Assembly: GCA_951406725.2 (NCBI GenBank)
Contig: OX597828.1
Span: 59,272,001-59,336,000, forward strand
Reading direction: 5' to 3'
Source: Octopus vulgaris
Lineage: Eukaryota
DNA: 64,000 bases
This document shows, one piece after another, positions 1 to 64,000 of this stretch. Every line of letters begins with the position of its first letter. Position 1 is the first letter of the stretch. Both the position numbers and the translations under genes were made by a program. The notes beneath the pieces are model-generated. The model was not told the origin of the DNA. It saw only the letters and a list, made by a program, of their open reading frames with translations, and did no database searches.

Positions 1-298
1 ACCGACACGAGCTGTTTGGGGCACTTCTTGCTGCATGAGGGGCCATCCCTGCACAGTACCTGCAGGCACTCATAGACAGCATGCCGACCCGCGTAGCAGC
101 TGTCATTGCTGCCAAAGGAGGAGCAACAAGATATTGACTAAATTTCACGATTAATAACAATTATGTGGTGTGCTGGGATATGTTTTAATAAATTTTTGAT
201 TAAAAACGAGTTCGTTTCCGATAATAAGTTAATTAAATTAAGAAAATGTAAGAAAATGTAGAAATTTGAGAAGTGCTAATTAATTTCCGACGCAAGTG
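1..298 (+). mobile_element. Tc1-like DNA transposon, 3' end (transposase C-terminus and right end)
   Basis: 60-137 translates LQALIDSMPTRVAAVIAAKGGATRY*, the typical Tc1 transposase C-terminus; a TGA just upstream sits where Trp is expected; the element ends ...GCAAGTG followed by TA. Confidence 0.85.
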
Positions 299-660
299 TA
301 GGCATAAAGAACTTATCAATACATTCTTTACGACAGCTACGGGAGATTAAATTAGTAAATGGCAACCGTCACTTAATTAAAAAAATATACTCTTAACATA
401 TAGAGATCGCACCACTGCTGCCACCTCTCACAAAAAAAGAGAAAGAATAGAAAAGGGGAGAAAACTCCAAGCGATACATGATCATCTATGAATCGACAAG
501 TATACGCCTGCCTGTATGAAAAATACAACCTAAATAGGATACTGCGGAGAACATGTCAACTTCCCCTACCCCGCCACCACTTGAAGGAAAAGAAAAGACA
601 TGAAATATAGAATTATTGGTTGTCATACATAGATTGATGCGTGTGTCAAATTAATAAAGA

Positions 661-994
661 CTAGCACTATGACCAGCAACACCGGGTCATAGTGCTAGTG
701 CATGCATACACAGCTGCGTGCGTGCGCACATACACGCGAGTACTGTCCAAATCTCCAACCAATCACTTACAGCTGGCTGGCATTCAATTGGTGTATCAAG
801 TTTCGGGCATTTTGATTGGATTTTGGATAGAAAATTCACAAAAAGTCACTTCTATTGATTTTTTAATGGCTTTGCAGGGTAACTGGGGACAGTTTAAAAT
901 GACCATAGAAAGTGCGAGCCCTCTAACTGAAAAATTGTGGATTTGTATAAAGGGCACACACACGGAGAGACATTTTGCCGTTTATATATAAAGA
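661..994 (-). mobile_element. Non-autonomous Helitron
   Basis: Reverse-complement copy of 20972-21344; on the minus strand it starts TC, ends CTAG and has a terminal hairpin. Confidence 0.75.
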
Positions 995-1669
995 AATACA
1001 CTGGAGTGTCAGATAACGTACATTGATAGATTAATAAACTTACATTTGCTTTTGCTATGCCTGTGCGAAACTATATGCTTTGCGTGGGAAGTGGCGAAGT
1101 GAAATTCGTCAGTACTCATAGTCTTTATTTCTTTAAGTTATTAGCATAACAAATGAAGAGTCGCTTAATAGTTCAATCTGTACCATCACCAAAACAAGTA
1201 AAATCCACAGAACTATATACGTACATGCACGCATCGAGCCCTCTCCCTTACACAGTCCAGTCAAAAAGACATTAGCAGTCATCATAAGAAATATACAGCC
1301 GTTTCAAATATCGACAATCTTTCACAAACGCCACGCTACTCTCATACATGCAAATATACACACATGCACACACGCAAACGTGAACGCACGCACACTCACA
1401 CACAAACATACGCAGATAAGCACATGATCTCTCTAGCACACTTACAGGATCCACTATTCTACAGAAACGCAAATCCCTATACACACACATATATACACAC
1501 GTTTGCACGAACGCGCATTTATACACACGCTCTTTCTTTCCATCTCTTCCTCCTTCTCTCATATATATTCTCATGCACATCCTTATAAATATAAATGTAG
1601 AAACCAGCAAACTAAGAGACTGTCAGACCTGATGCCGACCTGGACTAGAAACGGTATGATATTGATACA

Positions 1670-2084
1670 GGCGGCGAGCTGGCAGAATCGTTAGCACGCC
1701 GGGCGAAATGCTTAGCGGTATTTCGTCTGCCGTTACGTTATGAGTTCAAATTCCGCCGAGGTCGACTTTGCCTTTCATCCTTTCGGGGTCGATAAATTAA
1801 GTACCAGTTACGCACTGGGGTTGATGTAATCGACTTAATACCTATGTCTGTCCTTGTTTGTACCCTCTGTGTTTAGCCCCTTGTGGGTAATAAAGAAATA
1901 GGTATTTCGGCTGCTCTTACGTTGTGAGTTCAAATTCCGCCGAGGTCGACTTTGCCTTTCATCCTTTCGGGGTCGATAAATTAAGTACCAGTTAAGCACT
2001 GGGGTCGATATAATCGACTTAATACCTATGTCTGTCCATGTTTGTCCTCTCTATGTTTAGCCCCTTGTGGGTAATAAAGAAATA
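1670..2084 (+). mobile_element. tRNA-derived SINE family A, full unit plus tandem partial unit
   Basis: Head GGCGGCGAGCTGGCAGAA, B-box-like GAGTTCAAATTCC, tail CCCCTTGTGGGTAATAAAGAAAT; second unit restarts near 1901; 16-bp TSD GGTATGATATTGATAC at 1653-1668 and 2085-2100. Confidence 0.9.
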
Positions 2085-2500
2085 GGTATGATATTGATAC
2101 GGGATCGTGAAGGGGGACGAAAGGATGCTGACAAACTCAACTAATTGATCGACCGAACGATAAATCAAAAATCGATTGGTTAATTGGGTAAGTAGTTCAC
2201 CAATCGACAAATAAATCATAAAGAAGTGAAACTGATCTAAATCGTGTTTTTTTTTTTTTTTTGGCATAATGATCCTCCCGAGATACAACAGAATTTGTTT
2301 GAATACACGTGTTCGCACTAAGAACCATGCAGGGCAAATAGAAAAACGATATACAGGCCCAGTTTATGATTTAAATCATTAGAAACTCTTCTTGTATACC
2401 CCCACCTTCTTCTTGTATACCTTCTTGTTCTATAAAGAACAAGTCGAAACTATCATGTTCTCTGTGTAACAACCACCTGTGTATATAAACAAACTTACAT

Positions 2501-2655
2501 TTACATTATTTACATTTGACGGATATTTGTCCTGACCTTGTTAACACAAATAGTCGGCTGATATACTCTCCAGCCTTCATCAGGTGTCATGGGAAAATTT
2601 CGAAACTGGGTTCTCATTCCTAAGGTATTTTCCGATGTTGTTGTTGTTGTTGTTG

Positions 2656-2745
<90 letters not shown>

Positions 2746-2770
2746 TCACTGCCTGGAATTGAACTCGGAT

Positions 2771-2825
<55 letters not shown>

Positions 2826-2985
2826 TAAAATCGGAAAATACCTTGGGAATGAGAACCCAGATTCAAAATTTCCCCCAAGACACCTGATGAAGGCTGGGGG
2901 GGGGATATAGGCCGAAACATTGTGTTAACAACAAACAAGATGAGGACAAATATCCGTCAAATGTAAATAATGTAAATAATGTACA
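2501..2985. mobile_element. Inverted pair of a Penelope-like terminal-repeat segment, each arm with a degenerate hammerhead motif
   Basis: ~2501-2636 is the reverse complement of ~2830-2975, separated by (TTG)n/(TTA)n and (TAA)n tracts; each arm has ACAC-CTGATGA-AGGCTG...GCC-GAnnn-..TGTGT. Confidence 0.65.
2879..2926 (+). ncRNA. Minimal type I hammerhead ribozyme motif, partly degenerate
   Basis: ACAC/GTGT stem I, CTGATGA at 2884-2890, imperfect stem II, then GAAAC-ATT. The minus-strand copy at 2543-2588 has an intact stem II (GGCTG/CAGCC) but GAAAC is replaced by GACTA. Confidence 0.55.
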
Positions 2986-3638
2986 TAATTCCTCATCTCT
3001 TAAATATAGAACTGTATAAATTTTACATTTGTTTTTTAGAAGCGAATGTGTATCGTACGACATGGACAAGACAGTGATATGTCGAACGCAGTGTCGACGT
3101 TAAAACAGCAGAAAAGTTGGGTGACATCACCGCTGTCTTGTCCAAGATAATGCCATATAAGGATAGAAGATAAAAATCTCGAAATTTTTATGGCTTAATT
3201 TTTCTTCATAGAACTCTTCCTACAATTGCGTAACATATTATTTTCCTCCCGCCAAATGCTTCTCTGGATATGAGGAGGAAGTACTGCTCTACCGGGTGAA
3301 TAATTCATTTAATTGCAAGGCAAACCCAACAAAAACAACAACAACAACAATAAATACTACACTTAAACGCGCCATTTTTGGTTTAGGAGTGTGTATACAT
3401 ACATAGTTACACACACACATACATACATACATACATACATACATACATACATACAAACATATATATTTATATTTATACATACACACATACATACTCACAT
3501 ACATATAAGCATGTGTCTATCTCAATTTTCCATCCATTTCTCTGCCTATCTATCTATCTATCTATCTATCTTTTTTCTATCTATCTTCAAATTAATACAC
3601 ACGTAAATATGTACATGCATCTATGTGTGTGTGTGTAT

Positions 3639-3697
<59 letters not shown>

Positions 3698-3938
3698 GTA
3701 AATATACATATAACCATACAATACATATCCACACGCATACACATAAATGTGTAAATCTAGTTGTCCTCTACCATCGGTAACTATGTTTCCGGTCAATAAT
3801 AATCGCCATTTCCGTTTTCAGTGCTTTCTGGCAAAGCGTATCACCACACCGTTAGATGACCACGTACTAACACACAGACCTACAACCACACACCCGCAGC
3901 CACACACACATATATATATATACACACATACACACATA

Positions 3939-3984
<46 letters not shown>

Positions 3985-4565
3985 TACACACATACACACA
4001 CACACATACACACTCATACTCACTCTCTCCTGAATGAAATCGTCACACAGTTAATCTACATCGAATGTTTATCTAAATGCAAGCAGCTTTGTGTATGGAC
4101 AAACATTGCAAAATGTGAGTATATATTTATATATGCTTCATACATACACAGATAGATTTACATGCGTAGATTTAATCTATCCATAGCCATATGAATATGT
4201 GCTTTAATCGAGTTCTTAAAACATAGAATTTCCTGTGCACACAGACTTTCGATTTGCTTGAAATTGTAAACAAAATTATCTCAAGCCACACTGTGTCTTC
4301 ATTAAAAAAGGAAGAGCTCATTGTATATTAATAATCTTGTTGAGTTTTCAAATCTAAAAAGTCAGGATGGTTAGTGTTGAAATACGTCTGATTATAGGTC
4401 CGACTGATCACAGCTGTAACAGCTAGAACAACAGCAACAACACCGACAACTACAAAAACAACCAGCACGCAAACACCACCACCACCACCACCTCCTCCTC
4501 CTCCTCCTCCTCCTCCTCCTCCTCCTCCTCCTCCACACAACAAAAACAACAACAGCAGTAGCAGT

Positions 4566-4932
4566 GGAGGCGCAATGGCCCATTGGTTAGGGCAGCGGAC
4601 TCGCGGTCGGAGGATCGCGGTCTCGATTCCCAGACCAGGCGTTGTGTGTGTTTATTGAGCGAAAACACCTAAAGAACCACGAGGCTCCGGCAGCGGGTGG
4701 TGGCGACCCCTGTTGTACTCTTTCGCCCCAACTTTCTCTCACTCTTTCTTCCTGTTTCTTGTCCCCGACTTCCTACGCAACCGCTGAGCCTGGATGTGCA
4801 TTCATCCATCCGTCGATGCTCTCGGTGTCGGGGGTTGACCTGCTTTCTCTTCTGCGGGTCTTACGAATAGCAAAGGACCACGTTTCGGACTTCTCCCATC
4901 TTGCGAGCTCTGGGACGAAGACCGTTCGCTCA
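4566..4932 (+). mobile_element. tRNA-derived SINE family C
   Basis: tRNA-like head TGGCCCATTGGTTAGGGCAGCGGACTCGCGG...TCGATTCCC; related reverse copy at ~11846-12115. Confidence 0.75.
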
Positions 4933-5439
4933 ATAGCAACAGCAGCAACAGCAACAGTAGCAGCAGCAACAGATACAACATATCTAAGTACATGTGGTCG
5001 TCATCGGTTTTATCTCGTATCCGAGAATTTCCTTTGCGGAATGTTTCCTTTATGGTGATAGCGTTGATGAATATGTAGACTAATTCTTGCATAGAAGAGT
5101 CTAATGGCATTGACTGCATGGTAACGTTGGCGGAAAACGAGGTTGATTTTGTCGAGCCTTCCTCTTCTGTCATCTGATTTCTTACTTTTCTCTTCGGGTG
5201 GCTTCGAAGATTTTGGTCTCGATGGTGATGGAACACCACCACTTAGAACAACTTGACATCATTTTAAGTACATAACCCCAAACAGACAGAAAAACCTAGG
5301 CTCTCGCTTCAGTTGAAATGTTTTTATTCCTGACAGAACCTGGTGACCAAATGGATCAGATATTGACCTATTAGATAACAACTCCGTAAAATTAATTATT
5401 AGCAAAGACACAGTATTTCTTTTTGCAACCATGATATAC

Positions 5440-5655
5440 TACCAACGTTTGCCACTACATACATTTTTTTCTCTCCTTTTTTTTCTCTCCTTGTTCCTCT
5501 CAATTTTTTTTTTCTGTGTCCCTTTCTGTAGAAGAGTGTAGGCTCGAAACGTAAAAGACTTTTTCTATTCCTGAGCGTTATACTAATACATCTGTTTGTT
5601 TTATACACCACCTGTCTTTGTCTTTTGTTTTTTTTTCGTAAACTCTCCCTATATT
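5440..5655 (+). mobile_element. Short interspersed repeat with a hammerhead-like variant core
   Basis: Second copy at ~36695-36890; both contain CTTT-CTGT(A/G)GA-AGAG..AGGCTC-GAAAC-GTA-AAAG. Confidence 0.55.
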
Positions 5656-5881
5656 AAAGGCTGACATGTCAATATTATGCCTTGCTCTTGTGTTAGCAGT
5701 TCTCATTTTCAAGTGAATCTCTACAAATCCTCCCTAGATCTCTGAACAAGCATCGAAAACTACGATGCTTGGCAGGGCATTGTATTGTTTACGTTGTTGT
5801 GTTCGTGTGCGAAGCGTCCTTGCTTTCAGTGCTGAATCTGAATTCTGTGGAGGATGTGTATATATAATCTTTAAAATTCCT

Positions 5882-6111
5882 ATTTCTTTAATGCCCACAA
5901 GGGGCTAAACACAGAGAGGACAAACAAGGTCGGACAAACGGATTAAATCGAATATATTGACCTTAGTGCGTGACTGGTACTTATTTAATCGACCCCGAAA
6001 GGATGAAAGGCAAAGTCAACCTAGTCGGAATTTGAACTCAGAACGTAGTGGTAGACGAAATACCGCTAAGCATTTCGCCCGACGTGCTAACGTTTCTGCC
6101 AGCTCGCCGCC
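5882..6111 (-). mobile_element. SINE family A
   Basis: Reverse complement of the 1670 unit, including the tail. Confidence 0.9.
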
Positions 6112-6376
6112 AAAATTCCGTCGTAAATACGTTGTACATAGGGCTGCTTATAAACTGTGTCTGGCATGACATTACCCGGTCATCATTTGTGCTGAGTACT
6201 ACCTGCACATGCTGTTAGCAATCGGAGAATTATAAATTTGATGAATTCCTCAACAATTTGCAGTGTTTGGTTCAACTTCTCTTGCTATCAAAGTTGAGTT
6301 GACTAAGTATTTGCATACGAAAATGTAATCTTCAAAATGCTCACAGTACATCAAAGCTCAACTTATCTTTCTCCAC

Positions 6377-6430
<54 letters not shown>

Positions 6431-6751
6431 AGCAATAAATTAGGGTCTCTGAGAGATACCATCATGCTGAAATAGCAGTCAAAACCCTGACCCTAAAACC
6501 ACCTTAAATGTTCATAGAATTCAAACTTACTTCAATATGGATGGATTTACATTTTCAATTTCATTTTCATTTTCTGGAAAACTAAGAGGTTTTTTAAAAT
6601 ACTTTTTTTTAAAACCCGTTATATGACTGTGCAACACTAAAAGAACTTTTAGAAGTCCATTTGTTACCAAAATCTTATTTTTATAGAACTATACCTGATG
6701 TTTCAGGAGTGTAACATCACACCCTTAGATGTTTGGAGAACTCAAATGTTT

Positions 6752-6840
6752 TTTCGGCTGATGAGTACGGGTCACTTATATTTACTGCAATATTTGCAGC
6801 CGTAATAAAGATGTCTTCGTACGAAACAATTGTACCGAAA
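6752..6840 (+). ncRNA. Type I hammerhead ribozyme motif with intact core
   Basis: Stem I TTTCGG/CCGAAA, CTGATGA 6758-6764, stem II GTACG/CGTAC with a long loop, GAAAC 6823-6827, palindromic ACAATTGT stem III, GTA triplet 6832-6834. Confidence 0.8.
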
Positions 6841-6987
6841 TATTAATCCATTCTTGTTGCTTTTTTCTTATTAATAATCACCCCGCATTATCTTATGGTT
6901 AACACCATATAGATTTCTGGTGCATCTAAGTTAAGTACCACATTCATGTGAATTCAACAGAACTCACTTGAATCTTAATTGCTTTTA

Positions 6988-7061
<74 letters not shown>

Positions 7062-8315
7062 TATACAAAGGTAAGTAAAAAAGTAATGCAATTTTTATTA
7101 GACGCACATTTTCAATGGAATTATTCAATATTTGGTACAGATGTAAAGGCATATATATGCTTGATCATTAATTATCTAATTTTGTTTTCAGATATATGAA
7201 TAAATGAAATGATATCAAAATGGCTGCACCGCTGAAAGTCCGCCAGAACAAAGAGCAGTAATTGTGTTTCTTGCTGCCGAAGGAAAATCTCCTGTAGACA
7301 TCCACAAAAGACTGAAAAATGTTTACAAAGTTAAAGCTTTAGACGACAGCAAGTTGCAGGGATGGACCCGCTGTCTGAATGAGGATTCAACAGACGAAAA
7401 AAGAATTGGGAAATTCAAGCTTTCCAGACATACCTCACAATGACAGCCCATAAACTTCTGCCAACCCTATCAAGGAAAAAACCCCGCTTTAGTTAGAGCT
7501 GATAAGCTCATAACTAAAACTGAGCTGGTATAAGAGCTTGAATTGCTGGATCGCTCGAATATCCAAAAGTATGTGTCCGCTAGGTAACAAAATAACTGAG
7601 AAATGAATACAGGCTGAAAAGGTTAACTGTTACACTGTTGTTAGTATGAGACAAAACCTTCTTTGAAAGGCTCATAACCAGTTGTGAAATTTGGATTCAT
7701 CATTATGAACCAGAATCAAAAAGAAAATCAATGGAATAGCGTCTTCTGAGATATCCAAACATGAAAAGATTCAAGGCAGAAAAGTCAGACGGAAAAAGCG
7801 TGCAAGAAGAAAAAACAATCAACTTTGAAGCACCGAGATCCTTAGAAAACTTAGAGCAAGAATCCGCCGAGTTAAACCAAATTTGGAGATAAAGTTCTTC
7901 AACACGATAAAAACAGGCACCACTGAAGCCCTAAAACAAGAGAGGTAGTTAACTCTTTCAGGTAAACCACTGTGTCGTATCTACCCAACTCATCAAGTTT
8001 AGCACTCTCAGACTTCTATCTCTTTGGTTCAATGAAAGAGGCTCTGAGAGGCTAACATTATGTTGGTGATGTAGAAATGAAAACTGCTATGAGAAATTGA
8101 TTACGTCAGTATTCAGCTGAGTTTTACGATGCTGGGATACATGCCCTTACTCGTAGGTGGAACACTACTATTGAAAGAAGTGGTGACTATGTTGAGAAAT
8201 AAGGATGTGAGCCTATGATCTATAACTATATTTTGATGTACGATATATTTGATTGTGTTCCTTATTTTTTTTATCTAATTAAATAAATCGCATTGCTTTT
8301 TAACTCATGATCATA
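7062..8315 (+). mobile_element. Decayed near full-length mariner transposon
   Basis: Transposase fragments WIHHYEPESKRKSME (~7693) and SDFYLFGSMKE (~8007); many stops and frameshifts; imperfect terminal inverted repeats; ~1.25 kb length. Confidence 0.8.
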
Positions 8316-11241
8316 TATACTATCCTAACTATTTACTTCTCTACATAGTTGTGAATGTATTTACTTCTCTACATACATTAACAAATATATAGATATATAG
8401 AGAAAGGAAGACCTCGCATCTTTCTGCAGTGAATCCAAGGGTGCTGGGGAAAGGGATAAAGTAACAAATACTAATCGGTTCCTGAAATATTTTTATTGGA
8501 TTCATCTTGCGGTGAGGATGTTTGTCTCTATGGTCTCCGGGCCTACCGTGGTCGGTGAGATTGTTGTTGTTGTTGTTAATCTTTCTCTTGATTTGTTGTA
8601 AGTCAGTGACTGAGCAAAAAACTTACAGAGACCGAATTTCAGAGGGTCAGCAATCTAGTGGGTATAACCGGTATAATGGTTTGTGCAGAACCTGGCAGAA
8701 TTGTCTCAATGTAGGTGACGCGGGGAAAAGAACTAAGTCGGGAATACTTGAGTTGAGATAGTACAAGTCTGGTTATCTCCAAGGAGTAGATTCACTGTAG
8801 GAGCAACAGCACTTGAGTCTCAGTTCAACTTTTTCACAAGAGGTAATTGAAGGACGTTGATTATTTGTAAGTTAATGAAAGGTGGAAGAGGAGGAGCGTC
8901 CATAACACTTGCTGTTCCTTCCTGGTGATGTTTAAATACCTGTAAATATTGATTGGAGACGAAAATACCTGATGTTATACATTTCACTCGTTTCTACAAC
9001 AACTCTTTTATTGCATACGATTCGACAAAATAAACGACTGTAATTGCAAAGTGAATCGAAACCGGACTGCTAAGTCGATTTATCATCTGCTGCACCTATT
9101 CCAACAATAAAATGACAGACAATACTAAATATAAAATTAATAATAATGCTAAAGGAAGAAAATGATGTTTCCAGTGCATTAAGTTGTTAACTTTCACTTA
9201 ATATCACATCCGTTTTCCAATATTTGTAGACCATTGCTGCTGCCACGGTCATCACCGATCTCACTAACATCAGCAAAATCACCCCCACCATCACCCGCAC
9301 CACTACCACTACCACCACGATCACCATCACCACCATCATCACCATCAGCATTATCATCGATTATTGTCCCAACTGATCCATTAGCCCCCAATAATCAATG
9401 GTCCAGCGCGATGGAAAATGTGTTTGATCGCTCTCGAGATCCAAGCGTGGCCTTAACCAAATAAACCTGTCAACACATTCAAGCGTCGAAACATCAATTC
9501 TATGGCTGTATTAGAGAATAAGTTTTGATTTACGACCGGCTTCCGGTGTTGCAATGTAGATATTGCTGTCATTTGTCACTATATTATTTCTCCTTTGTTC
9601 TGAATAGAGAGAGAGAGTTGGGTGGATGTTGGCTTGTTTTTCAAATGTTCCGTGATGGACAGTAAATCGTTTCATCCATAGTTACGATGTTTCTTTTCGT
9701 AGCATGAAAAAATGAGAAGTTTGTTAGGCCCCAGCTCAATGCCTCCCACTTCCCATTTCTTGGGAGGAAAGTGGCACTGTCCAAAGGTTGCAGACAGCTC
9801 TCTTACTGTGTAGTGCACCCGGTTCTGAGAACACAGAGGGAGAGAGAGGGTGAGAGAGAGGGAGAGAGTTGATCTCAGCAGATTAAGAATTCATAAACAG
9901 GGTCATAAACCCATCATTCTACCAATCGACTGCTCTCTTCGTGATCATGAAGGGGATGATCTCTTCCTCCCCCTCCCCTCCTCCTCCTGCTGTTGTCGTT
10001 CTTGTTGTTGTTCTTCTCCTCCCCTCCTCCTCCCCTCCTCCTCCTCCTCCTCCTCCTCCTACCCGCCTCCTTTTTTTCCTTTCTTCCTTCTTCTCCCATT
10101 CCCTCATCTCATCCTCTTCTTCCCCTCTTTCCCCTTCTTCTTCTTCTTCTTCTTCTTCTTCTTCTTCTTCTTCTTCTTCTTCTTCTTCTTCTTGCTATTA
10201 CCGCTCAAATACAATGGACAGTGCTACTGTTGTTGCTGCCGCTGCCTCTCAACACGCACACACACCCTAGACTCTTTCCCAGTAGAAGACCATTCAATTA
10301 AATGGTTAATTATTCTCTCACTCACCAATACAGATACACTATTTTTCCCTTCTCTTCTATTGATACTAGAAGTGATCATGTTTACCTGAACTAGCTAAGT
10401 GTAGACTATCTGTAGCCATGCCCACTCTATCCACGAGTATGGGAAGCCTACAATGGAACGAGTAGGGTTTCTTCTTCTTTCCAAAAATCCTGAGATATGG
10501 GAACCATTAATTCGAGTCGTTTTATTTCACTTTTTTGCTGCACCGAAGCTGGTAATTTGTAATGATAGAATATTAATTACTTGTGTATATATGTCTATAC
10601 ATGTATATGTGTATACATACATATATTTACATATGCGTACATATATACATGTGTGTGTGAGAGAGAGAGAGAAACAGTGCGTACGCACGCATGAATTAGA
10701 AAAATGTAAGATAGAATGAAAGTAGTTACACTTCAGTTTGGTTCGTAACGCTTCTGGTGTTGGAAGTAAACAAAAATGAATACATATCATAATCTCTTCA
10801 CACACACATGACTGATTAATTTATCTTTAAAGGACGATCACCGTTCAGTCATTTACCTACTTCATGACAATTGCCATTTACATCAATGATTTTCTAGTAT
10901 TTGTATGGAATAGTTAAACCAATTGACAGCATCAAAATATATATGTACATAGTTGTTGTATTTAGGAATGGTCATTTTGCCAGTTTAGCCAATAAAAACA
11001 CATGCACTATATACTTGGTGGCTTACACTGGAATGAGTAGGGTTTCTTCTTTCCCAAAATCCTGAGATATGGGTACCATTAATTCGAGTCGTTTTTTTCA
11101 CTTTTTTTTCTGCACTGAAGCTGGTAATTTGTAATTTGTATTGGCTAAACTGGCAAAATGACCATTCCTAAATACAACAACATCTGTTTCAGCACACGAT
11201 TTCACATCAAGAAACTTGCAAAACAAATATATAAACGTATG

Positions 11242-12250
11242 TACATAGTGTTCGGGCTAAATTTGACAATTTGTTTTATGTCTCTTTTTTTTTTCTGAAA
11301 AAGCTTGGTGTATTCATGAATAGTCAACGGTTTCGGGAGAGCATAAAAATGAAAGTTGTAAATGAGAAAAAGTTAGCTGACATGGAGAACTGAAAGCCAT
11401 CTGGATATTGGAAAAGTGTTACTTGTATCATGAGATTCACGCCGGTTATCAAAATGCCGACATCGTAACTATAGCTCGATGCTCTTGATAAAGGCTAACG
11501 CGACATGAACGGCTACAGGAGGAAGGGACACAGCAGGTGTTATGACTACGTCTAAACGCCGGAATTCATCCCCACATCTTTGAACTGGAGCCTGGGTTCA
11601 ATTTACGTAGATGGTTATGTGGTAAGCTGTTGGAGATTGTGGTCAAATCCTGGCTAGTCAGGATTTGGGGTTGTTGTTGGAAGGTCATATGTGTGGCAGC
11701 AGGATTCGCGTCCTTACTAGTCCTCCAGAGAGACTCGGAAGTTGTAGTCGGAGAATTTCTACGACTTCACCAGCCACAATCTCTGGTTTCCTAATTCCCA
11801 AGGTTGTGATCCCATGGATTACTATGTTGTTTGTTCCTTCTCATAAGGGCCTGTTTCCCGGTTTCCTTGGCGTATAGGTTCCCCACCTGGACGGGACGCC
11901 GGTCCGTCGCAGGTGAGTTGCAAGATGCAGGAGGAAAGAGTGAGAGAAAGTTGTGGCGAAAGAGTCAGCAGAAGTTCGCCATTACCTTCTGCCGGAGCCG
12001 CGTGGAGCTTAGGTGTTTCACTCATAAACACACACATCGCCCGGTCTGAGATTCGAACCCGCGATCCCTCGACCGCGAGTCCGCTGCTCTAACTACTAGG
12101 CCATGTGCCTCCACATTGATTACGATGGGTGGAGCGTGGTTGAGAAAGACATCAACCACTCTGCCTGCAACACTAAGGCTGAGCTGGTGAGCAAGATAAA
12201 GGAAGCATTCGAAGAAAATGTGAAGCCGTGGTGGAAGTTGAGAGGGGCTA
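11242..12250 (+). mobile_element. Decayed Tc1/mariner-like element interrupted by a SINE
   Basis: TA-initiated TIR-like start and transposase-like remnants (DY..WSVVEKDIN..ACNTKAELVSKIKEAF) resuming after the SINE. Confidence 0.5.
11846..12115 (-). mobile_element. SINE family C
   Basis: Reverse-strand relative of 4566-4932 with B-box GGTTCGAATCTC; the 3' part differs. Confidence 0.75.
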
Positions 12251-12470
12251 CTTTGAGAAAACTATTACCCCCCCCCCCCACCAGCCATAATCTCGTTGAT
12301 ATTTTTTTTGTTAAAAGAAAGTTATTTTTGGAAGGAATAGTGTTTTCTTCTTTCATTCAGACTCTCAAATTTATCCCGAAACCCTGCATGTATGTATGTA
12401 TGTATGTATGTATGTATGTATGTATGTATGTATGTATGTATGTATGTATGTGTGGGTGTGTGTGCGTGTG

Positions 12471-12503
<33 letters not shown>

Positions 12504-12825
12504 GTATGTTATAGCTGAATGCTTAAGAAGTTCGTTTCGCAAACAGAACACGAGGTCTTGGGTCTTGAGTGAAACTTCGTAGGTGGAATCCTCGTGGAAG
12601 TCCGTTGGACGGAGAATACTTGTGATTTAAAGGTCCACCAATGCCGCATATTGTCACAATATTTTTGTTCTGTTTTCTTGTTTTAATGTTATTTATGTTC
12701 AGATTTCAAATTCGCTGAGGTCGACTTAGCATTTCAGCCGTTTGTTGTCGATAAAATAAGTACCAGCTGAACACCGGGGCCGATGTAATCGACTTACCAC
12801 CTCCCATGAACTGGCCTTGTGCCAA

Positions 12826-13447
12826 AATTTGAAACGACTATTACGCTAATCTGTGATGGAGGCAAGATAGCAGAATTTGAAACGACTATTACGCTAATCT
12901 GTGATGGAGGCAAGATAGCAGAATTTGAAACGACTATTACGCTAATCTGTGATGGAGGCAAGATAACAGAATTTGAAACGACTATTACGCTAATCTGTGA
13001 TGGAGGCAAGATAGCAGAATTTGAAACGACTATTACGCTAATCTGTGATGGAGGCAAGATAGCAGAATTTGAAACGACTATTACGCTAATCTGTGATGGA
13101 GGCAAGATAGCAGAATTTGAAACGACTATTACGCTAATCTGTGATGGAGGCAAGATAGCAGAATTTGAAACGACTATTACGCTAATCTGTGATGGAGGCA
13201 AGATAGCAGAATTTGAAACGACTATTACGCTAATCTGTGATGGAGGCAAGATAACAGAATTTGAAACGACTATTACGCTAATCTGTGATGGAGGCAAGAT
13301 AGCAGAATTTGAAACGACTATTACGCTAATCTGTGATGGAGGCAAGATAGCAGAATTTGAAACGACTATTACGCTAATCTGTGATGGAGGCAAGATAGCA
13401 GAATTTGAAACGACTATTACGCTATCTGATGGTGGCGTGATAGCAGC
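12826..13447 (+). repeat. 48-bp minisatellite, 12 full units plus a degenerate unit
   Basis: Unit AATTTGAAACGACTATTACGCTAATCTGTGATGGAGGCAAGATAGCAG; it explains the repetitive ORFs 12819-13463 and 12794-13507. Confidence 0.95.
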
Positions 13448-13833
13448 CTTTTGGTGTCGATAAAATAAGTACAAGGTGAGCACTGGGCCCAATGCCTCAG
13501 ATTTCAATCTCTGGGCCTAGAATGGAAACACTTATTACGCTGTCTCTCCAAGTAATCCACACTATCCTAACTATTTCTCCCCAAGCTGTGTCTCATTTTT
13601 CAGCATTTTCTCCTTATTTTTATACCTTAGCTTTTTTTTTTCAATGCAATGTTATACATTTTGCTTTCGTTTGTAATTTACTAAAACTTTATATTTCTGT
13701 ATTAAGTTACAGCAGATATTTCCCACAATGTGATGACGTGTACTTGACGGGGTGAACGTTTCATAACTATGTTTTTGAGAATCCCAAAATAGACTTTGAG
13801 ATGAAGTAGATACTACTTAAGAATAGAAATCTT

Positions 13834-14090
13834 AAGAAGGATGAAATTATAAAGGTTTATAAATGACTTTTTATAGAACTTGACTTTGGTTGTTTTGAAG
13901 CTCCTTCCTTTTATGTAAAGAAGGATGAAATTATAAAGGTTTATAAATGACTTTTTATAGAACTTGACTTTGGTTGTTTTGAAGCTCCTTCCTTTTATGT
14001 AAAGAAGGATGAAATTATAAAGGTTTATAAATGACTTTTTATAGAACTTGACTTTGGTTGTTTTGAAGCTCCTTCCTTTTATGTAAAGAA
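13834..14090 (+). repeat. 84-bp tandem repeat, 3 copies
   Basis: Units start at 13834, 13918 and 14002 and look identical. Confidence 0.95.
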
Positions 14091-14253
14091 TGGCGAAACT
14101 CTTCAGTGTTTCTGTTTTATTTCTATGGAAAAAAAAAACATTTCTTCAAATATAAAAAAATGTATGTGCAGTTGTCTCATTGTGAGAATTGCTACATTTA
14201 TTAAAATAAACGTACGTATTCGTGTTTGGATATTTGTAAGATACAATTAAAGA

Positions 14254-14348
<95 letters not shown>

Positions 14349-14374
14349 CATCCATCCATCCATCCATCCATTTA

Positions 14375-14416
<42 letters not shown>

Positions 14417-14448
14417 CATCTATCCATCTATCCATCCATCCATCCATC

Positions 14449-14518
<70 letters not shown>

Positions 14519-14699
14519 ACACGTGTTGACAACTGACGTTGGTTCCGCCATGTCTCCATAATCTAGAGCTTCGGCAAAGAAACCAATAGTTAAAGTAGCA
14601 GGTTTAGTGCTGAGCCGATTCGTTCGATTAAAGCCTACCATGGTGGTGCTACAGCATGATCGCAGTCAGATGATTGAAACAAGTAAAAGATAAAAGATA

Positions 14700-15960
14700 T
14701 CAAAGTAGCTTCCTCTGACTTCAATGCACATGTAGCGCCCCAGCTACTTTGTGAATGCTCCATGGGTGTTTTCCAAAGTGAGGGTATATAGGATCCTTAT
14801 CACAACATTCTTTAACTTCAAAACGACTCTTCCTGAGGTTCTCCTTCAGCTTGACAAGTAACTAAAAATCACAGGGAGCAAGGTTTTGACTGTAGGAGTG
14901 GTGAGTGGCAATTTTGTTGCCCACCTCTGTTAAGTATTTGGTTAACAGGATGGAATCGTGGACTGACACGTTGCCCTGGCGCAGGTGCCCCCCCCCACCG
15001 GAATGGAATAGCTCCGACCTTTTGAACGAAATCTCTTATTGAACTCCCTCAAAAGCTCCCCAAAGTACTCTTAGTTGATCGTCTGGCCAGACAGAACCCA
15101 GGGTATGTAGATGATGCCATTGATCTAGAAAATGGGAATCCTCATGAGCTTCCCAGAGGACTTGCTTTGCCGCCTTCTTGGATCTGGGGGAACCAGCATG
15201 CCTTTTTTGGGTACTCTGTATCTTGGTCTCCGGGTTATAACAGTAGATCCAGCTTTTGTCATAGGACATCAGAGACTCAAATGCTCTTGAATTGGAGATG
15301 ATGAGCTCAACCATCTCCTTGCTGTCACCAATGCGTCTTTCCTTTTGTTTGCCACTGAGTATCATGGGAATAAACTTAATACAAAGTTTGCGTGTGTTCA
15401 GATTTTCATGAATAATTCTGTGCACAAATGTCACACCAAATCCAAACTGTATGCATTTATGTCTCTATAGACACATAACGGTTTCCATCTTGAAAATTGC
15501 CAATTTCTCAAGCAGCTCTGATATTCTGATGTCCCTGTCCCTTCCATACCTCTCTTCGTCTCCCACCTCCTCGCTACCGCCCATGAACGTCGTGTGCTGG
15601 CAAAAAAAAGATGCTCGACTCATACAAGTTAATCCATTAACACTCTGGAAGCATTTCATAAGCTTCTGAAGTGTTTTTTTTTTTACCCAGTTTAACACAA
15701 AACTTAATTGCACAACGAACTTCCAAATTTGTCTTCACGGCCCGACTGCATCCTGCAAACTAGTCAGCATGACAAGCAGAGTTCCGTAGGGTGTGCTCAA
15801 AGTGTTGTTACAGCCATCTCCTTCAATCTGAAATAACAATATTTGGCGAGTCAGCTTCTTAGATGTAGAATAAGGATGTGCTAAAATTACTATAATCTAG
15901 GATAGTTATAACAGCCTCTCCCAAAAGAAAGTTTCAAACCTTCTGGAATGTATCTCGTAT
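14700..15960 (-). mobile_element. Decayed mariner transposon
   Basis: ORF 15036-15434 has HRIIHENLNTRKLCIKFIP and YDKSWIYCYNPETKIQSTQ (mariner WVPR and DE.WI..Y.PE regions); N-terminal HTH-like remnant in 15465-15713; TA-flanked end near 15960. Confidence 0.8.
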
Positions 15961-17928
15961 ATATAGTTGGAAGCTTTCTATTTATCTTGTTAACATGAAT
16001 CTCTCATTTTGCCAAATAACATACATAGAATCTCGTTAAATATTTATCTAAGTAATCACAAGAAACGGGTAAATATATTATTTAACTATTTGTTAGAGGT
16101 GATTGTCATTAACTCTTGTGGAAAGTCAAGTATTAGAAATGTTTGAAGTCACTTGTCATTGGGAATCAACAAATACATATCTTTCGTGACGTGATGTTCT
16201 GTATCTTGGACCTTCAATGATATATAACACTGTGTAACAAATTTGTTTTTGTCTTTGATGAGTAAATGTTATTTCCTATTTGCATCTATCTAGAAATCAA
16301 TGACTACTATTCCCTTCAAGCTCTGCCTCAGTGACCTGGACATCAATGTTTTCAAACTCACCTATTCTCCATTGCATTTGAGACAGATGCAGTGCTGAGT
16401 TGCTAAAGCAGAAATATCGTTTTTGCAAATATTCTGCTCAATAACATTGATTTGCCTGTCAGTTACTTGACCATAACCACTTGAGCATGTCTTTAATGAC
16501 TAACACTATGTGCATCTCTGATCATGAGCAGGAATAGTGCGGCGGCGGTGGTGGTTGTGGTGGTGGGGGAGCATCATAGCCATGTGCTGAGAGAGATTCT
16601 TTGGGGTTTGAATAAATGTAACAAAAGCAAAGTTTGAAAGGAATATTAATTGGTCATTTTTCATACTTTCTAGGAGTAAGCAAATAGGAAATAACATTTG
16701 CCACCCAAGGACAGACAAAAACCTTGTTACACAGTGCAAAGTAGTTGTTATTTTGTCATCGCTTTCTATTGATTTTTGTATCTCGAAAACAAAAACTTCC
16801 ATAAGTGGTCGTTGGTGCAACGATCGACTGAAGTAAAGAAGAACGACGATGATTCTAATTCTCACGCTTAAAATGTAGAGAATTTTAGATCAGTATACAG
16901 TACACTGCTCTTGTAGAAGTTTTGGCTGGTTTTCTTTGTGACATCATCGTATTTTATCCTTATTCAGTTCCTCAACCTGACGTAACATATTCTGAGTAAT
17001 TAGTTGAAATAAACACTTCAGTAAATTTGTTCATTTGTCTATTACATTATTACTTCCGGTACTAACATTTCTGACTCTCTGCTTGACTGTTTCTTGGTTA
17101 ATGACTGTAATTATGTAAAATGGTTGTTTATATTTGTTTACTTGTCTGTCTTCCTAATCCACCTACCATCCATCCCTCTATTCACATAAATGTGTGTCTG
17201 TCCGTCTGCTTGCCTGCCTTCTTATCGAGCTGTCTATTTATTTAGGTATCAGCTAATATATCCCTTCCTCTATTATATTTATGAATATTAATTTTCGGAT
17301 GACGTGGAAGTCAGGGGCTTCCGGTTCATCCCCTATATAAAGGAACACATTTCTAATTTCGCGTCACTCTTGCCTGTCGTTTCCTTGACATACATTGAGT
17401 CACGCCACTCGCATACACACCCGCACACACGGATGTTCGCCTTATTTGCTTTGAGACATGTGATTGCAAAATATGTTCATGAGATGTTACAAGCTTTTCC
17501 TTCAATTAACCTTATATGTTAGCGCATTGCATCCAGTAATAAATATGTTATGACTTATTACGAACGTCTTACACATTCTTATTATCTTGACGTTTACGTA
17601 CAAGATGGCGACCCCGCTTTCTCGCATGCAATCATAAAAATTATAGGATGTCACTTACTGACAAGCACAATAATTAATTGCCCTTTCACGACCAAGTTCC
17701 TAATGCAACAGAGTTGCAACGTTCCCTTTCATTTGCTTCTTTTTCTGTTAGATTAACTTTATCTAACCTCATATTTAGATATTTGTATGGAAATCCAACA
17801 ATAACAATCAGATCAAGAAAAAAGAACTCCTTACTCGAGAATGAAAAGGCATATCACAATCAGGCTCTGAAATGGTCCTTATCACTAATTGCCAATATGT
17901 CAGATAAACAAATTATTGTACAGACATA

Positions 17929-18462
17929 GGCGTAGGAGTGGCTGTGTGGTAAGTAGCTTGCTTACGAACCACATGGTTCCGGGTTCAGTCCCACTGTGTG
18001 ACACCTTGGGCAAGTGTATTCTACTATAACCTCGGGCCGACCAAAGCCTTGTGAGTGGATTTGGTAGACGGAAACTGAAAGAAGCCCGTCGTATATATGT
18101 ATATATATATATATTTCTTTACTGCCCACAAGGGGCTAAACACAGACGGGACAAACAAGGACAGACGAACGGATTAAGTCGATTATATCGACCCCAGTGT
18201 GTAACTGGTACTTAATTTATCGACCCCGAAAGGATGAAAGGCAAAGTCGACCTCGGCGGAATTTGAACTCGGAACGTGACGACAGACGAAATACAGCTAC
18301 GCATTTCGCCCAGCGTGCTAATGTTTCTGCCAGCTCGCCGCCTTTTATCGCATATATATATATATGTGTGTGTGTGTGCGTGTGTGCGTGTGTGTGTCTG
18401 TGTTTGTCCCCCCACATCACTTGACAACCGATGCTGGTGTGTTTACGTCCCCGTAACTTAGC
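17929..18462 (+). mobile_element. SINE family B (internal microsatellite) with nested SINE A at ~18113-18342 (-)
   Basis: Head GGCGTAGGAGTGGCTGTGTGGTAAG...GGGTTCAGTCCC, CORE-like CCTTGGGCAAGT; SINE A sits inside the internal (TA)n tract. Confidence 0.85.
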
Positions 18463-18779
18463 GTGCTAACGATTCTGCCAACTCTGCGCATTAATTTCAA
18501 ATATTCAACAGAAAAGACAATCAAAACTTGTATTGTTTTCATAAAAACATTATAGTTATTTCTACCTTAGGCGCATGCTTTGAATTTTGATGGGTTGAAG
18601 TGGACGGATGGCTTAAAATCTTGACTGGAATTACTTTATTCTATTAAACATGGAGAGGTGAAAGGTTAGATTTACTTTGTCATGATTTGACCACAAAACG
18701 TAAAGAGCCGGAGAAAATACTGCGAGAAATCTCCAGTACTCTAAATGACTTTGCGCATCCACCGCCCTTGCAAAGAGAT

Positions 18780-19158
18780 AATAAAGTGTCAGAGATAGTG
18801 CAGGAAAGTGGAGGGCAGGATGGAAAGTTTGCAAAAAAAGAGAGGAAGGAGTTTAGATGTTCGCAGGAGAGTGAGGTCGCACCGAGACAGTCGTATCGTA
18901 TAGTTCGGGAGTGGGACCAGAGAAACTTGAGAATATTTGGGCCTCAACGTAGCCAACGAACAGGTAAGCATAGTTGGGGCCCATTTTCGTTCCCATTGCC
19001 ACTCCAGAGATGTGCTGGTAAAATCACCAGTGAACGAGAAGCAGTTGAGTGAGAGGACAAGTTCGTCCAGACGAACGAGTGTGGATGCGTCAGGTTGGGA
19101 GTTGGGTCGAAGGTCAAGGAAATGTTGGAGTGCACGCAGCCCCTCGTGGAGAGGGATC
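18780..19158 (-). mobile_element. Penelope-like element reverse transcriptase fragment
   Basis: Minus strand reads [19 protein letters not shown]...[16 protein letters not shown], then after a frameshift [25 protein letters not shown] (PLE RT motif); the YIDD region appears disrupted. Confidence 0.8.
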
Positions 19159-19368
19159 GCATATATACATACATATACGTACATACTTCCATATATATGT
19201 ATCTGTTTTCCGAAGCCTCATATTATCGTTAATTGCTCGACAACTGATGAAGGGTCATTATTCATGTTACTTGTCTTGTTTTCCATTTGTTTCTCTCGTT
19301 GTCCACATACTCAAGTTTGCCTTCGTATTTCATGTTGTTTACGTTTTGTAATGTCCTGTACCCATATA

Positions 19369-19417
<49 letters not shown>

Positions 19418-19434
19418 GTAAGTATGTACATATA

Positions 19435-19480
<46 letters not shown>

Positions 19481-19514
19481 CATACATACATACATACATA
19501 CATACATACATACA

Positions 19515-19546
<32 letters not shown>

Positions 19547-20971
19547 CACACACACGTATGTAAGTATCTATGTTTGTCTTTTGCGTTTGCCATTCACCGC
19601 CGCTAGGCAACCAGCGATGGATTGCTTACGTTTCTGTAAGATAGTGGTTCGGCAAAAAAAAACAAAACAGACCTACAATATAAATATGTGGCTTGAAAAT
19701 TGGATCGATTTGTTTGACCAAACCCTCCAAGTTGGTGCCCCAGCATGGTTGCAATTTAATGACTAAAACAGGTAAAATATGAAAGATAAAAGATAGATAA
19801 TGTAGGGAACACTTCCGTGTAAGATACTCTTTGATTTATGAACAGTGAATGTTTTTAGCCAATGGCTGTACGTTTCTTTTTTCCTTTGGAGTGCAGCTTC
19901 ATATTTTCTGCGCAATGTTCCAAACAAGATCTGTTGAATTTATTTAACCTATATCTTTTAGTTCTCATCTGCTAACCATATCTAATATTTCATGTCTTGA
20001 AATATTGGAAGTGATTAGGACTCGAATAATACTGTTGTTAATAAACTCTTTATTAACCAGTAAAACGTCACAAGATTCGGGACCTCAGACCTCCTCGTGC
20101 TGCCGCTGCAGCTAGAATTGCGACTACCGCTACTGCTACTACTATATTAAATAAGGTAATACCTTACTTTATTTAATATTTTCTTTGCCACCAGTAAGAT
20201 GAGGTAGGGGGTCAAGTTACCACCGTCATATTTCAAGGGGCAAGAAGTAAAGAATTACTTAACAGTACTTTGCTAAGAAGAAATGAAATGAAAGAAAAAC
20301 AAACAAAAATACACGAGGTTAATGATTTATACTAATCCAGTCCTTGCAAGTACGAGTGACAACTGGTAATGTTTTAGTCTTATTAACCCTAGTCAGCGAA
20401 ACATAACTTTCTCTGTGCTGGCTGAATTCATAATCAGAGAAACACTATACTAATGCACTATAATGCACAGCCTTAGGACCTTAAGTTCTTGATGACTCTA
20501 ACTTCACTGCTATGTCATGCTATGTCAGTGTAGATAGAATTCCTGGATAATCAGGCATCTCAAGGTACTAATTTAGCATGCAATACGCCTGGCCATTTAA
20601 ATATTACAGTGTGACCTACCTGACCATTTACACTTTGGCATGCAGTTTAACCCTAACCTTAACACTAATTCTAACGTTAATCCTTAATCCTAACTTTAAG
20701 TCCAAACCATAACCTTAAATCCTAATCTTAACTCAGATCTGGTCATTTTACAGCGTTGACTACGGATACTGTGGTAGGCTGCAAACTAAAATAGCATCCA
20801 TCTCAGTCATCATGATAATCTTCGACACCTAACCGTGTGCAATATTGTGCATCAGTATAATAATACTCTTACTACTTCTCTGGCAAGAACTAATAACATT
20901 GTGCTTTGCTGAAGAGGGCTTAAGACCGAAGAATATTCGAAGTTGTCTTCTGTACTTGGTGAACGAAATCA

Positions 20972-21344
20972 TCTCTCTATATATAAACGGCAAAATGTCT
21001 GTCTGTGTGTGTGTCCTTTATACAAATCCACAATTTTTCAGTTAGAGGGCTCGCACTTTCTATGGTCATTTAAAACCGTCCAAGGGTGGTCGTGCACATC
21101 TTTACATTTCCCCAGTCACCCTGCAAAGCCATTAAAAAATCAATAGAAGTGACTTTTTTTGTGAATTTTCTATCCAAAACCCAATCAAAATGCCCGAAAC
21201 TTGATACGCCAATTGAATGCCAGCTAGCTGTATGTGATTGGTCGGAGATTTGGACAGTACTCGCGTGTATGTGCGCACGCACGCACGCAGCTGTTTATGC
21301 ATGCACTAGCACTATGACCCGGCAACGCCGGGTCATAGTGCTAG
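20972..21344 (+). mobile_element. Non-autonomous Helitron
   Basis: 5' TC, 3' CTAG, inserted between A and T with no TSD; terminal palindrome CTAGCACTATGACCCGGC-AAC-GCCGGGTCATAGTGCTAG. Confidence 0.8.
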
Positions 21345-22039
21345 TATGTGATAAATATCAGTAAGTTAAAGTTTCTCTTCACCCCATTTTTGCTTAAATC
21401 TATCATCGCTACATTAAATACGACAGTTGCATTAACTCGATAAAAATTTCCAGAACTATTTTCCACAGTTGTTACGAGATTTTTAGAGAGCCTTGTGCCT
21501 TAACAGTAAAACGTGTTAAATTCGATAGAATTTTCTTATGACTGAAACATATTCATAGACGCCATCTTTTGTATTTGGTGGACAAAATCATATGAATGAA
21601 ATATTTGTAACTTAAAAGTTTTCATCTCCTCGCTGCATTTTTGCTTTTCAATTAATCCTCGTTACAATAAGTACGACTATAGCATTAACTCGACAGTAAT
21701 TTTACATTCGGTGATGTCCCAGGGCATTTTACCGCAGTTAATATAAGATAAGAATTTTAGAGCGCCGTGTGCATTTACTGTGCAGTAAAACGTGATAAAC
21801 ACGTTAAAATATGCTACACATGGGGTGGACACGATGCCAACACCTCGGCCACTTAGCTACAATGACACTTCAGATCAGACTTGTTTACCAAAGACATATA
21901 TAGTATGGTAACTATCATACAGACATCCACTCAACCCGGTGCCAAGTTGCTAGATCAGGTCAACATTTCCGCCCGTTAATGAATAGAGGTTACCATGATG
22001 GCCGCACTTCTTCAACAACACAAAACTATTACGCATGCA

Positions 22040-22097
<58 letters not shown>

Positions 22098-22356
22098 GAC
22101 CGACATCCACATACACTTATTAAAGACACGCTCTCACCTACACATACATATGCTCAAATTAATATGTCAAATTAATACTGGCAAAATATATACATACAAG
22201 CACACAATATACGCCACATACACATATATGCCCAACATCACACGCGAGTGTACATGCGCACACCCAAGCCCCCCACGCACGCACATACACATACACACAC
22301 ACACACTCACACACATACACTCACAAACACACACATATATATGTATATATACATAC

Positions 22357-22399
<43 letters not shown>

Positions 22400-22480
22400 A
22401 TATATATATATATATATATATATACGTATATATGTGTGTATATATATGTATATATGTATGTATATATGTATATATATATT

Positions 22481-22520
<40 letters not shown>

Positions 22521-23146
22521 TATGTATGTATATATACACACACATATATGTATGCATATATAGATAGATAGACACATACACAGTTACACAAACACACACA
22601 CACTCACGCACAAACGTATGCAGCAACATGCAGCAACACTCGTATTCAGACTAACACACAAACAATTTGAAACTCTTATATAATCAGACTGATCGCTCTA
22701 CACATTCAACCCGACCTGACTAATTGACGAACGTAGAAGTACACGCACATACGTGACAAATCTACGTAATATTATGTACACTTAACTCGTATTCATGAAT
22801 TCGCGCGCAAGCACATACACATGCACGCGCGACCACACACGCACGTACACATGCAAGCATACAAACATAGGCGCACAGGCACGCACACATACATGATCAA
22901 GCACACATACGTGCAAGCACACACCATACACGCTCGAGCACACATACATACATGCACGGGCAAACACACATACACGCGCGAGCACAAACACATACGCACG
23001 TACGCACATAGCCTGTTGCTTGTATATTTCCTAATCGTCCGCTCATTCAGGTACGAAACGCATGTACACAGGTACAGAAACGTGTATAAACAAATATATA
23101 TGTGTTTACAAATGCAGAGAATCTGAAATATTTTTATTGGTAAGTA

Positions 23147-23308
23147 GGCGCAGGAGTGGCTGTGTTGTAAGGAGCTTGCTTACCAACCACATGATTCCAG
23201 GTTCGGTCCCACTGCGTGGCACCTTGAGCAGGTGTCTTCTACTATAGCCTCGGGCCGACCAAAGCCTTGTGAGTGGATTTGGTAGACGGAAACTGAAAGA
23301 AGCCTTTC

Positions 23309-23375
<67 letters not shown>

Positions 23376-23545
23376 CTTGTGTGTCTGTGTTTGTTCGCCC
23401 CAACATCGCTTGACAACCGATGCTAGTGTGTTTACTTAGCGGTTCGGCAAAGAATAGGTCTTGGGATCGATTTGCTCGACTAAAGGCGGTGCTCCAGCAT
23501 GGCCACAGTCAAATGACTGAAAGAAATAAAAGAATAAAAGAATTT
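23147..23545 (+). mobile_element. SINE family B
   Basis: Same head, internal (TA)n(TG)n tract and AAAAGAAT-type tail as other family B copies. Confidence 0.85.
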
Positions 23546-23657
23546 ACTCTTATAAATGTGACAACACATTCACATTTTCTTGTCTACATATTTAATTACC
23601 GTGACACAATACAGGCGCGCACACACACGTACACACAGACACACACACGCACACACG

Positions 23658-23692
<35 letters not shown>

Positions 23693-23959
23693 TTATGGAT
23701 GTACGCACGCAAGCTCGCACATTCGCACGCAAGCAAGCACGCACACCACGTGCTTGAGTTTCCGCCGAAAATCTTTGTATTAAGCCAACACCAAATTGCC
23801 ACTCCGTTGGTTATGACGATGATGGTTCCTGTTGATCCGATCAACAGCACAGCCTACTCGTGAAATGACTCCACGAACACGCCTACCTTTTACGTTGATC
23901 TCAGTGTGATTGAGCGTGACATAGAGTTTGACCAACCTAACCTTTTGAAATGCATTTCT

Positions 23960-24095
23960 TTTTTATTTTGGCTAGCTGAGTGAACTGGAGCAACGTGAAA
24001 TAAAGTGTCTTGCTCAGGGATACAACGCGCCGTCGCGAATCGAACTTATGACCTTACGATCGGTACCGAATACCTTAGCCACTACGACACGCTCC
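23960..24095 (-). mobile_element. CORE-like tRNA SINE family D fragment
   Basis: Reverse match to the head of 43000-43325 (CACTTTATTTCACGTTGCTCCAGTTCA). Confidence 0.6.
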
Positions 24096-24519
24096 TCTAT
24101 TAGCTAACAAGTAATCTGGTTTCACCAAACATACTGTCCATTTATGATTCTTGAGTTTACTATTACTTTCCCTTCGATTTCATTGGATGTTTTGTCTCCA
24201 AGAGAAAGCAGGTAAGCTCAAGAATTATGTAGATGAGATGAGAAACGTGAAAGCATTTTTGAACACTGAGGTATGGATCAGTGTAAAATTTATAAGGTGA
24301 AAGTTCTTTCCTAAATGTTTTTCGAATAACATTTAGACAGTGTTGCCAGTGAATTTTATTCGCTCGAATTCGAGATTCTTAATTGTCTTTTCAGTTTTAA
24401 TTGATTTTGCTAAATTGTTGGCGCACAGGTAAATAATTTTAATTTCTCAAAGCTAGTAAGCGAATGAAAACTTGCGTAGCATGTTTTACGTTTTTCTGAG
24501 AGCGTTTTGATCATCCTAC

Positions 24520-25435
24520 AACACCTGGAACAACAAGACGTGGAGGAGAAGTAAAACTGCTGAAGGGCACGAAGGCATTAAGTTCGATGATTGCCTTGGG
24601 CGCGTTTATACAGTGCACCAAAATCAGACTGAATGCTTTCACCTCCTTCTTCTTTTACATGAAGTAACAGGCCCAACTTGCTTTCAAGATTTAAGAACTG
24701 TGGATGAAAACGTTTTTGCAACATACAAGGAGGCATGTCAACAGCGTGATCTTCTTGAAGATGACGGGCAGTGGCAAGCCTTCTTATCAGAGGCTTGTGT
24801 ATCCAAGTCGCCCGGAAGCCTTAGAACACTTTTTGGTGTAACACTGCACAATTGTGCACCCAGTAGTCCATATTCTTTGTGGCTTCAATTTAGGAATGAC
24901 CTGTCCGAGGACTTTAGGCGAGCCGCTCAGCTTCGATTCCCTACTTTAAACATAGGCTTCACCAATACAATATACAATCTAGCACTGATTGAGATTGAAA
25001 ACAAGACTTTATCTTTAGGCGGTGACGTAATGACCACTTACAGGCTTCCCCCTGCTGCAAGGCCTACCTCAAATAATCTCCCTTCGGAAATTGTTCGAGA
25101 AACATCTTAAGACATTACTGAACTATCCACATATGTACAGATCAATGAGGCACTACTGCTACCTGGCCAGAAGTACGCCTACGACACTATCGTTCAGCAA
25201 GTCCAGGGTCGTAAAGGTGGCTTTTTCTTCCTTAACGCTCCTGGCGGGACAGGCAAAACGCTCGAAACTGGACTAATTCTTGCAAAAGTAAGGCTACGAA
25301 AGTGCATCGCAATAGCTGTGGCAACTTCGGGCATAGCTGCTACTCTGCTCCCTGGTGGCAGGATTGCACACTCTACGTTTAAGCTTCCACTTAACCTCGC
25401 AAGTTCATCAACGCTTGTTTGCAACATTTCAAAGA
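24520..25435 (+). mobile_element. Helitron RepHel fragment (linker plus Pif1 helicase start), disrupted
   Basis: GPTCFQDLRTVD..FATYKEACQQRDLLEDD, then FFFLNAPGGTGKT (Walker A) and VATSGIAATLLPGGRIAHSTFKLPL; in-frame stop at 25108-25110. Confidence 0.9.
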
Positions 25436-25823
25436 CGTCTTTTATCCTTTCAGGGTCGATAAAATAGGTACCAGCTGAGTACTAGGGATTGATGTAATCA
25501 CCCGAACTTGTTGGCCTCATGCCAACATTTGAAAGCAATAATTACAAAAGACTTAAATTTTTCGAGTCATTCTTCAATTCTATAAATGAAAGAATACATG
25601 TACAACATTGAGAATGGAGAAGACTGTGTTGTAAAATAGTTTGTAAAGCAGAAACAAAACACATTTACAAAAAAGAAAATTTTATCCAGTATAAGTTCCC
25701 GTCATACAATAACGCCTAAAGCCTGCTTCTATAACTCTTCGCGCGAGCGCGCAACACACACACACACACACACACACGCACGCACACAAAAGCATGGATA
25801 TATGGATTTATAGTTGTGTGGAA

Positions 25824-26060
25824 GGCGGCGAGCTGGCAGAAACGCTAGCAAGCAGGACGAAATGCGTAGCCGTATTTCGTCTGTCGATACGTTCTGAGTT
25901 CAAATTCCGCCGAGGTCGACTTCGACTTTGCCTTTCATCCTTTCGGGGTCGATAAATAAAGTACCAGTTACGCACTGGGGTCGATGTAGTTGACTTAATC
26001 CCTTTGTCTGTCCTTGTTTGTCCCCTCTGTGTTTAGCCCCCTTGTGGGTAGTAAAGAAAT
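25824..26060 (+). mobile_element. SINE family A with TSD
   Basis: Full unit; ATATATGGATTTATAGTTGTG is repeated on both flanks (~25798 and ~26063). Confidence 0.9.
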
Positions 26061-26833
26061 ATATATATGGATTTATAGTTGTGCGGCAAAGGAAAAAGTA
26101 GTGTTGCTTTTGTCTTATATTTTGAGTCTTTCAACAAAATTTCTATGTTGAATACGTATAATAATTCACATTGCTTAATTGCGGTGTCCATCTGTGTGTC
26201 TACGTTTGAGCGTAGCTAAGTATTGATATTCTTCTCGGGCACATTACCCTCAATTGATGCTTAATTATCAAACTAAAAATGACCAAACTTTTATGTTTCA
26301 CTGTTTGATCTACTCCATTATTTAATTGCTGTTTATATTAAATAATCCAAAGCAATTTCTGTATTCGCCATCCATTTCCAATAATATAATTAAACTTGAA
26401 AACATACGATAGAGACAAAGTAAGTAAAAGTAGAAACAAATGGAAATCAAAAGAGAAAAGAAACAGGTTCTGTGTAAATCGCCATCGTTAATGAAACGAT
26501 ATCAAGTTATTTACTAAGTTTTTCTTTTATCATCATACCTTACAAGTAAGTATTCGTTTTTTAATGTGTGTGTGTGTGTAGATATATATACATAGACGCT
26601 CACATATAAACACGCGCACATATACATGCGATGTGTGGCTTAGTGGTTAGCGTGTTACACTCTTGAGCCGTAAGATTGTGGTTTCGATTTCTGGACCGGG
26701 CAATGCATTATATTCTTCAGCAAAACAGTCTACTAAGTGGGTAAAAATGAGTAATCCAGCACCTCGGAATTTCGAATGAAAGCGAGGAATGCGAGAAGAT
26801 ATGGCTCATTGAAAGAATTTTTTCTCGAGACTC

Positions 26834-26890
<57 letters not shown>

Positions 26891-27064
26891 CTCGTGCTCG
26901 CGTATGTGTATGTGTGTATTCATGTATGCGTACGAGTGCGTACTTACTTGTATGTTTATTTGTTAGTGAGTATGTGTTTGAGATTTCTTGCCTAAACTCT
27001 TCTTGTATCATTTCGTTTTCTTTCTCAATTCTTGTGTTTAAATAAAATTCAAACGAGGAACAGA

Positions 27065-27283
27065 GATATTGGTTTCAAATTTTGACACAAGACCATCAAT
27101 TTCGGAGTAGGGGTTAAGTCGATTACATCGACCCCAGCATCCAAGTGATACTTACGTTATCGATCCCTGAAGGATGAAAGGCAAAGTCGACCTCGGCGGA
27201 ACTTGCACTTAGAATGTAAAGTCGAACGAAATGCCGCAAAGCACTTTGCCCAGCATGCTAACTATTCCTCCAGCTCGCCGCCT
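27065..27283 (-). mobile_element. SINE family A, alternative-tail subfamily
   Basis: Same head and body, ending in a (GG)TCTTGTGTCAAAATTTGAAACC-type tail. Confidence 0.8.
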
Positions 27284-27309
27284 TAAATTATATTATCATT
27301 GTCGACGGA

Positions 27310-27708
27310 GATGATTATGAGAAGAAGTGGGTAGGAAGTTTGTGTGAAAACTGCTTTCAGCTGACCAAAAACACTCGGATTCAGTTGCACAAGATCTCCT
27401 TGATTGTGTCGAGAACGATGAAAACTTTTTGAAAACTTTGCTTAGGCCTCTGAGCAGGTATCGCTAAGCTTTTGGCAGAATTTGATGCAGATTCTCTGTT
27501 CAGCTTTCTCCGTCATAGTCAATGCACCGATCACATTCCACACACCTTCCTTCCGAGCACTGCTGTAAACAGCGGAGGTGAGATAGAACGTTAAAACTTT
27601 GTGGCAACAGCAGAGTTCAAGGTAAATCTTGGCCAAGCCGTTTCATTATACGTGCCTTAGCTTCGTTACTATGGCTGCAGTCCGGATATCTATTGATCAG
27701 ACCACGTA
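27310..27708. mobile_element. Rearranged mariner fragments
   Basis: Minus strand: TIR TACGTGGTCTGATCAATAGATATCCGGAC and N-terminus MTEKAEQRICIKFCQKL; plus strand 27310-27441: mid-transposase ...SVAQDLLDCVENDENFLKTL. Confidence 0.7.
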
Positions 27709-27778
27709 TTTAAATTTTTCTAAATCGACTTGCCTAATTTTCTTATCCTTACACACACATACACTCACACACAAATAT

Positions 27779-27824
<46 letters not shown>

Positions 27825-27955
27825 TGTGCGCGTGCGTGTACACACACACGCACACGCACACACACACACACATATGTATATATATGTGTGTGTACATATA
27901 TATAATGTATTTAAATATTTGTGTGTGGAGAGAGAAAGAGAACAAGAGAGAGAGC

Positions 27956-28009
<54 letters not shown>

Positions 28010-28759
28010 CGCATACAAATACACTCAAACACGCATATAAGCTCAATCCCCGGACACATTGTGTTTCTCGAAAGGTACACCTGAAAATCACGTCCGCTTA
28101 TATACCGAAATACATATAAAATATACAATGTATTCATTCTCCTGGCACGTTTTATTTCTACGATGAATTACTTCAAAATAATATTAAGCCTCATGGATCG
28201 AATAGATGTAGTAGGAATCGATATTTTATTCCAAGTATTTCTATGCATCCACTGAGTTTATATATCGTTGTTATATATTATCGTTCTAAATCCGATTCTT
28301 TGCTTTACACCCTCTCAGAATGTCTTTGTGCAAAGAGAATATTAGTTATTATAACAGTTTATGTTCCAAAGTCAATTTTGGATTATACTTTTAAGGTCCA
28401 CTTCGGTAATTTGAACAATTCTTATAAAACTGTTTTCCAAGGAAAACTTCAGCGTAGTTCATTGTTGTTATTGGAAATTCAAATCTTTCCTTTGCGTCTT
28501 TCCGGATAAACTGAAGTAAAAAAGACTGAATTGGGATTTCCCCTGAAGCCTGAACTAAAAAAAATGTAGACGATGATGGTAACACACTTCACAGCATTAG
28601 CAATGTCCTATATTTAATTTATTTCAAACCGCCCAGAGGGCTGTGGAGGGTTGGTACAATTTTTTCAAAAGAAAGAAACCTCTCAGAGGTTATATCCAAC
28701 ATGGTGAATTTTGACAAATACATTACAAAATGGATGCTGGGTGGACGCTATTGTAAAGT

Positions 28760-28908
28760 ATGTTTTCAAATTTAGTGTGTAATCTGGGAGGCGATATTAT
28801 ATAAGCAAGAATAGCTGACCATAACGGTATGTGTGTTGAAAAGTTTATATGTCTCGGTGGGAAGAATTGTCTTATTAGAGCTAGAAAGTTTTGGTTCAGG
28901 ATAACGCC
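28760..28908 (-). mobile_element. Penelope-like element fragment (RT to GIY-YIG linker)
   Basis: NFLALIRQFFPP, then after a frameshift YKLFNTHTVMVSYSCLYNIASQI, resembling the PLE motif FL.LI..HFP...L.K.FN..TV.VSYSC..NI. Confidence 0.6.
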
Positions 28909-28911
28909 TAA

Positions 28912-29898
28912 GTGGAGGCAGAGTGGATTGTGGCGGCTGTGATCAGCGGCCACGAGGACGAAGTGGATATTCTCCATGCCTCGGTTAAGTCCGAGGGCTG
29001 GAGAGGCGTAACAGTGGAGCTGAACGTGCAGGCGGAGAACGAGGTACTGGTGGACCTGGCGGAAAGCATCAGATTGGGAGACGTGATCATGAGAGTGTGG
29101 GTGGAGGGCAGAGCTCCACGTTGTTACAAGTGTGGCCTGAGGGGTCACATAAGAGCCTTCTGCCCTCCCCCAGGGAAAGAAATGGATTCCGAACCAGAGA
29201 GAGAGAAGCAGAAACCAGAGGAGAAGGAGAGAGTAGAAGAGGAAGAGAATACACAGAAATGGAAGGAAGCTGGAAATAAGAGGAAGAGAAGAATACGAGG
29301 AAAAGAAAATAACATGGAACACCAATCTACCCCAAAACCACCCACACCCTCTGAGTCCCACCCTATTCCTGCAGACAGTGAACCCACCCGCTCCCCCCCC
29401 CCCAACAAGAAAACAAAAGAAAAAAAATAATACACACAGACAAGAGATTGAAATCGATATCAGGCCGTACATTTGTACTATGACTGAACAGAAAGAAGTT
29501 AAAAGTCTAATGGAAGAGTATAAATGGTATGAAGTTGGTGAGACTAGGTATGCTGTGATTGAAAAGAAGAACATAGATGAGTTTATGGTGAGGTGTGAAA
29601 GGGAGAATTGGGAGGTGAAAGATATAAGAATGAGCGATGAATTCGTGGAAAATATGGATGAGTATTTCGGAGTAAGAATGGATATGGAATTTATTCGTAT
29701 TGGCAAAGAACATTCAAGTGACGATGAAAAACAAAGGACAGGTAAGTGATGCTGGCGGACGGGGCCGTTAGTATCGCTTTCATATTATCATTTTCTTTCA
29801 CTTAACAATTCATTTTTCATAAATTTTAATTATAATGTTCTATGTCCCCATGTCTTTTGGTGTCCCCCTCTGTGTCGCCCCTAGTGGGTAATAAAGAA
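28912..29898 (+). mobile_element. ORF1-only non-LTR element, 5'-truncated copy 1
   Basis: Near-identical to 30677-31663 (offset 1765); encodes CYKCGLRGHIRAFC; ends ...CCCCTAGTGGGTAATAAAGAA. Confidence 0.85.
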
Positions 29899-29918
29899 TC
29901 ACCACATCTGAACCATTT

Positions 29919-31663
29919 GGTCGGTTGTGTTTTTTTCGGCTGCTGAAAATTCGGTAAAAAAGAACAAAAAGCGTTGTTGTTGTTGTGGAAATTGTGAACG
30001 GCGTTGATGCGGTTTCGCGTTTCGCTCGTTCTGCGCGTTACACTTTTTCTGTTTTGGCGGCCGTTTTCGGTCTGTCAGACAGAAGGAAATGGACTATGAG
30101 TCTCTAACAGACTTGTCCACGACAGATGAGGAACTGGAACAGGCAATTACAATGAAGCTGATGGAAGAAAAGGCTGGAGTTTTCGAGTCTTTATCAGACT
30201 TGTCTACGTCTGAGAAGGAGCTAGAAATGGCAGCGATGAAATTGGACGAGAATCTGGGTTATACCTATGCCGGTGTAACCAAGAAGGCGGAAGAGAAAGG
30301 GGTCGACTTGGCCAAGCTACCAAGTTACCAGAAATACATGAAAAAGGAAAGCGGTGAGGTGGAACTAGCACCGACACCCAGGAGAAAAGAATGGTATGAT
30401 AAGAGGACCATTATTTACAGGGTGTTCGCAAACGAAAGGAAGAGGGTAGAAGTTGTAACCATGGAGTGGATAGAGGAAGCCCTGAGAAGAACTGAGGAGG
30501 AAATTAATTTTCTGACTCGAGGATCCAAGTACGGTACCGAAGTTGTGCATTTTAAAAGTGAGTCTGCAGCGAGGAAGATGGCGGCGAAGGCAGTGAAGTC
30601 AGAAAAGGTAACACTTTTACCTACGTATTTAAACAGAAGGATTACACGAATAAGGGTGGAGGGAGTGCCACCAAACGTGGAGGCAGAGTGGATTGTGGCG
30701 GCTGTGATCAGCGGCCACGAGGACGAAGTGGATATTCTCCATGCCTCGGTTAAGTCCGAGGGCTGGAGAGGCGTAACAGTGGAGCTGAACGTACAGGCAG
30801 AGACCGAGGTACTGGTGGACCTGGCGGAAAGCATCAGATTGGGAGACGTGATCATGAGAGTGTGGGTGGAGGGCAGAGCTCCACGTTGTTACAAGTGTGG
30901 CCTGAGGGGTCACATAAGAGCCTTCTGCCCTCCCCCAGGGAAAGAAATGGATTCAAAACCACACAGAGAGAAGCAGAAACCAGAGGAGAAGGAGAGAGTA
31001 GAAGAGGAAGAGAATACACAGAAATGGAAGGAAGCTGGAAATAAGAGGAAGAGAAGAATACGAGGAAAAGAAAATAACATGAAACACCAATCTACCCCAA
31101 AACCACCCACACCCTCTGAGTCCCACCCTATCCATGCAGACATTGAACCCCCCCGCTCCCCCCCCCCAACAAGAAAACAAAAGAAAAAAATAATACACAC
31201 AGACAAGAGATTGAAATCGATATCAGGCCGTACATTTGTACTATGACTGAACAGAAAGAAGTTAAAAGTCTAATGGAAGAGTATAAATGGTTTGAAGTTG
31301 GTGAGACTAGGTATGCTGTGATTGAAAAGAAGAACATAGATGAGTTTATGGTGAGGTGTGAAAGGGAGAATTGGGAGGTGAAAGATATAAGAATGAGCGA
31401 TGAATTCGTGGAAAATATGGATGAGTATTTCGGAGTAAGAATGGATATGGAATTTATTCGTATTGGCAAAGAACATTCAAGTGACGATGAAAAACAAAGG
31501 ACAGGTAAGTGATGCTAACGGACGGGGCCGATAGTATCGCTTTCATATTATCATTTTTTTTTTCACTTAACAATTCATTTTTCATAAATTTTAATTATAA
31601 TGTTCTATGTCCCCATGTCTTTTGGTGTCCCCCTCTGTGTCGCCCCTAGTGGGTAATAAAGAA
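29919..31663 (+). mobile_element. ORF1-only (HAL1-like) non-LTR element, apparently full-length copy 2
   Basis: ~170 bp leader, one ORF1-like coding region, ~150 bp trailer with AATAAA; no endonuclease or RT sequence. Confidence 0.8.
30089..31512 (+). CDS. Tx1/L1-type ORF1 protein (RRM-like region, CCHC zinc knuckle, charged/Pro linker, acidic C-terminus); one frameshift in an A-run
   Basis: ORF 30089-31246 with ITRIRVEGVPP and VWVEGRAPRCYKCGLRGHIRAFCP; ORF 31243-31512 joins in frame if the A7 run near 31184-31190 is A8, as it is in copy 1, giving ~474 aa. Confidence 0.75.
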
Positions 31664-32380
31664 TCACCGAATATGAACCATTTTCTTGCACAATGCGTCT
31701 CCATCTTTCCTTTAACCTGAAAATACCTCTTTCTTTATTACCCACAAGGGGCTAAACATAGAGGGGACAAACAAGGACAGACATAGGTATTAAGTCGATT
31801 ACATCGATCCCAGTGCGTAACTGGTACTTAATTTATCGACCCCGAAAGGATGAAAGGCAAAGTCAACCTCGGCGGAATTTAAACTCACAACGTAACGGTA
31901 GACGAAATGCGGTTACGCATTTCGCCCGGCGTGCTAACGTTTCTGCCAGCTCGCCGCCTTTCTTAACCTGAAAATACCCTCTTCCCAGAATTGAGGTGGT
32001 TTCATGGCAAACGTCATCCAAGGAATTGACATTTTTACCATTAAGACTATTCGGCAGAGACCTGAATAAGTGGAAATCCGAAGGAGCAATATCTGGTGTA
32101 TATGGAGGGTGGGGTAACACATCCCAGCCGAGCTGCAGCAATTTTTGTCTGGTTCCCAAAGCATCAAGTGCCGAATATGAACTTTTTTATCTTCCATTTT
32201 AAAGAGTTACAGAATTAACACAGATTATAGGAACATAAACCTTCTTCCATCAAAAGATAGCTTAAACTGTGCTCTAAATGGAGTTGTCGTGGAATCCTAT
32301 TTTATGGACTCAACCATGTTCTAAAATAAGTCGAAAGGTAAGCAACTATAAACCAGCACGAACTTTCCGGACAACCTAAT
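31664..32380 (-). mobile_element. Internally deleted mariner with SINE A inserted at ~31730-31958
   Basis: MEDKKVHIRHLML directly abuts TRQKLLQLGWDVLPHPPYTPDIAPSDFHLFRSL; TIR ...TTCCGGACAACCTAATA; SINE flanked by TTAACCTGAAAATACC. Confidence 0.85.
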
Positions 32381-32465
32381 ATTTAAATTAATTTCTATGG
32401 ATAAAATTGATTTGTACAACGAGTAAATCGTAAGACAAGGTCGGTCATTGAACGAATTAAACTCG

Positions 32466-32507
<42 letters not shown>

Positions 32508-33070
32508 GCGCATTTTCTTCACTCTAACTTACTTTCCACATTTTCATATTTTCACGTGGTGCATTGATAAATCCTATGAGAAAAACGAAGTTAATTGAAG
32601 AGGTGGCTGTTACGTTGCGTTAGCTAATGTTAAAAGTTAGTATGAATCATTACTGCCTACATACAAGTTGTGACAAATCAGACCGGCGATAAGTACTGGC
32701 AGGCAGGAAGTGTATTTCAAGGGTTCAGACCAAATCTCAAAGAGTTATTCTCTAATACGCTCTTTTACCACGCCTTTAGTGTAGGCGGTCTTAGATGCTT
32801 GTAACATGGTACCACCAGACACACCCTAACTGCATGGATGAGGTATATCCCCTCCATAACTTCCTTATTATCATCGTGATGTAAATGACTCAAGTGCAAA
32901 AAGCCAAATCAAAACAAAAAAACAAAAAGCCCCACAAGCAAACAGAGAACCCAGACGCAAACGAATTTACACTCAGATATTCAAAGAAGGTAGGGAGCAA
33001 ACGAGACAGTCTCTATATAGATTGCTGCAAGGTACATATTATGGCCTACGGGTTTCCTTAAATTATTTTA

Positions 33071-33181
<111 letters not shown>

Positions 33182-33301
33182 TATATACATATATACACCT
33201 ATTTATAAACAAATTAAATGGAGAGCTTCAATTGATAATCCAGTATTAATTTACATTATAATATAACATAATATGCTATGAATATAATATAACATTAAAA
33301 A

Positions 33302-33413
33302 ATCATTAAAAAACCAAAAGAGCCAACAATTTGTTTCGACTCATATACATTATTTGATTTACAAACAATTCAATTTGCTTATATAAGTCTCATCAGAGCT
33401 TTGGTTTAATGAT
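33302..33413 (-). ncRNA. Type I hammerhead ribozyme motif with intact core
   Basis: Minus strand: CTGATGA (33396-33390), 10-bp stem II GACTTATATA/TATATGAGTC, GAAAC-AAATT-GTT, bulged stem I AAACCAAAGCT/GGCTCTTTTGGTTT extended by ATCATTAAA/TTTAATGAT. Confidence 0.8.
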
Positions 33414-33577
33414 AGATGAAATTCCGCGTGAAAGGACGGCTGGGTTGTAAACAAATTAATTCAAATGCCTATGTATGATGAGCGTGAGCATTAACTTTTA
33501 TAGTATAAATGAGTTACAAAGAGGTACAGGTATCAATTCATTACGGCTGTTTCAAGCGATTCCTTTAATTGATTGAT

Positions 33578-33761
33578 TTGCAAAGAAACCGTTTTCGCCA
33601 GACGACTCCATGAACTTCAAACATAAAGGACAATTCGACTGATTTAACATAGTCACAACTCCATAGGGCTAAAATATTTACATCGATTCTGCTGCTATTC
33701 AGTTGGCAGAATTAATGTTTGAAGTTCATGCAGTCATCTGACGAAAACGGTTTCTTTGCAA
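33578..33761. repeat. Inverted repeat with ~47-bp arms
   Basis: TTGCAAAGAAACCGTTTTCG...CATGAACTTCAAACAT versus ATGTTTGAAGTTCATG...CGAAAACGGTTTCTTTGCAA with about 3 mismatches. Confidence 0.9.
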
Positions 33762-33861
33762 TGATGTAATGATGAAAGGAGCAGAATGCAGAATGTTAAC
33801 CCATGTGATCCTCATTCAGTTTTGCTTCATTCAACTAGTAATTAACATTCTTCATATTTTA

Positions 33862-34990
33862 AGTCGGTGAGCTGGAAGAATTGTTAGCATGTCGCGCAAG
33901 ACAGCAGTATTTCGTCCGTCTCTGAGTTCAAATTCCGCCACGGTTGAGTTTGGCTTTCAGGATTGAGAAAATAAGTATCAGTTGAACACTGGGGAAGGAG
34001 TAATAGACTTCACCCATCCCCGAAATTTCTGGCCGTGTGCAAAAATTTGAAATCAATATTTTAAGGCGGCGAGCTGGCAGAAATATTAGCACGCCGGGCG
34101 ATTTGCGTAGCTGTATTTCGTCTGCCGTTACGTTCTGAGGTCAAAATCCGCCGAGGTCGACTTTGCCTTTCATCCTTTCGGAGTCGATTAAATAAGTACC
34201 AGTTACACACTGGGTTCGATATAATCGACTTAATCCGTGTGTCTGTTCTTGTTTGTCCCCTCTATATTTAGCCCCTTGTGCGTAGTAAAGAAATAGGTAT
34301 TTCGTCTGCCGTTACGTTCTGAGTTCAAATTCCGCCGAGGTCAACTTTGCCTTTCATCCTTTCGGGGTCGATAAATTAAGTACCAGTTACGCACTGGGGT
34401 CGATGTAATAGACTTAACCCCTTTGTCTGTCCTTGTCTGTAATCGACTTAACCCCTTTGTCTGTCCCCTCTATGTTTGTCCTTGTCTGTAATCGACTTAA
34501 CCCCTTTGTCTGTCCCCTCTATGTTTAGCCCCTTGTGGGCAATAAAGAAATATAGGTAAGATGTTTTGCGGCATTTCATCCGTTTTTACGTTCTAAGTTC
34601 AAATTTCACCAAAGTTGACTTTGCCTTTCATCCTTTCGAACTCGATAATGTAAATACCAATTTCTTTACTACCCACAAGGGGCTAAACACAGAGGGGACA
34701 AACAAGGACAGACAAACGGATTAAGTCGATTATATCGACCCCAGTGCATAACTGGTACCTATTTAATCGACCCCGAAAGGATGTAAGGTAAAGTCGACCT
34801 CGGCGGAATTTTAACTTAGAACGTAGTGACAGACGAAATACTGCTAAGCATTTCGCCCTGCGTGCTAACGTTTCTGCCAGCTCGCCGCCTTCACGATAAT
34901 GTAAATACCAGTTGAACACTGGGGGTAGATGTAACTGACTTGTCCCCTCCCGCTAAATTACCTTGTGTCAAAATTTGAAATCAGTGTTTT
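33862..34990. mobile_element. Cluster of tandem and nested SINE A copies
   Basis: Plus copies at ~33862, 34065-34550 (tandem units with tail stutter) and 34560-34990; minus copy 34660-34888 flanked by CGATAATGTAAATACCA. Confidence 0.9.
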
Positions 34991-35812
34991 TCATATTTTA
35001 AGACGGACGTTTGGAAGAGAAGAATATGATAAAAATAAGTAGTATTAACCAAGTGAATTATGCTACATCCAATTCCCGATTATTATTATGTTTTGCTTAA
35101 AACTATCTTGTACCATAAAATAAGCTCTTTTGTTGCTTGGAGAGGTGATCTGTATATTTCGGGTATTTTTTAACGAATTTTATTTACGATATTTATCAAG
35201 GAGTGTATTTTCCTTGGATTAAATTTTGTTCTGTTATAAGTATTTCGCCTTCTTTTCGTCAAAAGACTAACAACAGTGTTATATCTTGCCAACAAAGCTT
35301 GTACTTATGAATGACTGTTCAGCATGTAGAGTACTTAAAATCCATGGTGGTGTTTCACAAAGGCACAAACATTTATTGCTTGCTGAACTTGCTACTATAG
35401 CTGTGTGTGTGTGTATGTAAGAGAGACAGACAAAGAGAGAGACTGTGTGTGTGTTGCACTGTATGTCGTGTTATCCCTGTAACATTAACAACTTTTCGAG
35501 CATATCTCTAACGTTCATTTTTTCAGTGTATTATTTTCTTGATGACAATGTTGAAACCTTATATGATACGTAAACTAAAGCTTGAAGCAGTTAAATTGAT
35601 GTAGCGATCAAGAGAGGAAAACCATTTTAATTATCAAGCGCATCCCCTAATTTTGGTCGAATTTTAAAAATCTCCACAATTTCATTTCCATCCATCCATC
35701 CATCCGGCAATCCATCCCCTCTCTCCTCTCTGTCTCAAATATTATGTGTTCCCATCTCTGTCTCAAATAGTATGTGTTCCCATCAACAGCTGCATATTCC
35801 AACACCACTACC

Positions 35813-35850
<38 letters not shown>

Positions 35851-36308
35851 CGTCAACTACGACAACAAATCCATAACATTTTATGAATTATAATCACAGC
35901 GAATAAAAAATAACAGCAAAAACAAAAGAGAGCTATTTTTAAGATACAAGAAAATTGCCTGGCGAATGGACTCTATTCCGCTTATCCTTATCATTTCCGT
36001 AACTATCTTTTCTCTTACTGCCATTTAATGTCCATTTAAATCGTCACTCAATCTTCTCCATACCTTTCTGTTTCTAATACTTCTCTCTGTCGCTTCTATA
36101 AAATCCTCTTTCCCTATTGTTCTCCTTATTTAACTATAGTACCTCCTCCGTCATAACATTATCCCTATGTTTTCTTCGTCCATTAACAGTGCATTCAGTT
36201 TTATCTTTCGCTATATTTCTCTCTTCTATCCTCAGTCTTCTATGTCCCGATCTCTTCTATCCTCAATCTTCGTCTTCACCTCTTTATAAGCATTTTTATA
36301 ACTTTATA

Positions 36309-36455
36309 TACACAGGGGTTGGACAAAATAATGGAAACACCTCAAAATATTTCAAACAAATATATTTTAATATGGGGTTGGACTGCCTTTGGCAGTAATT
36401 ACAACTTGAATTCTACGAGGTATGGACTTGTACAAAGTTTTAATTGTTTCCAAAG

Positions 36456-36459
<4 letters not shown>
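36309..36459 (-). mobile_element. Tc1-like transposon 3' end
   Basis: IPLETIKTLYKSIPRRIQVVITAKGSPTPY* and TIR TA-CACAGGGGTTGGACAAAATAATGGAAACA. Confidence 0.8.
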
Positions 36460-36511
<52 letters not shown>

Positions 36512-36914
36512 CAAAATGGGACAAGAATGCAAAACATCCAGACAACTAGGTGATACAAAAAGGGACAACAAAAATCCAGATTGACGATACAAAAACAATC
36601 AAGGACGGGTCATACGAAGCTTTCTATCCTCAGTCAAGAACCGGATCATCCTTGCAATTTCGGCTGACATATATATATGTCGCCATGATAGATCGGTAGC
36701 CATTACACACATTTTCTTCACTCCTTGTTTCTCTCCTTGTTTCTTTCTGTGTTCCTTTCTGTGGAAGAGCATAGGCTCGAAACGTAAAAGACTTTTTCAA
36801 TTCCTGAGCGTTATACTAATACATCTGTTTGTTTTCTACACCACCTGGCTTCGTCTTCTGCTTTTTTCGTGAATTCTCCCCCCCCCTATATATATATATA
36901 TCTTTCTCTTTTCT

Positions 36915-36968
<54 letters not shown>

Positions 36969-37036
36969 AAAATGAAAATAGTAATGCAATACGAGAGTAT
37001 TGCTTTCCAGTAAAGGATAGCCCGTGAGGGTAAAAT

Positions 37037-37480
37037 TATACATAAAAGTAAATAAATGGTACAACGAAGCACCGATATCTACTGGAAAATAGCGAACGTA
37101 ATAAATACGACGCTAATGTATAGCTTCACTGCGTATGTACTAGTAAAGATGCGTGTGTGCAACAAACATGAAAAAAATTGTCTTACCTCTAGGAAAAGCA
37201 TCTGAAAAATGAAAAACCTAGATAATGGATAATGCAGTACCGGTTTCGGATTTTTCAAAATACGCTTGCCAAACGTATACTGCATTATCCATTATCTAGG
37301 TTTTTCATTTTTCAGATGCTTTTCCTAGACGTAAGACAATTTTTTTCATGTTTGTTGCACACACGCATCTTTACTAGTATATACGCAGTGAAGCTATACA
37401 TTAGCGTCGTATTTATTACGTTCGCTATTTTCCAGTAGATATCGGTGCTTCGTTGTACCATTTATTTACTTTTATGTATA
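37037..37480. repeat. Long fold-back inverted repeat, 203-bp arms and 38-bp spacer
   Basis: 37037-37239 is the reverse complement of 37278-37480 with two mismatches seen; it explains the near-identical ORFs on opposite strands. Confidence 0.95.
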
Positions 37481-37619
37481 TATATATATATATATAAATG
37501 GCAGCCATAGACTGTTTATTTCTATTTTCTACAAATGGGACTCCACATACGACATATCCCTGTAATTCACATATGCAAAACAGAAGGAATAAATAACGAA
37601 AACAAAGTCTAATGGTCAT

Positions 37620-37673
37620 TTGCGAACATGTTTCTAGATTAGAAATATAATTTTATATCTTTCATCAGCGCAA
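37620..37673 (-). ncRNA. Minimal type I hammerhead ribozyme motif
   Basis: Minus strand TTGCG-CTGATGA-AAGAT...ATCTA-GAAAC-AT-GTT-CGCAA: perfect 5-bp stem I, palindromic AACATGTT stem III, weak stem II. Confidence 0.7.
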
Positions 37674-37848
37674 CTCTCCATAACACTAGATTTACCAAAT
37701 GCTAGGTACCTCATCCTTCTGACCAGGCGACTCTTTTGATGTCGCCTGGTCAGAAGGATGATGTACCTAGCATTTGATAAATCTATTCTTATGGAGAATT
37801 GCGCTGATGAAAGATATAAAATTATATTTCTAATCTAGAAACATGTTC
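37624..37848. repeat. Hairpin with ~108-bp arms and 9-nt loop, carrying two opposed hammerhead cores
   Basis: Arms 37624-37731 and 37741-37848 with about 5 mismatches; plus-strand core CTGATGA 37804-37810, GAAAC 37838-37842, GTT 37845-37847. Confidence 0.9.
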
Positions 37849-38170
37849 TGAGTTCAAATTCCGCCGAGGTCAACTTTGCCTTTCATCCTTTCGGAGTCGA
37901 TCAAATAAGTACGAGTTACGCACTGGGGTCGATATAATCGACTTAAACCCTTTGTCTGTCCTTGTTTGTCCCCTCTGTGTTTAGCCCCTTGTGGGTAGTA
38001 AAGAAATAGGTATTTCATCTGTCTATATGTTCTGAGTTCAATTGACAACAGGATCGCCCTCGCCTTTCGTCCTTTCAGGGTCGATAAAATAAGTACCAGT
38101 GGGGGTCGATGTAATCGACTTACCTCCGCCTCCGAAAGTGCTAGCCTTGTGCCAAAATCTGAAACCAGTA
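37845..38170 (+). mobile_element. 5'-truncated SINE A followed by a second SINE unit
   Basis: Starts GTTCTGAGTTCAAATTCC; tail joined to GGTATTTC at ~38009. Confidence 0.8.
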
Positions 38171-40279
38171 ATTACCCCTCCTCCATTCCATCGTGCATTC
38201 ATACCATATCCTTTAACGATCTTTCTTCTTTCTTTTCCATTGTTCTTTACTTCTGCTTCGCCTCCATCATTCTCGTCGTCGGTCTCACAGATTCCATTTT
38301 CACCACTCCTTCCTTGCCCGTCAACATGATTCTCATTCACTGATTTTCTTTCTGGCAATTTTTTCACTCACTATCTCCCCCACACTTTTACTGCAATGCT
38401 GTATCCACACCAACCAACCAACCAAATAAACTAAAAGAGGATATAAACGATTTCTAGTCCGCATTTTCAGTATTACAGTTTATTAACTATATTAACTATT
38501 AACTATATTATTAACTATTTTATTTATATTTATTATTATTTATTTATATTTATATTTACATTTATTATTTGAAACAAGCAAATGATAAAAGTCAAAGAAT
38601 TCATGTTACAGAAAATTGAATATAAAGCTGAAGTGAAAACTTTGATCTTGTTATAAGGCAAAAGTTAATATTGTCTGGCCTAAGGCGATGAGCTGGCGTT
38701 GTACCAAAATTTGAAACCGATATTGGAAAAGACTGGAAGGTGGCGAGCTGACAGAATCGTTAGCGCACTGGGCATACTGTTTAGCGGCATTTTGTTAGTC
38801 TTTACGATCTGAGTTCAAATTCCACTGAGGTCGATTTTGCCTTTGATCCTTTCGCGGTGAATAAAATAAGTACCAGTAGAGCACTGGGGATTGATGTTAT
38901 CAACGTGCTCCACCCCTCAAATTGCTGGCTTTTTGCCAAAATTTGAAGTTAATATTGTCAAGCCTACGTTGATCAGTGAACAGGGATGTTTATAGCTAGA
39001 AGAAAAATTATGGTTTGTGTATGATGCATAATTTCTGAAACATCGAAAGGAAATAATTGAAATGGGCCGATGGTATAAATTACGATGAATCAGGTAGACT
39101 GTGTTAGTTTTTATTCGGAGAAACAACACATAAAAATCTAGCCATTTCAGTATTCTCTAAAGCATTTGAGTTGATGCCGCTGGTCATCTGAGTTATTTAG
39201 CTTACCTTGTTTTTTGTAATTATACTTATTATACAAATTATATACGTTAATACTAGCTGAAAAATCTGTTAGTGTTTTTTAATTTTTTTTTGTTAAAATT
39301 TCTGGCCTCTTATGAAAACGAAATATATCGAAGTATGAAATTAAGATATCTTTTAAGTTTGAAAATTCAATTTTCTGCAGAACTAATTTTTTTATTTCTT
39401 ATAAATTCTTATAAACTACACTTTTTTTCTTAGAGAACCGCTAACAATGACCCCCAGGGTCTTTGATTTCTTTACCAATTAGGAGGCACATTTCAATTCA
39501 TTCAGAATTTTTAGCATGTGTCATTCGGGGTATCACCGCGTACTCGAATTGTATAAACCTGAACCTACCTGAGACATACATACATGCATACATGCATACA
39601 TGCATGCATGCATACATACATGCATACATACATGCATACATGCATACATACATACATACATGCATACATACATACATACATACATACATACATACATACA
39701 TACATGCATACATGCATACATACATGCATACATGCATACATGCATACATACATACATACACACATAATACATACATACATGTATGTATGTATCTATGTGT
39801 GTACGTACATACACACACGCACACATAGACACACACACAGACATGCACACAGATATACAGACATACACACACACAGACATACACACACAGGCATACACAC
39901 ACACACACACACACGCAAGTAAATGCGTGTGTGTGTCGGCGCGTGTAAATTTAATAGCCATTTACCAAGGTTCCTGTATACAATGATTTATTTACATTCA
40001 AACTGTTCTTGAAATACAAGTGCAATACTCAGGCACTTCTTTTATTCACAAGGATAAAAAGAAACGTATTCTTGAAACCATAGCTACAGACACACAGTAA
40101 GCAATGCTCACGAGAATATGGGCGCATACACACAAACACACCCACAAAATCTCCATTAATTAACATCAATTGATGCTAATAGCTTCTCTCCCATATTTAT
40201 TGAAAGCATTTCATACCTTGGTATAATTGTCTTTCTACAAGTTTTACCTATTCATTTATAAGTACACTCACGTTCAAAT

Positions 40280-40358
<79 letters not shown>

Positions 40359-40999
40359 CATATATGAATTTCCACGTCACAAATTACATACAATAGGTTG
40401 TTAATGAAACAAGAAATATGATGAAAGTGGGATGAGCGGCATAACAGGAAGTTTCTAATATAACAGCTAATTAGAACTTAGCAGCGCATATAGGCAGGTA
40501 GTTTTTGCCGGATATATTCGATGAAAACCATTTTGATTTTGTGGGAGTTAACATCTGTGTGATGTGGAAAAAAAAAAGAATGGTTTAAATGGAACTGACC
40601 TGGAACAAAACATGCAATTGGTCAATGGAAAAAAGATAGATACTCGGTGTTATGAAGATGCTTATGTTCGTGTCCATCAACTTCGTAATATTAGTTTCAA
40701 ATTTTGGTATAAGGCCAGCAATTCCAGGAGAGGGAGTACGTTGATTACATCGACCCCAGTGCTCTATTGGTACTTATTTATCGACCGCGAAAGGATGAAA
40801 GGCAAAGTCGACCTCGGCGCGATTTGAACTCACAACGTATAGACGGACGAAATGATGCTAAGCATTTTGCCTGTTGTGCTGACGATTCTGCCATCTCGCC
40901 GTCTTATCATCTTCATAATAATGGATATGAATCTGACACATCATTAGTGATAAGGATTAGAAAATTTATTGATTTAGAAATGGGGAATACTTCTAACTA

Positions 41000-41330
41000 T
41001 TATCTTTTACTTATTTCATTCATTAGACTACAGCCATGCTGGGGCACCGCCTTGAATAATTCTTAATCGAATTTTTTTTTTCAAGTCCTGATACTTATTC
41101 TATCGATCCTTTTGCCGAACGGCTAAGTTACGGGAACGTAAACACACCAGAAACCGATTGTCAAGCGGTGGTGACCCTCACACACAGACACACACACGCA
41201 CATGCACACACACACACACGCGCGGCTCATTTCAGTTTCTATCTACCAGATCCACTCATAACGCTTTGGTCGGCCCGAGACAATAGTAGAAGAAGATACT
41301 TGTCCAAGATGCCACGCAATCGGACTGAGT
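41000..41330 (-). mobile_element. SINE family B, degraded
   Basis: Reverse match to the family B body and tail. Confidence 0.7.
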
Positions 41331-41696
41331 AATAGCAATTAGTAGATTTAGAAATAATTGGACGAAATTAGTTTGACAAAACAATAGAATGTAAAGCTGA
41401 ATCAGAAAATGGTATTGCACAAAATCGTATACTGTTTGTCATTTCGCAACAGTTAGGTTACGGAGCAGTTACTTATTTCTTTCAGACTGTTTCTGCTGGA
41501 GAATTGATTTTCGTCATCCAATCGAATTATACATCTTTGATGATGTGTGGATCAGGAATTACTCAATATCAGGTCATTTCCCCCGTCAGTCGTTTGTCCC
41601 AAGCAGGTTGATTTAGAATATATTTCACAACATGAAACGAACGAGATTCATCCACATTAATCAATTTGTCTGATTATTGGGTTGGAAACGTAGACT

Positions 41697-42140
41697 TTTT
41701 ACGTTCTGAGTTCAAATTCCACCAAGGTTGACTTTGCCTTTCATCCTTTCGAACTCGATAATGTAAATACCCATTTCTTTACTACCCACAAGGGGCTAAA
41801 CACAGAGGGGACAAACAAGGACAGACAAACGGATTAAGTCGATTATATCGACCCCAGTGCGTAACTGGTACTTATTTAATCGACCCCGAAAGGATGAAAG
41901 GTAAAGTCGACCTCGGCGGAATTTGAACTTAGAACGTAGTGGCAGACGAAATACTGCTAAGCATTTCGCCCTGCGTGCTAACGTTTCTGCCAGCTCGCCG
42001 CCTTCACGATAATGTAAATACCAGTTGAACACTGGGGGTAGATGTAACTGACTTGTCCACTCCCGCTAAATTACTTTGTGTCAAAATTTGAAATCAGTGT
42101 TTTTCATATTTTAAGATGGACGTTTGAAAGAGGAGAATAT
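41697..42140. mobile_element. Nested SINE-in-SINE composite duplicated with ~34585-35027
   Basis: Same host SINE, same inserted minus-strand SINE A, same TSD, and shared unique flank TTTTCATATTTTAAGA.GGACGTTTG. Confidence 0.85.
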
Positions 42141-42999
42141 CAGGTTTTTACCCGTCAGTCGTTTGTCCCATGGGTATTCATTATAAACGAACGGCATCCA
42201 TCCACATTAATCGATTTGTCTGATTACTGAGTTGGAAACGTAGACTCCATTTTACGGTATTTTGTTTTAGGATGGGATGTGGTAATGAAGATTTATCAAT
42301 TATTTCTGAGTAGTTCGCTGATCTACAAAGACATTCATATGGTGTCATTAATTAGTGATATGGAGCTCTGTAGCACCAGTTTTACCAACCATCTCTTCCT
42401 GATACGACGGCGCCAACAAATGAAAGCACTAACCCATCTGCTGAAGAGAAATATGATCTTCTGAACTTTACAACGACGACAGGAATAATCGGTGCACTAA
42501 TTAACATGATTTTATTCGTAATTGGAATCCACAAACAAGAGAACGGCCAAGCATCAGTGCCTGCCTAACGAATCATGAAAACAGTAACAGATCTGTTAGC
42601 GAACGTAAAAACATTTGAATAGAAACACATACTTAAAACGTGTATGCATATAATGGGATTTCGACGCACATGTGCACACAATCAATGTATTATTCACAGT
42701 CAAACAATTACTAGAATATAATTGCAATGTCCATACGCACACACGCACACACACACACACACATGCAATTCACATAGTAAGCTTATTTGCTGTATTTATT
42801 ACCATAATGTATTGTGTTTTACCGTCAGTCAGGACTGGTAATTAAGAATATCAGATGTTTGGAAGGATATTCAAACAGTCAATATCTTAAACTACCGACG
42901 TCGTATTTTCCATGGAAAGAAGCATCTGTCTTTGCCGGGCGACAAACCATTCCATTGTCTGCCTAAACTGGAATAATTATGCCATTATAATCTAATACA

Positions 43000-43325
43000 G
43001 CTAGGTTAGAGCGTCGAGCTTACGATCGTGAGGTTGTGAGCTCGAATCCCGGACCGGGCTGCGTGTTGTGTTCTTGAGCAAGGCACTTTATTTCACGTTG
43101 CTCCAGTTCATTCAGCTGTAGATATGAGTTGCGACGTCACTGGTGCCAAGCTGTATCGGCCCCTTTGACTTTCCCTTGGATAACATCGGTGGCGTGGAGA
43201 GGGGAGGCTGGTATGCATGGGCGACTGCTGGTCTTCCATAAACAACCTTGCCCAGACTTGTGTCTAGGAGGGTAACTTTCTAGGTGCAATCCCATGGTCA
43301 TTCATGACCGAAGGGGGTCTTTACT
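43000..43325 (+). mobile_element. CORE-like tRNA SINE family D
   Basis: tRNA head (GTTAGAGCG...CTCGAATCCC) followed by TTCTTGAGCAAGGCACTTTA; relatives at ~24000, ~26630 and ~51010-51250. Confidence 0.75.
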
Positions 43326-43716
43326 CTTTCCTATTTCACACGAATGTGTTTTCATGAATTCTTCTTCTTCTTCTTCTTCTTCTTCTTCTTCTTCTTCTTC
43401 TTCTTCTTCTTCTTCTTCTTCTTCTTCTTCTTCTTCTTCTTCTTCTTCTTCTTCTTCTTCTTCTTCTTCTTCTTCTTCTTCTTCTTCCAGGCTAACAAAG
43501 AATAAGTCCTGGGCTCGATTTCTTCGACTAAAACCTCTTTAAGGTGATGCTCCAGCGTGGCTGCAGTCAAATGACTGAAACAAGTAAAAGAATAAAAGAA
43601 TATGTACATACATACATACACACACACATACATACACACATACATACATACATACATACATACATACACACATACATACATACATACATACATACATACA
43701 TTCACACATACATACA

Positions 43717-43789
<73 letters not shown>

Positions 43790-44969
43790 GTGTATGTATG
43801 TATGTATGTATGTATGTATGTATGTATGTACATATTCTTTTATTCTTTTACTATGTATATATATATATATATACTAACCAAATAGTAGTCAATCTCAAGG
43901 GACAGAATATGGATTAGCAGACAATGGAACTTCCATTGTTATTCTTCAGTGATACGGAACACACGCATTTATATCTCTCTCTTTCTTTCCCTCTTTCTTT
44001 TCTTCCTCTCTTCTTCTTCACCTCTCTCTAACGCACACACACACACATATGTATGACTATATATGCATTAGTCTGTTGATACGTACATCTTCAATTAAAT
44101 ACGATTTAAAGTTCAATTAACGAGTTTTCCAGGTTGTGATCACAATGAGTAAAGTTAAGCTCCGGATAAAACCATTTAGATTCCTAGTTGGTGCTAGAAA
44201 TTCCTCAGAAGCCGTTATTATACTTAGAAAGGTAATGAAAGGCTATAACATTTTCTGATTTCTTATTGTTTTTGTTTCAAGCCTATTTACAAAGTTGGAT
44301 AAATTTTTTTTACATTATATTGATCTATTAGAAATGTAACGTCCACCATTGTTGTTACAAACTTCTCGTGTATTTTGAAGGTTTTATTGAATGAAATAAA
44401 GGAAATTAAATAAATAAATGGAAATTAGTAAAATGCATTGCTTGAATTTTTTTTCTTTTGTAAAGTAAGCTCCACACATGGCTGTATCAACTGTATATCG
44501 AACAACTAATAAGAGTGTTCTTGATTTGTGTCCCATTAAAGACTCCAATCTATCTATCACTACTACGGTTGTCTCATGATCTCGTTCATCTTTCTGCAAA
44601 TCGGAATCATAAGATAACAAAGTTCATCATACAAAGCATTAGAGTAAGTTAATAGGCCAGCAATTTCGGAGTAGGGGAATAGTCGATTCCATGGAGCCCG
44701 GTGCTCGACTGGTAATTATTTTATCGACACCGAAAGGATGAAAGACGAAGTCGATTTCGATGGAATTTGAACTAGAACGTGAAGACGTACAAGTCGCCGC
44801 TAAGCAATTTTTTCAGGCGTGCTAACGATTCTGCCAACTCACCAACTTACAGTAAGTTAATACTGCAAATCTTTTCTGATAAGTAACAATGTTCAACCCC
44901 GTTCGAGTATGCCAAACCTTACGCAGACGACAACAATCCGATCAACAAACCGATTAGAATTCAATACAA

Positions 44970-45154
44970 TTTACTCTTTTACTCTTTTACTTGTATCAGT
45001 TATTTGTGGCCATGCTAGAGCACCGCCTTTAGTCGAGCAAATCGACCTCAAGACTTATTCTTTGTAAGCCTAGTACTTATTCTATCGGTCTCTTTTGCCG
45101 AACCGCTAAGTTACAAAGACGTAAAGATACCAGCATCGGTTGTGAAGCGATTTT

Positions 45155-45206
<52 letters not shown>

Positions 45207-45493
45207 TAACCAAATAGTAGTCAATCTCAAGAATATGGATTAGTAGACAATGGCACTTCCATTGATACGGAACACACACATTTATATCTCTCTCTCTTTC
45301 TTTTCTCTAACACACACACACATATATATATACATATATACGACGGGCTTGTTTACCAAATCCACTCACAAGGCTTTGGTCGGTCCGAGGCTATAGTTGA
45401 AGACACTTGCCCAAGGTGCCACGTAGTGAGACTGAACCCGAAACCATGTGGTTGGTAAGCAAGCTACATACCACACAGCCATTCCTACGCCTA
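44970..45493 (-). mobile_element. SINE family B
   Basis: Full reverse copy with an extra segment inside its internal microsatellite. Confidence 0.85.
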
Positions 45494-46329
45494 CATAAAT
45501 CTCCATGAAAAGAAGAATATTATAGAATATTCTGTATAGTCAAGACATGGTTCGCCTTACTATCAAACGAAATCAGATTCAATAACCGCGTATCAGTGTA
45601 CATTTCTTGCCTGATTCCAGTATAGTTTGAGCTTAGAATTAAACTGACGATGCTACTGTTATGATATGTTTTGAGATTGTATTCATTCAATGATAAAGAA
45701 AATAAATTTAGAAAGTTTACTTTAATATTCTGGTTTGTTGTTAACGCATTTATTTATTTTCTGGTAGTTTAACATTTAATTACAAATTCTATAATTCATT
45801 ACCTAAAACCAATTGACGTAATTCATTTCTTCTATTCAATGTCTAAGGGGTATTTTAACCTGGTATTTTGGATTCGTTGTACAGGTCATTTATGGATGTG
45901 TTGCGTTCAGCTTGTTATATGGAAATACGTTTTAATGATTTGTAATTCGTTCCTTTCTCTAAAAGAAGTTCCATTTAATGATTTAAGAAGTTCTACTTAA
46001 TGAGGTATTTAATGGATCACTTTATCGATTCCACGGTTCGATTATATTTTGAAAAAATTTCTGATGGTTTGTAGTTTTCTTCTTAACATTGTTATCATTG
46101 TGTAGAACAACTGTAGTTAATTAAATTCTTTTCACTAATTTCACTAATTATAAGTGTATTTAATATACGCCATCGCGAAACTCGCTCTCCTCATCCCTCA
46201 TGGACTTGCATATCCTTCTCCCACACGTCACCATTGCATAACATGATAATATGGGGCAAATACAATCACGCGGTACTCCAGAGTCGATTTCGTAGCAGTT
46301 AGATATAAAAAAAAGGGATTATACATTAG

Positions 46330-46406
<77 letters not shown>

Positions 46407-46415
46407 ACACACATA

Positions 46416-46457
<42 letters not shown>

Positions 46458-46495
46458 CACACACACACACTCACACACACACACACACTCACACA

Positions 46496-46552
<57 letters not shown>

Positions 46553-46649
46553 GCACGCACGCACGCAAATACACACACACACACATAAAAAAATCGTTAA
46601 TTAATTGGAAAAACAAAACAGCAATAATATCAATTATGATGTTTCTTCA

Positions 46650-47940
46650 AATGCATTGTTTCTAATTTAGGAATACGCCAACAATGTTTTTCAGGGTGGA
46701 ATTTTAGCGTTTACATCAAGTGACTAGTACTTTATTTTATCGATCTGGGAAGTATGAACGGCAAAGTTGACTTCGGTGGGGGTTTGAACTCAGAACATAA
46801 AGAGGAAGAGCAAGTACCGCAAGGCGTTTTCTTCCGACGCTCCTACAGTTCTTCCAGTCCGCCGCTCTTCAAGTATATCACTATCAAGTAATATTTAAGG
46901 CAGCCAGCAGGCAGAATCGTTATCCACGTCGTAATGCTTAGCGGCGTTCCATCCATCTTCATATTCTGAGTTCAAATTCTGCCGAGGTCAACATTGCCTT
47001 TTGTCACATCGGGGACGATAAAATAAGTGCCAGTCAAGTACAGAGGTCGAGGAAATCGACTTGACCCTCTCACAAACTTGCTGACGTTGTTCCGTAATTT
47101 GAAACCAATATATACAGGGTGGGTCAAAAGTAAGTAGGCTTTGAAAATTGCTAATATTGGCTCCAAAATATCGGGCCTTGTACCTTGAGTAGAAAACAAG
47201 TAAGGCGGCGAGCTGATAGAATCATTACTACGCATCTTTATATTCTGAATTTCGCCGAGGTTAATTTTACATTTCGTCTTTCCGAGGTTGATAAAATAAT
47301 ACTGAAGTCGTAATCGACTCTGCCTCTCTCACCAAAATTTCAAGCATTGTGCTTATAGTAGAAAGGAAACTGATATCAAATTTTGACTCACGGCCAGCCA
47401 TTTGGGGCTGGTGTAAGTCAATTACATCGACCCCAGAGTTCAACTGGTACTTATTTTGAGGACTCCGAAAGAAGTACAGGAAAAGTTGACCTCGGAGGAA
47501 TTTGAACTTAGAACGTAAAGATGGACAAAATGTCGCTAAGCATTCACCCGAGCGCGGTTACGATTCTGCCAACTCACGGCCTTAGAAAAGATTATTCAAA
47601 CTTCTTTCAAACTTTGGCACAAGACCAATAATTTTGGGGCTGGGTGTAGGTCGTTTATATCAACCCTTGTGTTCAACTGGTACCTATTTATTTGACCTCG
47701 ACAGGATGAAAGGTGGAATTTGAACTCAGAACGCAAAGGCAGACCTGGCATACTAACTATCGTGCCAGTTCATCGCCTCTTTCAAATTTCGGTACAAGAC
47801 CACTAATTTACTCAACTGGTACTTATTTTATCGACCTCAAATATATGAAAGGTGAAGTCGATTTCAGGACGTGAAGACGACAAATCGACGCTCAGTATTT
47901 TGCTCGACGTGTTAACAAATCTGTCAAAGGATATTAATAT
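46650..47940. mobile_element. Dense cluster of degraded SINE A copies in both orientations
   Basis: Repeated GAATTTGAACTC, GAGTTCAAATT and AACTGGTACTTATTT motifs in at least six partial units. Confidence 0.75.
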
Positions 47941-47956
47941 TATAAGTATATATATA

Positions 47957-49797
<1,841 letters not shown>

Positions 49798-49850
49798 AAG
49801 TGGCGAACATGCAGGCCTTGTGCCAAAAAATGAAATCAATATTACAAGTG

Positions 49851-50071
49851 TACGAGGGGTGCTGCAAAGTTCCTCTCTTTGGGTAAAAGGAAACACAGGC
49901 GGATCTGTTATTATGACTTTATTTAACATACTCCCCTCTCATATTCACACACCTATTGCAGCGGTCCTTCTTTAACTCAACCTTCCGAATAAAAGAACTC
50001 TGAAGGCTGAACCCCCAGCGAGGTCTTTCGCGATATCCTTAAACCCAGGAACTTCTCAGCACTCCTTCGTA
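49851..50071. mobile_element. Mariner-type MITE
   Basis: TIRs TACGAGGGGTGCTGCAAAGTTCCT and AGGAACTTCTCAGCACTCCTTCGTA with TA at both ends; ~220 bp; no ORF. Confidence 0.75.
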
Positions 50072-52576
50072 CATACTGAGAACACCTTATTCGATTGGTT
50101 AAACCCGTATCTTCACAATAGGCATCCGTAATTATTTCAGAATATTTTCTTTCAAATTTTAAAACAGTTTACAGCATTGGAAAGGCTCAGTAATGGTAAC
50201 GTAGCAACTGTCTTAGTTTTAGTTAGTCCCTAGTATATTCTCCGGCATTGGATCAATTAGTTGTGTAGTGGCCTCTGTTAGCATATATTACAAGCTCAGT
50301 TCGACAGTAATAGATAGTTTCATTGCTTCTTTGTGTCATATATTCAAAAACTGAAAGTAATAAAGACCAACCCCACCTCAACCCTCAAAGAAGGCGGTGT
50401 CTATTTACACGGTCAAAATATACAGCAGTCTTAGCACTTTCAGTGATGTGTCCTAATCTGTTGATGAGAAAACATGAGAGGTTTGTTTTTGAAAACTTGA
50501 TGCTGGGCGAGGTTTGTTGTTGCTCTAAGTGTCTTAATTTACTCTGACTCATGTCCAGATTTGTTGATGGATAATGAATACGAACATGAAAGAATGATGA
50601 GGGAAAAAAAAACAATTAGATAGTAGAATGGAAGGAGATGCTGTCTTTGAAAAAATAAGTGTAAGAGATGAAACTGGAACTGCAAGCTATCTCTTGTGGA
50701 AAGACACGTTTCTTTCGTTGGAAAGAGCATGAGATATTAAAAAATTCCAGGATGTAGTATTTGGTCACTAATATTAATTTCTGAGTAAGTTATCTCCTGA
50801 TACACTTATCTGGTTACCAGTAATGTCAGTCCTTCACTGGACATGTCGAGGCTGAAATTAGATTGAGATGTAATCTTCAATCAAACATACTTTGTAAACA
50901 TGTCTGACGCCAGGCAGAAACCCAAAACGATGTAATATCTCTGTAATGTTGTACCATTCGGCCAACATTTGTGTTGCGTGTTCGGAAGATATTTGAGTGA
51001 GTATTGTCTCGAGTTTGAGAACTCATAGGGCCGGTTATCCACTTTCAAAGGCGTTTAAGTGATTGAGATGATGACATTCCGCCTAGATTAAGACGCAAAT
51101 CCGTCGTAGGATTACTCCTTTACTGCTGGAGCAAAGTGGAATGAAGTGTAATACTCAAGAACACAACACTCCGCCCTGTCCAAAAATCGGACACCACAAT
51201 CTTGCGATCGGGAGCGCAACACCCTAACCACTTGTCTGCACACTTCCACTCTTTTGGAAGATATTTCAGATAAAATTTAATAGTTAAGTCATGGATAATG
51301 GATAATTTCAGTTGGGAGTTATGACATTACAGTATTATGAGAGAACGACCAGTTTATGAAAGGCTTACATTCATAGCAAAACGGTCAGTTCTTCTTAGAT
51401 GCGTGAAGAACTATAAATATATCATTTATGCACTCGTAAAATGGCAGGGGTTTACTTCAAAGCGCTGGCATCTTAAATGGAATGGTTTTTGGTGACAGCA
51501 AAGATCGTCGTTAGGGAAGTCTCAAAGACATACTTTGATCAAATGTTTCGGATATTCTTCCTCTGACTGGTGAGTTTGGTGAACGTGTGCAGCAGATTTG
51601 AAATGACCGTAGTCGACAAAACGGTTGTGATTAGATATTTCCTTTTCCGAAACGATGGCCAAATAACACTTTAACTTTGAAGAATGGCCATGTCTTCGGG
51701 CAAATGTTATGAAATGTAGTTTGTAGCGATTGATTTAATGTAGTTGATAAATCTAACTTTTCCATTATAATTCTTCTATTTACATTCTTATTGAATGCTG
51801 AAACGTGGTAATCTGAGGTGAATGGCCTCAGAGTTTAAGGTTCTATTATCTTCTTTCAATGACATATAGCTTCTTTGGGGTGAATTTTATAGTCTTATAT
51901 TAAAAATCAGTTGAATGTCTGTCAGGAATTTGTCAAAAGGTTGATAGTTCGTTACTGTCACTCAATTCATACATAGGCAAGTTTCTTATCTCTCAGTGAT
52001 TATGTATTCTTTCCAGGAAGAAATTATTTTCGAAAAATCATCAGTATTCCCCACCTATCCGGTAGATGTAAATATCGGTTTCAAATTTTGCCACGAAGCT
52101 AGTAATTTCGAAGGAAGGGGTAAGTAGATTACATCGACCCCAATGCTCAACTGGAACTTATTTTATCGACCCCGAAGGAAGAAAGGGACAGTCGACCTCG
52201 GCTGAATTTGAACTCAGAACGTAAAGACGGACGGGATCTTTTCCTTTTGATAGCTAGATTTCAACACAATTTCTAGTTAACTAAACACTTTAAAACTTCG
52301 TATACTGGTAGAATGTGTCAAAAGAAAACATTATTTCACTTGGCTTTTTTGATAAATTTGTAATTCGTTTGTTTAACGTAGTTTAATATATATATAATAA
52401 CAAAGGGTAAAATTAATTAATTAACTAGTAATCAATAATTTCATCAAGTAGAATTCGGCATCTTTGTTTTTGTCTGGGAGCCTCTTCTTAAAGTAAAGGA
52501 AATAGCTAAGGTTCTTTGGCAGCTATTTCTAAACTTCGGTATGTGGTAAAGCAAATTTTTGCTGAACCCTAATTAT

Positions 52577-52688
<112 letters not shown>

Positions 52689-53254
52689 TATATATATACG
52701 ACGGGCTTCTTTCAATTTCCGTCTACCAAATCCACTCACAAGGCTTTGGTCGGTCTGAGGCTATAGTAGAAGAATGAACCCGTAACCCTGTGGTACGTAA
52801 GCAAGTTACTTACCACACAGCCACTCCTAAGCCTGGTGATTACTTTATCAAGTAACACTATAAAATGATAAAAATCCAATGTTAGTATAAATAATATTAA
52901 TTATTCAAATCATCCACACATTACATATCAAATTAAAGACTCCAGCATTTATCTCCCCTAAACAGTCTGAACTGCTCCTGAGTTACCTACCTTTGTTTAT
53001 ATTTTATTTTGTGCAAAATGATATTAGGCACTATTCCCTTACAATTTGAAAAAAAAAAAAAAAATTAAAAAAGAAGCATTTTATGAAAATGAATTAAATA
53101 GCAATTAACTGATATAGAAATTATCTGAGAGTGAAGTATCACTCGTTAATTCGATTCATGGACGAAAAGTAATATCAAGATTCTAAGAATTGAAATTGCA
53201 TTATAGATATTAAGCGATATAGATTTGTAAACACTTTCAGAACGACAACTCTAC

Positions 53255-53472
53255 GTACATATACATACATACATACACACACACCTACATACATACATAC
53301 ACACACACATACATACATACATACATACATACATACATGCATACACACACACACACCTACATACATACATACACACACACACACACATACATACATACAT
53401 ACATACATACATACATACATACATACATACATACACACACACCTACATACATACATACACACACACATACAT

Positions 53473-53503
<31 letters not shown>

Positions 53504-54085
53504 TACATACATACATACATACATACACACACACCTACATACATACACACACACACATACATACATACATACATACATACATACATACATACATACATAC
53601 ATACATACATACACACACACCTTCATACATACATACACACACATACATACATACATACATACACACACACACCTACATACATACATACATACATACATAC
53701 ATACATACATACATACACACATACATACATACATACATACATACACACACACATACATACATACATACATACATACGTACGTACATACATTCATACATTC
53801 ATGCATTCATACATACATACACACACACCTACATACATACACACACACACACATACATACATGCATACATGCATACATACATACATACATACATACATAC
53901 ATACATACATACATACATACATACATACCTACATACATACATACATACATACATACATACATACATACATACATACATACATACATACATACATACATAC
54001 ATACATACATACATACATACATACATACATACATACATACATACATACATACATGCATGCATACATGCATACGTACGTACATACA
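53255..54085. repeat. Compound (TACA)n/(CA)n microsatellite
   Basis: Direct inspection. Confidence 0.95.
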
Positions 54086-54275
54086 TATCGGTTTCAAGGA
54101 GGAAACTCGATTACATCGACCCCAATCCTCCACTGGTACTTATTTTATCGACCCCAAAAGGATGCAAAGTAAAGTGGACCTCAGCGGAATTTGAACTAAG
54201 AATATAAAGATAGCTGAAATGCCATTTAGCATTTTGCCTCGCATGCTAACGATTCTGCCAGATCGCCACCCTCAT

Positions 54276-54326
<51 letters not shown>

Positions 54327-54835
54327 ATAACCTAGTTATTAGCCTTAGGCTTCTGGTAGAGATCCGGTTAGTAACTAAATACCTCGTAATCAAACTAAAT
54401 CATATTAATAATAACAATAATAATATTAATAATAATGATTTCTTTATTAACCACTAACACTTGTTGTTGTTGTTGTTGTTGTTCTTCTTCTTCTTCTTCT
54501 TCTTTTTCTTCTTCTTCTTCTTCTTCTTCTTCTTCTTCTTCTTCTTTATCCTGTGCTTTCACTGCCCTACCGATCACAGCACTGTGTGCCTTAGGTATGT
54601 GCTGTGGTTTGTTGTGATGCTCTTATTTTTACTGTATTGAAAGTGTGTTACGTAGGATGTGAGCGGTGCCTAGTAATGCTATTTTTTTATGTTATATATA
54701 TTTTTTTGTGTGAATATTTTTTTATCACACCTATGATAGGATTTGTTTCTGTTTTTAGACTCCACATTCCGGTTACCTCTGTTTCCAGATCTTTATATTT
54801 TGAAAGTTTCACCATTTCCTTTAGAGAAAAATTGT

Positions 54836-55265
54836 GGATCTTTTAGGTTTGAACAGCAGTTTTTTCTAGCGGTGTCATATGAAATTGTCACCCATAATTA
54901 TGACCCTAGTATCGATCTATTGCATTTCAATCTGTTTTAGGGTTAGGGTTTGTTAGGGTTAGGGTTAGGGTGGGGGGAAGAGTATCTTTTTTCTTCACAA
55001 ATGTAAATAAACCCAATCTGTTTCTTAAACGAGGGACATATTCATACGGCACAGAATGTTGTTTACCTCAATGGACGTCAATGATTGGTTGAAATTTCAG
55101 AAATTGAAGAAAAAAACAACAAGTATCTTACAAACTCTAGAATTTTCCCAATAAAGCCAAGAGAAAAAGATGTTTTATAAACACATGCTACCAGTATACG
55201 AAGTTTAAAATTTTTTAGTTACCTAGAAATTATGTTAAAAACTGCCGTTCAAACCGAAAAGATCC
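54836..55265. mobile_element. Merlin-like MITE with internal TTAGGG repeats
   Basis: TIRs GGATCTTTTAGGTTTGAACAGCAGTTTT and AAAACTGCCGTTCAAACCGAAAAGATCC; 8-bp TSD AAAATTGT at 54828-54835 and 55266-55273; GG termini plus an 8-bp TSD fit Merlin; related partial end at ~52234-52390. Confidence 0.75.
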
Positions 55266-56044
55266 AAAATTGTCATCTGTTGGTATTAATACATCGATTA
55301 GAAAGCATTTTTTTCTTCGTGATATCTGACAACTATATCTGGTCTGTTGGCCTTAATTTCTCTATCTGTGTGTATTGGTATATTCCAGAGTATGGTTGCT
55401 TTCTCGTTTTCTGTGGCCTTTTCTGGCATGTGCCAATACCATCTTTTTTCTGTTGTTATTCCAGAGTATTGGAATAGTTTCCAGTGTATATAGGTCCCAA
55501 CTCTGTCATGTCTGTGAATATATTCCTTCTTAGCCAGAACTGGGCAGCCAGAGACAATATGATTTATTGTTTCTTGTCCATCTCTACATATTCTGCAGTT
55601 ACTTGTATTTCTTTGCATTACATGTTTTTGGTAATTTCTGTTGGGAAAGCTTTCATCTTGTGCTGCAATTAAAAATCCTCCAGTCTCTGCTTTGAGTCCT
55701 GAACTTCTCAGCCTTTGCTGGAATTTTACTTTGTCTATTTCTTTTCCGTTTACTTCAATCCAGTATTTGCCATGAAGGGACTTTCCTTGCCATCGTTTTA
55801 CCATGATTCGTTGCTGCTCCAATTTTAGTTTGGATTTCAGTTGTTTTACAGCTTTTGTTGTTTCCTCTTTTTCTTCACAGTTGTTAGGTACTATGATTTC
55901 TTTTTAGCATTTGTCAGCTTCCTTAAAGACTGAAACAGTTTTTGTTCTGTTCGTGTTTTGTGACTAATTGTATTAGTTTTCCTTGCTACTGAAGTAGGTG
56001 TTTCTGTAGTCTTATGGAAGTTATTCTGTAATAGTGTTCTAGCT

Positions 56045-57045
56045 TCCTTACCTTTGTCGTAGACAGACGTGTTTTTTTTTGGCGGTGAGTCAAACGTTTT
56101 GTTGCACGTGGATAATTTTTCTATTGTTGAATGTTTATTGTTGAATATTTTCCAAATGTTGAACATTGTTGAACTTTGAAAGATTTTGTGCTTTTTCCCG
56201 GTGACGGGAGAAAGTAATTGTTGAAATATTGAAATTATTAATATTGAACTTATTAATATTACTAATATTGAACTTATTAACGCCGTTGTAGGCTTTATTG
56301 TCGTGCCCTCCCCCCCACCAGCGGGGGTGGCATTTGAACTGTTATCCTCATTAAGAGGAAAAAATATTATAGGTTTCCCGTTTTTTGGCATAAGCAATTT
56401 ATTATTGCGAGAAAAATTAAATTTTAGCTATTGTGGCATCCGTCACTAGCGTGGGCGAGATTTGAACTGTTGTCCTCGTTGTGAGGAAAAAAGAAAAATA
56501 TTATAGGTTTCCCGTTTTTTTGGATTCTATATTTTATTATTGTGTGGAAAAAAATTAATTTCGAACGTTGTAGGCTTTGTTGCTACGTCTCGCCCCCCAG
56601 TAGGAGTGGGATTTGAACTGTTGTCCCCGTTAAGAGAGAAAAAAAAAGTAAAAAATTATAGGTTTCCCTTTTTCTGGGATTAAATTGTGTATCATTTATT
56701 TCGAACGAATATGTCGGTCGAAATAATCCAAGAAACGAACCAGCTGCATGAGCCAGCAAAAAAGTTCGCGGCAGTAACCGCTGTATCTTAAGTGGAAGTC
56801 AAAAACAGGAAAGAAAAAGCAAGGGTCTACCCTGGTGCTCGGATGCCTATCCTTCAGAGAAGCCATTACAAGTTTCATTTGTAATGAGCAACGCTTAAGT
56901 CAAAAGTTATAAACATATTTATTAAATTATTGTATATTTTAAATTGTAAATATTTAATCACTACAGCTACTTCACCCTTTTATGTTTGTCTGTTCTTATT
57001 CGTCCCCTCTTTGTAATACCTTCATGGCAAATATTTATGAAATAA
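56045..57045 (+). mobile_element. ~1-kb non-coding retroposon-like insertion
   Basis: 15-bp TSD AATAGTGTTCTAGCT at 56030-56044 and 57046-57060; three diverged ~140-150 bp internal repeats; tail TTTGTCTGTTCTTATTCGTCCCCTCT...AATAAA. Confidence 0.8.
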
Positions 57046-58114
57046 AATAGTGTTCTAGCTGTATAAGGCCTCTACCACCTTCGATGCATTGTATATTTAA
57101 CCTTTCTATGTCAGATTTTGGGTGGTGCATCCTAAATCCTGTCATTATTTCTCTTCTTTTCCTGTCTATTTTGATTAGTTCATTAAGAATCCAGTAAATA
57201 AATTTTGTAGTTGTAACTTATAACTAAGACGGCTAGAGTGTTGACACCTATTATCTTGTTTTTCGCATTGAACTCTGTTTTCAGTATTAATCTGACTCGT
57301 TTATAGTATTCCTTTTTTATTTTCTCATTCATTTGTGTGTGTTGTATCGTATCTAGTTCATTGATTCCTAAGTATTTGTATGTTTGGCTTTCATTTGCTT
57401 TATTTAGTATGATGTTGCTACTCTTAACTAGTTTTCCTCTTTTCAAGATTGCTTTGGCGCATTTTTCTAAGCCAAATTTCATGTACTGTCTGTAGTAATG
57501 TTTCCAGTTGTTTATCATTTGTAGCGTACAGTTTTTAGATCATCCACATATAAGAGGAAGAGATGATTGTTTTGCCCTAACCGTTGTTTCCATATCCATT
57601 TCTAATAAGTATGTCAGATACAGATGTCAGTGCCAAGCAATAAAGGACGAGTGAAAGCGTTCTCCCTGGAATATTCTTCTTCCAATGGAGATGGCTTTTG
57701 TCTAGAGCGGTAACACTGCCATTTATTCATGGAATGTTTTATATATTTTATGATTATTGGTGCCACCTTGTTCATGGCTAGTGTTTCTAGGATCCATGTG
57801 AGGGAAATACTATCAAAAGCCTTTCAGTAATCAATCCAGGCCATACTGAGGCCATTTTTCTTTCTGCGGCTCTCTTCAGTTATGGCTTTATTGATCAGTA
57901 GCTAATCTTTACAGCAGTCTGAGCCCTTGCCGCAACCCTTCTGCTCTTCTGGGAACAAGTTGTTTTTTTCCAGATGTTTGCTCAATTTCAACGGCCGTAA
58001 AGGCTTTGTAAATTGTAGGGAAATAAGTTATCGGTTTATTACAACGTCAACACAACAACAACAATAATAATAAGAAGAATAACAATAATGATAATAATAA
58101 TAATAACTTTTTCA

Positions 58115-59712
58115 TTAACTTTAGATTACGGAAAACATTATGGAAAGTACAGGACAAAACAAAGAATTGTGTGAGTATGTGTGTGTTGTTGTGAGGGTTT
58201 TGCGTGTAGACAAAACTAACAAAATTAAAAAAAAGAAGAAAGAAATCAACAATAGGGAGGATACGTTCGAGGGATGCTCATGGAAAAACCCCATAAAAAA
58301 ACCATGGGGACCCTGACTTCTGGGGCAGCTGCCTTTTTTCCTTTCCTTTTTTTCCAACTACAGGCGTATGCTTAGGGGAGGCCCCTTCACTCGCACCATT
58401 CTCACCACTTACTTTCATCAAACTTTCAGCAAAGTTGCTTGAAGACAACACTTCCATCTCTGCCCTTATTTTCTTTTTCAAGTGAAACCTGGAGTTCATC
58501 AGGGATTAGTCAAAGGAAAAAGTGTTTGTCTTCAGCCCCTTCAATCTCATCCACTATACAATCTCTTTCGCCATGGTCACCAGGCATATAAAAACAGCTT
58601 TTCCTTCTCGATTAAAGGAAAAACGGCGGGGTGATCTTCACAATGGATTCAGTTGACAGCCGGATCCATCCCACACGCGACAGCAGGTGTTCGACATAAA
58701 CCTACATGTCAGTAATGCTAAGGCACTGGATGATTGCATGTAGGACCGTCTCGTCGTCCTGTGCGCATCTCGGACGTCCTCGGCTGACGGCACTTCCGTG
58801 CCTATAAAGTTTTTCTTGAATAAGCAAAGCTCCCCGGTAGCATTGTTAGGGCAGAAAGTTTTGGAAATTATCCATCGATTCTGACCTGAAAGTTTTCCGG
58901 ACAAGAGCGACTAGCTGATCTTCTTCGACACCCAAGGTCTCCCAAAGAACGTCGTCGTGCTTTTCCTCCACTAATCCTCTATAAAATGCTTAAGTGGACG
59001 TTCTGCCTATCGCACTGTGCGCTTAGCAGAGAGCTGTGAGCGCTTGAAGACAATTCACTTTCCAAATGCTCCCCACCCCCGATCTCTTTTTACCCAGGAC
59101 AGCAGCTCTGTTAAAGAAACTAGTTGCGGAAATAAGTATCTAGCAAACGGCGACCACACATGTTCATCGTCAAGGAAACACTGGAGATGTCGTAGCCTCG
59201 GCGCGTATCTGCACAACATCAACCATGGCATGCCCAGGTTACCACTCAGCGGGTACTGGCAGCAGATAGACCACCTGACCATCAGGACGCGTCCCTTCCG
59301 CAAGAAGCGGAAGAGTATACGATCCAGCGTAACCAGACGGAGGCCAGCACAAAGCCCGACGCTCAAGCGATAGAAGATGACGGACGCGGTATACGCACTA
59401 GCCACCTCTGCCCGATCTTTCAGGGATAGCTTTCTCTCGGCCCATTTCTGGGTGAGAGTAGTCACCTTGCTCGTTACCTCGTCCCAGCTTTTGTCCACCT
59501 GGAGGTCCGGACCAAACCAGATCCCGAGCAATTTAACCGGCCCGTCCGTTCAGCACCCAATAACGGAGTTGGATGGTACGGACTTGCTTCTCCAGGTGCC
59601 GAGCCGCAAGCCCACTGATATTGCCTGGTTAATTGTTGCCCTTGAAACTGCCTCGTAGTCTATGAGAGCGGTGCCGATCATTTCTATGTGTTTATGATCC
59701 GGCACCAGTCGG
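58115..59712 (-). mobile_element. Tx1/L1-clade LINE ORF2 3' half plus 3' UTR, decayed
   Basis: DYEAVSRATINQAIS, LLGIWFG, KWAERKLSLKDRA, and FRFLRKG...G.LGMP are Tx1-type post-RT motifs; truncated just after the expected YADD; frameshifts and stops. Confidence 0.8.
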
Positions 59713-59859
59713 CACTGTGTCTAACACGACCAATCATCAGAAATTTTGACACCTCCTTCGGGTTTGTTGTCCTACATCGCTCATAAAGTAAATTTGGAGG
59801 AACTGTGGTTGTTCATTTGTGGTTAACAGGGAACCAATGAGGGGATAGACTTGCACTTG

Positions 59860-60612
59860 AACTTTTACGTCGCCGTAAATTCATGTTAATCTATCTTTTT
59901 AGATGCAGTAAAATATGTCATTTGAAATGCAAAGTTTTATTGTCTGATATTGTTCAGAAAATCCTTTGTCTGGATGGAAGTGTCTTCTAGAAGATCCATA
60001 AGAGGTTGAAAAGGAGCTGGTAGTGCTGGCAATCTTACCTGACCGCCTGATCAGCAGATACCATTTGTTTCATTTGAAAATTTTAAAGTTCTGCAGAAAC
60101 GACAATTTGTGTTTAGCACACCAATTTGGACAGAGTAATCATTTTTATAAGAATGGGATGGCTCATACCTGAAAGCAGCCTCAGGAGTTGTGAAGAACGA
60201 ATTTGTACGTAGTCTGTTTCTGAGGGCTATTTTATCGGACCTCTGTCCAATCATTAAAACAATGATTTATTGATCTAGCATTAAGTGCTGCAGCATGCAT
60301 TCGCTGATCTTGGCCAAGTCTCGTCTCCCTTCTCTCTTGAGACTCCGTCTGACGTGCTGCAGCATGCTTTTGCTGATCATGAGAAAATCTCATCTCGCTT
60401 CTCTCTTCAAACTCTCGCCTTCGGGTTTTTATAATCATCCTTGCTTCTTGAGAGATTACGTCTTTTCTTTGGTGGCATATTTTTTTCAACATAGAAAATA
60501 ATTATACATTAATCCCTATTTTTGTAAGCAGTTTTATGTATGTAATATGTTTGCACGTATGAGCTGCTAAATTAACGGTAAATGCCACAATAAATTATTA
60601 TAGAGAAATTTC

Positions 60613-60652
<40 letters not shown>

Positions 60653-60768
60653 GTACATGTATCAAATGGACCCTAAATAAGGCGTGTGTAAAATTTGAAT
60701 GAAATCGGTTGTGTAGTTCTCGAGTTTTAGGGATTCACACAGACAGGCAGACACATATTCTCATCTTC

Positions 60769-60775
<7 letters not shown>
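59860..60775 (-). mobile_element. Helitron 5' end with N-terminal RepHel remnant
   Basis: QTESQERRETRL repeats, CRFCRTLKFSNETNGIC*SGGQVRLP zinc-finger-like motif, FLNNIRQ*NFAFQMT; 5' terminal segment with TGTCTGCCTGTCTGTG and CCGATTTCATTCAAATTT. Confidence 0.8.
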
Positions 60776-60814
<39 letters not shown>

Positions 60815-61798
60815 AGCACATATATGTATATATACATATATATACACATATACACACACACACACACACGCATATATATATATACATATATATATAATAT
60901 ATATGTACACGCGTGCACACACATGTATACACACTCACATATACAACATGCATATGTTGTTATGGACTTACCCCATCTTTCAACCTCCCTTGTATGCCAC
61001 TGTTATAGTAATTTCCCTTCATTCTCACAAAACCCAATGTATTTATCAAGTAACATGAGGAAACATTTCATCACAACTCGAAAAAAAATATGATAAAGCT
61101 TTTACTCTTGAGAGGTTAAACTTTTCTTTCTTACTTCAATAAATTTGTTCCACTGTTTGCACACTTTGTATTATTGTTTACCATTGCAGAGTATCACTAG
61201 TGTTCTCGGATTTTACAATTTCCCTAACAAACACGTGAATTCATAGTAATTGCTTTTCGTTTCACCTTGTCATTCACACATGACGCTATCTATTGCTTTG
61301 GTCTGTGTTGTGAGCTAACGGGTGGAAAGCAATACCATTTTAATTTCATTTACATCTCTCTTCTCTCACACAACTCCTTTAACATATAACGGCAATTCCG
61401 TTATCTTAAGAAGGTCTTTCTTTATATAACATATGGCTTCCTTCTCCTAGTAGAAAAAAATAATTAATCTTTCAATACCGGTTTTCATCGCCTATGCTCT
61501 TCTCCATGTTGCCGCCAGCTTCTTTTGTTCCTTGCTAACACACAAAAGCCTGGAATCCTTATACTGTCTGGAAATAATTTTGATTTACGGTTCCTTTCGC
61601 TCGGTTGTGTTCTACTATGTTTAATCATAGACATATTCATTTTACCATTTATGCAATACAGTGTATTACTCAAATTTGGAATTCTTGGATCAGAAAATGA
61701 CTAAAAAGACAGATTTGGTTATCTAGCTGCCGATATTGAAAACATATTCTTCGTCTACATATAAAGAGACCTTGTTCAGATATTCCTCAAATCAAACT

Positions 61799-61883
<85 letters not shown>

Positions 61884-62718
61884 GGATTCAAGGGAATCAC
61901 GTATTCAGATGGTAAAGCAACAAGGTCATTGATAGCGCTATCGTGTTCAAACAATATTTAAGGACAAATACGTACTTACTAAGGTATATATATATATATA
62001 TATGGTTTGACTACAAACCGTGCAACATTCTTCCCTGCGCCTTTGAAATATTATGTCCCTGCCGTAAGGCTTTACTTCCACACACGCCAGCTTAATTTAA
62101 TTCGTCCTTAGTCGAAAGACAGCTGTTGTTATGTCCTGTTATTTGCACTTGTATTTGTGTAACATTTCTCCGTTTTTTTTCCGTCTTTATATATATATGT
62201 ATGAATGTACGTACGTACGTATGTATGTACGTTTGTATGTATGCATGCATGTATGTATATAAACAATCTAATACACCTGCTTGTTGTTCACGCAACTATT
62301 TGTTTTTCTGTAAAGGACTTATTCTTTGTAACCCTAGTTATAAGAATAAATGAGTGAAAAAGTATTTTTCCCTCATTCTTATTCATTGTTATTTTTATTT
62401 ATCTATTTATTTACTTGTTTATTTGCTTATTTCATTTGTTCATTTTGATTACGTATATGTACATATGATTGTAATCAATTAATAAACAGATATAACTGAA
62501 TGTCTACAGGCTGATATCGATTGATTATCCTCTCCATTTTCTTATTTGCCTTATAAATTCTGGGCAAATTTCTGTTTTACCTTCACTCATACCTAGTATT
62601 CAATTGCGATACTACCCTGCGATAGTAAGCACTTGGATATAAATACGCAGGTATACATCCAGTAGTATACTTGATATTCACTATCCATTAGATGGTTGCT
62701 TAACCTCTAACTCATACA

Positions 62719-62780
<62 letters not shown>

Positions 62781-62794
62781 TTTGTAAAATTTGA

Positions 62795-64000
62795 TTTAGG
62801 ATTTCTACGGAACAAATCGCCCATGTACAATCGCCTAAGAAAGCCTTTATGGATGACGTGACACTTCTAGCTACAGATAAACAAATCATGCAGAATGCCC
62901 TTTTGAGATTAGACGAACGTGTAAGGTGGTCAAGGATGCGATTTAGAGCAAAAAAGTCGCGTAGTCTGACATTTGTTAAGGGAGTGCAGAAAGAATTTAA
63001 ATTTCGAATATCGGAAGAAAGCATTCCAACAGTCAAGGAAGAGCCCGTCAAGAGCTTGGGACGAGTATACGCTGGAACATTGTCAGATAGAAGTCGTGGG
63101 ATTGAAATTATGAAACAGGCCGAGGCTGGGTTATCAGCGATTGATGTTTCGAAGTTACCAGGTAAATATAAAATTTGGTGCTTGCAGTTCGGCCTGTACC
63201 CGCGACTTGCGTGGCCACTTTTAATATACGAAGTAGCATTGTCACGAGTTGAAAAGATCGAACAAAAATGTAATGTGTTCATTAGAAAGTGGCTAGGTCT
63301 ACCTCGTATGTTGAACAGCTCAGCTCTTTATCGTAAAAGAGGTTCGTTGCAGTTACCAATAGCATCAATAGTCGAAATATATAAGTTGGGGAAGATACGG
63401 ACGGTCATGATGCTGAGAGAATCGAAGGATATGGAAATCAGGCGTAACCCACCAGAGGTGAAAACAGCCAGGAAGTGGAAAGCAGAAGCAGAAACTGACA
63501 ACATCTTGTCTTCTCTTACACACAGAGATATGGTGGGAGCAACGCAGAACCATCGGAAAGGATTTGGTTTTGGCGCGGATCAGTTCAGACCGTTTGCAAG
63601 CATGATGCCGTGTGAACGCAGATCTGTTGTTAGCAACAGCGTCAAAACAAGAGAAGCAGAGAGAAGAGAGCTTCATTTGATCCGATGTGTTCATCAAGGT
63701 CAGATGACGAGATGGGAAGAACATGTTGTTGAGAGGAAGATAAGTTGGGATGAGATGTGGAAGTGGACAACATCTCGGCTGAGTTTCCTGATTCGTTCAT
63801 CTTATGATGTTTTGCCATCACCTACGAATCTAGTAAGATGGAACGTCTTAGAGAATGACGTCTGCAAACGTGGAAAAGTCGGTACACTAAAACATATTCT
63901 TTCCAACTGTTCGTTAGCATTGAACAGGTACACATGGAGGCACAACTTGGTCCTTAAGGTTATCTTCAATGCTATAAAGAATCAAATTCATCTCAACAAC
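62795..64000 (+). mobile_element. HERO-like (R2-group, RLE) non-LTR retrotransposon, 5'-truncated, frame open to the window end
   Basis: Manual translation gives no stop from 62795 to 64000: AFMDDVT, KSRSL, PVKSLGRVY, LPGKYKIWCLQFGLYPRLAWPLLIYEV, YDVLPSPTNL, CKRGKVGTLKHILSNC, RYTWRHNLVL. Missing from the ORF track because no stop lies inside the window. Confidence 0.85.

Follow-up and report, generated by a model that had tools for sequence, protein, structure and literature searches.

Non-autonomous LINEs in which ORF1 is present are a named class, whose members include HeT-A (Jockey), HAL1 (L1) and Ag-Sponge (CR1) (PMC5786205, in part), and loss of ORF2 has been repeated among the telomeric Jockey lineages (bioRxiv 10.1101/2025.06.09.658640, in part). 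ORF1 proteins that combine an RRM with a CCHC knuckle are classed as type I; such proteins suit a Tx1 assignment in non-mammalian animals, yet occur in other clades also (PMC5203782, in part). In crocodilians, tandem copies of SINEU-3 sandwich a target-site duplication and have been interpreted as inserted one after the other by Tx1-Mar (PMC4494074, in part). Active L1-Tx1 families have been counted in Octopus vulgaris (PMC13282606, in part), and the main-text parts of that paper that were covered contain no mention of an ORF1-only element. The literature searched held no cephalopod, Tx1-type or SINE-tailed ORF1-only LINE; Repbase and Dfam lay outside this search and may list the family described here.

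The element studied here lies in the middle of a 64-kb stretch of O. vulgaris DNA (the window), where two copies stand head to tail and are flanked by a mariner fragment. It is a dispersed, multi-copy family. The reading we consider probable is that of an ORF1-only non-LTR family that has the poly(A)-less tail of a SINE and likely borrows its endonuclease and reverse transcriptase (EN/RT) from a probably Tx1-type LINE recognizing this tail, with two insertions as the most likely origin of the pair. Taken singly, the locus is a pair of copies with slight decay. HAL1 is a mammalian, L1-derived element with a type II ORF1 and a 3′ end of poly(A), whereas the octopus element has a type I RRM-RRM-CCHC ORF1 and a SINE-shared tail with no poly(A). 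The likeness between the two is that each is non-autonomous and multi-copy and encodes ORF1 alone (PMC5753468 and PMC5786205, each in part). The octopus element thus falls outside HAL1 proper by ORF1 type and 3′ end but works like that class, and the name ‘HAL1-like’, given to it in an earlier sequence-only reading, is an analogy and not a membership because the element ends in a SINE-type tail and not in poly(A).

With HeT-A and the ORF1-only telomeric Jockey elements it has in common the ORF1-only content, a CCHC motif, head-to-tail copies and the need for another family's ORF2 (bioRxiv 10.1101/2025.06.09.658640, in part). Those elements form telomeric Jockey-clade arrays, whereas the octopus pair is interstitial and has a target-like spacer; the comparison with HeT-A arrays, also drawn earlier, is weak because the pair lies within a fragment of a mariner, on both sides of a probable target duplication. 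Ag-Sponge is likewise an ORF1-present non-autonomous LINE (PMC5786205, in part), but is CR1-derived and belongs to a mosquito. The likeness to the crocodilian Tx1-Mar/SINEU-3 system lies in passengers of a transposon-targeting LINE, in tandems that sandwich a target duplication and in a mariner host; SINEU passengers, however, are non-coding, snRNA-derived and end in poly(A), while the octopus passenger encodes ORF1 and has its tail in common with a SINE (PMC4494074, in part).

Copy 1 (28912-29901, + strand) is 5′-truncated, beginning within the second RRM (RRM2), and its left end has no target duplication. Copy 2 (29919-31666, +) is a full-length unit of ~1.75 kb. Over 1007 aligned nucleotides, copy 1 (28912-29918) was 97.6% identical to the 3′ part of copy 2 (30677-31683), as expected of the near-identical head-to-tail pair first recognized here, and the differences amounted to 20 substitutions (three of them in the final 20 nt) and 4 indel letters. 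Seventeen of the substitutions fall within the 987 nt that end at AATAAAGAA. The length of ~1.75 kb originally given to the unit held, but its last 17-20 nt, at 31664-31683, belong to the mariner, and the similar stretch at 29899-29918 is the spacer between the copies. The mariner fragment that forms the right flank (31667-32186, -) matched SETMAR (3.5e-12) and Mos1 (1.8e-9), and contains a SINE copy (31729-31978, -) with a 16-nt target duplication beginning GGTATTT.

The 5′ leader of copy 2 (29919-30088, +) is followed by the first frame of ORF1 (30089-31246, +; 385 aa), which encodes an acidic N-terminal duplication, two RRMs, a CCHC knuckle and a disordered linker, and by a second frame (31189-31512, +; 107 aa) for the acidic C-terminal part. 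A sister subfamily differs in the first ~12 nt of the leader. The acidic N-terminal repeat corresponds to a 48-nt internal duplication (30098-30145 and 30185-30232), and joints in reads revealed other family members with different N-terminal arrangements of ORF1. Examination of the open reading frames of the unit found no RT or endonuclease frame, in keeping with the absence of reverse transcriptase reported earlier, and no further copies of the element body were present within the 64-kb window.

Both copies carry frameshifting homopolymer runs, exactly as had been claimed. Copy 1 has C11 and A8 (29393-29427, +; C run at 29393, A run at 29420) and is one base over the open frame, while copy 2 has C10 and A7 (31158-31190, +; C run at 31158, A run at 31184) and is one base short. 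Starting at the ATG at 30089, the combination C10/A8 does restore an ORF of 474 codons; by length bookkeeping, however, C11/A7, C9/A9 and C12/A6 do so equally, and because all four yield 474 codons the run-length state of the parent is not unique. An intact parent frame has indirect support. One contig (X12 record 16), whose 521 letters cover 526 positions and include a 6-nt deletion, fits an open frame across the lesion because its remaining gaps net +1; the read comparison left out 31148-31198, that is, the C and A runs themselves. Among the 12 of 39 indel rows listed, both of those inside the ORF were 6 nt, which also fits an intact parent, and none of the ten outside it was a multiple of 3. 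Each of the two frameshifts is likely to be a private lesion or a homopolymer error of long-read sequencing. Synonymous changes numbered 7 of the 26 coding changes listed, against 20% expected (P 0.27), so there was no synonymous excess; many of these changes are private to copy 2. At six sites G in copy 1 faces A in copy 2, and never the opposite. RNA editing was considered for these marks and rejected, and the sites are taken as copy 2 changes because the read majorities, where listed, carry G.

A search with the first frame of ORF1 (385 aa, ATG 30089) returned 320 relatives at E<=0.001, and the named entries among the ten relatives examined, six in number, were each an Octopus protein. The AlphaFold model (58-row alignment) was confident at residues ~70-280, and two tandem RRM-fold domains were predicted (30374-30880, +; residues ~96-183 and 184-264). 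A fold search with this model gave the La RRM as top match (Z 9.3, rmsd 2.5, 81 aligned), and a second fold search gave tandem-RRM proteins at E ~1e-5 (U2AF65, E 1.6e-5). The single CCHC zinc knuckle (30887-30928, +) lies below the Pfam cut-off in ORF1 itself and passes it in 6 of the 28 relatives scanned. By its modelled fold, the protein is a LINE type I ORF1 with two predicted RRMs and one CCHC knuckle, and the earlier description of a single ORF1-type protein is borne out by these matches.

No APE/endonuclease or RT domain was found in any of the 28 relatives scanned, and Transposase_22 (mammalian L1 type II ORF1) gave no match to ORF1 at E<=1. The acidic C-terminal part matched no Pfam family above cut-off and gave no usable Atlas match. 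Its likeness by eye to the C-termini of relatives is not supported, as profiles built from those C-termini scored it no better than shuffles (161-242 of 1000 reached the score). A word-indexed protein search with ORF1 produced no match, a weak blank. Pieces of the ORF1 family were also seen fused to predicted host proteins (C2H2, LDL-receptor, WD40) in P0025, P0058, P0062, P0116 and P0135; these are probably gene-model artefacts.

The tail that copy 2 has in common with a SINE (31605-31663, +) terminates in AATAAAGAA without poly(A), and no A-run follows AATAAAGAA behind the tail of either copy. The final ~55 nt of the element aligned with the tail of the SINE that is abundant in the window with a score of 54, the best of 2000 shuffles reaching 30. 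The AATAAA noticed earlier is indeed present, but it is part of this SINE-shared tail of ~55 nt, with no A-run, and does not mark a poly(A)-type end. A common tail is a standard sign of a common enzyme (PMC4824008 and PMC3747384, each in part), and since both end in the same short tail the element and the SINE likely borrow one copying enzyme. The element tail and the neighbouring SINE tail (31605-31790) form an inverted repeat with ~67 nt between them, which could give double-stranded RNA.

A 14-bp RNA hairpin was predicted to span the stop codon of copy 1 (29745-29778, +), with z -4.19 and 0 of 200 shuffles as good; three listed read variants in its 3′ arm keep the base pairs, and copy 2 breaks one pair. 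The tail hairpin by itself was weak (z -1.8 to -0.5). Rfam returned sub-threshold matches only and ARAGORN found no tRNA. The 3′ module of copy 1 (29733-29898, +) occurs in a second family too, which in three of four runs joins at 29733 with different upstream sequence (loose ends of X2, X12 and X19; X12 record 11). The 165 nt so shared begin at the exact start of the predicted long-range stem of the trailer. Compared by eye, the last codons of the second family read FIP(I/V)-stop, against FIRI in the ORF1 of the element, and because of this resemblance the second family is, judged from its last codons, more likely to be another ORF1-only family than the partner. Behind 29898 the loose ends listed begin ATAGG or ACCAC; those with ATAGG start behind the tail in X1, X2 and X12, where element and SINE tails are indistinguishable.

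In the window, GTATTT stands directly after 6 of 11 SINE tails. Together with the GGTATTT-starting duplication of the neighbouring SINE, this argues that the enzyme moving the SINE prefers a site. The SINE tails that landed at GTATTT lie inside other SINE copies, in both orientations, and inside one mariner, giving 184-bp SINE stacks; SINE copies of the window include 1669-2089, 31729-31978, 34063-34550, 37845-38015 and 41765-42004. The element's own flank differs here from the GTATTT site, and its target data come from one locus and mixed loose ends, as against 6 of 11 for the same-tailed SINE.

The spacer (29899-29918, +) was identical to the first 20 nt of the right flank (31664-31683) at 17 of 20 positions in the same register, with a chance of ~8e-8, and its length is given as 17-20 nt since its first 3 nt may belong to the element end. 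By this match, copy 2 is bracketed by an imperfect duplication, and the spacer is a probable target-site duplication. The spacer motif had no match beyond chance elsewhere in the window. Copy 1 has no target duplication, and the mariner end is missing to the left of the insertion. The pair most likely goes back to two insertions, copy 2 first, into a single site and on either side of a target duplication. Copy 2 would have inserted into the mariner, making the duplication of ~17-20 nt, and copy 1 would later have inserted at the upstream duplicate, 5′-truncated and with loss of the left target DNA. Judged by the listed read majorities, copy 2 has the private letter at no fewer than 6 of the 17 differing positions (30955, 30956, 30964, 31082, 31292 and 31531), and two further private changes of copy 2 are suggested by their absence in the read listing; none was shown for copy 1, of which just 239 nt were compared. 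In the left flank, an inverted 8-nt match to the spacer was noted post hoc at 28889-28896, ~15 nt from the junction, and 32 of 4756 random 30-mers do likewise.

The three spacer mismatches in 20 exceed what the divergence of the copies leads one to expect (P 0.005-0.03), which counts against two insertions and in favour of one. It could be that a read-through RNA of a head-to-tail source, or a template jump between two RNAs, delivered both copies at once, the spacer being carried along or being a 5′ extension of the subfamily; we hold such a single event to be a possible, though not the expected, history of the locus. In X2, contigs with a summed depth of 909.5 remain aligned with the spacer when given the mariner flank as an alternative, and the C>A at 29908 is not among the X2 changes listed; on both grounds spacer-like letters occur at other loci. 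In addition, X12 record 12 is another tail-to-head junction with a different spacer, and the copies have minority alleles in common (e.g. 30996, 31340 and 31486), although these fit one event and two equally well. Set against this are the in-register match at 17 of 20 positions to the right flank of this very locus, as a target duplication would leave it, and the seemingly unequal share of private changes between the copies.

Under the preferred reading of two insertions with borrowed EN/RT, transcription would begin from the 5′ leader and the element RNA would be coated by its own ORF1 protein. The ORF2 protein of the partner would then bind the folded 3′ module, and reverse transcription would be primed at the nicked target where a short stretch (AATCA at the junction with the mariner) matches the end of the RNA. 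The partner clade is probably Tx1. The Tx1-clade trait of a type I ORF1 (RRM + CCHC) is present, and it is a necessary but not a specific one: ORF1 proteins with RRM plus CCHC are not unique to Tx1 (PMC5203782, in part), and no clade-fixing APE or RT domain occurred in the 28 relatives scanned. The ORF1 might stem from another clade (CR1, L2 or the Jockey group), or the element might have taken its tail from the SINE and be moved by the SINE's partner, whatever its clade. This we judge unlikely, as a duplication of 16-20 nt, a site preference and stacking are Tx1 behaviour (PMC4494074, in part).

No autonomous partner with this tail was found in the 64-kb window, and neither metagenome scans (protein and DNA pattern) nor a prokaryote-genome scan with the tail pattern gave a match. 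An alignment-based protein search over 1508-4305 aa found no longer fused forms of ORF1, again a weak blank. A decayed 3′ part of an L1/Tx1-type ORF2 does lie in the window (58300-59750, -), with relatives that carry PF00078 and PF13966 and with a different 3′ end; this fragment (58.3-59.7 kb) was considered as the partner and rejected, being without the tail.

Were the partner confirmed, one L1-superfamily enzyme in octopus would serve itself, ORF1-only half-elements and an abundant SINE through one folded poly(A)-less tail. The ORF1-only class would extend past Jockey, L1 and CR1, the clades listed in PMC5786205 (in part), and a natural system would be at hand for asking why passengers retain an ORF1 and how the target is chosen. 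A more speculative proposal, to which we give little credence, is that the ORF1-only subfamily has switched its landing site. The subfamily, which ends in ATCA and has its own 5′ end, would land repeatedly at AATCA by the end of the mariner transposase gene and stack there, whereas most elements with this tail, on the same doubtful proposal, would end in ATAG and land at GTATTT. If this were true, a borrowed Tx1 enzyme would be guided to a new target by the final bases of the passenger RNA, perhaps helped by the passenger's ORF1.

It is improbable that the tandem is an assembly artefact joining two dispersed copies. The spacer is not bridged by any listed X1 or X2 piece, several copy 2 alleles (e.g. 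30237 and 30253) were supported in none of the four runs, and the left flank is not mariner, all of which would suit such a join. However, there are 17 differences between the copies, the spacer resembles the right flank, X1 has contigs (summed depth 146.5) that prefer the spacer over the mariner flank, and the family has other head-to-tail joins.

Among public contigs, part of the unit was present in 20 of the 24 runs listed, from 11 studies and under 4 organism labels, as the multi-copy family foreseen in the sequence-only reading would have it. No run with the unit is labelled as RNA; X12 and X19 may be RNA runs. Contigs of five of these runs were aligned, and all 30 bins of the unit were covered in four of four runs, in totals that include SINE and mariner contigs of the right edge. 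Identities to the element ranged from >99% to <90%, and the epithet ‘young’ applies to one subfamily but not to the whole family. Near-identical pieces have high depth, for example X6 record 32 with 1 other letter in 165 at depth 267, against 4-14 for diverged pieces, which suggests a recent subfamily in a family that is itself older; contig depth is not copy number, and the contigs are short, with no listed piece covering the whole unit. Another 5′ end is carried by 33 X1 contigs. Marks of retroposition at the locus itself are the 5′ truncation of copy 1 and the imperfect duplication around copy 2; no TSDs were seen for copies elsewhere.

These contigs also bear on the proposal that the unit is an internally deleted two-ORF LINE and not a self-propagating ORF1-only family, which is very improbable. 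X19 record 17 (29660-29898) takes in the final 87 coding bases and the trailer as far as the end of the tail, differing by 17 letters and 5 gap letters, and beyond that it continues into another flank. The ORF stop is likewise crossed into the trailer by X1 record 4, and the overlapping X1 records 5 and 7 carry on to the tail. The ORF2-free join of ORF1 to the 3′ end is thus seen in the window copies, in X19 record 17 and in X1 records 4, 5 and 7, and since two of the listed contigs pass across the stop from the ORF into the same trailer at a divergence of ~10%, a one-off deletion of ORF2 is unlikely. What favours a deletion is that the listed loose ends are 24 of 642 and 24 of 127, so that a minority of copies may have an ORF2, and that no listed contig among these short pieces spans the unit; yet contigs ~9-11% diverged share the same ORF-to-trailer join, none of those listed loose ends begins at the ORF stop, and the point of joining in the second family is where the 3′ module starts. 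An EN-RT ORF2 between ORF1 and this tail in other copies had been named as the finding that would speak against an ORF1-only family; among the matches listed, the diverged contigs go from ORF stop to trailer directly.

A Penelope-like or LTR element (pseudo-LTR) was rejected, the unit having a target-like spacer and no RT, GIY-YIG or integrase frame. Elsewhere in the window, decayed frames at 55300-58000 (-) and 62795-64000 (+) are presumably those of R4/Dong-type and Hero-type retrotransposons, which they resemble. A tandem array of 13 copies of 48 bp, in which both strands have open frames, and a putatively Helitron-like frame lie at 12826-13446 and 24511-25107.
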